Source: an uncultured Candidatus Peribacteria bacterium (GTDB lineage: Bacteria; Patescibacteriota; Gracilibacteria; Peribacterales; Peribacteraceae). Taken from it: a DNA stretch of 32,209 nucleotides. The notes under the pieces were generated by a model. It was not told the origin of the DNA. It was given only the letters and a program-made list of their open reading frames with translations, and made no database searches. Below are positions 1 to 32,209 of this stretch, piece by piece. Position 1 is the stretch's first letter, and every line of letters starts with the position of its first letter. The stretch lies in the NCBI GenBank assembly GCA_964619805.1, contig CAZUFJ010000018.1, positions 1 to 32,209 on the forward strand, in the 5' to 3' direction. Position numbers and translations under genes: made by a program.

Positions 1-2
1 GT

Positions 3-1502
3 GGTCTCTGCAAGAAGCGAACGCTCACGCAGTTTCCACCGGAGAACGGACAGGTCTTCTACTGCTCTGCGTGTTGGCACAGCGATACGTGGGACGCGCA
101 TGACTATGGTCGAGACATCGATTGGAATCGTCCATTCTTTGGACAGCTCACCGAGCTTCGGCGCGCTACTCCTGCGATTGCATTGAGTGTGCAAGGTGAG
201 TGCCAAAACTCTGATTACATTCATTACGCTGGATCGAGCAAGAACTGTTACCTCATCATGCATGCGGACTTCTGCGAGGATTGTTACTACGGCTACGGGT
301 TCAAGAAGGACCGCTGCTGCGTCGATGGCTTCTACAACCTCCACAGCGAACTCTTGTATGACTGCGTCGACTGTCACAAGTGTTACGGTCTCAAAGGCTG
401 CCAAGATTGTCTCAACTGTTCATCGAGCGCGTTCCTCCGTGACTGTATCGGCTGTAAAGACTGCTTCCTCTGCATGGGGCTCAGGAACAAACAGTATTGC
501 TTTGAGAACGAGGAGCTTTCGCGCTCGGAGTACGAGAAGAAGATGAAGGAGATCAATACGGGATCCTATTCTCAGTACCAAAGTTTCAAAGCACGGAGGA
601 GAGAGCTCGAGAAGTCACACACGTTCAAGGAATTCCAGGGACACAATCTTGAACATTGCAGCGGAAATCACCTCTACAACTGTAAGAACGTACTGGACAG
701 CTTCGACTGCGAGGATGTCGAAGATGCGCGGTACTGCACGCAGCTCGTGCTCGGGTCCAAGAACGTCTATGACGTGTATCAGTACGGTTCCAATCTCCAG
801 AATTCCTATGAGTGCGCGATCTGCGGAGAAAATTCACAGGGCATTCTCTCTGGTATGGAGTGTCATCTCAATTCGTACGGCCTCTCCCACTGTTTCTACA
901 TGGAAGCATCCAAAAACTGCTTCGGCTGCGCGAGCATGCAGCGCGGTTCATACTGCATTCTGAACAAGGAATATTCTAAGGGAGAGTATGAGTCGCTCGT
1001 GCCCAAACTGATCGAGCACATGAAGAAGCACGGTGAATGGGGAGAATTCCTGCCGCTCGGCTCGAGTGAGTTCGGGTACAACAAAACAACGGCACAGATG
1101 TATTACCCGCTCACGAAGACCCAAGCAGAGGAACGTGGATTTGTGTGGGATGACCGAAAAGATGAGCCACCGAAGGCAGACAAAGTCATTGATGCAGACC
1201 AACTCCCCGATGACATTCGCGATATTCCGGACGACATCCTTAACTGGGCGATTCGCTGCGAAGTCACGGGCAGGCCCTTCAAAATCATCAAGCAGGAACT
1301 CGAGTTCTACCGTCAGCAGACGATCCCCGCGCCGCGCCGGAGCCCCGAGCAGCGGCACCTGGATCGTTTCGCACTCAGAAACCCCAGGCAATTCTGGGCT
1401 CGTCACTGTGCAAAATGTACAAAAGAGATCCAGACGACGTACGCTCCAGACCGTCCAGAAATCGTCTACTGTGAATCTTGTTATCTGAAAGAAGTATACT
1501 GA
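3..1502 (+). CDS. Cys-rich zinc-ribbon repeat protein, paralog A (5' partial, open to window edge)
   Basis: Frame 3 has no stop from nt 3. Residues upstream of the listed TTG at 183 (YCSACWHSDTWDAHDYGRDIDWNRPFFGQL) align with WDPLSYGRDVDFTRSFFEQF and WDPLSYGKDFDFSRSFFEQL in ORFs 1509-3215 and 8541-10259, so coding continues off the 5' edge. It has two blocks of dense NCY/DCYY/CxxC repeats. The C-terminal module is DDILNWAIRCE..RPFKIIKQELEFYR..RNPRQFWARHCAKC..YCESCY. Function unknown. Confidence 0.8.
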   Translation, partial: GLCKKRTLTQFPPENGQVFYCSACWHSDTWDAHDYGRDIDWNRPFFGQLTELRRATPAIALSVQGECQNSDYIHYAGSSKNCYLIMHADFCEDCYYGYGFKKDRCCVDGFYNLHSELLYDCVDCHKCYGLKGCQDCLNCSSSAFLRDCIGCKDCFLCMGLRNKQYCFENEELSRSEYEKKMKEINTGSYSQYQSFKARRRELEKSHTFKEFQGHNLEHCSGNHLYNCKNVLDSFDCEDVEDARYCTQLVLGSKNVYDVYQYGSNLQNSYECAICGENSQGILSGMECHLNSYGLSHCFYMEASKNCFGCASMQRGSYCILNKEYSKGEYESLVPKLIEHMKKHGEWGEFLPLGSSEFGYNKTTAQMYYPLTKTQAEERGFVWDDRKDEPPKADKVIDADQLPDDIRDIPDDILNWAIRCEVTGRPFKIIKQELEFYRQQTIPAPRRSPEQRHLDRFALRNPRQFWARHCAKCTKEIQTTYAPDRPEIVYCESCYLKEVY

Positions 1503-1508
1503 CGGTCC

Positions 1509-3215
1509 ATGGGAATGATCTGTGCCAATTCCTGGTGTAAGCGGAGCTTCGATATTGCGGACGATGAAGTCGCTTTTTTGAAGAAGCTGACCTTTACGTT
1601 TGGTGATCGCACCATCGAGATGCCGCTCTCGGATCGGTGTCCTGATTGTCGGACACAAGCGCGTACTGCGCATCGTAATGAGCAGTTCCTCTATAAGACG
1701 CGCTCGAAGTTGTCCGGCAAGGAAATCGTCGCGCTCTATGCGCCAAATCCGGTCGCGGGTAAGGCGCTCCCTGTCTACAGCCAGGACGAATGGAGGAGCG
1801 ACGCGTGGGATCCGCTCTCGTATGGACGCGATGTTGATTTCACACGATCGTTCTTCGAACAATTTGCAGCATTGCAGCACGCGGTCCCGCGCATGGCGCT
1901 CATCACCATTGCGAATGAAAACTCGGATTTCTCGACGGGGACAGGCTACTGCAAAAATTGCTACCTGATCAATTCGTCCGAAAACTGCGAGGATTGTTAC
2001 TATGGAAAATTGCTCCAGAAATGCCGAGACTCGGTGGACTGCAGCTACCTCTATGACTCCGAGCTCTGCTACGAATGCTTCAGTGTCTTCGGGAGCCACA
2101 ATTGCCAGCATCTCTCCTTCAGCCAAGACTGTCAGGATTGCTTCTTCTCCTCCAACCTCAAATCCTGCAAGAACTGCTGCCTCTGCACCAACCTCGATCA
2201 CAAGGAGTACTACTTCCAGAATGAACCGCTCAGGAAAGAAGCATATGAGAAACGCCTGACAGAATTTCGCGGCAGCTTTACGCGCACGCAGCAAATGAAA
2301 GAACTCTGGAAGCGTGTGAGAATTTCCACAGTGAAAAAATACGCGAATATCATGAACTCCGAAGGCTGCACCGGTGATTATATCGAAAATTCGAAGAACT
2401 GTCTGGAGTGTTACGACGTCACGGACAGCCAAGATTGCAGGTCTGTGCAAGTCGGCGTCAATGTGAAGGATAACTATCACTGCTCAAACATGTATCTGAA
2501 ACCCGAGCTCTGCTACGAAACACTCGGTACGATCGAGGTGCACACTGTCGCATTCTGCCTCTACATCTTTCACTCGCAGCGGATGCTCTACTCGGAGTAC
2601 TGCTTCCATTGCAGCGACTGCTTCGGGTGCTCGGGGTTAACGCGCAAGAAGTTCTGCGTTTTCAATAAACAATATTCGAAGGAGGAATACGCATCGCTCG
2701 TCCCGAACATCATCGACCATATGAAAACCCCGTACCAGTCGCCTGCGGGCTCCGGTTCATTCGGCAAGTTCTTTCCTTCAGCCCTTTCGCCCTTCGGCTA
2801 CAACGAAACGCTGGCCTCGGAATATTTCCCCCTTAAGCGAGAGGAAGCGATCGCACGGGGATTCCATTGGCGCGAGAAAGATGCACGAGATTTTTTACCA
2901 CAAAAAGCGCCGGTTCCCGAGAGCATCGCGGAAGTGACGGATCAGTTACTTCAGGAAATATTCTCCTGCGAGGATTGCCGGAAGAATTTCCGCATCATCC
3001 CACAGGAGCTTGCGTTCTATCGTCGAAATTTAATTGCGATTCCGCACATATGCCCCGATTGCCGGAACAACGAGCGCATGCAGCAGCGAAATTCACGCAA
3101 GCTCCACGATCGCAATTGTTCGCATTGCGCGAAGTCGCTCCTCTCCACCTATCACCACGACCGTAAGGAAGTCATCCTCTGTGAAGAATGCTTTAGGTCC
3201 GCATTATACGCGTAG
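1509..3215 (+). CDS. Cys-rich zinc-ribbon repeat protein, paralog B
   Basis: 568-aa ORF starting 6 nt after paralog A. N-terminal CxxC..CPDCR..RNEQFLY module. Two Cys-rich blocks, each ending in a K(K/Q)(F/Y)C.(F/L)N.(Q/E)YS.EEY motif. C-terminal CEDCRKNFRIIPQELAFYR..CPDCR..RNSRKL.DRNCSHC..CEEC module. Clearly homologous to A and to 8541-10259. Confidence 0.85.
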   Translation: MGMICANSWCKRSFDIADDEVAFLKKLTFTFGDRTIEMPLSDRCPDCRTQARTAHRNEQFLYKTRSKLSGKEIVALYAPNPVAGKALPVYSQDEWRSDAWDPLSYGRDVDFTRSFFEQFAALQHAVPRMALITIANENSDFSTGTGYCKNCYLINSSENCEDCYYGKLLQKCRDSVDCSYLYDSELCYECFSVFGSHNCQHLSFSQDCQDCFFSSNLKSCKNCCLCTNLDHKEYYFQNEPLRKEAYEKRLTEFRGSFTRTQQMKELWKRVRISTVKKYANIMNSEGCTGDYIENSKNCLECYDVTDSQDCRSVQVGVNVKDNYHCSNMYLKPELCYETLGTIEVHTVAFCLYIFHSQRMLYSEYCFHCSDCFGCSGLTRKKFCVFNKQYSKEEYASLVPNIIDHMKTPYQSPAGSGSFGKFFPSALSPFGYNETLASEYFPLKREEAIARGFHWREKDARDFLPQKAPVPESIAEVTDQLLQEIFSCEDCRKNFRIIPQELAFYRRNLIAIPHICPDCRNNERMQQRNSRKLHDRNCSHCAKSLLSTYHHDRKEVILCEECFRSALYA

Positions 3216-3271
3216 CCGGTCGCATAAAATCCCCTCATCAAATGGCTTGTTTTAGCGTATAATAAAGGACA

Positions 3272-5287
3272 ATGGCCGCAAGCGCCCTCCGCTATCTGCA
3301 CATCATGATTCCCCAGGGGGAACCCGAGGGGCAAAAGCGCGAATCGAAGTTTCAGGAGCTCCTCATCAACCTTCGCAACACGTTCACGGGGCGCAGGGTG
3401 TCGCTCGAGTATTTCGGCTACGCGCAGTACACGTATTTCTTTCTCGTGATCGAGGAGAGCCTGTTCGAGACGATCGAGGGATTGATCTACGCGACATTCC
3501 CGGAGGCGGAAATCAAAGAGGTGCAGGACTACACGGAGATGTTTGATCCGAAGCGACAGGCGATCGCCGGCGCGGAAATCACGCTCCATCATTCCGATAT
3601 TTACCCGATTAAGACGTTCGACATGTTCGAGGAAGACAGCGCCTCGCGCTTCTTCTCCGTCGTTTCCAAGATCGGCCCCCTCGATCAGGCGTGGGTGCAG
3701 ATCATCGCGGAGCCGCAGGATGACAGCGGATCGTATCATTTCCTTCGCAAGTGGCGGATTCGCATGGCAAATATGCGTCACTTTTTCAGCGTTCGCGACC
3801 GGATGCGCGAGGGCGGCCGCAAAGTCATCAACGCAATGCGGCATACGAAGGCGCATGAGAAAGCGGACGTGAAGCCGTTCACGGTGAGCATCCGTTGCGC
3901 GTACGTGTCGGATACCGACGAGAATGCGCGAAGGAAACTGGAGGCCGTCATCTCCAGCTTCTCGCAGTTCAATGACCGCGATATCAATGAATTTCACGGG
4001 CACGCATTGCATGGGAATGGATTCCTGGATCGGTACCGCGCACGCACGCACGCAACGACCTTTGTTCTGAACGCCAAAGAGGTCGCGACGCTCTACCATT
4101 TCCCAAATACCGATTACGTGTCACACATCGTGCATGTGCTCGCGCGTAAGAGCGACCCGCCGCAGGATCTGCCCCGCATCGGCCAGAGCGCGGTCTCCGG
4201 ATTCGGCGTCACGAACTATCACAACAGCCGCATTCCGTTCGGCATCCGACGCGAGGATCGCCGCCGCCACCTCTACACCGTCGGCAAATCCGGCGTGGGC
4301 AAAAGCAAGTTACTCGAGCTCCTCATCAACGAAGATATCAAGAACGGCGAAGGGTTCGCGGTCTTGGATCCGCACGGAGACTTGGTAGACAACGTGCTCC
4401 GGTTCATCCCGAAAGAACGTATAGACGACGTGGTGCTGTTCGACCCATCCGATACGAACTTTCCGATTGCGTTCAATCCGCTTGAGAAGGTTGATGACGC
4501 CTACAAGATGCAGGTCACGATCGGCTTCATCGATATCTTCAAGAAGCTCTTTGGCGGCAACTGGACGTACCGGTTGGAGCACGTGCTTCGGTACACGACG
4601 CTCGCGCTCCTCGATAGCCCGAATACGACGGTGCTCTCGATCCTCAAAATGTTGACGGACAAAAACTACCGCCAGAAGATCGTCGCACGCATTCAGGATT
4701 CGGTGGTGAAGAGTTTCTGGGTGTCGGAATTCGCAGCATGGTCCGAGAAATTCGATGCAGAGGCGATCACGCCGCTCCTCAACAAGGTCGGCCAGTTCGT
4801 CGCGACGAACATGATCCGCAATATCGTCGGCCAGTCGAAAACGAAATTCGACATTCGGGACATCATGGACCAGAAGAAGATCCTCCTGATGAAAGTTTCG
4901 AAGGGCTTGCTCGGCGAGGAAAATTCCTCGCTCATCGGTTCGATGGTGATCACGAAGCTCTATCAGGCGGCGATGAGCCGCGCCGCGATCGCGGAGGATA
5001 AGCGCACGGATTTTTATTTCTACATCGATGAGTTCCAGAACTTCGCGACCGATACGTTTGCCGAGATCCTCTCGGAGTCCCGTAAGTACCGCCTCTCCCT
5101 CACGATCGCGCACCAGTACATGGGGCAGCTCAAGGATGTCGTGCGCAAGACCGTGTTCGGCAACGTCGGCTCCATCGTGAGCTTCCGCGTCGGCGCGGAG
5201 GATGCGACGATCCTGGAGGGCGAATACAATCCCGTCTTCAAGGAGCGCGACATCATCAACCTGGGCGTCCGCGAGTTCTACATCTAG
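3272..5287 (+). CDS. VirD4/TraD-like (type IV coupling protein family) P-loop ATPase, soluble form, ended by an in-frame TAG
   Basis: Walker A is TVGKSGVGKSKL. Walker B-like is FYFYIDEFQNF. TIAHQYMGQL is typical of TraD/TraG/VirD4-type NTPases. The roughly 330-aa N-terminal region has no obvious TM helices. A TATAAT box at 3258-3263 lies 8 nt before the ATG. The stop TAG at 5285-5287 is followed directly by an in-frame ATG. Confidence 0.85.
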   Translation: MAASALRYLHIMIPQGEPEGQKRESKFQELLINLRNTFTGRRVSLEYFGYAQYTYFFLVIEESLFETIEGLIYATFPEAEIKEVQDYTEMFDPKRQAIAGAEITLHHSDIYPIKTFDMFEEDSASRFFSVVSKIGPLDQAWVQIIAEPQDDSGSYHFLRKWRIRMANMRHFFSVRDRMREGGRKVINAMRHTKAHEKADVKPFTVSIRCAYVSDTDENARRKLEAVISSFSQFNDRDINEFHGHALHGNGFLDRYRARTHATTFVLNAKEVATLYHFPNTDYVSHIVHVLARKSDPPQDLPRIGQSAVSGFGVTNYHNSRIPFGIRREDRRRHLYTVGKSGVGKSKLLELLINEDIKNGEGFAVLDPHGDLVDNVLRFIPKERIDDVVLFDPSDTNFPIAFNPLEKVDDAYKMQVTIGFIDIFKKLFGGNWTYRLEHVLRYTTLALLDSPNTTVLSILKMLTDKNYRQKIVARIQDSVVKSFWVSEFAAWSEKFDAEAITPLLNKVGQFVATNMIRNIVGQSKTKFDIRDIMDQKKILLMKVSKGLLGEENSSLIGSMVITKLYQAAMSRAAIAEDKRTDFYFYIDEFQNFATDTFAEILSESRKYRLSLTIAHQYMGQLKDVVRKTVFGNVGSIVSFRVGAEDATILEGEYNPVFKERDIINLGVREFYI

Positions 5288-5518
5288 ATGTCCGTGAACG
5301 GCGAAGTGCGCGAAGCGTTTTCTGGACGCACGCTCGATGTGCCGCACGTCACGGAGGATCACACGCAGGAGATCATTGCCGCGTCGCGGGCGAAGTATTG
5401 TGAGCCGCGTGCGAATGTAGAGGAGATGCTGAAGCGCTGGGATGAAGCTTCGTCGGCGCCGCCAGACCCGGGTGAAATTGCGGAGATCGAGGAGAAGTTT
5501 GAAGAGCCACTCCTGTAG
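5288..5518 (+). CDS. Detached C-terminal segment of the VirD4/TraD-like ATPase (or a separate 76-aa coupled ORF)
   Basis: Same frame as 3272-5287, with zero spacing (TAGATG). From memory of related proteins, ..EFYI*MSVNGEVREAFSGRTL.. looks like one continuous conserved block. Acidic tail EIAEIEEKFEEPLL. Confidence 0.55.
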   Translation: MSVNGEVREAFSGRTLDVPHVTEDHTQEIIAASRAKYCEPRANVEEMLKRWDEASSAPPDPGEIAEIEEKFEEPLL

Positions 5519-5564
5519 CTATGGGCTGAGAGTTATGAGCTTTGAGCTTTGAGAGTGAATGTAA

Positions 5565-5593
5565 CCCCGCAGCCGGGACGCCGCGTCCCGGAG
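5565..5593 (+). repeat. GC-rich stem-loop element, copy 1 (CCCCGCAGCCGGGACG-CCG-CGTCCCGG)
   Basis: 8-bp stem CCGGGACG/CGTCCCGG (5573-5580 and 5584-5591) with a 3-nt loop, 47 nt downstream of the stop at 5518. Related copies at 8503-8534, 23456-23483 and 24813-24837, all in the same orientation relative to the upstream gene. Confidence 0.8.
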
Positions 5594-5649
5594 CTTGAGC
5601 GTTCGCTATCACGCTTCGCAGTATTTTAATTTGAATGTATTCTCATTGT

Positions 5650-6162
5650 ATGAAAAGGCTTCTCCTCATTGCGGTTCCTCTTCTTATCCTTTCTGCCTGT
5701 GCAAAGAAAGCGGAGAGTGACGTTGGTGTTGGAAAACAGATTGGCAGCCAAACGCTTAAGCAAGTCATGCCGGGTGAGGGTCCCATTGATACACCCGACC
5801 ACGGCAAAGAATTCTGGCTTGGCGTCGGTGCGATGGGCGGGGCACCGGGAATCAATGCCAATGGCGTTACCCAGGCGCATTACCTGGAGGATGGGACGTT
5901 CATTCATACGATCCAACTCAATATCGAGCGTGCCCCGGATGGATCATTCTACGAGGGGTGGCTCGTGAATCCGGAGGGGCTTCGTATCAGTACAGGCCAT
6001 TTGCGTACCCCATTCGGCGATGTTCGCCACCAATTGAAGTACTTGGGAGAGAAGGATCTACGGTTCTACACCCGGGTGGAGGTGACGTTGGAGGCCGATG
6101 ATGGCAATCCTGCAGCCGGAACGATTGTTGCGACGGCGGAACTAACGCCACGCGAACGATAA
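5650..6162 (+). CDS. Putative lipoprotein
   Basis: MKRLLLIAVPLLILSAC has a signal peptide and a lipobox Cys. I prefer the start at ATG 5650 over 5635. The C-terminal part (FYEGWLVNPEG..ISTGHL..VEVTLEADDGNP) faintly resembles RskA-type extracytoplasmic domains. That resemblance is weak. Confidence 0.65.
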   Translation: MKRLLLIAVPLLILSACAKKAESDVGVGKQIGSQTLKQVMPGEGPIDTPDHGKEFWLGVGAMGGAPGINANGVTQAHYLEDGTFIHTIQLNIERAPDGSFYEGWLVNPEGLRISTGHLRTPFGDVRHQLKYLGEKDLRFYTRVEVTLEADDGNPAAGTIVATAELTPRER

Positions 6163-6273
6163 TAAAATTCATTTATGAATTACCGTCAACTTTTCATCGA
6201 ATTGAGCCCTATGCAATGCGGAATTTGTAAGATTTTGTAAGAGTGAAACCACCGAAATTTTGGAATCAGCATC

Positions 6274-6301
6274 AAAAACAGTCCCGTCGCTGCCGCGAGG
6301 G
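6274..6301 (-). terminator. Candidate intrinsic terminator of the 39-codon ORF
   Basis: The minus strand reads CCCTCGCGGCAGCGACGGG (imperfect stem, one bulge) followed by ACTGTTTTTGATG. It lies about 70 nt downstream of the small-ORF stop. Confidence 0.45.
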
Positions 6302-6369
6302 CTTTAGGTGGGGATGCTCCGCCCCGTTCCCTACGTTTCTTGTGGGGCGAACGAACTGCACTCCGCTCC

Positions 6370-6489
6370 CTAGTAATTGATCGTCGGGAGGCTCAGCACC
6401 ATATTCAGCGCGAGGAAGGTGATGAGCAGCGCGTGCGTAAACACGAGCGGGAGTGAAGCACGGTGAGAGATAGGCTTCACGTCGTTCAT
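6370..6489 (-). CDS. Small hydrophobic protein (39 aa), not in the ORF track
   Basis: ATG at 6489-6487. Translation is MNDVKPISHRASLPLVFTHALLITFLALNMVLSLPTINY, ending in TAG. AAGGAG (6501-6496) lies 6 nt upstream of the ATG. One predicted TM helix. It has its own candidate terminator downstream and follows the cimA terminator. Confidence 0.4.
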   Translation of the reverse strand: MNDVKPISHRASLPLVFTHALLITFLALNMVLSLPTINY

Positions 6490-6648
6490 AGTAGGCTCCT
6501 TAGGGGAGCCGCGGCAGTGTACGGATAGCCGCTTTGGTGTCGAGTATATCTTGACTCATTCTGGTGTTCGCAGGGTATCTTCTAAAGGCTTGAAATTGCC
6601 ACTAAATTTCGGTTTAGCCCTGAATTTAGCCACATAGTATTGCATAAC

Positions 6649-6671
6649 ATTGTATAAATAATTTATACAAT
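6649..6671. repeat. AT-rich 23-bp palindrome (ATTGTATAAAT-A-ATTTATACAAT)
   Basis: Perfect 11-bp arms around a single central A. It contains TATAAA/TATACA -10-like hexamers in both orientations. It sits between the cimA terminator and the small-ORF 5' region. Confidence 0.8.
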
Positions 6672-6678
6672 AAACATC

Positions 6679-6716
6679 AAAAGTAGACCTGTGAGTCATT
6701 GCTCAGGTCTACTTTT
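6679..6716 (-). terminator. Intrinsic terminator downstream of cimA
   Basis: Perfect 13-bp inverted repeat AAAAGTAGACCTG / CAGGTCTACTTTT with a 12-nt loop. On the minus strand it is followed by TTTTGATGTTTATT. It starts 15 nt after the cimA stop. Confidence 0.7.
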
Positions 6717-6730
6717 ATGTCTTGGTACTA

Positions 6731-8395
6731 TTACTTGGTCTTGAGGAGCAGATACTCATAACCTTCGCTGACTGCCTGGAAACTGGCCTCGATCATGTCT
6801 GTGCTCACACCTGTTGTCGTCCAGGAATCTACGCCATCGGTGAATGCTACGAACACTTGAACCGATGAAGCAGTTCCTTCATTCGACTGCATTGCTTTTT
6901 CGATGTGAAAGTCGACAAGATTCAGTGAGTTTACGTGCGGGAATTTACTCACGAGTGCTTTTGAAAGAGCATTGGAAAGAGCATCCACAGGTCCGTTGCC
7001 ATTCGCAACTTCGTGATTAAGTGTGGCGCTTCCAAAAACACTTACTTTGATTCTAGCTTCAGCAGGCTCACCTAGCGTGTCTGTCACTGTAGGATTTTTT
7101 ACGATGCGAAACGTTGGTCGAAAAGCCCCTGCCACTTGAAGAGCCAAAAGTTCCAATGATGCCCGGGCACGATCGTATGAAAAGCCCTGCGCTTCCTTCT
7201 CTTTCATTTTTTCGAGGATGGCGCCCTGCACAACTGTTTCTCTTAGTATTTTATCGCGTACTGATTCAGGGATGATTCGACTCGATTGAACTAGTGATCG
7301 CACGTTTGAGAGCCCCGCCTGCTTCGAGCCAACAATTTTTCTTTCATTTCCGAACCAACTGGGGTCGGCAAATTCATATGCTTGCTTGCTTCCGTTTCCA
7401 GTCCTCTCCATCCCTGACGCATGCATGCCACCCTTGTGCGCGAAAGCACGGTCGCCCACAAACGGCTGACCGGGATGACGCCGTTGCCGCATGATTTGCG
7501 CAACATTGCGTGAAGCCCATGTGAGGCGCTTCGCAGGTTCAGGGGAAACCATCTCCATCACCCTTAAGTTCCCGATCGCCTCGCATAAATCGAGATTGCC
7601 TGCTCTTTCTCCTTCTCCATTCCATGTGCCTTGGACATGTCGTGCTCCATTTTTTACTGCAGCAAACATGTTGGCCGTCGCAAATCCACGGTCATTGTGT
7701 GGATGGATGCCGATCATCACCCCCGGAAATTCCTTTGTTATCGCCGCAACTGCATTACCAACCTCATCGGGGTCCGTTCCACCGTTTGTATCACAGAGAA
7801 CAAGCCTTCGTAATGCCTTACCTCCACCATCAAGCGCCGCTCGCAGTGTGAGCAATGCATGCACCGGGTCTTCCCTCCATGCATCAAAAAAATGTTCTGC
7901 ATCATATGTTAAGTCATCGCGATGTTTTGCTAGAAAACCCATTGTTTCAAAAATCATATCGCGATTTTCTCCAGCACTTGCCCGGATAACTTGTTCCACT
8001 TGGAAACGAGAGCTTTTGCCAACAATCGTGAGTGCAGGTGCTTCGCTTGCCAGCAGTGCCTGCAGCCCTTCATCGGTTTCAGCTTGGGATCCACGACGGC
8101 GCGTCATACCGAATGCTGCGAGCGTTGTGAATTTCAATGGGTTGCGAAGGAGCTCTGCAAATGCATCGCGATCAACAGTATTCGATAGGGGATAGCCACC
8201 TTCAACGTACGGGATGCCGAGATCGTCATCCATTCGAGCGATTGCAACTTTGTCACGTGCGTTCATATTCACGCCATCTGCCTGGTCGCCGTCCCGTGGT
8301 GTCACATCGTAGAGTTCTATCGAGTTTTCCATAATGAAGGGGATAAGAAAAAGCCTCTCTGCCTTGTGAGCGAGAGGGGATTTGGACATCAGCAC
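6731..8395 (-). CDS. cimA: Citramalate synthase / 2-isopropylmalate synthase family protein (CimA-type)
   Basis: HMGL-like catalytic motifs: ELYDVTPRDGDQ, GIHPHNDRGFATAN, GTWNGEGERAGNLDL. AFAHKGGMHASG is CimA-like rather than the LeuA-type AFAHESGIH. A C-terminal LeuA-dimerisation-like domain is present. The true start may be the internal MENSIELYDV at 8332. Confidence 0.82.
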   Translation of the reverse strand: MLMSKSPLAHKAERLFLIPFIMENSIELYDVTPRDGDQADGVNMNARDKVAIARMDDDLGIPYVEGGYPLSNTVDRDAFAELLRNPLKFTTLAAFGMTRRRGSQAETDEGLQALLASEAPALTIVGKSSRFQVEQVIRASAGENRDMIFETMGFLAKHRDDLTYDAEHFFDAWREDPVHALLTLRAALDGGGKALRRLVLCDTNGGTDPDEVGNAVAAITKEFPGVMIGIHPHNDRGFATANMFAAVKNGARHVQGTWNGEGERAGNLDLCEAIGNLRVMEMVSPEPAKRLTWASRNVAQIMRQRRHPGQPFVGDRAFAHKGGMHASGMERTGNGSKQAYEFADPSWFGNERKIVGSKQAGLSNVRSLVQSSRIIPESVRDKILRETVVQGAILEKMKEKEAQGFSYDRARASLELLALQVAGAFRPTFRIVKNPTVTDTLGEPAEARIKVSVFGSATLNHEVANGNGPVDALSNALSKALVSKFPHVNSLNLVDFHIEKAMQSNEGTASSVQVFVAFTDGVDSWTTTGVSTDMIEASFQAVSEGYEYLLLKTK

Positions 8396-8502
8396 TTCAC
8401 CTCACGCTCGGGGCGTAATTTCGATAATGCTGATGATGGAGCGGCTTGCTCGCACGCGGGAAGCCTAGGCGCGTCTTTTATGTAGTCAAGAAAATAGGTG
8501 CA

Positions 8503-8534
8503 CCGGGACGCTGCGCCCCTGCTGCGGGGCAGGG
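8503..8534 (-). repeat. GC-rich stem-loop element, copy 2 (diverged)
   Basis: The minus strand reads CCCTGCCCCGCAGCAGGGGCGCAGCGTCCCGG. It shares CCCCGCAGC and GCGTCCCGG with copy 1. It lies just downstream of the stop of 8541-10259. Confidence 0.6.
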
Positions 8535-8540
8535 GATTTG

Positions 8541-10259
8541 CTAATACACTACTTTTTCATAGCAGGATTCGCAGAGGATTTGTTCCTTACGATCGGGAGA
8601 AAATGTCGTTTGGAGATCTTTTTTGCAGTTTGAACACTCTCGATCCCAGAGACGACGGGGGTTCCTGCGCTCCATGCGAAGGCGATGACGTTCGTCGGGG
8701 TGAAGGCGGGGGATTGGGAGCTTCATCTCTCGATAAAACTCCAGTTCTTGCTTGATCAATTTGAATGGTCGTTTTGTAGCCTCGCATTCAATTGCCCAGT
8801 TTAGGATGTCATCTGGAACCTCATCAATAGAGCTTGGCAGTGCGGATGCAGGAATAATTTTTTCGGCTTTTGGTACCTCTTCTTTTTGGGTTCGCCATTT
8901 CCACCCACGCTTTTTTACATCTTTTTCAGTGAGCGGGTAATAATCCTGCGCTAATGACTCGTTATAGTCGTACGGAGCTGTTTCCATTGGGAAAAACTCA
9001 CCCCATTCCTTTGCCTGCCCCGCCGTAGCTCCGTCTGAGCGAAGGGGGGTCTTTCTCATATGCTCAATAATCCGGGGCACCAGCTCTTCATATTCCTCCT
9101 TGGTGTATTGCTTATTCAAAATGCAATAGTTCTTGTGTCTCAGACTGATACAACCGAAGCAATCGCCACATGTATTCATCGTGTCGCAGTAGTGCACGTT
9201 GCGGGATGTCCACGATCCCACGGTAAACAGGCAACCATACGCGCCGTATCCATAGCTTGTGCCTTCGTATCCTAGCTCTGCCTCCGTCGTGTGGCATACA
9301 TCCATCAGGTCCTTCACCTTGAATCCTGTGTACACGAATGCGCAATCTTCGCCGTACGAAAGATCGAAAGAGTGTCGAAGGTTGCGCGAATTTTGCAGGT
9401 AGTCGCCCTCCACGTTTTCACAATTCACGATGAAATGTGCGCGATGAGGTTGGGTACTGAGAAATTTTGCAAATTCATTTTGCATGGAGGCAATGCCTTC
9501 TGCTTCGATGCGCTTGAAGATTTCTTTCTTGCGCCTTGCAAATTCCTCCTCCGATAGCTGCTCGTTCTTGAAATTGAATTTTTTGTTGCGAAGGTTCACC
9601 GAAAACAGACTGTCGCTACATCCTTTGCAATCAAAAAGGAATGCAGACGTGTTGCAATTGGTACAGTTTTGCGAGAACGAGAGCTCGTAACATTTCTCGC
9701 AGTCCACAACTTCGTAGCATCGTTCCGATTCGTAGCAGTTAAGTGCATCAATGCACGATCGCGATTTGATGACCTGGGTGCCATAGTGACAATCCTCATC
9801 GTATTCCGCTGCGAAGAGCAAGTAACAATTTTTGTTGTACCCAGACATATTCACGTACGGAGAATTTTCGTTATTGAGAGCAATGAGTCCGAGTCTCGGC
9901 ACAACTTTTCGTAGCTCATGCAATTGTTCAAAAAATGAACGTGAAAAATCAAAATCTTTTCCATACGAGAGTGGATCCCACACATCGCTATTCCAAATGT
10001 CAGGCGCGTACACGACGAGTTCTTTTTCCGGTGAGTGTGCGGAGATAAAATCTTTTTTCGAAAAATCGCATGTACGGTGATAGAGCTTCCGCTCATTCCT
10101 CCACACAAGCCGGCGTTGCTGCCTGCAATCGGGACAGTGTGTCGGTGGGGGAATCTGCATTTTCTTGCCACCAAAGACAGGTGAAACCTTCGCAAGGAAT
10201 GCCAGATCTTCCTCGGAAATTTCAAACGTACTGCCGCAGGATGCACACACTTTCTCCAT
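8541..10259 (-). CDS. Cys-rich zinc-ribbon repeat protein, paralog C
   Basis: 572-aa ORF. N-terminal CASCGSTFEISEEDLAFL..HCPDCRQQRRLVWRNERKLYHRTC. Two Cys-rich repeat blocks. The C-terminal DDILNWAIECEATKRPFKLIKQELEFYR..RNPRRLWDRECSNC..CESCY is near-identical in pattern to paralog A. Starts 24 nt downstream of tRNA-Pro. Confidence 0.85.
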   Translation of the reverse strand: MEKVCASCGSTFEISEEDLAFLAKVSPVFGGKKMQIPPPTHCPDCRQQRRLVWRNERKLYHRTCDFSKKDFISAHSPEKELVVYAPDIWNSDVWDPLSYGKDFDFSRSFFEQLHELRKVVPRLGLIALNNENSPYVNMSGYNKNCYLLFAAEYDEDCHYGTQVIKSRSCIDALNCYESERCYEVVDCEKCYELSFSQNCTNCNTSAFLFDCKGCSDSLFSVNLRNKKFNFKNEQLSEEEFARRKKEIFKRIEAEGIASMQNEFAKFLSTQPHRAHFIVNCENVEGDYLQNSRNLRHSFDLSYGEDCAFVYTGFKVKDLMDVCHTTEAELGYEGTSYGYGAYGCLFTVGSWTSRNVHYCDTMNTCGDCFGCISLRHKNYCILNKQYTKEEYEELVPRIIEHMRKTPLRSDGATAGQAKEWGEFFPMETAPYDYNESLAQDYYPLTEKDVKKRGWKWRTQKEEVPKAEKIIPASALPSSIDEVPDDILNWAIECEATKRPFKLIKQELEFYREMKLPIPRLHPDERHRLRMERRNPRRLWDRECSNCKKDLQTTFSPDRKEQILCESCYEKVVY

Positions 10260-10283
10260 GCTCGGATTTTACTACGAATTCCT

Positions 10284-10359
10284 TGGTCGGGACGAGAGGA
10301 CTTGAACCTCCGGCCTCACGGTCCCGAACCGTGCGCTCTACCAACTGAGCTACGTCCCG
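10284..10359 (-). tRNA. tRNA-Pro (anticodon CGG), CCA encoded
   Basis: The minus strand reads CGGGACG-TA-GCTC-AGTTGGTA-GAGC-G-CACGG-TTCGGGA-CCGTG-AGGCC-GGAGG-TTCAAGT-CCTCT-CGTCCCG-A-CCA. Full cloverleaf, and the anticodon loop is TT-CGG-GA. Confidence 0.95.
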
Positions 10360-10572
10360 AATACGTTTGGTGATGGAAAGATCAGATCGAGGGCGAGCGT
10401 GCGATTCTTTATGACGCGCCGCAAGCGGCGCTAGGCAACTGAGCTACGTCCCGATACGTTTGGTGATGGAAAGATCAGATCGAGGGCGAGCGTGCGATTC
10501 TTTATGACGCGCCGCAAGCGGCGCTAGGCAACTGAGCTACGTCCCGAATACGTTTGGTGATGGAATGATCAG
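10342..10572. repeat. Tandem repeat, about 2.5 copies of 93-94 bp, containing the 5' 18 nt of tRNA-Pro plus about 75 nt of its upstream leader
   Basis: CAACTGAGCTACGTCCCGA starts at 10342, 10436 and 10529. Copies 1 and 2 are identical except for one A (CCCGAATACG versus CCCGATACG). The third copy diverges after GTGATGGAA near 10565. Each unit carries a GCGCCGC-AA-GCGGCGC hairpin. Confidence 0.95.
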
Positions 10573-10681
10573 GATAGTCCCGATCGCGTGGCATCCTACA
10601 GGAGTATGACAGTGGAGAGCCAGGCGCTTGTGCCGCGATCAGCATTTCGATACGGTACATGGGTTCTTTCCTCCTTCACCT

Positions 10682-11239
10682 ATGCAACGCAAGTACATCT
10701 GGATCGGTATTGCCGTCCTTCTCGGTGTCTGGCTCTGGTCGAGCTACAACGGACTCGTACTGGGGCGAGGCCGAGTGGCTGCATCGTGGGCGCAGGTGGA
10801 GACGCAGTATCAGAGGCGCTTTGATTTGGTGCCCAATCTCGTAAGTACCGTGAAGGGCGCGGCGAATTTTGAGCAGGAGACGCTTCTTCAAGTGACGGAG
10901 GCACGCACGAAGTGGCTTTCGAACTCAAGCCCGACGTCACGGGTGGATGCGGCGCAGCAGCTCGATGGTGCGCTCTCACGCTTACTCGTCACGGTGGAGG
11001 CGTACCCGCAGCTCCAGGCGACGCAGGCATTCCGTGATCTCATGACGCAGCTCGAGGGAACCGAAAACCGCATCGGAACCGCGAGGCGCGATTACAACCT
11101 GGCGATTCTGAGTTACAACTACCGTGTCCGACGGTTCCCGACGAACATCGTTGCGAAGGTGTTTGGCTTCACCGGCGAAAAACTGTTCGGGAGCGTCGAG
11201 GGATCCGAAAATGCGCCGACCGTTGATTTCGGAAGCTGA
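10682..11239 (+). CDS. lemA: LemA family protein
   Basis: N-terminal TM helix (IWIGIAVLLGVWLW). LemA signature QVETQYQRRFDLVPNLVSTVKGAANFEQETL..EAYPQL.A...F..L...LEGTENRI...R.DYN. I prefer the start at ATG 10682 over 10628. Confidence 0.9.
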   Translation: MQRKYIWIGIAVLLGVWLWSSYNGLVLGRGRVAASWAQVETQYQRRFDLVPNLVSTVKGAANFEQETLLQVTEARTKWLSNSSPTSRVDAAQQLDGALSRLLVTVEAYPQLQATQAFRDLMTQLEGTENRIGTARRDYNLAILSYNYRVRRFPTNIVAKVFGFTGEKLFGSVEGSENAPTVDFGS

Positions 11240-12090
11240 TGCTGCGACGCACGTCGCTGATCGGCCTTGGACTTCTGGTTGCAACCTCCGCATTTGCGTT
11301 CGAGGTGCCGCCCAATGACGGGTTTGTCACGGATACTGCAGCCGTGCTTTCAAGCGCAGAGGAGAGCGCTCTCGAGGCGAAGCTTGGGGCGATCCGCACG
11401 GCGACGTCGAATGAGATCGCGATCCTTATTGTGCCATCACTGCAAGGTGAAGAGATTGCGGATGTTTCCGTAGAGGTCGGTCGGAAGTGGGGCGTTGGTA
11501 CAGCGGAGAATGACAGCGGCATCCTGATCCTCATGTCGTATGAGGATAAGCAAATCTTTATGGCAACGGGGTATGGGCTCGAGGGAGCGGCACCTGATAT
11601 CGTTGTGAAGGGCATCGTGGACACCGACATGGTTCCACTCTTTAAGGAAGGCAAATATGCTGCCGGGCTCGAGGCCGGCGTCACGGCGCTTGAGAAACAC
11701 ATCGCGGGCGAATACACGGCCGAGCGATACAGGCAGCAAGAGGGGAGTGTGTTCTCCTTCTGGATTGTCTTTGCAATGTTCATTCTGATCCAATGGCTCG
11801 GTGCGATCATGGCGCGAACGAAATCGTGGTGGCTCGGCGGCGTTGTCGGTGGCGTGCTTGGCGTCATCCTGACGATCATCATCAGCTTCTGGCTCGCGAT
11901 CCCGATCTTCGTCGCTCTCGGGCTTGGACTCGATTACCTCGTTTCACGAAACTTCAAATCGAGAGCCAAGACGAAGTGGTGGGCGGGCGGAGGTTGGGGT
12001 CCCGGTGGCAGCGGAGGAAGTAGAGGAGGGGGCTTCGGTGGATTTGGCGGCGGCTCCTTCGGTGGCGGTGGCGCGGGAGGACATTGGTAA
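11239..12090 (+). CDS. TPM domain-containing protein (YgcG-like) with a Gly-rich tail
   Basis: Signal/TM, then FVTDTAAVLS..E..LE.KL......T.NEIAILIVPSLQGE.I......V.RKWGVG....DSGILIL.S..D....ATGYGLEG, which is a classic TPM/DUF477 pattern. TM helices and a GGGWGPGGSGGSRGGGFGGFGGG tail follow. The ATG overlaps the lemA TGA (TGATG). Confidence 0.9.
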   Translation: MLRRTSLIGLGLLVATSAFAFEVPPNDGFVTDTAAVLSSAEESALEAKLGAIRTATSNEIAILIVPSLQGEEIADVSVEVGRKWGVGTAENDSGILILMSYEDKQIFMATGYGLEGAAPDIVVKGIVDTDMVPLFKEGKYAAGLEAGVTALEKHIAGEYTAERYRQQEGSVFSFWIVFAMFILIQWLGAIMARTKSWWLGGVVGGVLGVILTIIISFWLAIPIFVALGLGLDYLVSRNFKSRAKTKWWAGGGWGPGGSGGSRGGGFGGFGGGSFGGGGAGGHW

Positions 12091-12184
12091 AACAAGAGGG
12101 CAGAAAAGGGAGAAAGGAAAGAAAGGGCAGGAAGGTCATTCTTTCTTTTCTTGCCGTCTTCGGGCACACTGACTTCCGATCTTT

Positions 12185-13174
12185 ATGCGAAAAATAGTTT
12201 TCGTGGGCGCGCTCTTGGTTTTGGCATCCTGCGCGCGGTCGAGCCCGCTACCGCCCGACGATGTCCTTCGCCGAGCATCGCAGGCGACGCAGGATCTTGC
12301 CTCTGCACGCTACGTGATTTCGGGGGAACTTACATCGGGGAAGAACGGCAGCTCCCGCGGTACGGGGAATATTGAGGGAATACTTCAGGATTCGGGGAAA
12401 CAGACGCAGTTCACACTGGTACTCGCAGGATCGTTTGCGAATGAGGGGAGGTCTTATGCTGCGAACGGATCGATGGAAGTGATCGTCGCGTGGAACCAGG
12501 AGCTCTTTCTCTTTTTGAAGGACCTCGTCGTCGAGCCGTCGCACCCGCTCCTCGATCGGGCATCCGTCGAGTTATTTCGTGGTAAATGGTGGAAGATTCC
12601 GGACGCTACGAAGGGGGGCGCCTCGCTTTCCGTGACGCCGGATCCGCGCATGCTGGAGGCGCAGGCAGAGGTCGTGAAGATTGATCGCGACCGTGGGATG
12701 GATACGATTGATGGGAGATCCGTGTATCACTACGACGTTTCGTTGGATTCTGAGAAATTAGTGACCTATATGAAGAGCATTGCTGAGGAGCGTGGCGAAA
12801 CACTATCGGCGGAGGAACTTCGGGAAAAACTCAAGGGTCTGACGGCTACAGGCGAGCTTTGGATCGATGCCGAAACATTCTTTGTCCACCGCCTGACATG
12901 GGACGTGCGCAAGGAGGACGCGGGCGACGGCGATGGATTCCAATTGCAATTCACCGCAAACCTGCGTGAGTTCAATGCAGCGCCCCTCATCACCCCGCCG
13001 AAAGAATTTGAAATGTTCTCGCCCTTCATATTTCTCGGAGGTTCGCAGGTGATGGATGCGGGAGCATCGAATCTGAGCGACAATACAATGAAGGCGCTGC
13101 TACAGGAACTCCAGGAGGGCGAAGCGCTGTTCCAAGGGACGAGTTCCTCCGCCGCGACTTCCGTCACTCCATGA
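12185..13174 (+). CDS. Putative lipoprotein, unknown function
   Basis: MRKIVFVGALLVLASC has a signal peptide and a lipobox. 329-aa ORF whose stop overlaps the next ATG (ATGA at 13171-13174). Confidence 0.7.
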   Translation: MRKIVFVGALLVLASCARSSPLPPDDVLRRASQATQDLASARYVISGELTSGKNGSSRGTGNIEGILQDSGKQTQFTLVLAGSFANEGRSYAANGSMEVIVAWNQELFLFLKDLVVEPSHPLLDRASVELFRGKWWKIPDATKGGASLSVTPDPRMLEAQAEVVKIDRDRGMDTIDGRSVYHYDVSLDSEKLVTYMKSIAEERGETLSAEELREKLKGLTATGELWIDAETFFVHRLTWDVRKEDAGDGDGFQLQFTANLREFNAAPLITPPKEFEMFSPFIFLGGSQVMDAGASNLSDNTMKALLQELQEGEALFQGTSSSAATSVTP

Positions 13175-15222
13175 CGCCAGAAATTTCCGCATCCGGCGAA
13201 GGCCCCGCGGTGGACGGCATGACGCCGCCGGCGCCCGTTGTTCCCCGAGAGCTTCCACCGGAACAGGTGAAGAGTGCGAAGAAGCGGCTGCTCACGGTCG
13301 TCGGCGCGGTCTACGGTCTCTTCGTTCTCTGGCTCCTCGTCCTCCTTGTGCTCCTGCCGAGCCCTACCGGGAGTTTTGAGGGCTTGCCGCTTACGGGAGC
13401 GCTCTCCGCGATGACCGGTGCCGCGGTGCTGGTGCTCGCGGCAACCTTTCTTTTCCTGCGCATCGCGCGCGCCGATGTTTCGATTGCCGTGCGTCGCAGG
13501 AGCACGATCAAGCTCGCGATTGTGTTTGCCCCCGGCATCTTGCTCGGCCTTGCGACGCCCCTCCTCATCACGCGCGAGCCCGCGCTCGCGATCGACATCA
13601 CATATCCGACAAAAAGCGAAGACATGGTGGCGCCGCTTGCAGTGACACTCAGCGCGGAGCGATCAGTGCAACTGCTCGTGAAGCGCGGCCGCAGACCGGT
13701 GCTCTTTACCTGGGATTACGACGGCGACGGCAAACCGAATGAGGAAACCGTCCTGCCCGTGACGACCGCGCTCTACGAGCGTCCAGGTTCCTACGAAACG
13801 GCTGCGCGCGTCACATTAGATGATGGCAGCACGCGCAGGCTCACCCGAAGAGTTGTGATTCCGCGCGCGGTCTTCTCCGTGTCACCAATGCGTCCGACCG
13901 TGGAAACGCCCGTCCGCTTCGGCTTGAGCCATTTGTTCACGCAGCCCGATGATTTGGTCGAAGCGAAGTGGGATTTTGACGGCGACGGCACCGTCGATCA
14001 GGTCGCGACCGTTCCCGATGTCATTCACACGTACTACAGCGTCGGACGCGTGCCCGTTGCTGTCACCGTGACGCTCGCAAATCAAACGCAGGCCACATAC
14101 CAACGCACCGTAACAATCGAGAAACCCGTGCCGCTGCCGTTCCCCGTGACACTCGTGACGGAGCCCAAAAACCTCATCGGACCCTTGCCGTTCGGCGCGG
14201 TGTTTAAAGTCGAGACGGCGGAGCCCATGCGTGAAATTCAGTGGACGTTCGGCGATGGGACCGAGGAGCGCGGAGCGGATCTGAGACGCGTCGGTCACTC
14301 GTTTTCTGCCGTGCAGGTGTATCCCGTCACGGTCCGCGTGCGGTCGGCGAGCGGAGCATTGGCGGAAGTAACGACCCTTGTCCGCGTGACGCAGGATCTT
14401 CCGTTGCCTGATCTCGTGTTCGACGGATCCCCCGAGGTGCAGGGTGATAGCATCCGCGCCGAAGTTCCGGTGACCATACAATTAACTGCGAGGAGTGCAG
14501 TGCCGCTCGTGGAATTTTTGTGGGAGGCACCGAATGCAGCAAATGTTCATGCAACTGGCGCAACAGTGCAGGCTGTGTACCGCAAGGAAGGAACATATTC
14601 CCTGACGCTCGTTGGACAGGATCCGCAGGGCAGATCCACGCGCCGCATGATCACGATCGAGGCGATGCCCCCCTCCGCGGAACCGCAAATCATGATGATG
14701 CCTGCGGGCGGTACGGCCCCGCTCAAGGTGATCTTTGACGCGTCTGCAACATTCATCCCCGCAGGGGAAGCCGTCGCGGGATTCGAGTGGACGTTTGGCG
14801 ACGAAACGCAGGGTCTGAAACCCGAACTCGGTAGTGCGCGCATCGAACATACGTACCAGACTCCCGGCGAGTACATCATCAAGCTGCGGGTTGTCATGGA
14901 ATCCGGCAAAGAATTCTCCACGGAGCGGACGATCGTCGTCCGGAAGCCCGTGCTCAGCGCTTGCATCCTGCCAAGTCGCGATATCCAGAACATTCACTCG
15001 GGGGAGGGAATTCGGTTCGAGCCCTGCACCCTGAAGACTGGCGTCACGTACCTGTGGGACATCCGCAAGGCGGATGAGAAGGATCGCATCCTGGCGCAGA
15101 GCAACGAACCGAAGTATCCGTATCCGTTCGAATCCATGGGAACGTACATTGTCAGGTTGACCGTTCGCGATAGCTTCGGCAATGAGAGTTCCGAAACGCT
15201 CACCATCACCGTACAGCCATGA
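13171..15222 (+). CDS. PKD repeat-containing membrane protein
   Basis: N-terminal hydrophobic helices. At least five PKD-like repeats with the W(D/T)(F/Y)(D/G)DG motif: FTWDYDGDGKPN, AKWDFDGDGTVD, IQWTFGDGTEE, FEWTFGDETQG, YLWDIRKADE. Confidence 0.85.
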   Translation: MTPEISASGEGPAVDGMTPPAPVVPRELPPEQVKSAKKRLLTVVGAVYGLFVLWLLVLLVLLPSPTGSFEGLPLTGALSAMTGAAVLVLAATFLFLRIARADVSIAVRRRSTIKLAIVFAPGILLGLATPLLITREPALAIDITYPTKSEDMVAPLAVTLSAERSVQLLVKRGRRPVLFTWDYDGDGKPNEETVLPVTTALYERPGSYETAARVTLDDGSTRRLTRRVVIPRAVFSVSPMRPTVETPVRFGLSHLFTQPDDLVEAKWDFDGDGTVDQVATVPDVIHTYYSVGRVPVAVTVTLANQTQATYQRTVTIEKPVPLPFPVTLVTEPKNLIGPLPFGAVFKVETAEPMREIQWTFGDGTEERGADLRRVGHSFSAVQVYPVTVRVRSASGALAEVTTLVRVTQDLPLPDLVFDGSPEVQGDSIRAEVPVTIQLTARSAVPLVEFLWEAPNAANVHATGATVQAVYRKEGTYSLTLVGQDPQGRSTRRMITIEAMPPSAEPQIMMMPAGGTAPLKVIFDASATFIPAGEAVAGFEWTFGDETQGLKPELGSARIEHTYQTPGEYIIKLRVVMESGKEFSTERTIVVRKPVLSACILPSRDIQNIHSGEGIRFEPCTLKTGVTYLWDIRKADEKDRILAQSNEPKYPYPFESMGTYIVRLTVRDSFGNESSETLTITVQP

Positions 15223-15311
15223 AGCAGAAAACCATCATCAAAGTCTTGGCGGTGCTCGGCCTTGCTGCGATCGTTCTCGGCGCGCTTCTGCCGACACTGA
15301 CTACGTTGTAG
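15219..15311 (+). CDS. Small membrane peptide (30 aa), not in the ORF track
   Basis: The ATG overlaps the PKD gene stop (ATGA at 15219-15222). Translation is MKQKTIIKVLAVLGLAAIVLGALLPTLTTL, ending in TAG. Single TM helix. Confidence 0.4.
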   Translation: MKQKTIIKVLAVLGLAAIVLGALLPTLTTL

Positions 15312-15315
15312 GAAT

Positions 15316-16332
15316 TCAAAAAGCCAATGCTTCCTGTGGGAGTGAGGCGGTTGTTTCGAACGCCGTGCATGCTTTTTCCCCTCGTTCTTTGATGAGGAAA
15401 TACCCCGCGCTCGCAATCATTGCGGCATTGTCGGTGCAGTAGGAAATTTTTGTAGGGAAGCGCACAGGGCGACCGAGCTTCGAAAGCATTGCCCGAAGAC
15501 GCGTGTTTGCAGAGGCTCCTCCAACGACGTGAGCTTCGCACACGTCCGAGTGCGCTTTCAGTGCCCGCTCAATCCGCGATAGTAAATGACGGCAGATCGC
15601 GTACTCAAATGATGCGGCCAGGTCACGCTTCTTCTTTTCGGATTCTTCGGGTCCTACATCTCGAAGCGTGTACTTAAGGGACGTTTTCAATCCCGAAAAA
15701 CTGAAATCGAATCCGGGCGCGCCTTCGAGCGGCATCGGAAATGCAAATGCTTCGGGGTTGCCGCTTGCTCCTGCGCGGCTGATCGAGGGGCCGCCGGGGT
15801 AGGGGAGCCCCAGCAAGCTCGCACCTTTGTCGAACGCTTCACCTGCGGCGTCATCGCGTGTCGCGCCAAGGAGAACACCGTCTGTGTGCCCTGTGCGAAG
15901 CCATAATTCAGTATGGCCACCCGATGCAGAGAGCGTCAGCGACGGAAAACTTGGGGCAGGGTCCGCCTCCAGCCAGACGGAACTTAGGTGTCCGAGCGTG
16001 TGATGAACGCCAACCAGCGGTTTTTTCCAAAGAGCTGCAAGCGCTCGTGCCGTCACGGTTCCAACGAGCAAGGATCCGAGCAATCCCGGCCCGCGCGTCA
16101 CGGCGATTGCGTCGATACGTTCCTGCGTGATGCGAGCGTCCGCGAGCGAAGCGTGCAGCACCGGCAGGATGCACTCGACTTGCTTGCGAGCCGCCTCCTC
16201 GGGAATCACGCCCGTTGTTCCTGCGAATGAAGCCTTGGACGTTGCTATGACATTCGATAGGACGCGGACGCCGTCTTCTACGATCGCTATACTCGTTTCG
16301 TCGCACGATGTTTCGATGCCAAGAATTCTCAT
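15316..16332 (-). CDS. tsaD: tRNA N6-adenosine threonylcarbamoyltransferase TsaD
   Basis: MRILGIETSCDETSIAIVEDG, HTLGHL and GGVAAN-like GGASANTRL are Kae1/TsaD hallmarks. I prefer the start at ATG 16332. The 36-codon upstream extension to 16440 is not homologous. Confidence 0.92.
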   Translation of the reverse strand: MRILGIETSCDETSIAIVEDGVRVLSNVIATSKASFAGTTGVIPEEAARKQVECILPVLHASLADARITQERIDAIAVTRGPGLLGSLLVGTVTARALAALWKKPLVGVHHTLGHLSSVWLEADPAPSFPSLTLSASGGHTELWLRTGHTDGVLLGATRDDAAGEAFDKGASLLGLPYPGGPSISRAGASGNPEAFAFPMPLEGAPGFDFSFSGLKTSLKYTLRDVGPEESEKKKRDLAASFEYAICRHLLSRIERALKAHSDVCEAHVVGGASANTRLRAMLSKLGRPVRFPTKISYCTDNAAMIASAGYFLIKERGEKACTAFETTASLPQEALAF

Positions 16333-16383
16333 GTTGCCAGTATGGATTAGGATGAGGAGGCCGAGTAGGGATAAAGTTTTCTT

Positions 16384-17433
16384 ATGAGAGTGGACATTCT
16401 CTTCATCACACGCAAAACCCGGGGAACGGGGGGCATGCAACGATTACACGAAGACCTCTTTCTTGCGCTTTCGAGGCGTCAGGATCTTCACATTCGACGC
16501 ATCGTGCCTTTCTTTTCCCTCGGCTTTCTTGATCTGACCTTCCCTGTGCGGGCCTTCGTCGCGTCGCTGCTTTTACCTAGAAAGAAAAGCATCGTACATC
16601 TTGGCGATGCCGCGCTCGCGCCGCTTGGGGTTTTGATTCAAACACTTACGGGCAGGTGCGTCACGGCGACATGCTGCGGTCTTGATCTTACGTATCCGAA
16701 TTTCTTCTATCAATGGATCCTCCGGCGAAGTATTTCTTCCCTTCGAACAGTCGTCTGCATCAGCGGCGCAACTGCGATAGAAGCTCAGAAGAGGGGAGTG
16801 TCAAAAGAGAATATTTCCGTGATTCCCTGTGGCGTATGGCCGGAACAATGTGAAGTGAAGAACGATGCAACGCGCTTTCCCTGCCCGACAATCGTCTGTG
16901 GAGGGAGATTGATTCCGAGGAAGGGGATAGCATGGTTCGTTTCCGAAGTCATGCCTTTGCTCGCTTCATCTCGTCCGAATCTACGTTGCAGCATCTTCGG
17001 CTCCGGTCCCGAAGAGCGTGCAATTCGGGATGCAATTTCAGAGAAGGCACTTATGGCAAACGTACGCATGCTCGGGAGGATCGCGGAGGAAGCGAAGGAG
17101 GATCTGCTCTCTGGCACGGATGTTTTTGTGATGCCAAATATTCCTGTACCCGGAGACATGGAGGGATTCGGCATTGTGTGCATCGAAGCGAGCGCGCGTG
17201 GGACGGCCGTCGTTGCATCGGAGTTAGAAGGAATTCGCGATGCCGTGATCGAATCCGAGACAGGAATTTTCTTTTCACCTCTGGATGCTCGTGATGCGGC
17301 ACGGGCGATCAATGCATTGATCTCGCATCCGCTGAGCCGGTCACACGTCTCGCAGGCGACGCATCATCGATACAATTGGCCTTCACTCGCAGATCGGTAC
17401 GTTCAGGAGGTTTTCATTCCAGCGCTGCCATGA
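16384..17433 (+). CDS. Glycosyltransferase family 4 (GT-B, group 1)
   Basis: The C-terminal EGFGIVCIEASARGTAVVASELEGIRDAV is a typical E-x7-E GT4 motif. Divergent from tsaD across a 51-nt spacer. Confidence 0.85.
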   Translation: MRVDILFITRKTRGTGGMQRLHEDLFLALSRRQDLHIRRIVPFFSLGFLDLTFPVRAFVASLLLPRKKSIVHLGDAALAPLGVLIQTLTGRCVTATCCGLDLTYPNFFYQWILRRSISSLRTVVCISGATAIEAQKRGVSKENISVIPCGVWPEQCEVKNDATRFPCPTIVCGGRLIPRKGIAWFVSEVMPLLASSRPNLRCSIFGSGPEERAIRDAISEKALMANVRMLGRIAEEAKEDLLSGTDVFVMPNIPVPGDMEGFGIVCIEASARGTAVVASELEGIRDAVIESETGIFFSPLDARDAARAINALISHPLSRSHVSQATHHRYNWPSLADRYVQEVFIPALP

Positions 17434-18467
17434 AGATCGGCCTCGTCACGTGGGATTACGATCCGCCGTGCGGCGGGCTCGGGCGCGCGATGCAGCGATT
17501 GCGCGATGATCTCCGATCGCTTGGTCACGAAGGTTCCTTGTTCCTCCCAAATCCCGGATCTTCACGTTTCAAATTTTGTGTAAAGATTCACCGCGAGCTT
17601 CCGCCGTGGATTGCAAAGGAGAGCATTGCGCTCCTGCTTTTCCCCGTCGGACCTGGTGGCGTTTTCCTCTTGCGGAAGCCAAAAGTTCCTTCCATCGCCC
17701 TCTGCTATCACGCGTACGCGCAGCAGGCCACGTTCGTTCCCGGCGAGTGGTGGAAACGGATCTTCGTTCCGTTTGAGCGCCGCACATTTCGCACGGCAGA
17801 TCACATCGCCGTGTATGCGCCGGATACGAAGCAAGCGCTTTGCGATGCCTACAGAACTCCAGAACATCACATCACACTCCTGACGCAGGGGTTCGATGCG
17901 GATGCTTGGAGTACCTTCGCAGCTCAGAAGGAAGGAGGTCTGTGCGTGTGTGTTGCACGTTTGGATCCACGCAAAGGCGTGAAGGAGCTCCTCGGCGTAT
18001 GGCGGCAAGTCGAGGAGCGTTCATCCAAGGCGAAGCTCGTCATCGTCGGTGATGGGAAAGAGCGACAGATCGTGGATGCGTTGATTCGAGGATGCGCGCG
18101 TGTGCGTCGAATCACGAGTCTCTCACTCACAGAGCTTCGTGCACTCGTATCCTCTGCAGAACTTGCGCTCTGCCCTTCGACGCTCGAGGGATTCGGGCTC
18201 GCCGCGGCGGAAGCGCTGGCCGCTGGAACGCCCGTGATCGCGCGCGACGCTCCGGGGGTTCGATCGCTTGTGAAGGATGGAACGACAGGGTGTATCGTTC
18301 CGATGTGCCGCTTTCCCGAGAGGATTCTGGAGCTTCTGAATGATGCGAAGCTCCTTGCGGAATTTTCAACCACTGCACGAATGGATATGCACAACCGGTT
18401 TGATCCGATGGTTTCGCAAAGACAGTTACAAGATCTCCTGCAAACGGTATGCTCGGGCACAGTATGA
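17430..18467 (+). CDS. Glycosyltransferase family 4 (second copy)
   Basis: MKIGLVTWDYDPPCGGLG, then LEGFGLAAAEALAAGTPVIARDAPGVRSLV. ATGA overlap with the upstream GT (17430-17433). Confidence 0.8.
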   Translation: MKIGLVTWDYDPPCGGLGRAMQRLRDDLRSLGHEGSLFLPNPGSSRFKFCVKIHRELPPWIAKESIALLLFPVGPGGVFLLRKPKVPSIALCYHAYAQQATFVPGEWWKRIFVPFERRTFRTADHIAVYAPDTKQALCDAYRTPEHHITLLTQGFDADAWSTFAAQKEGGLCVCVARLDPRKGVKELLGVWRQVEERSSKAKLVIVGDGKERQIVDALIRGCARVRRITSLSLTELRALVSSAELALCPSTLEGFGLAAAEALAAGTPVIARDAPGVRSLVKDGTTGCIVPMCRFPERILELLNDAKLLAEFSTTARMDMHNRFDPMVSQRQLQDLLQTVCSGTV

Positions 18468-19945
18468 GAACTTTCTTCGAGCGCCGAACCGTCATTGTCA
18501 TCGCAAGTGTGCTCCTTCTCGCGCTCCTCGCAGCCAAATATTTCTGGTCGCTGCTCTCCTATGACGTGCCTCTCGGATACGACCCGGGCATCTACCGTTA
18601 CTTGTTTCTTCAGTACGAGCTGTCCTTTCCGTGGATTCCGGAAACGTTGGAACCCTGGGCGCGTGAGCAGCCGCCCGGGCTCTTTCTGCTAGTGGCGCCG
18701 CTCCTCAGGATCGGCCTCCCCGTCGATGCCTTGGTCGGATGGATATGGAGCGTGTTCAGCGTCGTTCTTCCGGCCACCTATGCTCTTGTGATTGCGCGTC
18801 GCGAGAAAAATCAGACCTTCTTTGTGCTCATTCTTCTGCTCTCGCTCCTCTCGATCGCAACGTGGCACACATTCCTCGCAATGTACTGGAAGACCGCGGT
18901 CGCGCTCCTCTTCACGGTGCTCGCATTCGATGCGCTCGAGAGGAAATCCCTGGCCGCACTCCCGCTTGGTGTTCTCGTCATCATCATTCACCAGCAGACG
19001 GGGCTGCTTTTTGCGCTCGCCGTGATGTCGTGGCTTGCGCTCGAGCTGATCCGCAAGAGGAAGCAGCCCGAGGCGAAGCGCCTGCTGCTCCTCGTAGGGT
19101 GCATGTTCGCGCTCGGCGCTCTTGCGATACTCCCTGTGTGGTCCGTCGCGGTCGCGCCGCTGTTCGGCCGCTTATTTCAAATCGGAAAGTCTATTCCCGC
19201 AGGATCGTTCGCACCGATGTCGTTCTTCGTCGCCCATAGTGCGATCTTGCTCGCGCTCGGCGCGACGGGGTTCATCATGAGCTTTCGAAAAGAGCGAGGG
19301 ACTCTGTGGCAATTCGCGGTGGTGTGGTCCGCCGTGTTCGTGTTCTTTCGCCTGTTCTTCCACCGCAGATTTATTTTGCAGCTCGATTTCTTCCTGCTGC
19401 CGTTTGCGGCGAGTGCGCTCCGGATGCTCTGGAACGAATGGCGTTCTCCTTTCCTGCGCGGGTGTTTGAGTCTGCTTCTCCTTCTTCAGGGGATCGCAAC
19501 CGCCGCGCACGTCGTGCCGCAATTTTCACTGTGGTGCAGAATCGCCCCGTCCATCTGCGCGCGCTTCCCAGTGTTAGAATTGAAGCGAGTGGATGCCGAG
19601 CTTCTGCGTGATATTCAACGCATTGATCAAACCCTGCCTCCAGAGAGCCGCGTGCTCTCTCTCGAGCCGGAAATCACGCCGTGGCTGCGCGGATGGATGC
19701 CCTATCGCCCGGTTGCCGGTCCCGGCATTTTCCAATCGCCATGGAACTATGCCGGATGGGAACAATTCCTCATTGGATCTGTCGAAAAGCGCATGGGTCG
19801 GATCGCCGACCTCCCGAGGCCTCTTTACCTTTTCGTTTCGCCGCTCTTCCGTGAACACTACGGTGATCGAGCGGACATCTTCCTTGCCGAGCCCTGCTTC
19901 CAGCCGACCGAGGACGAACGCATCTGGGAAGTCGCGTGCCCTTGA
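18464..19945 (+). CDS. Polytopic membrane protein, possibly a GT-C-fold glycosyltransferase or polymerase-like protein
   Basis: About 10 hydrophobic helices followed by a roughly 130-aa soluble C-terminal domain. The first loop carries acidic YDVPLGYDPG. ATGA overlap with the upstream GT (18464-18467). The family assignment is inferred from topology only. Confidence 0.55.
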   Translation: MRTFFERRTVIVIASVLLLALLAAKYFWSLLSYDVPLGYDPGIYRYLFLQYELSFPWIPETLEPWAREQPPGLFLLVAPLLRIGLPVDALVGWIWSVFSVVLPATYALVIARREKNQTFFVLILLLSLLSIATWHTFLAMYWKTAVALLFTVLAFDALERKSLAALPLGVLVIIIHQQTGLLFALAVMSWLALELIRKRKQPEAKRLLLLVGCMFALGALAILPVWSVAVAPLFGRLFQIGKSIPAGSFAPMSFFVAHSAILLALGATGFIMSFRKERGTLWQFAVVWSAVFVFFRLFFHRRFILQLDFFLLPFAASALRMLWNEWRSPFLRGCLSLLLLLQGIATAAHVVPQFSLWCRIAPSICARFPVLELKRVDAELLRDIQRIDQTLPPESRVLSLEPEITPWLRGWMPYRPVAGPGIFQSPWNYAGWEQFLIGSVEKRMGRIADLPRPLYLFVSPLFREHYGDRADIFLAEPCFQPTEDERIWEVACP

Positions 19946-20733
19946 ATTCTATGTTGCAATTTTTTCCGTCACGCACCGTCGCGCTTGAGATCCTGGGATT
20001 TGACGTCCACTGGTACGGCGTCATGTATCTGCTCTCGTTTCTTGTCGCACTCTGGATCGTGCCCCGTCTGCAGCGTTACAGGGATCTCGATCTTCATCAT
20101 GAGAAAATCGCGGAGCTCCTCACCTTCGTCGTGATCGGCGTGATCGTCGGGGGGAGGCTCGGCTACGTGCTCTTCTACGAACCTGGGTACTTCTTCATAC
20201 ATCCTTTGCGGATTCTTGCGGTCTGGAATGGCGGTATGTCATCACATGGAGGATTTTTAGGTGTTGGCATTGCGGTCGTTCTCTACTGTCATCGAAATGC
20301 GGTCGATATTCGTAAAATTCTGGATATTGCCGTGATTCCAGCCGCAATCGGTCTCGCTCTCGGGCGCATGGGCAACTTCATCAACTTGGAACTCTATGGA
20401 ACCGTGACAACGCTTCCATGGGGCATCACGATCCCCGGCATTGAGGGTCTCCGACATCCGACGCAGATTTATGCCGTACTCAAGGATCTGCTGATCGCAG
20501 GTAGTTGCTTCTGGCACTTGACGCGCGTGCATCCGATCCGTCCCGGTCGCACATTCGCGTTTTTCTTGATGCTCTATGGCGTGCTTCGTTTCTTCGTCGA
20601 ATTCTTCCGCGTGCAATCGGCACCGCTCCTCGATCTTTGGATCCTCAGCCTCAGCCGCGGGCAACTGCTGACGCTGCCGGTTCTTCTGCTCGGAATTTTT
20701 CTTTGGAGGTGGCTTAGACCCAAAAATGAATAG
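19936..20733 (+). CDS. lgt: Prolipoprotein diacylglyceryl transferase
   Basis: HWYGVMYLLSF, NGGMSSHGGFLG, GRMGNFINLELYG, PWGI and RHPTQIYA are Lgt signature blocks. The start could also be ATG 19951. Confidence 0.92.
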   Translation: MPLNSMLQFFPSRTVALEILGFDVHWYGVMYLLSFLVALWIVPRLQRYRDLDLHHEKIAELLTFVVIGVIVGGRLGYVLFYEPGYFFIHPLRILAVWNGGMSSHGGFLGVGIAVVLYCHRNAVDIRKILDIAVIPAAIGLALGRMGNFINLELYGTVTTLPWGITIPGIEGLRHPTQIYAVLKDLLIAGSCFWHLTRVHPIRPGRTFAFFLMLYGVLRFFVEFFRVQSAPLLDLWILSLSRGQLLTLPVLLLGIFLWRWLRPKNE

Positions 20734-21404
20734 CGGTGGAGCTTGCACGGCCCGAATTTTTTAATTGCCTCCAAATGTTCGGGTGATCCATATCCCTTAT
20801 GACGCTCGAAGCCATACTGTGGAAAATCTTTTGCATGCTTCATCATCATTCGATCGCGTGTGACCTTCGCGATAATTGATGCGGCTGCGATGCAAGGCTC
20901 CAAGCCGTCGCCTCGAACGATGGAACGATGAGGATAGTCGAACCAGAAGTGATCGCGGCCGTCGACAAGTAGATAGGTTGGCGTGATTTTTTTGGAGAGC
21001 ATTCGAAGGGCAGCTTGCATCGCGCGTTCGGTTGCCGCGAGGATTCCAAAACAATCAATGTCTTCCTGCGAACGCATCCCATATCCAAATGCGCAGTGTT
21101 CCGTGATCCATGCGTAAGCGATCTCACGCTCTTTTGATGCGAGCGCCTTGCTGTCTCCGATAATCACATCGTTCGCGGGCTTTCGTTTCCACGGTGACCA
21201 CGCGCCAAACGCTCTTCGTCTGCGGAATAGCTCCTGAGAAATATGGCATGCACCGGCAACAACCGGACCCGCCAAGGGGCCTCGTCCAGCCTCGTCTATG
21301 CCCACAATGACGATGTTTGACAGTATAATATTATTATAGGATAATGATATAAGATCTTTCACAGCATAACGTGCGAGCCTCTGTTTCTGGCATTGCCAAT
21401 GCAC
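20574..21404 (-). CDS. rnhB: Ribonuclease HII, with an atypical 49-aa C-terminal tail antisense to lgt
   Basis: VGIDEAGRGPLAGPVVAGA, LVDG, SIIAKVTRD and HKGYGS..H......GPCKLHRYSF. The conserved core ends near 20724. The remaining Arg/Ser-rich tail overlaps lgt by 160 nt. The N-terminal 30 aa are also unconserved, so an in-frame GTG just before GIDEAG is a possible start. Confidence 0.85.
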   Translation of the reverse strand: MHWQCQKQRLARYAVKDLISLSYNNIILSNIVIVGIDEAGRGPLAGPVVAGACHISQELFRRRRAFGAWSPWKRKPANDVIIGDSKALASKEREIAYAWITEHCAFGYGMRSQEDIDCFGILAATERAMQAALRMLSKKITPTYLLVDGRDHFWFDYPHRSIVRGDGLEPCIAAASIIAKVTRDRMMMKHAKDFPQYGFERHKGYGSPEHLEAIKKFGPCKLHRYSFLGLSHLQRKIPSRRTGSVSSCPRLRLRIQRSRSGADCTRKNSTKKRSTP

Positions 21405-21470
21405 GGATGTCCCGTGCGATGCCAGATCATGGGCTCAGGAACGAGCCCCTCACACAAAGGAGTGTGCGCG

Positions 21471-21644
21471 ATGATCTTTCAATGGATTGTGAACGCGGTG
21501 GCCGGTGATGATTTCGATTTTCTCGAGGTTGTATTTGACCAGCAATGGATCATCTACGCGAGTCTGATCGCAGCGGCGGTCGGGCTCATCATCTACGGCT
21601 TTATTCTGGACCGAAAAATGGCGAAAGAAGGGAGGTCGCTGTGA
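21471..21644 (+). CDS. Small membrane protein (57 aa)
   Basis: AAGGAG lies 9 nt upstream of ATG 21471. Translation starts MIFQWIVNAVAGDDFDFLEVVFDQQWIIYASLIAAAVGLIIYGFIL.., with one TM helix. A strong terminator follows. Confidence 0.5.
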   Translation: MIFQWIVNAVAGDDFDFLEVVFDQQWIIYASLIAAAVGLIIYGFILDRKMAKEGRSL

Positions 21645-21692
21645 CTTTTCTCCTTACCATTTTTCAATGAGTGCTCAGTTCTTGAGTTCGAT

Positions 21693-21727
21693 CGCTCCGA
21701 CCCCTCAGAGGTCGGAGCGTTTTTTTA
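21693..21727 (+). terminator. Intrinsic terminator
   Basis: CGCTCCGACC-cctcaga-GGTCGGAGCG followed by TTTTTTTAT. Confidence 0.75.
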
Positions 21728-21738
21728 TTCCACTTCTT

Positions 21739-21774
21739 CATACCCATACACCAATATATTGGTGTATGGGTATG
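21739..21774. repeat. Perfect 36-bp palindrome
   Basis: CATACCCATACACCAATA / TATTGGTGTATGGGTATG has 18-bp arms and no spacer. It lies between the terminator at 21693-21727 and the stop of the minus-strand Mur ligase gene (21782). Confidence 0.95.
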
Positions 21775-21781
21775 GAAAACT

Positions 21782-23032
21782 TTAAGTGTAATTCGAGGAC
21801 AATATTTCTTTAGCAATTTCGCGCTCGTTCCAGGGAATCTGCCCCCGCTTCACCCACATCATCGTGTCGCTGCCTTTGCCGCAGAGGATGACGATGTCGC
21901 CTGGCTTCGCTTCTTGAAAGAGAAACTCGATTGCACTCCTTCGGTCAACAATGCGGTATGCCTTTGTTTTTTCATGATCAATGCCAGCCCATACCTCATC
22001 AATAATTTTCTCCGGATCTTCCGTGTACGGATCTTCGTTCGCAACGACCGTGACATCCGCGTACGTGCTCACGATCCGTCCGACAATTGGTCTCTTCTCT
22101 TTCATCCTGTCGCCGCAACTTCCCGTGAGTACGAGCAAGCGACCGCCGGGCTGAAGCATTGATTTCAATGTCGAGAGCGTCTTCTCATACGATGTTGGCG
22201 TCACCGTGAAATCCACGTAGACGGCGAATGGCTGGCCTGCTTCGATCCTCTCCATGCGTCCAGGGACACCTTTGAATGATGCAAGCGCATCCGCTGCATC
22301 CGCTATGCGAATGCCGCAGGCAGAAGCACACGTGATTGCACAGAGTGCGTTCTCGATGTTAAATGTTCCTGGAATTTGAAGATGCAACGATGAAACGGGG
22401 AGGGGATGACCTATTGTTTCGTCGTACGTGAGCATTTGAATAGCCAAGCCCCTCTGAAGATTCGTGCAAAATTTTGCAAGTGTTTCATACGACGGATCCG
22501 AAGCATTGAGCACGGCTGCTCCAGCACCTCGGAGCATCGCAAAAAGCCGCGACTTCGCACGCAGATATTCCCCCATCGTTCCGTGATAATCCAGATGCTC
22601 CTCCGAGAGATTTGTCATCGCGGCGACGAGCGGCCAAGTGAAGAGAAGCCGACCTTGCGTGAGTCCGTGTGACGAGCACTCGAGCACCGCATGCGTGCAA
22701 TCCTGCTTCACAAGCTCGCGCAGAAAGCGTTGCGTGATGAAGGGCGACGGCGAAGTTTTCTGTGTGCCGTTCCATTGGATGTCGTCACGAATGCGAAAGA
22801 AAGCGGTCGAGAGCGCACCAGCCGCAATACTCTGCGCATGCAAAATATGCGCGAGCATACCGACCGTCGTCGTCTTGCCATCCGTTCCCGTGATGCCGAT
22901 CACCGTGAGGTGACGCGCGGGAAATCCATACAGCGTCGCCGCGGCAAACGCCTGGACGCGGTGCCAAAGTCCAATAACGGGCTCAGGAACGAAAATCTTT
23001 AGAATACGTTTCATACAATGCGAGGATACCAC
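21782..23032 (-). CDS. Mur ligase family protein (MurE-like UDP-MurNAc-tripeptide synthetase, short form)
   Basis: P-loop GITGTDGKTTT. NLSEEHLDYHG, GRMERIE and VDFTVTP (in place of DYAHTP). GSCGDRMKEKRP is MurE-like GGDRD..KRP. It lacks the N-terminal Mur domain. The start may be ATG 23014. Confidence 0.78.
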   Translation of the reverse strand: MVSSHCMKRILKIFVPEPVIGLWHRVQAFAAATLYGFPARHLTVIGITGTDGKTTTVGMLAHILHAQSIAAGALSTAFFRIRDDIQWNGTQKTSPSPFITQRFLRELVKQDCTHAVLECSSHGLTQGRLLFTWPLVAAMTNLSEEHLDYHGTMGEYLRAKSRLFAMLRGAGAAVLNASDPSYETLAKFCTNLQRGLAIQMLTYDETIGHPLPVSSLHLQIPGTFNIENALCAITCASACGIRIADAADALASFKGVPGRMERIEAGQPFAVYVDFTVTPTSYEKTLSTLKSMLQPGGRLLVLTGSCGDRMKEKRPIVGRIVSTYADVTVVANEDPYTEDPEKIIDEVWAGIDHEKTKAYRIVDRRSAIEFLFQEAKPGDIVILCGKGSDTMMWVKRGQIPWNEREIAKEILSSNYT

Positions 23033-23390
23033 GCGCTTCCACGATATCCGCTTGCATGGCTAATATAAGCGCTTCCGGTGTTTTAAAATTCTCGATGTCA
23101 CGTATGTTTGCGATGACCTGAACGTGGACTTCCTTGGGCGGCCGAGCGATATGCCGATCGATGATATGAACTTCGCACGAGGGCGTGTCGCCAAAGACTG
23201 GCCTCGGCCCCAGGTGCATCGCGGCCGGGAATTGCTTCCCGGAACATTCCACGAAGCAAGCATAAATTCCTTCTGCCAAATCCTCCGGTACCTGGCTGCG
23301 ATCCAGATTCAGCGTCGGTACCGAGAGAGACTTCCCTCGATTCGAACCAGCAATTACCTTTGCGCCGAAAGTGATGACCTTCTTTGTCAT
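22983..23390 (-). CDS. Riboflavin kinase (monofunctional flavokinase domain)
   Basis: 135 aa. GAKVIAGSNRGKSLSVPTLNL, GIYACFV, HLGPRPVFGD, CEVHIIDR and IRDIENFKTPEALILAMQADI match the RibF C-terminal flavokinase pattern. Confidence 0.78.
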   Translation of the reverse strand: MTKKVITFGAKVIAGSNRGKSLSVPTLNLDRSQVPEDLAEGIYACFVECSGKQFPAAMHLGPRPVFGDTPSCEVHIIDRHIARPPKEVHVQVIANIRDIENFKTPEALILAMQADIVEARGILALYETYSKDFRS

Positions 23391-23394
23391 AGAA

Positions 23395-23448
23395 GTATCC
23401 TAGCCCTAGCCCTAATCCTACTCCTAATCCTAATCCTCATCCTCATCC
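23395..23448. repeat. Nine tandem hexamers (plus strand GTATCC TAGCCC TAGCCC TAATCC TACTCC TAATCC TAATCC TCATCC TCATCC)
   Basis: Read directly. On the minus (transcribed) strand it is GGATGA x2, GGATTA x2, GGAGTA, GGATTA, GGGCTA x2, GGATAC. It ends 4 nt before the riboflavin kinase ATG. Confidence 0.95.
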
Positions 23449-23455
23449 TGCGCGA

Positions 23456-23483
23456 CCCCGGGACGCGACATCCCGGCTGCGGG
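23456..23483 (-). repeat. GC-rich stem-loop element, copy 3
   Basis: The minus strand reads CCCGCAGCCGGGATG-TCG-CGTCCCGGGG. It differs from copy 1 at two positions in and next to the stem, one of which turns a C-G pair into a U-G wobble. It lies 7 nt after the stop of the SLH gene. Confidence 0.8.
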
Positions 23484-23489
23484 AAGGTG

Positions 23490-24557
23490 CTACTGTGCCG
23501 CCCTCGCTCCATCCGCCATGCTCTTTGCGGTCTTCTGGATTTGTTCTGCGGAGCTCTTGAGCGCGGGTGAGAATTGTTTGGCTTGATCCGCCAGCCTCCA
23601 AGCATCGCTTGAGAGCCTAATGACATTCTCCTGATCGCCTGCAATCACGGCTCTATAAGCTCGGATGATCGCGCGATAGCTCTCAGTCATTTTCACTGCC
23701 GCCTTTGTCACGTCGCTATCAGGCTCGCTCTCATGTGCACCGCGAGCCGCAAGGAGTGCACGAACGGATGCGTAGTCAGCTTCCGCAATATCATTGCGAT
23801 CGAGTGCCTTTTGGATATTCTGGATCTCGGCCTCGGCGTAGGAAAGCAGATCCTGCGTGCGTTTGCCTTCCTTGTAGAGCATGAAACGATACAGAAAGAG
23901 CGCGACGTCGCCACGGGTTAAGTCGCGTGCAGGGCCGAGCGTGCCATCCTTCGATGCCATCGTCATGGAACTTGAGAGTGCATAACGCAAGTACGGGTAG
24001 TACCAAGCTGTCGAATCCGCGGCATCGCGCGAGAGGGGAATAGCGACTTCGCTAAACGCAGTCACATCCACTTTGTTCGCAATGAGCAGCATCTTAATAA
24101 ACTCCGCCTTCGTCACGGGCTTGTCGCCAAGAAAATTCGGCTTCTTCGGCGGTCCGTCGATGATCTTAAACGACTGGCGCGCGGCTTCGACGTAGGGCAG
24201 GTACCAAGCGGAGTTTTTGATGTCCTCATAAGGAGTCGTTTTTCCAAATTGCCCCAGTTGCTGAGCATTGAGGAGCGGCGCAATAATCAGCTTCACCGCC
24301 TCCGCGCGCGTGATCGGCTGCTCGGGGCGATACGTTCCATCGTCATAGCCCGTAATGATTTCCTTCTCTTTTAAATACCAAACGGCATCGAAGACCGTGT
24401 GACCCTTGGGAACGTCACTGAATGCCGGATCGGCGGCCAGGGCTACTGCCTGCGGAAAAACGAGCAGCGCTGCGATGAATGGAAGAGCGGCTGCGCGGCG
24501 GATCGAAGAGGAATGTACATGCATAGGCTTAACAAAGAAGGAGGATAGCAGCTTCAA
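23490..24557 (-). CDS. S-layer homology (SLH) domain-containing protein
   Basis: Signal peptide (..AALPFIAALLVFPQAVALA). Three SLH-like repeats: FSDVPKGHTVFDAVWYLKEKEIITGYDDGTYRPEQPITRAEAVKLI, YEDIKNSAWYLPYVE..VTKAEFIKML and a third ending in LTRGDVALFLYRF. The C-terminal region is helical. Confidence 0.8.
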   Translation of the reverse strand: MKLLSSFFVKPMHVHSSSIRRAAALPFIAALLVFPQAVALAADPAFSDVPKGHTVFDAVWYLKEKEIITGYDDGTYRPEQPITRAEAVKLIIAPLLNAQQLGQFGKTTPYEDIKNSAWYLPYVEAARQSFKIIDGPPKKPNFLGDKPVTKAEFIKMLLIANKVDVTAFSEVAIPLSRDAADSTAWYYPYLRYALSSSMTMASKDGTLGPARDLTRGDVALFLYRFMLYKEGKRTQDLLSYAEAEIQNIQKALDRNDIAEADYASVRALLAARGAHESEPDSDVTKAAVKMTESYRAIIRAYRAVIAGDQENVIRLSSDAWRLADQAKQFSPALKSSAEQIQKTAKSMADGARAAQ

Positions 24558-24623
24558 AAGGGGAAGTACACCGTGTTCATAAGTAGCCTGCCAATTTATT
24601 CGAAACCGTACTACACTTTTTTC

Positions 24624-24712
24624 GGAGGGATGGCTGAGTGGTCGAAAGCGCCTGACTTGAAATCAGGTAGACCCCTTGGGTCTCGTGGGTTCGAACCCCA
24701 CTCCCTCCGCCA
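24624..24712 (+). tRNA. tRNA-Ser (anticodon UGA), CCA encoded
   Basis: GGAGGGA-TG-GCTGAGTGGTCGAAAGC-G-CCTGA-CTTGAAA-TCAGG-long variable arm-GTGGG-TTCGAAC-CCCAC-TCCCTCC-G-CCA. Confidence 0.95.
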
Positions 24713-24733
24713 CGGCGTTCGCGAACGCCGTGG
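24710..24733 (+). terminator. 24-bp perfect palindrome overlapping the tRNA CCA end
   Basis: CCACGGCGTTCG/CGAACGCCGTGG. No T-tract follows, so terminator function is not certain. Confidence 0.5.
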
Positions 24734-24758
24734 ATCCGCCAGTCTGCTACGCAGCAGT

Positions 24759-24858
24759 CTGCGCCCGAGGACGGGCGCAGCTGGAACGAACGTATTCATT
24801 CTCATAACAATTCCAGCCGCTGCCGTCCCGGCTGCGGACTGCGCCCGCATGGGCGCAG
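24759..24858. repeat. Cluster of GC-rich hairpins, including GC-rich stem-loop element copy 4
   Basis: CTGCGCCCG-agga-CGGGCGCAG (24759-24780). CCAGCCGCTGCCGTCCCGGCTGCGG (24813-24837) carries CCGCAGCCGGGACG on the minus strand. CTGCGCCC-gcat-GGGCGCAG (24839-24858). The cluster lies between the convergent tRNA-Ser and tkt. Confidence 0.8.
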
Positions 24859-24866
24859 CAATACAT

Positions 24867-27203
24867 CTAAATTTCCGTCAACCTTTCTATTAATTCTTCA
24901 TTCTTCGGAAGCTTCTCTTCTCGCACGCTTCGCGATATCCAAAATTCTCGAAGCTGTTGCATGTATCCTTTTTCCGAGCGCAAACGCTCAATGAATGGCT
25001 CTACCTGTGTCCTAAATCTACTGAAGCGAGCGCTATTTTCCAGGGAAAACAAAGTTGTGACAAATGCATCCTCTCCTCCTTTTACCTCCGCACGCATTTC
25101 ATCCTCCACGGCATCCGCAATGCTCTCGTGGTCAAGCCCAGCGAGGAACAGAAGATCTTTGTCCGTGCCGGAGGGGAAGTAGCGTGTAAGACCGAGGCGA
25201 CGGAGAGAGCAGGGGAGCTGGAAGTCAGCGATGATATCCGCGACCTGCGTGGCAAGGCCACCATCGGTGTTATGGTCCTCCGCGACAACCAGATGCCCCG
25301 TCTCGAGTGCGGCTTGGAGAATCGAAGCAGCATCGAGCGGACGGATGCAGGCGACATTGAGAACGCGAACCATGATCTGCTTCTCTGTTGCGAGCGCATC
25401 GGCCGCTTTCACGGCTTCGTGCACGGGGATGCCGGTCGCGATGATCGTCACCTGGTCTTTCGTCGTGCCGGCTCCGCGGATCATGTCCGCTCTGCCATCG
25501 AACACATAGTCGCTTCCGTAGATCGGTTCTCCATGGGGCGTTTTCATTTGCTCATGACCGCTGCGTGGGGAAAAGACGAAGACGCTCTCGCACCCCTCTG
25601 CGATGAGGGAAATACCGCGCTCGGCCGCAGCCGCTGCTTGATTTGAGTCTGCGAGCATCCAGACCTGAGTGCTGCGGAAGGGAAGGTTTGTGTAATTCTG
25701 TTCCTGGTGCGTTTCGCCGTCTTCGCCGACGCTCGTGCCCGCGTGTGTGCAATCGTGAAGGACCGCGCAGCGCGTATGGAACGCATTGATGTCTATCAAG
25801 CGAGCGTTCGCGCGCGCCTCGTTCGTTGCGAAAGCGGCGAATGTGTAGGTGATCGGAAGCAGCCCAACCTGTCGCATGCCGGCTGCCATCATCGCCATGT
25901 TTGCCTCCGCAACGCCGACATTGAGCACACGATCGGGGAATTCTTTCTCCACCACATCGAAACCGCCGGAAGCCGCGAGGTCCGCATGCAAAACGACGAT
26001 GCGCGGATCGGCGGTCATGAGATTCTTCACGTGGGTCGCGCCGAAATCTTTGCGCGCGGCGCCTTTGTCTTTCGTGATCGAGCGCTTGTATCCCTTCAAG
26101 TTCGCGACATCCCAAGAAAGTTTTCGATTCGTCTGTACAGGTTTCTTCGCGGAGTAGCGTTTTTTTTCCTGCTCACGGAATGGTTCATATTCTTTGAGCA
26201 TGCCTTCCAGCTTCGGCAAATTGTTCAACGCTTGTTCCGCCATTTCCTTCGAGAGGGGGGTGCCATGAAAGTTCTGCTTCCCTGTGTTCGAACCCTCTTC
26301 CATCAGTTTCACTCCGTGACCCATCGTCGTGTAGTAGCAAATGAAGATTGGCTTCCCCTTGCCAATAAATCCGTCTGCCGCATCAAGCGCTGCGGCCACT
26401 TGCGCAGGATCATTTCCATTCTGCACTTCGATCACGTTCCACCCTGTTGCTGTCGCGATTGCGGCGAAATCTGCAGCGACGGTGCGTGATGGCATTCCGG
26501 AAAGTTGAATGTCATTGAAATCACCGTGGACAACTAAGTTATCGAGGCGCAGGTGAGCGGCCAGACGAAATGCTTCCTGCACTTGTCCTTCCTGGCAGTC
26601 GCCGTCTGCGAGCAGGACATCCACTACTCCTTTCTCCTTTTGCATCTTGAGTCCGAGTGCCGCACCGAGTGCATTGCTCACGCCCTTGCCGAGCGGTCCT
26701 GTGCCAAATGGAATATCGCCGATGCCGGCTTCCACGTGTCCAGGCAGTCCATCGGGAATGCGAAATGTATCAATAATTGCTTGGGGGGTTTGTAGTCTCT
26801 TATCATTTCCTTCACGCCCGAACATCCACTGGAGTCCGTATGCGAGCAACGACAGATGCCCCGCGCTGTAGCGAAGCGGTTGATCCACGGCAGCATCTCG
26901 ACGCTTTGCGAGCAGATAAGCGAAGGTAAAGGATGACAATGGCCCTCCAGGGTGGCCAGATGCGTGTTTCAATGGCGCCTCAATACAGAGGTGGCACATG
27001 ATCGCATGTGCGATCGTGTAGGCCTTCTGGCCTTCCTGTGAGAGTGATACAGCATTGTTTGGCCCGATCCAGCTCATGAGGCCAGGTTCACTCGCGGCAA
27101 AAATTCGCTGCAGCGAGAGCGGAACGTCGGATGGGGATTTCCCAACAAGAGCGCCTTTTTCGGGTCTTTTCGTCTGCACGAGTTTTAGTCTAGGGAGAAG
27201 CAA
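24867..27203 (-). CDS. tkt: Transketolase (long form, 778 aa)
   Basis: SGHPGGPLSS, GTGPLGKGVSNALGAALG and DGDCQEGQVQEA..L.LDNLVV..D.N.IQ are TPP-binding motifs. Pyrimidine-binding and C-terminal domains are present. There is extra sequence at both termini. Confidence 0.9.
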   Translation of the reverse strand: MLLPRLKLVQTKRPEKGALVGKSPSDVPLSLQRIFAASEPGLMSWIGPNNAVSLSQEGQKAYTIAHAIMCHLCIEAPLKHASGHPGGPLSSFTFAYLLAKRRDAAVDQPLRYSAGHLSLLAYGLQWMFGREGNDKRLQTPQAIIDTFRIPDGLPGHVEAGIGDIPFGTGPLGKGVSNALGAALGLKMQKEKGVVDVLLADGDCQEGQVQEAFRLAAHLRLDNLVVHGDFNDIQLSGMPSRTVAADFAAIATATGWNVIEVQNGNDPAQVAAALDAADGFIGKGKPIFICYYTTMGHGVKLMEEGSNTGKQNFHGTPLSKEMAEQALNNLPKLEGMLKEYEPFREQEKKRYSAKKPVQTNRKLSWDVANLKGYKRSITKDKGAARKDFGATHVKNLMTADPRIVVLHADLAASGGFDVVEKEFPDRVLNVGVAEANMAMMAAGMRQVGLLPITYTFAAFATNEARANARLIDINAFHTRCAVLHDCTHAGTSVGEDGETHQEQNYTNLPFRSTQVWMLADSNQAAAAAERGISLIAEGCESVFVFSPRSGHEQMKTPHGEPIYGSDYVFDGRADMIRGAGTTKDQVTIIATGIPVHEAVKAADALATEKQIMVRVLNVACIRPLDAASILQAALETGHLVVAEDHNTDGGLATQVADIIADFQLPCSLRRLGLTRYFPSGTDKDLLFLAGLDHESIADAVEDEMRAEVKGGEDAFVTTLFSLENSARFSRFRTQVEPFIERLRSEKGYMQQLREFWISRSVREEKLPKNEELIERLTEI

Positions 27204-27281
27204 GAATCTCGTAAAGCGTCACATCGGTTTGACAGTTTCTCGAAAATCTCAATACTGCCGCCAACCTTTTCCTCAGACTTC

Positions 27282-27671
27282 ATGGTTAACTTTGCATCGG
27301 GAACTCAGTGGGAAAAGAGCGATGAACAGATCATCGATCCGTTCGACTCGCTTCCACAAATCGCGCCAGCTGCAGGTTATTATCGAAATATCATGGTGAA
27401 ATACATCGGTGATAAAGTAGAGGAGGGAGCGAACGAAGAAATACAAAGGTACAATGCAACATCTGCTGAGCGTAGCAATCCCAATGCTGTTTCAGAGAAG
27501 AGCGCACAGAGGGAAGGGATAAGTTTTACGAGCGATGAACCCGCTTCTCTCATTGAGGGTGACTACGCCGATCTAGATTCTTCTGCACGCGCTGAATATG
27601 CGGCATTTTGTAACAGGTATCCGGAAGAGTTGAAGAAATTCGGACTTACAGCTGAGCAGTTTTCTGCCTAA
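27282..27671 (+). CDS. Hypothetical acidic protein
   Basis: 129-aa ORF with no recognisable motifs. A possible promoter is TTGACA (27229-27234), 16 nt, AATACT (27251-27256). No clear SD. Its stop abuts the stop of the convergent gene. Confidence 0.4.
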   Translation: MVNFASGTQWEKSDEQIIDPFDSLPQIAPAAGYYRNIMVKYIGDKVEEGANEEIQRYNATSAERSNPNAVSEKSAQREGISFTSDEPASLIEGDYADLDSSARAEYAAFCNRYPEELKKFGLTAEQFSA

Positions 27672-28448
27672 TTATCGAAGAACCAGCGCTCTCGGAGTCC
27701 CTGTCATCGTCTCCTCTTTGACCCCCGTCCAATCGTGGACTGCAGAGATCAACACATCTTTCGAATAGCGATATTCAGCACCGCGTTTCGTGCCAACGTC
27801 ATTGGTGATGAATGCATCATTATCGTATCCGATCACAACAAGCATGTGATACCACGGGCCTTCGCCGCTGAAGTACGGGTTGCCGAGGTCGCGACCGGCG
27901 GCAGGGATGATGATAGGATGACCCTCTGAAAGAATGCGCTCAAAATTTTCCTCGGAAATATCGGTGATCATCTCTCCATTGAGTCCGTAATGATCGCGCG
28001 CAATGGTCTGAAGTTGCGTGATCGTCACGTCATATCCATATCCATTCGCAGTTTCCCACGCGATCAATGCTTGAAGTTCATCCTCCATCTGTTGCTCGGT
28101 AATCCCTTCCCCTCGCAAAAATTGTCGGACGAGAATGAGCGACGCCTCCTCGCACGATTCCTCATGCAATGCATCCCAATTTGCAAATGGTGCCTGCGAT
28201 GCGAAGGGCACTTTGATCAAGACGCTCCCGGGCACAACTTCCGCCTTGGGCGTTTCTTCCGCAGCCGGGACATCGGGTCCCGGGGAAGAGGTTGCAGCTG
28301 CAGCTGATGAATTCGTTGTAAGAGAAGAAATAGAAGATGAAGAAAATGAACTCTTCGACGGCAGATCAAAAACGACCTCCGGTTTGCGGTTACAAGCGAT
28401 GAGAGCGAGAGGGATTGCGATGCCGACGAGGATGCGGAATGTCTTCAT
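27672..28448 (-). CDS. Lipoprotein with a C39-like (papain-fold) peptidase domain
   Basis: MKTFRILVGIAIPLALIAC has a lipobox. A Ser-rich linker follows. VPFASQAPFANWDALHEESCEEASL and YHMLVVIGYD resemble the Peptidase_C39_2 Cys and His regions. I prefer the start at ATG 28448. Confidence 0.6.
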   Translation of the reverse strand: MKTFRILVGIAIPLALIACNRKPEVVFDLPSKSSFSSSSISSLTTNSSAAAATSSPGPDVPAAEETPKAEVVPGSVLIKVPFASQAPFANWDALHEESCEEASLILVRQFLRGEGITEQQMEDELQALIAWETANGYGYDVTITQLQTIARDHYGLNGEMITDISEENFERILSEGHPIIIPAAGRDLGNPYFSGEGPWYHMLVVIGYDNDAFITNDVGTKRGAEYRYSKDVLISAVHDWTGVKEETMTGTPRALVLR

Positions 28449-28494
28449 AGAATGTGAAGAGCTGCTATAATAAGAGTATCCCACCCTGTCTGCC

Positions 28495-29157
28495 ATGAAG
28501 CTCTTCTTGGATTCCGCGAACGTCGCTCACGTAGCTGAAATTGCGTCGTGGGGAGTTTTGGATGGAGTCACGACAAATCCGACCCTTGTTGCGAAAGAGG
28601 CAAAAGACGGTTCGGGAACCTCGCCACAAGCTTTTAAGAAAACCGTCCTCGAGATGTGCAAATTGGTCCCCTGCGTTTCAGCCCAAGTAACGGCAACCGA
28701 TACGAAAGGAATGATCAAGCAGGGCGAGGAATATGCAGGCTGGCACAAGCACGTTGTTGTCAAAGTGCCGATGACAACCGAAGGGCTGAGGGCTTTGAGC
28801 TCTTTTAAAAAGAAGGGAATCAAGACGAACACGACGCTCATTTTTTCCGCAGCCCAGGCGCTGCTCGCTGCAAAAGCCGGCGCGACGATGGTGAGCCCCT
28901 TCATCGGTCGCTTGGATGATCAGGGTGAGGATGGGATGAAGCTGATTGAAGAAATTGTTCAAATTTTTGATAACTACAACCTCGATTGCGAAGTGCTGGT
29001 CGCATCGACGCGACACCCTCGCCACATCGTGGATGCAGCGCTTATCGGTGCCGACATCTGCACGATTCCGTATGATGTCTTTACAAAACTTCCGAAGCAC
29101 ACGCTGACGGATACCGGACTCAAGAAGTTTTTGGATGATTGGAAGAACGTGAAGTAG
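28495..29157 (+). CDS. tal: Transaldolase / fructose-6-phosphate aldolase family (short type 3B)
   Basis: MKLFLDSANV..E......GVLDGVTTNPTL, VVKVPMT.EGL and TNTTLIFSAAQALLAAKAGATMVSPFIGRLDD. 220 aa. Confidence 0.92.
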   Translation: MKLFLDSANVAHVAEIASWGVLDGVTTNPTLVAKEAKDGSGTSPQAFKKTVLEMCKLVPCVSAQVTATDTKGMIKQGEEYAGWHKHVVVKVPMTTEGLRALSSFKKKGIKTNTTLIFSAAQALLAAKAGATMVSPFIGRLDDQGEDGMKLIEEIVQIFDNYNLDCEVLVASTRHPRHIVDAALIGADICTIPYDVFTKLPKHTLTDTGLKKFLDDWKNVK

Positions 29158-29159
29158 GT

Positions 29160-29531
29160 TTACCGATCCCAAAGACTTTTTCCTTCCATGCAAAGAAGAA
29201 TCTTTTCTTTGATGAGCAGAATCGACATATCAAACGTCTCATCATTAATTTTGCGTGTTCTTAAAAACGTGCGAAACGCCATCAGCATGGCCTTCCAATA
29301 ATCTTCGTCACCCCACGCGAGAGAATGAGCAAAAGCATTTGCGTACTCCCAGTCTTCCCAGCCCGCAAGCGGAGAAAAGTTTAAATCATTCATTTTCTCT
29401 AAAAATTCTTGATACGTAATCGATGGGAGCATGGTGACTTCCTCGTTATCACGAGGAATGAGCTTTCTTTCCTTCCGTATCTGTAAACCCGTTTCCTCAA
29501 GCTGCTCATCGGTCATTTGCTCAATTTTCAT
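29160..29531 (-). CDS. Hypothetical protein (AT-rich orphan between tal and gnd)
   Basis: The ORF is open to 29594, but the ATG at 29531 (MKIEQMTDEQ) has AGGA 11 nt upstream and leaves room for the gnd promoter. Acidic and Trp-rich, with no recognised motif. Visibly lower GC than its flanks. Confidence 0.5.
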   Translation of the reverse strand: MKIEQMTDEQLEETGLQIRKERKLIPRDNEEVTMLPSITYQEFLEKMNDLNFSPLAGWEDWEYANAFAHSLAWGDEDYWKAMLMAFRTFLRTRKINDETFDMSILLIKEKILLCMEGKSLWDR

Positions 29532-29599
29532 AGAGAGGCATCCTAACTTCTCATCCTCGCCTGTCAATGTGAAGAAAAGCCCATCATAGGGCAAGGTCC

Positions 29600-31024
29600 A
29601 TGTATCATGGGAGCGTGAAGAGTACGCAGTTCGGTGTCATCGGCCTCGGAACGATGGGTGCGAACCTGGCGCGTAATGCAGCCAGGAACGGAGCGAAGGT
29701 CGTGCTGTTTAATCGGACGCGCGAAAAAGTAGAGCTCTTTTTGCATGAGTATAAAAAAGAAGGGCAATTTGTCGGTGCGACGACGCTAGGCGAGTTTTGC
29801 GAAGCACTCGAAAAACCGCGCGCAATACTGCTCATGGTGAAGGCGGGGCAACCTGTGGATGATTTGATTGCCGAACTCACACCTCTTCTATCAAAAGGGG
29901 ACATTCTGATCGATGGTGGCAACAGTCACTACCGCGATACGGCGCGGCGAGAAACTCAGTTGAAAACGCGCGGTATTCACTTCATCGGTATGGGCGTATC
30001 GGGGGGCGAAGAAGGAGCGCTCAATGGTCCAAGCCTCATGCCGGGAGGATCCAGTGAAGCGATCGAAGCTCTCATGCCGCTCCTGCAAATAATGGCGGCG
30101 GATGACTCCGCGAATGGGAAATGCGTCGCAAACCTCGGCCCCGCGGGTGCGGGGCATTTTGTGAAGATGGTCCATAACGGCATCGAATATGGCGTCATGC
30201 AGATTCTTGCGGAGGCCTACCACTTGCTCAAAATCGAAGGCGGACTTTCAAATGCTGAGCTGGCAAAGATTTTTGCGAAGTGGAATGAGACGGAGGAGAT
30301 GCGCAGTTTCTTGATCGAGAGCACGACGAAGATTTTTGCGACAAAAGATCCGGAGGGTGGAGGTGATTTGCTCGATGCGATTTCCGAAAGTGCGGGACAG
30401 AAGGGGACGGGCCGTTGGACGACGGAAGCAGCACTCGGCTACGGCGTTTCCGTACCAACCATCACGGCGGGCATGGAAGCACGAATCATTTCGACTGCAG
30501 TTGATTTTCGCGCACTGCGAAGTAAAGAAACGCCTGCGGATTCCGCGGAGGGATTGCTCACAAAAAAAGAAATGGCCGAGGCCGTCCGAAGCGCGGTGGA
30601 GCTCGCAACACTCAATGCCTACGCACAGGGGTTCCAGTTGCTTTCCGCAGGAGGACAAGCCGAAGGTTGGCAGCTCACTATCTCGGAGATCGCACGCATC
30701 TGGCGCGGCGGCTGCATTATCCGCTCTGGCGTGCTCCCGCTGTGGCAGCGCGCGTTTTCGGGCGATAGCCAGGCAGGCCTCGCTCTTCGAAAACGCTGCT
30801 CCGGTGACCGGCTTCGCGCATTTCGCGCCGTCGTTGCGCACGGCGCACTTCGCGGTATCCCGCTCCCTGCGCTGTCTTCCGCACTTTGGTATTACGATGC
30901 ATACAGATCAGCGTGGCTGCCTCAGAATCTGACCCAAGCGCAGCGCGATTTCTTCGGCGCACACGGAGTCGAGAGAAAGGGAAAACCTGGAACATTCCAC
31001 GCAGATTGGGGGAAAAAATCATAA
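29600..31024 (+). CDS. gnd: 6-phosphogluconate dehydrogenase (decarboxylating)
   Basis: FGVIGLGTMGANLARN Rossmann motif, GMGVSGGEEGALNGPSLMPGG, GAGHFVKMVHNGIEYG. 474 aa. The start could be GTG 29615. Confidence 0.93.
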   Translation: MYHGSVKSTQFGVIGLGTMGANLARNAARNGAKVVLFNRTREKVELFLHEYKKEGQFVGATTLGEFCEALEKPRAILLMVKAGQPVDDLIAELTPLLSKGDILIDGGNSHYRDTARRETQLKTRGIHFIGMGVSGGEEGALNGPSLMPGGSSEAIEALMPLLQIMAADDSANGKCVANLGPAGAGHFVKMVHNGIEYGVMQILAEAYHLLKIEGGLSNAELAKIFAKWNETEEMRSFLIESTTKIFATKDPEGGGDLLDAISESAGQKGTGRWTTEAALGYGVSVPTITAGMEARIISTAVDFRALRSKETPADSAEGLLTKKEMAEAVRSAVELATLNAYAQGFQLLSAGGQAEGWQLTISEIARIWRGGCIIRSGVLPLWQRAFSGDSQAGLALRKRCSGDRLRAFRAVVAHGALRGIPLPALSSALWYYDAYRSAWLPQNLTQAQRDFFGAHGVERKGKPGTFHADWGKKS

Positions 31025-31033
31025 AGAGAGGCA

Positions 31034-31822
31034 TTGCTCGGGACATTGCTCCGGGGAAGCATGAGCTACCATGCCCTCATGCACGCCTCCGGAATCCGTA
31101 AGCGCAATATCTTCGACCCAGCATCGAAAGATCCCTATAAACTCAGTCGCTCGAAGATCGAGCTTTTTCTCGAATGTGCGCGCTGTTTTTATCTGGATCG
31201 GAGGCTCGGCATCGGTCGCCCATCGGGTCCTCCTTTCACACTCAATCTCGCCGTCGATGCACTCCTCAAAAAAGAATTCGACATGCATCGCAAGAACGGC
31301 GAGCCGCATCCCCTCATGCGTTCCTATGGCGTCGATGCCGTACCGTTCGCGCATCCCGATCTTCCGACCTGGCGCGAGAATTTTCAGGGAATGCAATCAC
31401 TGCATGTCGAAACGAACTTCCTCGTGACCGGCGCTCCCGATGACATCTGGCAGGGGAGTGACGGCAAGCTGATCGTGGTGGATTACAAAGCGACGAGCAC
31501 CGAACACCCGATTTCGATGGAGGATCCGTGGCGCCAGGGTTACAAGCGCCAGATGGAAATGTATCAATGGCTTCTTCGGCGTCTCGGCTTTGAAGTGTCG
31601 GATACGGGGTACTTCGTCTACGTCAACGCAGGCAAAGATCGCGAAGCGTTCGACCGCAGGCTCGAATTTTCCGTCGAGCTTCTGCCGTATACGGGAAATG
31701 ATGCCTGGATAGAGGATGCCCTGCGCGAGGCGCACCTTTGCCTCCTTCGTGAGGTTCCTCCGCCCGCTCATTCTGCATGCGAATGGTGCGCATATCGGGA
31801 AGCAGCAAAGGTCACCGAATAA
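31034..31822 (+). CDS. PD-(D/E)XK nuclease family protein (Cas4/RecB-like with four Cys)
   Basis: N-terminal CARC and C-terminal CEWC give a Cas4-type Fe-S ligand arrangement. GAPDD...IVVDYKAT matches the D..(D/E)xK core. QMEMYQWLL matches the QhxxY motif. The start may be ATG 31061. Confidence 0.72.
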   Translation: MLGTLLRGSMSYHALMHASGIRKRNIFDPASKDPYKLSRSKIELFLECARCFYLDRRLGIGRPSGPPFTLNLAVDALLKKEFDMHRKNGEPHPLMRSYGVDAVPFAHPDLPTWRENFQGMQSLHVETNFLVTGAPDDIWQGSDGKLIVVDYKATSTEHPISMEDPWRQGYKRQMEMYQWLLRRLGFEVSDTGYFVYVNAGKDREAFDRRLEFSVELLPYTGNDAWIEDALREAHLCLLREVPPPAHSACEWCAYREAAKVTE

Positions 31823-31878
31823 GGAAAACTCTTCCCTGGCGCTTCTCCCTGCGAATTCTTATACTCCCTTCGCCTCGT

Positions 31879-31968
31879 GGAGAGGTGGCCGAGCGGTCGA
31901 AGGCACCACACTGCTAACGTGGCAGGCCCTTAAAAGCCTCGAGGGTTCGAATCCCTCCCTCTCCGCCA
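31879..31968 (+). tRNA. tRNA-Ser (anticodon GCU), CCA encoded
   Basis: GGAGAGG-TG-GCCGAGCGGTCGAAGGC-A-CCACA-CTGCTAA-CGTGG-long variable arm-GAGGG-TTCGAAT-CCCTC-CCTCTCC-G-CCA. Confidence 0.95.
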
Positions 31969-32209
31969 GAATGTTTTGCTCGAAAGCGACCCACAAAGCA
32001 TGGGGAGGGGGCAGAGTCTAGGGTGATCCACTCACCTCCATCCTTATCAAAATGAGATGACAAAAAATAGCGATGAAGAGTCATCAGCGATATTGAGGCC
32101 AATTCCAGGATTCCATTAACGATACGAAGCAATTTATTGCGTACAACCTGGGGATACTGCTGAAATTCAATTCTGAACTTTAACCAGTGTTCAATCATTT
32201 TTTGAATTT

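Follow-up and report, generated by a model that had tools for sequence, protein, structure and literature searches.

The window, by which we mean the whole 32,209-nt stretch analysed here, carries a conserved ATPase gene that is interrupted close to its 3' end. A 671-aa ORF at 3272-5287 on the + strand has the terminal residues GVREFYI followed by TAG at 5285-5287, and an ATG at 5288, in the same frame as the upstream ORF, opens a 76-codon ORF (MSVNGEVREAFSGRTL...) with its own TAG stop at 5516-5518. These ORF ends and the shared frame, reported in a first-pass annotation of the same DNA, were confirmed from coordinates and translation. Judged by comparison with their relatives, the two ORFs are one gene encoding a soluble VirD4/TraD-like ATPase of Peregrinibacteria, which in its uninterrupted form would normally be one 748-codon ORF. 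An exact-product look-up returned no record with a protein identical to the 671-aa product. The features of the locus are as follows.

3272..5284, + strand: first 671 codons of the VirD4/TraD-like (T4SS coupling-protein-like) ATPase, predicted from Pfam matches, motif columns and Foldseek
4283-4306, + strand: Walker A GKSGVGKS, residues 338-345
5012-5044, + strand: Walker B region FYFYIDEFQNF, from invariant motif columns
5280..5291, no strand: perfect 12-bp palindrome ACATCT/AGATGT, present only owing to the T at 5285
5285..5287, + strand: in-frame TAG replacing an invariant Lys codon (A-to-T at 5285, AAG to TAG), from the homologue alignment
5288..5515, + strand: last 76 codons of the ATPase gene, intact; the homologue alignment reaches their last residue
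5516..5518, + strand: true terminator of the ATPase gene, also TAG, coinciding with the C-terminus of the homologues

Like the VirD4, TraD and TrwB coupling proteins, the ATPase matches T4SS-DNA_transf, TrwB_AAD_bind and TraG-D_C above the gathering cut-offs (PF02534, 33.2 bits against 20.1; PF10412, 29.1 against 20.5; PF12696, 25.1 against 22) and possesses Walker A and Walker B motifs, of which GKSGVGKS and the DEF of FYFYIDEFQNF are invariant in 35 sequences. The NCBIfam equivalogs score far under their cut-offs (CD1115, 58.8 against 250; TraD, 46 against 366), and a PDB sequence-profile search with the ATPase gave no matches. In Foldseek the predicted model resembles TrwB, Cagbeta and DotL and also TrwK/VirB4 and HerA (VirB4/TrwK, E 2.6e-11; TrwB, E 2.6e-07, TMt 0.48), the query model being of moderate quality with a mean pLDDT of 69. 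The pLDDT is 81-94 over residues 690-730 and below 50 in the junction region, 624-690. The 76-codon tail comprises the conserved block MSVNGEVREAFSGRTL, a helical module (residues ~695-740) that is modelled with confidence, and the terminal motif EKFEEPLL.

The ATPase departs from the coupling proteins at its N-terminus and apparently also in its surroundings. A Kyte-Doolittle window of 19 residues usually reaches about 1.6 in a transmembrane helix; the highest such window here is 1.16, and in place of an N-terminal membrane anchor the predicted model has a soluble alpha/beta domain of ~280 residues. The gene adjoins genes for Cys-rich zinc-ribbon proteins rather than virB genes or a relaxase; the neighbours are Cys-rich proteins with weak zf_Tbcl_2 matches, an RskA_C-like protein and a LeuA-like gene. 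PF03135 had no match in the 84%-complete genome, although this model may miss a VirB4 of the monoderm type. Orphan T4CP homologues in Patescibacteria may be exapted for another function (PMC12102498).

The first-pass annotation had described a C-terminal block as continuous in related proteins, had read the TAG as a sense codon altered by a single substitution, and had proposed an alignment of homologues as a check. The 120 best homologues support both ideas. All are continuous, most being 744-751 aa long with a few records partial or longer, and identity among them is 77-87% across the last 300 residues. Homology is in frame over the 671 codons 5' of the stop and over the 76 codons 3' of it, up to the last residue of the homologues, and a resemblance held in frame on both sides exceeds chance. 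The consensus across the junction is REFY[ITV]-K-M-S-V-x-G-E-x-R-E-A-F-S-G-x-T-L. The relatives continue through 5285-5287 with Lys in 120/120, encoded by AAA 61 times and by AAG 59 times, and the following column is Met in every one of the 120. The ancestral codon is therefore Lys (AAG or AAA), changed by A-to-T at 5285. Homologues that terminate at this position ahead of a separate small gene, a pattern the annotation had set against its own reading, were not found; all are single ORFs.

In the region downstream of the stop, homologue tails are 75-76 residues long in 109 of 120, K672 is invariant, as is much of the tail (invariant columns M673...P746), and the mean column identity of 79% across genera indicates that the ATPase gene is under strong purifying selection. 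All 76 codons after the TAG are open and retain the conserved residues. Since the tail is undecayed, the change is either very recent or not real.

The stop is also confined to this assembly. A pattern with TAR at this codon had no matches in 241 million metagenome records and 32 million genome contigs, whereas the AAR (Lys) version of the same pattern had at least 120 matches in the two collections. In 200 genomes of the order there are approximately 70 full-length orthologues, none with a stop here, and the genome search found TAG at this codon solely in the MAG's own genome. A close orthologue is absent from both same-genus genomes. One other MAG (G111) has a TGA in the orthologue at residue ~18, a different site.

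A stop that replaces Lys within an intact gene could signify that UAG is decoded, by a suppressor tRNA, as pyrrolysine or by stimulated read-through, and pyrrolysine is itself a Lys derivative. The genome, however, contains no CUA anticodon among its 39 tRNAs, its best PylS match is 22 bits against a cut-off of 178, and release factor RF1 is present (461.8 bits against a cut-off of 423). These searches cover the ~84% of the genome that the MAG represents, so that the absence of the machinery is not absolute. TAG is an ordinary terminator, ending ~25% of all frames in the genome with 250 codons or more (160 of 646) and this very ATPase gene 77 codons downstream; the TAG terminators at 3215 and 5518 cited in the first-pass annotation are both in the ORF list. 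Global recoding was rejected on the tRNAs, PylS, RF1 and TAG usage, in agreement with the first-pass annotation. In a MAG-wide scan for in-frame stops, the output of a first codon model consisted largely of antisense shadow frames; a second codon model, together with reading of the junctions, left two true cases within conserved domains, this TAG and one TGA. Other candidates from the scan proved to be ordinary adjacent genes (dnaB>mraY, pyrB>pyrC, rplW>rplB, rpsM>rpsK). With a single in-domain TAG in the MAG, a TGA as the other in-domain stop, and no orthologue with a stop at this codon, programmed read-through or recoding is close to refuted and is now barely conceivable.

The ATG that directly abuts the stop invites another explanation, in which UAG termination is coupled to AUG reinitiation (UAGAUG) and a separate 76-aa tail reassembles with a 671-aa motor. 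Both parts are intact, and a start directly after a stop occurs naturally at 27 of 645 long ORFs, one case being the TAGATG after pgk on contig C62. The Met is nevertheless invariant in the continuous protein, so the ATG is merely the codon of conserved Met673 and its adjacency to the stop follows by accident from the K-M dipeptide. None of the relatives shows a split at this point, and a split private to one MAG has had no time for adaptation. The absence of an SD-like motif before 5288 is a weak objection in a genome where such motifs are rare: SD-like 4-mers precede 11% of long ORFs against a genomic background of 16% and are thus no commoner there, which makes the missing motif uninformative. 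We regard a functional two-piece gene as very improbable. Since no relative shares the stop, programmed read-through and an evolved split both fail, and these two of the originally listed explanations are effectively excluded.

A feature additional to those of the first-pass annotation is that the base which creates the stop also completes a 12-bp palindrome. The T at 5285 converts the ancestral quasi-palindrome ACATCAAGATGT into the perfect palindrome ACATCTAGATGT, in which the new T pairs with A 5286 of the opposite arm; T gives arms of 6, and A, C and G would give arms of 2, 1 and 2, respectively. Among the 48,290 nonsense substitutions possible in the genome, arms of at least 5 arise in 1.13% and arms of at least 6 in 0.33%. 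The completion of imperfect inverted repeats is a well-documented mutation mechanism in vivo (PMC7202029). The change at 5285 resembles the quasi-palindrome template-switch mutations described by the Ripley model and in the E. coli thyA and lacZ reporters (PMC7202029) in that a substitution perfects an imperfect inverted repeat, the introduced base being complementary to its partner in the other arm; it differs in having short arms, which grow from 4-5 bp to 5-6 bp with the change, and in being known from sequence alone. By this mechanism, template switching would 'complete' the imperfect repeat, the change of A to T at 5285 being templated by the other arm.

Artefacts of library preparation at inverted repeats and palindromes are likewise documented (PDSM model, PMC10908179; enzymatic fragmentation, PMC6941819 and PMC7531576). 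These too appear as apparent SNVs at the exact mismatched positions of palindromic sequences and, being unselected, can put stops into essential or conserved genes. Unlike the base at 5285, they are low-frequency events in deep human data, and their entry into a consensus needs very low local depth.

The one other in-domain stop of the MAG lies in the WbuX gene on contig C74; it is a TGA and has the same footprint. TIGR03573 matches WbuX in a single stretch (residues 1-342) across the TGA, and relatives carry Tyr or Cys at the position. The TGA completes the inverted repeat CGATT-G-AATCG, extending the arms from at most 3 to 5. Both in-domain stops (2/2) thus complete inverted repeats, with a joint chance of ~1.3e-4 in what is a post hoc test, while none of 13 ordinary SNP sites does so in its derived allele. 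Inverted repeats are not in general over-represented in the MAG, at 1.39% compared with 1.33% in relatives. A putative third completion, at 17469, was rejected: there the ancestral allele is the palindromic one (Arg), and the allele of the MAG and run X2 disrupts the palindrome. C74 was also considered as a foreign contig reading TGA as Gly and rejected, its GC (0.549) and tetranucleotide profile being typical of the MAG and its relatives having Tyr or Cys, not Gly.

At the C74 stop the contigs of two public runs disagree with the MAG and apparently read a non-stop base. The base in the runs was inferred from alignment geometry, two contigs being clipped at L127:944 and a third having one mismatch within 940-944. 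Like other private internal-stop 'pseudogenes' of MAGs, the two stops are each the only in-frame interruption of a conserved gene that is otherwise intact, they come from just one MAG of low coverage, their types are mixed (TAG here, TGA on C74), and no recoding machinery was found. They differ from such pseudogenes in that both carry the inverted-repeat completion footprint, a sign of one specific mechanism, of error or of mutation, and not of random base-call noise.

The sequencing runs, examined as Logan contigs of sister populations, are less direct at the ATPase. Three runs contain the strain (76%, 43% and 12% of words), at a depth of ~2-10x. The strain's own contigs break across 4835-5374, none of the contigs in four runs is at least 94% alike across 5250-5330, and a 61-nt query spanning the site (4 sampled words) matched no run; every run contig that covers 5285 belongs to a diverged relative. 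It is plausible that local depth, at 2-10x, was low enough for an artefact to enter the consensus at 5285. The coding differences between MAG and runs are 6 synonymous, 3 nonsynonymous and 1 nonsense, and most look natural. The MAG has alleles missing from both runs X1 and X2, and its source is therefore another population, where the stop could be real. Two explanations named in the first-pass annotation, a recent nonsense mutation and an error of sequencing or assembly, still stand side by side; the runs at 5285 do not separate them.

To judge from these comparisons, the TAG is an isolated, unprogrammed point change of quasi-palindrome type, private to this MAG. It may have been made in vivo by template switching and, as a real recent nonsense mutation, have reached fixation or high frequency in the source population. 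The cell would then make a 671-aa ATPase without the conserved 76-aa tail, the product of a young pseudogene or crippled allele, and near-cognate read-through of UAG would yield traces of the full-length protein. The footprint fits the in-vivo mechanism (PMC7202029), the MAG-private differences are mostly natural polymorphism, and a very young lesion would show an intact tail. Loss could be tolerated as well, given four paralogues in the genome, a patchy orthologue distribution, and the report that a T4CP homologue is non-essential in a cultured Saccharibacterium (PMC12102498). Against this stand the strong purifying selection on the gene, the invariance of K672 and much of the tail, the lack of an interruption here in any of the other genomes examined, and the contradiction of the MAG's only comparable stop by two runs. 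Moreover, two nonsense alleles that lie in conserved genes and share one rare footprint, against none in 13 ordinary SNPs, are better explained by changes that escaped selection than by changes that went through it. We consider a real, established nonsense mutation possible but unlikely. Only an outside chance attaches to a bolder version, in which the stop is real, arose by template switching in vivo and is tolerated, the ATPase working as a 671-aa motor with a reinitiated 76-aa tail that has a docking-like EKFEEPL end. In a weaker version, quasi-palindrome mutagenesis may be a notable way in which genes become inactivated in repair-poor CPR bacteria.

On balance, the stop is probably an artefact or an unfixed variant and not part of the organism's working gene. 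It could have arisen at the palindromic site as an artefact of the library, of sequencing or of the consensus, or it could represent a rare haplotype sampled by chance in a low-depth consensus; in either case the real population would make the full-length ATPase. We infer this, rather than a fixed mutation, from the confinement of the stop to this assembly, the undecayed tail, the footprint common to both in-domain stops, the runs that contradict the C74 stop, the low strain depth and the published class of artefacts. Counting against it are the mostly natural character of the differences between MAG and runs, the tolerable loss of the gene, and a mechanism that is also known in vivo.

Annotation pipelines would call a pseudogene or two genes in this low-coverage MAG record. 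Completion of an inverted repeat is a cheap flag for suspect nonsense codons in MAGs that needs nothing beyond the sequence, applies alike to changes of in-vivo and library origin, and may be reusable. The locus gives no sign of a new mode of decoding or gene organisation, and the truncation is no basis for inferring the loss of a VirD4-like system in the lineage. For the biology of these bacteria the interruption is of little consequence, and the gene family is intact everywhere else.

The gene under study, a VirD4/TraD-like ATPase at 3272-5518 (+), is interrupted at 5285-5287, where the window reads GGC GTC CGC GAG TTC TAC ATC TAG ATG TCC GTG AAC GGC and the coding sequence is divided as follows:

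3272-5287, + strand: ORF of 671 aa, ending at the TAG at 5285-5287
5288-5518, + strand: ORF of 76 codons, opening at the ATG at 5288 in the same frame and ending at the TAG at 5516-5518

These coordinates and the junction sequence bear out the first-pass annotation, which had described an in-frame TAG with an adjoining ATG splitting the ATPase ORF. Its further proposal, that one protein has been cut by a single substitution of a sense codon, agrees with an alignment of the best 120 database relatives, all from Peregrinibacteria/Peribacteraceae, every one of which reads across the TAG position. These relatives are unbroken, mostly 744-751 aa long and 77-87% identical across the last 300 residues; the TAG column holds Lys in 120/120 and the following column Met in 120/120, between nearly invariant flanks (DIINLGVREFY and MSVxGExREAFSGxTL). 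Since the Lys codon is AAA in 61 relatives and AAG in 59, TAG lies one A-to-T change away from AAG. The 76-residue tail is conserved among homologues through its last residue (...EKFEEPLI), and the second TAG, at 5516, coincides exactly with their C-terminus. Judged from the aligned sequences, the ATG right after the stop is the conserved Met codon rather than a designed restart.

The 671-aa part scores above the Pfam gathering thresholds for T4SS-DNA_transf (PF02534), TrwB_AAD_bind (PF10412) and TraG-D_C (PF12696), the 76-aa part alone has no Pfam match, and NCBIfam yields sub-threshold matches only, to TraD and CD1115-type coupling proteins. The ATPase carries Walker A (GKSGVGKS) and Walker B (DEF) motifs and no hydrophobic segment fit for a membrane anchor, its AlphaFold model (mean pLDDT 69) is similar to VirB4/TrwK, TrwB, Cagbeta, DotL and HerA, and the products of the neighbouring genes are rich in Cys, with weak matches to treble-clef zinc fingers. 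On this evidence the gene encodes a soluble ATPase, VirD4/TraD-like and of the Patescibacteria kind, which is multi-copy, mostly unlinked to virB4 and possibly exapted for another role (PMC12102498); this genome holds four further paralogues at 30-44% identity. The tail (5288-5515, residues 673-748) ends in a near-invariant acidic motif, E-x-F-E-E-P-L-[IL], in which F743, E745 and P746 are invariant, just after a confidently modelled three-helix module (~695-740), and this end may serve to dock a partner.

A degenerate DNA pattern combining the conserved flanks with TAR at the Lys codon had no match in the metagenome and species-representative genome collections; the identical pattern with AAR was found in at least 120 genomes. 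When 200 genomes of the order were searched in six frames, with read-through stops counted, ~70 full-length orthologues (63-79% identity) were recovered, and the only interrupted ones are those of the window's own genome (one TAG) and of one other MAG of the family, G111 (G111:C2:22520-24730, L141), where a TGA falls at a different site, residue ~18 of a VirD4-like gene with a garbled 5' end. With no TAR match and no other orthologue stopped at this codon, the TAG at 5285-5287 is private to this assembly. A sporadic single in-frame TAA also occurs in a conserved GT4 homologue of another family MAG (G097:C4:29165-30235, L143), and it and the G111 stop give a rough base rate of such lesions in MAG records of the same family. 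The orthologue is patchily spread despite its very high conservation: the ~70 genomes that hold it are scattered over many genera, the two genomes of the same genus have only relatives at 44-54% identity, and a ~900-aa paralogue at ~44% identity is also present in most genomes of the order.

Genome-wide, TAG ends 160/646 frames of at least 250 codons, this gene included; RF1, the reader of UAG, is present above its cut-off, none of 39 tRNAs (ARAGORN) has a CUA anticodon, and PylS is absent, its best matches (22 and 18 bits against a 178-bit cut-off) being generic synthetase cross-hits. TAG is thus an ordinary terminator here, and global recoding was rightly set aside at the outset. Programmed UAG read-through or recoding is very improbable, as the stop is private and the decoding machinery absent; an evolved split with reinitiation at ATG 5288 is equally hard to credit, given the private stop and the ancestral Met codon. 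Of the four explanations first offered, then, mutation and error survive, and the private stop leaves read-through and a genuine split little room. The MAG was scanned for stops with coding-like sequence in the same frame on both flanks, and the junctions were then read; only two stops lie inside conserved domains, the ATPase TAG and the following:

Contig C74 of the same MAG, L127:944-946 (locus coordinates), - strand (TCA on +): TGA in an N-acetyl sugar amidotransferase gene (WbuX, TIGR03573), an in-domain stop

A single TIGR03573 match (residues 1-342) runs across this TGA without a break, the residue in relatives is Tyr or Cys and never a stop, and the composition of C74 is typical of this MAG. 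Such a pair, a TAG and a TGA, fits sporadic point lesions and not a change of code. Stop-start junctions are natural in this genome: a start codon directly follows the stop in 27/645 long ORFs, and the pgk/next-gene junction on contig C62 (position 404, +) is also TAGATG. SD-like 4-mers occur at -18..-4 of first-ATG starts, which are crude calls, in 11% of long ORFs versus 16% of random 15-nt windows, and Shine-Dalgarno initiation may be of little importance in this lineage.

Read evidence was drawn from Logan contigs of three public runs holding the strain (X1, X2 and X3; word depth ~2-10), in which 76%, 43% and 12%, respectively, of the words from the first 10 kb occur. Across 4835-5374, the most conserved stretch of the ATPase gene, contigs of the strain itself are interrupted; words there are common to more abundant co-occurring relatives. 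No contig at least 94% alike spans 5250-5330 in four runs, and the contigs that do cover 5285 all belong to diverged relatives and have A there; the runs thus neither support nor contradict the T. At the C74 stop, one X2 contig ends at L127:943 with one unaligned letter, one X1 contig begins at L127:945 with two, and a 404-nt X2 contig mismatches at three positions over 940-1300 and at two over 945-1300, which together assign a mismatch to L127:944, the third position of the TGA. By this alignment geometry the codon in the sister populations appears to be TGB (B being C, G or T), for Cys or Trp and not a stop.

The runs are not the source of the MAG, since its bases at 4615, 10124 and L127:974 are missing from both X1 and X2; at other variable sites it matches one and differs from the other. 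Of the MAG-versus-run differences, L127:974 included, 6 are synonymous, 3 are nonsynonymous and 1 is nonsense, while 5 could be assigned to no gene (24742 and four intergenic sites at 8422-8434). The synonymous share is far above random-error expectation, which makes the MAG a sister haplotype that differs naturally at ~0.5 sites per kb. The run contigs also show a G inserted after 10340 and back-joints at ~10290-10354, both in the tRNA-Pro head and leader repeat region (10283-10360), where repeat copy number or structure reflects a population difference or mis-assembly, and a 183-nt skip at 10813-10997.

The T at 5285 makes 5280-5291 a perfect 12-bp palindrome (ACATCT|AGATGT), the ancestral A leaving a quasi-palindrome with an arm of 2; the stop-making A on C74 likewise gives CGATT-G-AATCG, with 5-nt arms where any other base gives at most 3. 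Among all possible nonsense-creating substitutions in the genome's long ORFs (n=48,290), 1.13% complete an inverted repeat with arms of at least 5 and 0.33% with arms of at least 6. That both of two stops do so has a post hoc probability of ~1e-4, an excess that is strong but not formal. The derived allele completes an inverted repeat at 0/13 ordinary SNP sites, and genome-wide inverted-repeat density is no higher than in relatives (1.39% vs 1.33%). Site 17469, within the PP[RK]GGLG motif at the N-terminal end of a GT4-like glycosyltransferase, was rejected as a further completion: the MAG and X2 have TGC (Cys), X1 has CGC (Arg) and relatives Arg or Lys, and it is the ancestral allele that makes 17462-17475 a perfect 14-bp palindrome (CCGCCGCGCGGCGG), broken in the MAG and X2. 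Completed quasi-palindromes are the classical mark left by template switching, documented both in vivo (PMC7202029) and in library preparation, where they arise as artefacts at palindromes and inverted repeats (PMC10908179, PMC6941819, PMC7531576).

The evidence bearing on an artefact or unfixed variant versus a fixed mutation is indirect, and we consider the former the probable origin of the TAG. The gene is under strong purifying selection in all other genomes; this, the undecayed tail and the very low depth fit such an origin, as does the apparent contradiction of the MAG's sole comparable stop by two sister populations, and the footprint sits on just those two changes that ought to have been purged by selection. 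A real, fixed recent mutation seems rather unlikely, in view of the same selection and the contradicted C74 stop, even though MAG-private differences are mostly natural, the in-vivo mechanism is well known, and paralogues and patchy orthologue distribution make loss of the gene tolerable.

Neither the gene family nor decoding gains a new feature here: in this low-coverage MAG the TAG is a nonsense codon of the ordinary, isolated point type, and what is instructive about it is its footprint, whether mutational or artefactual. Were the stop real, the cell would make a 671-aa motor lacking the conserved tail, with low-level near-cognate UAG read-through or reinitiation at the adjoining AUG possible.

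Follow-up and report, generated by a model that had tools for sequence, protein, structure and literature searches.

Several genes for long, cysteine-rich proteins of one family lie close together on a contig of an uncultured Candidatus Peribacteria bacterium, which raises the question of what these proteins are, how they arose and what they might do. The window analyzed is the whole 32,209-bp NCBI contig (CAZUFJ010000018.1, assembly GCA_964619805.1), and its three paralogs, copies A, B, and C, all fall inside 10.3 kb. Copy C is encoded on the minus strand (8541..10259, ATG start) and is a complete family member of 572 aa. On the plus strand, copy B (1509..3215, 568 aa) begins 6 nt downstream of copy A (3..1502), which is incomplete because its ORF runs off the left edge of the contig, leaving at least 499 aa visible. 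Copy C shares 41% identity with B and 43% with A, confirming the original prediction of this ORF and its paralogs, and the near-identical stretch reported for A and C (DDILNWAI.CE.T.RPFK.IKQELEFYR) is present. A tRNA-Pro(CGG) gene (10284..10359, minus strand) lies 24 nt upstream of the copy C start codon on the same strand, and the two may share one transcript.

Copy C has the part order Z-L1-S-h-S'-h'-L2-Z' over 8541..10259 (minus strand, as for all parts below), and family homologues match it over its full length. The protein starts directly with a zinc finger, without a signal peptide or a hydrophobic N-terminal stretch; its full-length AF2 model reached a pLDDT of 85 and a pTM of 0.86. The N-terminal module Z (residues 1-95, 9975..10259), in which site 1 is intact and site 2 degenerate, is followed by linker L1 (residues 96-125, 9885..9974), a conserved region with invariant columns and the motif W-SD-WDP..YG..FDF.R.FFEQ. 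Block 1 (S, residues 126-235, 9555..9884) carries cysteine at every third residue and ends in ...LRNKKFNFKNEQLSEEEF. The helical hairpin behind it (residues 236-270, 9450..9554; DSSP helices H237-254 and H257-267) is the most variable segment of the protein (conservation 0.22-0.28). Block 2 (S', residues 271-385, 9105..9449), homologous to block 1, ends in ...CGDCFGCISLRHKNYCILNKQYTKEEYEE and leads into helix h' and the acidic linker L2 (residues 386-478, 8826..9104), a region with the conserved motif GEWGEFFP...SP(F/Y).YNE..AQ.Y(F/Y)PLT...RGW.W. The C-terminal module Z' (residues 479-572, 8544..8825) completes the protein with a degenerate site 1 and an intact site 2.

The two end modules are homologous to each other, as are the two middle blocks. 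N- and C-terminal modules aligned significantly within copy C (BLASTP 3e-10) and copy B (8e-8), and profiles built on 70 family members aligned over 77 columns (hhalign, probability 99.7%, E = 1.5e-26). The blocks gave BLASTP values of 4e-7 and 1.5e-7 and an hhalign match over 131 columns (probability 99.8%, E = 6e-30). High cysteine content could in principle raise such alignment scores, and the apparent homology might then be a compositional artefact of Cys- and Arg-rich sequence. We rejected this reading, whose chance is negligible: in Smith-Waterman tests with 2000 composition-preserving shuffles, 0/2000 reached the observed score, with z = 12.6 (C) and 10.8 (B) for the modules, 19.3 for the N-module of C against the C-module of B, and 9.5 and 10.3 for the blocks (overall z = 9.5-19, with profile E-values of 1e-26 and 6e-30). 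Many aligned identities also involve residues other than cysteine, for instance F..I...EL.FY, P.P, RN.R.L..R, and NK.Y.KEEY. The predicted origin by internal duplication is thus supported by alignments that are significant and survive shuffling, and the mirrored domain order Z-S-S'-Z' indicates two separate duplications rather than one tandem duplication of a half-protein. Taken together, the architecture, the duplications and the solenoid class of the middle blocks described below can be stated with high confidence.

The end modules had been described as Zn-ribbon modules; their homology stands, and each module comprises two fingers. Site 1 of both modules resembles zf_Tbcl (PF13451), with the pattern CxxC...F.(I/F)...E..F(Y)...P..CP.CR..R, whereas site 2 has exactly the CxxC-x17-CxxC spacing of zf_Tbcl_2 (PF23477) and TIGR04272. 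In module Z of copy C, site 1 is C5-x2-C8...C42-P-D-C45, followed by the Arg-rich helix RQQRRLVWRNER, and site 2 is degenerate (C64, S67, A85, I88). A CxxC at the N-terminus had been claimed for both B and C; it is found in C (C5-x2-C8), but the first pair of B is Cx4C. In module Z', C492 alone remains of the site 1 cysteines, and H520 sits at a ligand position that is Cys in 42% of members; an Arg-rich helix then leads to site 2 (C542-x2-C545-x17-C563-x2-C566). N and C modules match the same two Pfam families, all scores lying below the curated thresholds. PF13451 matched residues 3-50 of the copy C N-module with 16.0 bits (E = 0.012), the C-module of copy B with 21.0 bits, and relatives with 20.3-22.9 bits; none of the modules scored reached the gathering threshold of 24 bits. 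PF23477 gave 21.8 bits on whole copy C and 26.7 bits on its isolated C-module, and TIGR04272 gave 18.5 bits, below the curated cut-offs of 27 and 36 bits, respectively. Across the family, PF23477 matched 58/70 members (E <= 0.01) and PF13451 14/70. LIM (PF00412) matched weakly in 7/70 members (E >= 0.0012). In the C-terminal finger the second half-LIM alone aligns, and CRP1/CRP2 chains gave E = 0.004; such LIM/CRP half-fingers (E = 0.004) were the only matches when the PDB was searched by sequence, whether with one protein or with the profile of 70 members. The present arrangement differs from PF13451, PF23477, and TIGR04272 (a 'probable treble-clef'), themselves without known function, in that two fingers are fused into one module of 95 residues, the N copy having 9 residues inserted, and in that this module is doubled, framing a protein of 560 aa in which half of the sites are degenerate.

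The pattern of loss is informative about these sites. C5, C8, C42, and C45 are conserved in 96-100% of members and C542, C545, C563, and C566 in 100%, while full C4 tetrads occur at N site 1 in 82%, N site 2 in 22%, C site 1 in 22%, and C site 2 in 95% of members. Retention of finger cysteines is all-or-none (phi 0.97-0.99 among C67, C85, and C88; 1.0 for C495 with C523). Because the tetrads are kept or lost as whole sets, they behave as expected of metal sites, which lends indirect support to their assignment as putative zinc sites. In copy C, N site 2 and C site 1 are gone, which leaves one tetrad per end (N site 1 and C site 2). Copy B has a complete site 1 in its C-module (CEDC...CPDC) and lacks N site 2, giving three tetrads. 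Copy A retains the visible cysteines of N site 2 (equivalents of C67, C85, and C88) and probably also has three tetrads, the fourth N site 2 ligand lying beyond the contig end.

The middle blocks follow another logic. Short Cys-containing repeats at roughly 8-20 residues had been described, but cysteine in fact follows a strict lattice of every third residue: in block 1, one phase modulo 3 accounts for 97% of the cysteine frequency, with a 12-residue super-period (N/D)CxxCxxSxFLx in hexad register. Cysteine co-occurrence is positive at spacing 12 only (+0.15) and negative at 6 (-0.16) and 18 (-0.08). Each block closes with a helix of the NK.Y(S/T)KEEY type. The cysteine of the block-end motif described earlier is Asn at the end of copy C block 1 (...LRNKKFNFKNEQLSEEEF). 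The full-length AF2 model placed strands at period 6 over residues 353-380 of block 2. Block 1 modelled in isolation reached a pLDDT of 75.9; its strand patterns differed between two AF2 runs, and its pLDDT in the full-length model was 64-72. The phase-locked lattice, the covariation at 12 residues and the AF2 models argue that the repeats are structural rather than compositional, and the AF2 check proposed at the outset, beta-solenoid or treble-clef array, favors the former: the predicted fold of each middle block is a beta-solenoid rather than an array of fingers, with an exact geometry that the models do not fix. S and S', homologous and acidic, would then be beta-solenoids with coils of ~12 residues, whose inward positions, every third residue, are mostly Cys.

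Structural searches point in the same direction. Foldseek with the isolated block returned near-exclusively beta-solenoids, none significant. Across the Foldseek searches nearly all top matches were beta-solenoids, among them AlbG, HetL, Qnr, MfpA, tailspikes, pectate lyase, TBCC/RP2, and TmAFP; the best match of any model was that of the isolated block to AlbG (E = 4e-3, TM 0.25). The full-length model had no significant structural match in the PDB or BFVD. The Tenebrio molitor antifreeze protein TmAFP (PDB 1EZG/1L1I), a Cys-rich beta-helix, shares the 12-residue coil with inward positions every third residue (repeat TCTxSxxCxxAx, positions 2, 5, 8, and 11 inward, compared with (N/D)CxxCxxSxFLx here). 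It was the sole PDB solenoid found by the sequence profile (1EZG, hmmsearch E = 3.6, not significant), and Foldseek aligned the isolated block to 1L1I with E = 0.51, 20% identity, and a probability of 0.20, likewise not significant. Unlike TmAFP, the present family shows no i/i+6 cysteine pairing, and since cysteines at spacing 6 are anti-correlated (phi -0.16), intra-coil disulfides of the TmAFP type are not expected. It also lacks a Thr-x-Thr ice-binding face, its cysteines being flanked by N/D and by Tyr or variable residues rather than Thr, and it is bacterial, in a cytoplasmic context, with two blocks set between zinc fingers. Hexapeptide left-handed beta-helices (PF00132, [LIV]-[GAED]-x2-[STAV]-x hexads in 18-residue coils) gave no Pfam match, the cysteine co-occurrence being negative at spacing 18, and Foldseek values for gamma-CA, LpxD, and GlmU were E >= 0.74.

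The family is large and lineage-bound. We recovered at least 6010 homologue hits, at least 3793 clusters at 50% identity, and 597 genome loci, so far almost only from Peribacteria/Peregrinibacteria, Gracilibacteria, and Abawacabacteria within the CPR/Patescibacteria branch. Three neighboring copies are hence no unusual expansion, as had been supposed, arrays of up to 10 genes being the family norm: the largest comprise 7 copies per 17-kb locus and 10 same-strand genes in 21.7 kb, and one bin holds at least 14 copies. Among multi-copy loci, 53/55 lie on a single strand, the gap between genes having a median of 57 nt. In 92% of cases a member is closer to a protein from a different genome than to any in its own (59% vs 44% identity); the paralogs and their duplications are ancient. 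Many residues other than cysteine are invariant across the family. The ratio of identity within to that between orthogroups is 1.45-1.47 for the blocks, 1.39 for the hairpin after block 1 and 1.04-1.20 for the ends and linkers. Positional orthology within arrays was rejected, as orthogroup order is shuffled between genomes. In some arrays, MazF-like, RelB-like, and ORF6N genes are interspersed. As for fusion partners, a fusion to GNAT (P0232) and an extension at the C-terminus (P0256) were seen once each, too few to interpret.

Every full-length member examined is named 'hypothetical protein' in the databases, one fragment being named for its CxxC-x17-CxxC finger. The family core had no match in Pfam, NCBIfam, or PADLOC, and PHROGs gave only weak matches to phrog_2834 and phrog_15341, both of unknown function. 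Searches by tblastn found no relatives in phage and plasmid collections and one partial match in IMG/VR. We found no paper on the family, nor on PF13451 or DUF8128. The hypervariable gene of Sieber 2019 was rejected as a relative, being an unrelated PTD-repeat protein. Peribacteria are also known for Cys-rich extracellular proteins (PMC4736985), which share the lineage and an unusually high cysteine content. According to the accessible parts of that source, the proteins of its Table S4 have 580-3860 aa, mostly signal peptides, and pappalysin-like or FG-GAP-like annotations. The present proteins (~560 aa, no signal peptide) are absent from that table, so we rejected their identity with the Anantharaman 2016 set, and the accessible text of that paper does not discuss them.

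Downstream of copy B lies a gene for a soluble VirD4/TraD/TrwB-like ATPase (3272..5518, plus strand; Pfam PF02534, PF10412, PF01935, and PF12696), interrupted by an in-frame TAG at 5285-5287 (ORF 3272-5287). Its homologues carry an N-terminal DUF8128, recorded on an orthologue, and its sequence shows no N-terminal membrane anchor. It matched PADLOC mad8 weakly (4.8e-12), several HerA models weakly, and phrog_5156 strongly (3.6e-66). Such an ATPase gene stands directly downstream on the same strand at 17/111 visible run ends, and a divergent TrmB-like gene directly upstream at 34/111 visible run starts. Runs with neither neighbor, many of them singletons, number 71/131 and include copy C. We consider it very probable that the arrays form a conserved gene cluster that recurrently starts at a divergent TrmB-like gene and ends with a DUF8128-VirD4/TraD-like ATPase. 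Neither VirB4 nor VirB6 nor any other channel gene was seen next to the arrays, be it in the window or in 79 loci. A mirror-tree of the TrmB-like proteins and the family (r = 0.40, significant but modest) was set aside as support, as shared ancestry confounds it. Of 5,713 VirD4-like genes reported in Patescibacteria, only 148 have virB4 nearby, and exaptation has been proposed (PMC12102498). The present ATPase and its orthologues resemble these orphan coupling-protein genes in not standing next to virB4-type genes at the loci examined. They differ in DUF8128, the missing membrane anchor, and the embedding in zinc-finger/solenoid arrays with TrmB-like regulators, none of which is described in the accessible parts of that source.

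The best explanation overall, to which we assign a probability of roughly 0.6, is that of a zinc-stabilized adaptor whose ends are constant and whose solenoid is specific to each paralog, built on the architecture as found. The protein would be a rigid adaptor whose parts divide the work. Each end module consists of a zf_Tbcl-like treble-clef finger, a conserved Arg-rich helix and a CxxC-x17-CxxC finger; these modules and the linkers, near-identical across paralogs, would be the constant handle for a shared partner, either nucleic acid, bound through the Arg-rich helices, or the neighboring ATPase. The solenoid faces carry paralog-specific sequence and may give each paralog a ligand or target of its own. 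This mechanism, taken by itself, is tentative. The net charges of +2 and +4 on the end modules, against -5 and -4 on the blocks, are only mildly basic and do not make nucleic-acid binding by the ends compelling. The co-oriented, closely spaced, operon-like arrays with a TrmB-like start and an ATPase end suggest that the paralogs probably act together with the DUF8128-VirD4/TraD-like ATPase. More speculatively still, the arrays, regulators, and ATPase might constitute an undescribed lineage-specific system, in which an exapted coupling ATPase serves at least a dozen ancient adaptors, each with its own target. Were this so, the adaptors might, for example, handle imported host DNA or RNA or deliver proteins to the host, thousands of orphan VirD4-like genes of Patescibacteria would be explained, and the blocks would define a new class of beta-solenoid, cytoplasmic and disulfide-free, with 12-residue coils around a Cys-ladder core.

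The same gene neighborhood could be read in other ways. The paralogs might be cargo, a set of effectors or DNA-bound pilot proteins that the adjacent coupling ATPase recognizes and that are exported, for example into the host cell of these presumed symbionts; type IV and VII secretion offer parallels, with substrates encoded in arrays beside a coupling ATPase or an FtsK-like one. The ATPase has T4CP domains and recurs as the last gene of arrays, and effector repertoires typically come as multi-paralog arrays. The C-terminal module is rich in Arg and carries positive charge, and some T4SS substrates carry such C-terminal signals. Patescibacteria are, moreover, inferred to be host-dependent (PMC12102498, PMC4736985). 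We nevertheless regard export as unlikely: the ATPase lacks an N-terminal membrane anchor, the window and 79 loci show no VirB4, VirB6, or other channel genes beside the arrays, and a compact zinc-stabilized fold would need unfolding. The paralogs are also ancient and individually conserved across genomes, without the lineage-specific diversification of effectors, and in Ca. S. epibionticum ML1, the sole Patescibacterium tested, epibiotic growth did not require the T4CP homologue (PMC12102498). If the array with its regulator and ATPase were instead a defence island against phages or mobile elements, or a mobile element that has been domesticated, the paralogs would be its sensors or effectors. 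Such a system would fit the ATPase matches to mad8 (weak), HerA models, and phrog_5156 (strong), the MazF-like, RelB-like, and ORF6N genes in some arrays, and array make-up and order that are shuffled between genomes. Yet the family has no PADLOC match, no relatives in phage and plasmid collections, only one partial match in IMG/VR, and no detected nuclease or other effector domain, and unlike patchy defence genes it seems to occur widely across the lineage, in orthogroups conserved by vertical descent, so that a defence role seems quite improbable.

Two further readings start from the solenoids. Pentapeptide-repeat proteins (AlbG, MfpA, Qnr, HetL) are right-handed beta-solenoids with acidic surfaces, small cytoplasmic regulators of DNA enzymes, and the present blocks might likewise be nucleic-acid mimics that bind and regulate such enzymes, with topoisomerases or the neighboring translocase-like ATPase as candidate targets, or act as anti-restriction or anti-defence decoys. 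AlbG, HetL, EfsQnr, and MfpA are the best domain-level structural matches, both blocks are acidic, and the neighbor belongs to a DNA-translocase superfamily. These matches are weak (E = 4e-3 to 0.3, TM 0.17-0.25, rmsd ~10 Å), however, and the blocks are only modestly charged by the standard of DNA mimics. Pentapeptide proteins have period 5 and 20-residue coils, without zinc fingers or Cys ladders, whereas the repeats here run at 3/6/12; the family had no Pfam match to the A(D/N)LXX pentapeptides of PF00805 and reached only E = 4e-3 and TM 0.25 with AlbG in Foldseek. As mimicry would also leave four zinc-finger sites without a role, we consider it quite improbable. Alternatively, the proteins might mainly handle metals or electrons. 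Their solenoid cysteines, such as those of the CxGCxxCxxC stretch with which block 1 ends, would then bind zinc ions in number or Fe-S clusters, and would serve in storage, in buffering, or in the transfer of electrons. Members contain 5-7% Cys, CxxC pairs stack at 12-residue spacing, a ferredoxin-like CxxCxxCxxC is conserved in most members, and Peribacteria proteomes are unusually Cys-rich (PMC4736985). Such a main role is nonetheless very improbable, as solenoid cysteines are singly replaced by Ser, Ala, Leu, or Val and co-occur weakly (phi <=0.45), whereas the finger tetrads are retained all-or-none. In copy C, both C217 and C220 are missing. Invariant non-Cys residues and paralog-specific conservation favor a binding scaffold, as in the adaptor reading, over a bulk chelator.

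Facultative zinc sites together with an apparently new Cys-ladder solenoid, for which the PDB holds no significant match, make the proteins attractive for structure determination, and the family lends itself to studying the decay of metal sites after duplication. Its conserved linkage to the ATPase provides a testable lead on the VirD4-like ATPases that are widespread in Patescibacteria (PMC12102498). Despite its size, the family core has no Pfam model, and few gene families of Peribacteria and Gracilibacteria may be more expanded. In organisms under strong genome reduction, a dozen ancient paralogs rarely persist unless their role is central; in one bin, at least 14 copies of ~1.7 kb occupy ~2% of a genome of ~1 Mb.

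Copy C, the family protein under study, is encoded by a genuine, intact open reading frame with an ATG start (8541-10259, minus strand, 572 aa). Its in-window paralogs are carried on the opposite strand: copy B (1509-3215, 568 aa) at the left end of the window, and copy A (3-1502), which is separated from B by 6 nt and runs off the sequence, cut by the contig end because the window is the complete 32,209-bp NCBI contig. A three-way alignment was collinear over the full length, with identities of 41% for C versus B and 43% for C versus A, and contained the near-identical A/C stretch previously pointed out (DDILNWAI.CE.T.RPFK.IKQELEFYR). Copy C itself is a singleton, flanked by tRNA-Pro and a citramalate synthase gene. 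The protein has a four-part architecture, with two end modules (Z and Z') enclosing two middle blocks (S and S'), and both pairs arose by internal duplication. The similarity noted between the N-terminal (residues 1-95) and C-terminal (residues 478-572) modules of C was significant by BLASTP (E = 3e-10 in copy C, 8e-8 in copy B), hhalign (probability 99.7%, E = 1.5e-26, 77 columns; sub-alignments of 70 family members) and shuffling (Smith-Waterman scores 10.8-19.3 SD above 2000 composition-preserving shuffles). By the same three methods, the middle blocks (residues 126-262 and 263-410) are homologous (BLASTP E = 4e-7 and 1.5e-7; hhalign probability 99.8%, E = 6e-30, 131 columns; shuffle z = 9.5 and 10.3). 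The internal duplication put forward in the original prediction is thus borne out, though not as one event: the mirrored order Z-S-S'-Z' calls for two separate duplications, where one tandem copying of a half-protein would not suffice.

Each end module consists of a pair of fingers. At site 1, the pattern CxxC...CP.C, which precedes a conserved Arg-rich helix, aligns to Pfam zf_Tbcl (PF13451); site 2 (CxxC-x17-CxxC) aligns to zf_Tbcl_2 (PF23477) and TIGR04272. The N and C modules match the same two finger families, with scores always just under the curated cut-offs. Across the family, the Cys tetrads are facultative. In a 193-member alignment from 79 genome loci, the tetrad was complete in 82% of members at N site 1, 22% at N site 2, 22% at C site 1 and 95% at C site 2, and ligand cysteines were kept or lost as units (co-occurrence phi 0.97-0.99 for C67/C85/C88 and 1.0 for C495/C523). 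Such all-or-none loss is typical of metal-binding tetrads. Of the window's copies, A retains those N site 2 cysteines that are visible and B retains C site 1; C has lost both.

The choice left earlier between a beta-solenoid and a treble-clef array for the middle blocks fell to solenoids, as judged from AlphaFold2 (AF2) models, the Cys lattice and Foldseek. In block 1, 97% of the summed Cys frequency lies in one phase modulo 3, a pattern repeated in block 2 except at two points where indels shift the phase. A consensus hexad, C-x-x-(C/S)-x-x, is overlaid by a longer period of 12 residues, (N/D)CxxCxxSxFLx. Covariation of Cys presence is positive when positions lie 12 residues apart (+0.15) and negative at 6 and at 18. 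Together, Cys phase and covariation point to coils of ~12 residues, with every third residue predicted to face inward. The full-length AF2 model (70-sequence alignment; pLDDT 85, pTM 0.86) had lower confidence in the blocks (64-72) and placed strands or bridges at six-residue intervals; block 1 modelled alone reached pLDDT 75.9. The blocks are thus modelled as solenoids whose exact geometry is uncertain, because the strand patterns of the two AF2 runs differ. Foldseek found no significant match to the full-length model in PDB and BFVD. Matches to the isolated block were weak and nearly all beta-solenoids: AlbG (E = 4e-3, TM 0.25) and the other pentapeptide-repeat proteins HetL, EfsQnr and MfpA, tailspikes, pectate lyase, TBCC/RP2, and the Tenebrio antifreeze protein (TmAFP) at E = 0.51. 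The last was also the sole solenoid reached by a sequence profile against PDB (E = 3.6). Its 12-residue type is the nearest in geometry to the middle blocks, but they lack the i/i+6 disulfide pairs and the TxT face that define TmAFP, which places them outside that family.

The family is large and lineage-restricted. We found at least 6010 matches among 90%-identity clusters and, at E ≤ 1e-3, 3793 of the 50%-identity clusters (1595 of these at E ≤ 1e-30), nearly uniform in length and architecture. All source names seen read "hypothetical protein", except for a 147-aa fragment named "CxxC-x17-CxxC domain-containing protein". A genome scan yielded at least 597 loci with family genes, the best 79 of which came nearly all from Peribacteria/Peregrinibacteria, Gracilibacteria or Abawacabacteria bins. 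One locus (L055, DUGF01000091.1) comes from a bin that carries the label Candidatus Micrarchaeota archaeon; mis-binning looks possible, because three flanking genes fall in gene clusters common to bacterial loci of the set or the window. Rare variants include a GNAT acetyltransferase domain fused N-terminally to a full family protein (P0232, 731 aa) and a 260-aa C-terminal extension ending in a winged-helix-looking segment (P0256, 808 aa).

By the family's standard, the three copies earlier regarded as an unusual expansion are modest: 56 of the 79 loci carry at least two, seven carry at least 7 within ~17 kb, one Peregrinibacteria contig has 10 in 21.7 kb, and the number rises to at least 14 in bins for which two loci were sampled. 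Copies are co-oriented in 53/55 multi-copy loci (median gap 57 nt; 42% of gaps ≤30 nt), and orthogroup order is not conserved. For 92% of members with an in-locus paralog, the closest relative lies in another genome (median identity 59% vs 44%); identity to copy C is 56-58% for its orthologues and 41-43% for its in-window paralogs in the same alignment. The duplications that made the array paralogs are accordingly old. In relatives, arrays are interrupted by MazF/PemK-like toxin, RelB/DinJ-like antitoxin and ORF6N-domain genes (e.g. L065:935-1273, L001:9745-10110, L069:6804-7355), which suggests that they occupy plastic regions. To locate where paralogs differ, we compared within- to between-orthogroup identity by segment. 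The ratio was highest in the solenoid blocks (1.45-1.47) and the intervening helices h (1.39), followed by linker L2 (1.22), the end modules (1.18-1.20), linker L1 (1.05) and h' (1.04), so that ends and linkers form the constant part and the solenoids carry paralog-specific information.

These ancient arrays have conserved neighbours. The recurrent layout is a divergent TrmB-like wHTH gene (~252 aa), one to several family genes and a same-strand gene of ~747 aa. The TrmB-like gene lies directly upstream of 34/111 visible run starts, and its products share a median identity of 26%. ATPase domains of the VirD4/TraD/TrwB/HerA type are present in the 747-aa protein (PF02534 at 6e-11, with PF10412, PF01935 and PF12696 as well; sub-threshold matches to NCBIfam VirD4-like, TraD and CedD models), along with an N-terminal DUF8128; its sequence has no apparent membrane anchor. 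The ATPase gene is directly downstream of 17/111 run ends. In the window, the ATPase gene (3272-5287) follows A and B; a TrmB-like gene is absent there and is presumed to sit past the end of the contig. Of the 5,713 VirD4-like genes that a 2025 survey counted in Patescibacteria, only 148 are near virB4, and the survey's authors raise exaptation of such genes (PMC12102498). The linkage to arrays offers a concrete context for these orphan VirD4-like genes. A further reading, which we consider unlikely, is that the family proteins are exported cargo of the coupling-type ATPase.

Our preferred reading, a tentative one (probability about 0.3), is that the family proteins are zinc-stabilised adaptors. 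A constant finger/linker handle would bind one partner common to the paralogs, which would be the ATPase or else nucleic acid contacted by the Arg-rich helices, and the solenoid faces would give each paralog a target of its own. The end modules are mildly basic (+2 and +4). The blocks (−5 and −4) and L2 (−4) are acidic. Acidic blocks might be expected of DNA mimics in the style of pentapeptide proteins, an account we find improbable. Defence or mobile islands, which the plastic setting of the arrays could accommodate, seem just as improbable; no relatives were found in phage and plasmid collections, and IMG/VR held one partial match and no other. Bulk metal or redox chemistry, which would make use of the many cysteines, is likewise improbable. 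The parts from which the family proteins are built are familiar ones: fingers of treble-clef type and a beta-solenoid. Pfam, NCBIfam, PADLOC and PDB hold no model of the family, and a literature search turned up no account of proteins that combine such fingers and solenoids, of a Cys-ladder type of solenoid, of the facultative metal sites or of the gene cluster formed by arrays, TrmB and DUF8128-VirD4.

Several minor observations concern the neighbours. The ATPase frame (3272-5518, plus strand) contains an in-frame TAG at 5285-5287 in place of the Lys of its relatives (...REFYI*MSVNGE... versus ...REFYCKMSVNGE...) and runs on for 76 more codons to 5518; the gene may be split or a pseudogene, or the stop may stem from a sequencing error. 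Its 3272-5287 portion matches phrog_5156, whose function is not known (E = 3.6e-66), so the ATPase, unlike the zinc-finger/solenoid family, has close homologues in phage genomes. In the window (5635-6162, plus strand) and in one relative (L031:9630-10178), the ATPase is followed by a predicted lipoprotein of small size, which has a weak RskA_C-like match (anti-sigma-K C-terminal). A second TrmB-like HTH type (cluster c4, ~255 aa) lies on the same strand between family genes at L011:1134-1901 and three other loci, so the regulator is itself a diversified paralog set. Upstream of the copy C ATG, by 24 nt, is a minus-strand tRNA-Pro(CGG) (10284-10359), directly preceded by a 93-nt unit that occurs twice in perfect tandem (10361-10453 and 10454-10546). 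Both units hold the tRNA leader and the first ~18 nt of the tRNA, then unrelated sequence; they are truncated pseudo-copies of the tRNA 5' end, perhaps the scar of a duplication, perhaps an artefact of assembly.

Follow-up and report, generated by a model that had tools for sequence, protein, structure and literature searches.

The closest described systems are the tRNA-linked repeats (TLRs) of E. coli, known from tyrT-tyrV and 9 other loci (Egan and Landy 1978, Rudd 1999, in PMC8144298). TLRs are non-coding, adjoin a tRNA or rRNA gene inside an operon, and are present in 1-5 units per locus. Each unit lies downstream of the gene and carries an 18-19-nt exact copy of the 3' end of the neighboring tRNA, and TLRs are transcribed together with the tRNA, some of them yielding small RNAs that are processed from the precursor (PMC8144298).

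We found that a tRNA-Pro gene of an uncultured Candidatus Peribacteria bacterium is preceded by an array that resembles TLRs in mirror image. The window, the whole 32,209-nucleotide stretch of DNA that we analyzed (GenBank assembly GCA_964619805.1, contig CAZUFJ010000018.1), contains tandem minus-strand units of 93/94 nt that precede an intact tRNA-Pro(CGG) gene (10342-10572; period 93, 2.5 copies, 97% matches, score 448 in Tandem Repeats Finder). As in TLRs, the units abut a tRNA gene and carry an exact 18-19-nt copy of one tRNA end; relatives have from 1 to at least 4 of them, and this locus has 2.5. In contrast to TLRs, that copy, the first 18 nt of the unit, is the 5' end of the tRNA downstream. 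The bodies also differ. The unit described here has a hairpin, an A-rich linker and a box complementary to the D-arm (anti-D box); it is ~93 nt long whereas the tyrT TLR unit is 178 bp, it has no sequence similarity to TLRs, and modules of this kind are confined to one CPR family. True 3'-type units, copying the 3' end of a tRNA, are present in the same genome as well, behind tRNA-Asn. The features of the locus, all on the minus strand, are:

10284-10359, minus strand: intact tRNA-Pro(CGG), CCA encoded (ARAGORN; Rfam RF00005, 69.9 bits, E 1e-14)
10360-10393, minus strand: proximal spacer L, CCCTCGATCTGATCTTTCCATCACCAAACGTATT, CT-rich, with T at tRNA position -1
10394-10403, minus strand: proximal anti-D box, CGCACGCTCG, with the core CGCTC complementary to tRNA GAGCG (nt 22-26)
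10404-10415, minus strand: proximal A-rich linker, GTCATAAAGAAT
10416-10431, minus strand: proximal hairpin GCGCCG-CTTG-CGGCGC (covariation on 45 modules)
10432-10453, minus strand: proximal decoy head (10436-10453, exact copy of tRNA nt 1-18) and CCTA junction (10432-10435)
10454-10546, minus strand: distal full unit (covariance model R1), 100% identical to 10361-10453
10454-10486, 10487-10496 and 10497-10508, minus strand: spacer, box and A-rich linker of the distal unit
10509-10524, 10525-10528 and 10529-10546, minus strand: hairpin, CCTA and head copy of the distal unit
10547-10570, minus strand: partial third copy L', GATCATTCCATCACCAAACGTATT, leader only, one A>T (copy 2.5 in Tandem Repeats Finder; repeat search)
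10571-10576, minus strand: putative -10 element TATCCT, 24 nt upstream of the first head copy

The 18-nt sequence that begins the tRNA, CGGGACGTAGCTCAGTTG, was located at three places: in the tRNA itself (10342-10359) and in the two identical heads, 94 and 187 nt away. In a head search, the distal head had a 19 nt 5' extension. Besides the hairpin, every full unit contains a TCATAAAGAAT stretch. The two 93-nt copies were found to be identical by repeat search, and the only differences in the array are one A/T missing from the middle unit (CGTAT-CGGG vs CGTATTCGGG) and the single A>T change in the partial third copy. An earlier note on this DNA had described truncated tRNA heads, each with the same leader and followed by the intact tRNA, a hairpin in each unit, and nearly identical copies; Tandem Repeats Finder, ARAGORN and the head coordinates agree with that description. 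A search with RF00005 at E<=1 over 9500-11500 returned the true tRNA only, and ARAGORN found no tRNA within the units. Elsewhere in the same genome, the window unit gave tRNA-core matches only.

Integrase attachment (att) sites of genomic islands and prophages likewise consist of a direct repeat of a partial tRNA gene next to the intact gene. At att sites it is the 3' part that is repeated (anticodon loop, T-loop or 3' end), and kilobases of cargo and an integrase lie in between. Here, in contrast, nt 1-18 are copied and 75 non-coding nt lie between the repeats, with no integrase and, as the earlier note had pointed out, no cargo. We consider a scar left at an attachment site by an integrative element to be highly improbable, and place an assembly artefact, which the earlier note had also raised, in the same category. 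In favor of an artefact, the metagenome-assembled genome is broken into 116 contigs, and many related contigs terminate inside modules. However, Logan contigs from two metagenome runs (X1 and X2) contained all three distinct contexts of the array with zero mismatches: tRNA body-head-AA-leader, Q-head-A-leader, and Q-head-AA-leader. The junction between truncated head and 57-nt body was therefore not invented by the assembler. In addition, many independent assemblies have the same layout, some of them consisting of 1-4 contigs. An artefact is improbable because the raw contigs carry the junctions and the architecture recurs independently. Logan contigs are short-read k-mer contigs of ~4-7x depth that are unable to count copies, and k-mer depth gave rough hints of approximately one standard and one diverged unit in X1 and approximately two units in X2. 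The strain in these runs diverges from the window upstream of 10566. The figure of 2.5 copies is best read as a lower bound.

The earlier note had proposed a comparison with related genomes, and this revealed a conserved module in front of many tRNA genes throughout the family. We built a covariance model of the module, R1, which defines a class-1 "5' tRNA-linked" leader module. R1 matched 191/200 family genomes and 80/84 genera at E<=0.001; at E<=1e-6 it matched 33/41 family genomes and 0/~260 genomes from the other families of the class. Both window units scored 81 bits, the top score among all matches. A strict junction pattern found one record in a species-representative collection, and this pattern is too narrow. 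A tRNA was located 88-107 nt downstream of all 73 modules examined, and what followed each of the 73 copies was either a tRNA or a further unit of its array. The tRNAs served are those for Pro, Trp, Lys, His, Arg, Val, Ala, Thr, Phe, Met and Ile. Arrays, ranging from 2 to at least 4 units, are common, and we found at least 16 of them in other genomes. In older arrays the units have diverged, and the hairpin has been retained through compensatory changes (G000 C94). The tandem repeat before tRNA-Pro is real and is an amplified form of this conserved leader module. The module was previously undescribed. The earlier note missed that it is family-wide, that it copies the cognate 5' end, that its hairpin covaries, and that its box covaries with the body of the tRNA.

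The module begins with an exact copy of tRNA nt 1-18. This is followed by CCTA, a GC hairpin of 6 bp, an A-rich linker, the YGCTC box and, last, a CT-rich spacer. The window units conform to this order, with a CCTA(G) junction, the 6-bp GC hairpin, CGT, the A-rich linker and a YGCTC(G) box. The head covers the 5' strand of the acceptor stem, the 5' strand of the D-stem, and the D-loop to G18. In 73 loci it began at +1 and stopped at G18/G19, and in 60/73 modules it was the same as the cognate tRNA over 17 nt. The head follows D-loop variants that are specific to individual tRNAs (e.g., CAGTG, CAGTCCG, CAATGG), and in tRNA-His modules it retains G-1 (8/8). Such identity could reflect youth or gene conversion instead of selection. 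A T at position -1 was found before the head copies at 51/63 loci and before the true tRNAs at 54/63, with no bias at -2 to -6. The T upstream of the first head could have been inherited from the original 5' flank of the tRNA if the module entered at nt 18/19.

We found that the hairpin is maintained by compensatory change. In 45 modules, 91.4% of cells were paired, and 33 cells, at 4/6 pairs, had changed on both sides. None of 500 shuffles was as high (0/500), and slid controls gave 33-52%. This points to a folded strand instead of a spacer. A different pairing, between GCTC of the head and the 3' strand of the hairpin, was predicted by RNAalifold for the first 11 modules. It had compensatory support at 0/8 pairs, and because of this we dropped it in favor of the local hairpin.

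The YGCTC box is complementary to tRNA nt 22-27 (the 3' strand of the D-stem plus nt 26-27), and it covaries with the tRNA. The base 5' of GCTC was C in 16/16 loci with G26 and in 0/14 loci with A26 (Fisher 7e-9), including switches within Trp, His and Val tRNAs. The sum of box helix extensions was 45 compared to 19.9+-4.4 for permuted pairs, and the longest box complement averaged over 69 loci was 5.51 compared to 4.79+-0.11; loci of the same tRNA type are related and not independent, which makes the P values from the Fisher and permutation tests too optimistic. The box helix is mostly 5-6 bp, and one subfamily has GCGCG instead of GCTCG. We also asked if head and body might form a pseudo-tRNA that supplies the 3' strand of its own acceptor stem. 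Downstream of the box, complementarity to head nt 1-7 was 163, compared to 160.6+-3.0 in permutations (P=0.27), and we rejected this structure.

In the genome of the window, head copies were found 84-100 nt from their tRNAs (62 nt at tRNA-Asp) or at multiples of the unit length, with an overall range of 62-187 nt. There were none between 200 nt and 4 kb upstream of tRNAs, which rules out autonomous or cargo-bearing versions of the module within that distance in this genome. Prefix copies of 7-19 nt with varied inserts are also present, nearly all of them 84-100 nt upstream, and there are plain partial pseudo-copies at tRNA-Arg(CCT) on contig C73 and tRNA-Asp on contig C48. Among the related loci, a second type of hairpin element forms a clean 60-nt insertion within a decoy head (L036 compared to L035). 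In other genomes of the same genus, the module at tRNA-Pro(CGG) was absent from one (G002), and a different element was in its place in another (G001). The module is gained and lost between close relatives.

These modules have several properties of REP/BIME elements and MITEs: they are short and gene-less, have a GC hairpin, and occur in many copies per genome, sometimes in tandem. Unlike such dispersed elements, all 73 copies examined were placed and oriented in one way with respect to a tRNA gene, and they bear a head and a box specific to the host tRNA. No association of the modules with a RAYT or transposase was seen. The modules might still be a non-autonomous mobile cassette, consisting of hairpin, A-rich linker, box and spacer, that inserts between G18 and G19 of the tRNA D-loop. 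Duplication of nt 1-18 would restore the gene, leaving the original head upstream with the promoter and a new head downstream; arrays would form by later slippage, and any effects on RNA would be secondary. This would account for similar bodies before unrelated tRNAs, each with the head of the local tRNA, for a promoter spaced from the first head as it normally is from a tRNA, and for patchy presence at tRNA-Pro(CGG) inside one genus. The clean 60-nt insertion of the second hairpin element is a point in its favor as well. On the other hand, the genome lacks any copy that is autonomous or carries cargo, the modules are not linked to a recombinase or nuclease, and an 18-nt duplication with its left edge always at tRNA +1 (-1 for His) matches no known transposition chemistry. 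Nor would a mobile cassette account for the match of the box to position 26 of each host's tRNA or for the compensatory evolution of the hairpin over the long term. We think that a mobile cassette is unlikely.

The covariation data also bear on the notion that the modules are functionless, decaying tandem duplicates of tRNA genes, which we regard as rather unlikely. A whole gene plus spacer (~76 + 18 nt) would have been copied, and the upstream copy would have kept its promoter and 18 nt while its body was overwritten by REP-like hairpin DNA. Gene conversion would maintain the identity of the heads and the similarity between loci. At 88-107 nt, the unit is as long as a tRNA with a short spacer, and the prefix copies, the two plain pseudo-copies and the 3'-end mirror units behind tRNA-Asn are what decaying duplicates might look like. 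However, neutral remnants in genomes of 0.8-1.5 Mb would be expected to decay or to be deleted between 18-nt repeats, whereas the module is present in most of the family at both thresholds given above. Furthermore, the body cannot be aligned to that of the cognate tRNA, the hairpin has 33 double-change cells and 91% pairing, and the box follows N26 of the tRNA.

The earlier note had suggested promoter amplification. According to this idea, each unit would contain a promoter (TTGCCT ... CATAAAGAAT), and extra units would boost expression of tRNA-Pro and whatever lies downstream. The TTGCC at the head junction does look like a -35 element, and the A-rich stretch is -10-like in some units (e.g., TTATAAAAAA, GATAAAAGAAT). 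A consensus scan of 10150-10750, in contrast, found 0 promoter-like sites and no sigma-70-type promoter or terminator inside the units. Across loci, the gap from TTGCCT to the A-rich stretch is 18-22 nt, compared to 16-18 nt in tandem sigma-70 promoters, and it is occupied by the GC hairpin with its compensatory evolution; the last T of the -10 hexamer is mostly absent. The consensus of the A-rich linker, CGTnATAAAAAA, was kept across alignments A1-A5 and lies outside any sigma-70 promoter match. A better -10 sits ahead of the first head, where it is also recognizable in related single-unit loci. Of 31 related loci, about half have a TAnnnT hexamer ending 8-15 nt before that head, and tRNA genes that have no module show the same spacing. 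We consider promoter amplification very unlikely.

Our results are most consistent with a different arrangement, to which we assign a probability of about 0.5. The array would be 2.5 units of a family-specific "5' tRNA-linked repeat", a ~93-nt leader that lies between promoter and tRNA and is amplified by recombination or slippage. An ordinary tRNA promoter just upstream of the first head probably transcribes the module, which would make the module a 5' leader of the pre-tRNA. The unit matched no transcriptome run. At this locus, the start of the primary transcript is likely to be L' (10547-10570). The heads, direct repeats 93 nt apart, would drive unequal recombination or replication slippage, the latter listed in the earlier note as a possible explanation. 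The copy number appears to have been raised recently in this genome because the two full units are identical. The same events between heads could also delete the module precisely.

In the precursor, the head copy may replace the true 5' end of the tRNA and pair with the 3' acceptor strand and the D-arm. The result would be an alternative L-shaped fold in which the variable pocket of the D-loop accommodates the remaining leader as an insertion. In 28/33 precursors, the minimum-energy fold paired the 3' acceptor strand with a decoy head, and the window precursor had three alternative folds within 9.4 kcal/mol; folding energies speak to feasibility only. The pairing of the box competed with the alternative tRNA-like fold rather than aiding it. 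RNase P would cut 5' of each head copy and at the true +1, releasing ~93-nt leader RNAs and finally the tRNA, and the anti-D box may hold the 3' strand of the D-arm until the leader is removed. The purpose of the module could be that of a timer or check on maturation, or that of a source of tRNA-specific small RNAs; both are candidates.

Known substrates of RNase P fit parts of this scheme. U-1 is the preferred and commonest base in bacterial RNase P substrates (PMC10465520), and most head copies, like the true tRNAs, have T at this position. We found a type A RNase P RNA in the genome of the window (G000:C23:5862-6255) and in 24/26 relatives, which rules out a lack of RNase P RNA as the explanation for the leaders. 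In known cases where pairing between leader and 3' end modulates RNase P, a few leader bases pair with RCCA. Structured leaders of this kind and the module would both alter how the acceptor end is presented to RNase P (PMC9433436). The known structured leaders differ in that they do not combine a full sense copy of the first 18 nt with an anti-D box, as is the case here.

An RNA becomes a substrate of RNase P once its 5' part pairs with a strand ending in NCCA to give an acceptor-stem-like helix (PMC11143913), the external guide sequence principle of Forster and Altman (reviewed in PMC11143913). A head copy paired to the 3' strand of its tRNA would qualify, with the cut falling exactly where the copy starts. 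The guide in this case would be part of the same transcript and, according to our model, common to several competing 5' strands. The 3' acceptor strand might thus be a built-in external guide that directs RNase P to a site before every decoy head, making the array a polycistronic source of ~93-nt RNAs. Each RNA would start with the 5' end of the tRNA and bear a tRNA-specific anti-D box. Such RNAs, or else the leader before it is cut, would act on the cognate tRNA and control its folding, maturation or stability, with copy number tuned by recombination between heads. We consider this stronger version possible, although not likely.

If the leader reading is correct, then the tRNA genes of a whole CPR family would be expressed via a conserved leader that mimics the 5' third of the tRNA and pairs with its D-arm, a layer of control over tRNA maturation undescribed for bacteria. 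It would be a natural counterpart to the engineered external-guide principle for RNase P. It would also provide, on the 5' side and in a distant phylum, a mirror image of the long-puzzling TLRs of E. coli, which hints at a general logic in which copies of tRNA ends serve as processing punctuation. On the practical side, the modules break short-read assemblies at tRNA genes, and in the annotation of CPR genomes they could be mistaken for att scars or pseudo-tRNAs. The CT-rich spacer at the end of the module, of the GATCTTTCC type, was found again at other loci.

The array at tRNA-Pro(CGG) is one amplified case of an undescribed, structured tRNA leader module that occurs throughout the family. 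An earlier note had claimed a 2.5-fold tandem repeat of the 5' end and leader of tRNA-Pro, and this repeat was confirmed with Tandem Repeats Finder (10342-10572; period 93, 2.5 copies, 97% matches), a repeat search of the window (10361-10453 and 10454-10546, 93 nt each, 100% identical), and ARAGORN and Rfam for the tRNA. The repeated head is nucleotides 1-18 of the tRNA (CGGGACGTAGCTCAGTTG). The leaders differ by one T missing in the middle leader and one substitution in L', a partial third leader copy. The features of the locus are:

10576-10571, minus strand: -10-like TATCCT, the first element in minus-strand order
between TATCCT and head copy 1, minus strand: leader L', 24 nt
10546-10529, minus strand: head copy 1, then a 57-nt body and leader
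10453-10436, minus strand: head copy 2, then an identical body and leader, then the tRNA
10284-10359, minus strand: intact tRNA-Pro(CGG) (ARAGORN, Rfam)
8541-10259, minus strand: gene for a Cys-rich protein (572 aa; weak treble-clef zinc-finger match), starting 24 nt past tRNA-Pro
10682-11239, plus strand: LemA gene
11239-12090, plus strand: TPM-domain gene, forming with the LemA gene a divergent pair that flanks the array

Paralogs of the Cys-rich gene are present within the window (inverted repeats I1 and I2). Elsewhere in the window, a telomere-like hexamer run (CCTAAT, CCCTAG, CCTCAT; 23397-23449) lies immediately before a 26-nt GC palindrome, CCGGGACGCGACATCCCGGCTGCGGG (23456-23483), that recurs twice more, in both orientations (5566-5591 and 28259-28285). 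A comparable CCTAAT/CCTACT run lies 5' of tRNA-Lys(TTT) on another contig (C105) of the same genome.

The repeat had been taken for a unique local feature. We found instead that the module recurs across the family before many tRNAs. In a DNA search of 40 relatives, several genera shared a 170-nt head-body-leader-tRNA arrangement in single copy, and the same design was found in relatives' loci 5' of tRNAs Pro(TGG), Pro(CGG), Lys(CTT), Lys(TTT), His, Trp, Arg(TCG) and Val(GAC). Eleven modules were used to build a covariance model (R1), whose 70 positions comprise the head, CCTAG, a 6-bp hairpin, an A-rich linker and a GCTCG box. R1 matched 191 of 200 family genomes, representing 80 of 84 genera; individual genomes had 1-20 matches. 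At E<=1e-6, 33 of 41 genomes of the family had a match, compared with none of ~260 from other families in the class. Rfam has no entry for the module, and full-text literature searches found no description of 5' modules of this kind, in CPR or elsewhere.

We found that each module is linked to its cognate tRNA. Module nucleotides 1 to 17-19 were the start of the local tRNA in every locus inspected (e.g., CGGGGCG in both places in the relative G014, and GGGTCAG for Lys). The anatomy was determined from 73 loci, with sequences taken via two module alignments (A3 and A5). Every module was followed 3' by a tRNA or by the next unit of the same array. The head copy lay 88-107 nt upstream of the tRNA +1, began at +1 (the 5' extension was mostly 0-3 nt) and ended at G18/G19, with tRNA-specific D-loop variants mirrored. 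Head and cognate tRNA were identical over 17 nt in 60 of the 73 loci, and mismatches were evenly distributed between nucleotides 1-7 and 8-17. The array is unlikely to be an att scar, as att duplications repeat the tRNA's 3' portion and have cargo between the copies.

The hairpin of the module is well supported. Among 45 modules aligned to R1, 91.4% of cells were paired, with 33 double-change cells at four of the six pairs, in an alignment that was fitted to the model and so favours structure somewhat; the pair types (CG, UA, AU, GC) were unambiguous. None of 500 shuffles reached the observed value, and slid controls gave 33-52%. One module subtype has a tandem G.A/A.G in mid-stem.

A second constraint was found at the YGCTC(G), or anti-D, box ~40 nt 3' of the head. 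The base 5' of GCTC was C in all 16 loci in which the tRNA has GAGC-G (nucleotides 22-26), and in none of the 14 with GAGC-A (T in 10, A in 3, G in 1). The association of this base with tRNA nucleotide 26 was strong (Fisher, 7e-9), although this and the following P values are optimistic because the loci are phylogenetically related. Helix extension past GCTC/GAGC summed to 45, compared to 19.9+-4.4 when tRNAs were permuted among loci, a comparison that kinship likewise makes optimistic. The tracking is not only an effect of tRNA type, since the switch was seen within Trp, His and Val. When the 3' segment of the leader was compared with cognate nucleotides 20-31 in 69 loci, the longest complement was 5.51, versus 4.79+-0.11 in permutations, of which 0/400 reached 5.51 (again optimistic for related loci). 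The complement extends to 8-10 bp in three Pro loci (GCGCTCTACC). In one subfamily, GCGCG replaces the GCTCG box.

These constraints bear on two other views of the module. A mobile insertion module behind the tRNA-linked units could account for the local heads, shared bodies and patchy occurrence, and a second hairpin element is indeed a clean insertion within a decoy (upstream) head (locus L036 compared with L035). However, no autonomous copy or linked enzyme was found, no known chemistry fits a duplication of 18 nt with tRNA +1 as its boundary, and the box covariation would be left unexplained. Alternatively, decay of tandem tRNA duplicates may well have given rise to the modules. A unit is as long as a tRNA plus spacer, and the window's own genome contains prefix copies of 7-19 nt with differing inserts, nearly all 84-100 nt upstream; prefix copies of at least 8 nt were found at 7 of 39 tRNAs versus none in the downstream control. 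Decay by itself would not explain the constraint on hairpin and box, nor the persistence of modules given easy precise deletion.

Roughly half of 31 loci had a TAnnnT hexamer (TATAAT, TACAAT, TAAAAT, TACACT and others) that ended 8-15 nt 5' of the first head, the same distance as at module-less tRNA genes in the window's genome and in G002, a relative of the same genus. The hexamer was farther off where an extra L' was retained (24 nt in the window, 34 nt in G019). A consensus scan found no sigma-70 promoter or intrinsic terminator inside the units. A search of RNA runs found none that contains the unit. Because the hexamer is 5' of the first head and the scan found no promoter inside the units, we infer that the module is a transcribed 5' leader. 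The same two observations make promoter amplification, which had been proposed as the basis of the array, unlikely.

The head copy comprises the acceptor strand, U8 and A9, the 5' strand of the D-stem, and the D-loop to G18, and would supply all that the 3' two-thirds of the tRNA need on the 5' side. It stops at the variable pocket of the D-loop, a place where tRNAs tolerate extra bases. The precursor could therefore adopt two folds: the native one, or one in which the decoy head is used and the remaining leader becomes a D-loop insertion. Minimum-energy folds made the acceptor stem with a decoy head in 28 of 33 precursors, and the three alternatives for the 289-nt precursor of the window were -93.2, -83.8 and -87.0 kcal/mol.

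In bacteria, RNase P cleaves at the 5' boundary of an acceptor-type helix, and would do so at decoy heads too. The window's genome and 24 of 26 relatives have type A RNase P RNA. His head copies retain G-1 (8/8). T was directly 5' of the head copy in 51 of 63 loci and of the true tRNA in 54 of 63; positions -2 to -6 were unbiased. The -1 base was identical at both sites in 45/63, as expected for two independent T-rich columns; it has therefore not merely been copied along with the head. Among substrates of bacterial RNase P, U is both favoured and most frequent at -1 (PMC10465520). The exact +1 start, His G-1 and T at -1 fit cleavage at decoy heads. The T 5' of the first head may instead be inherited from an old tRNA flank, if the module entered at nucleotide 18/19. 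The anti-D box would be in competition with both D-stems; it might serve as a delay or a check, or act through the leader RNA once released. In the window's genome, the RNase P RNA gene (C23:5862-6255), which scored 88.7 bits, short of the Rfam cut-off, precedes a module with tRNA-Thr(TGT) (C23:6317-6489) by ~60 nt.

Relatives have one module, i.e., two heads ~94 nt apart, and this single module is the ancestral state in relatives. Direct repeats of at least 18 nt at ~94-nt spacing are a classic substrate for slippage or unequal crossing-over, by which whole units are gained or lost; such events between heads would add or remove units here. The earlier interpretation was thus partly right about the mechanism of expansion, if not about uniqueness. 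Since both full units are identical, the expansion in the window appears recent. No fewer than 16 other loci carry arrays, of 2 to at least 4 units each; these include three identical units in G069 and arrays in G021, G023, G125, G088, G105, G106, G184, G186, G192 and G210; at least 4 tandem units in G187 run off the contig end (G187:C112:1325-1796, L105). In an older array on C94 of the window's genome, the units have diverged and the hairpin is preserved through compensatory change. Turnover is fast, as congeners differ at tRNA-Pro(CGG): G002 has a plain promoter-tRNA junction without a module, the expected remnant of precise loss between heads, and G001 has a different hairpin element.

An assembly artefact had also been proposed, and is unlikely. 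The locus was found in two metagenome runs (X1 and X2), as Logan k-mer contigs only, at depths of ~7x and ~4x. Mismatch-free raw contigs covered the tRNA-head-leader-body-junction path (10342-10443) and the body/head junction with the single-T (10425-10483) and double-T (10512-10558) variants, so all three head contexts are present in raw data. The 2.5 copies are a minimum estimate, since assembly would merge identical middle units and the k-mer contigs give no count. No contig in either run covered 10566-10780, one 506-nt contig joined 10782 to 243 nt of unrelated sequence, and a diverged unit body (...CGAGGACGAGCGCGCGATTATTTGATA) was attached to the same hairpin at depth 7.4. These results indicate that the X1/X2 strain diverges from the window in the 5' part of lemA and immediately upstream of the array; its unit content probably differs as well. 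Many R1 matches in the family are at contig ends, and many contigs start or end within a module (e.g., G045:C16, G021:C74, G078:C53, G119:C11, G182:C1, G018:C2 and G212:C19), as expected if arrays break short-read assemblies. This suggests that short-read MAGs often collapse or break module arrays.

The closest described kind of element is the tRNA-linked repeats of E. coli. The module is their mirror image, upstream and starting with the tRNA 5' end, and its body is different and conserved. The window's genome also has a 3'-side repeat of the E. coli type: two tandem 87-nt units (C71, 7534-7707) behind tRNA-Asn(GTT) (7459-7533), both ending in TCGGGGGAGCCA, the tRNA's last 12-13 nt. One such unit is behind tRNA-Pro(CGG) of G002 (L015:1571-1666), with a hairpin (GTCCCGCAAAGCGGGAC) after the tRNA and, ~80 nt downstream, a copy of its last 14 nt (TTTCGTCCCGACCA).

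A second kind of module has a head copy that ends after 7-13 nt, often past GTAGYTC; behind it come a hairpin element of the CCGCCTTCG...CTACGGCGGG type and a CT-rich spacer, and the module again lies ~91-100 nt 5' of the tRNA. Its locations are:

C63, own genome: tRNA-Arg(GCG)
C94, own genome: tRNA-Gln
C93, own genome: tRNA-Tyr
C84, own genome: tRNA-Ser(CGA)
L031:269-354 and L036:130-260, two further loci

In G023, this element is a clean 60-nt insertion in the decoy head of a Val module of the first kind (L036 vs L035). Further partial 5' tRNA pseudo-copies were found just upstream of genes in the window's genome: Asp on C48 (nucleotides 1-9, a hairpin and nucleotides 17-26, with a 14-nt leader repeated), Arg(CCT) on C73 (nucleotides 1-32, diverged, without a hairpin), Ala on C58, and His on C41 (GGCGAGC and a 10-bp hairpin, directly adjoining the tRNA).
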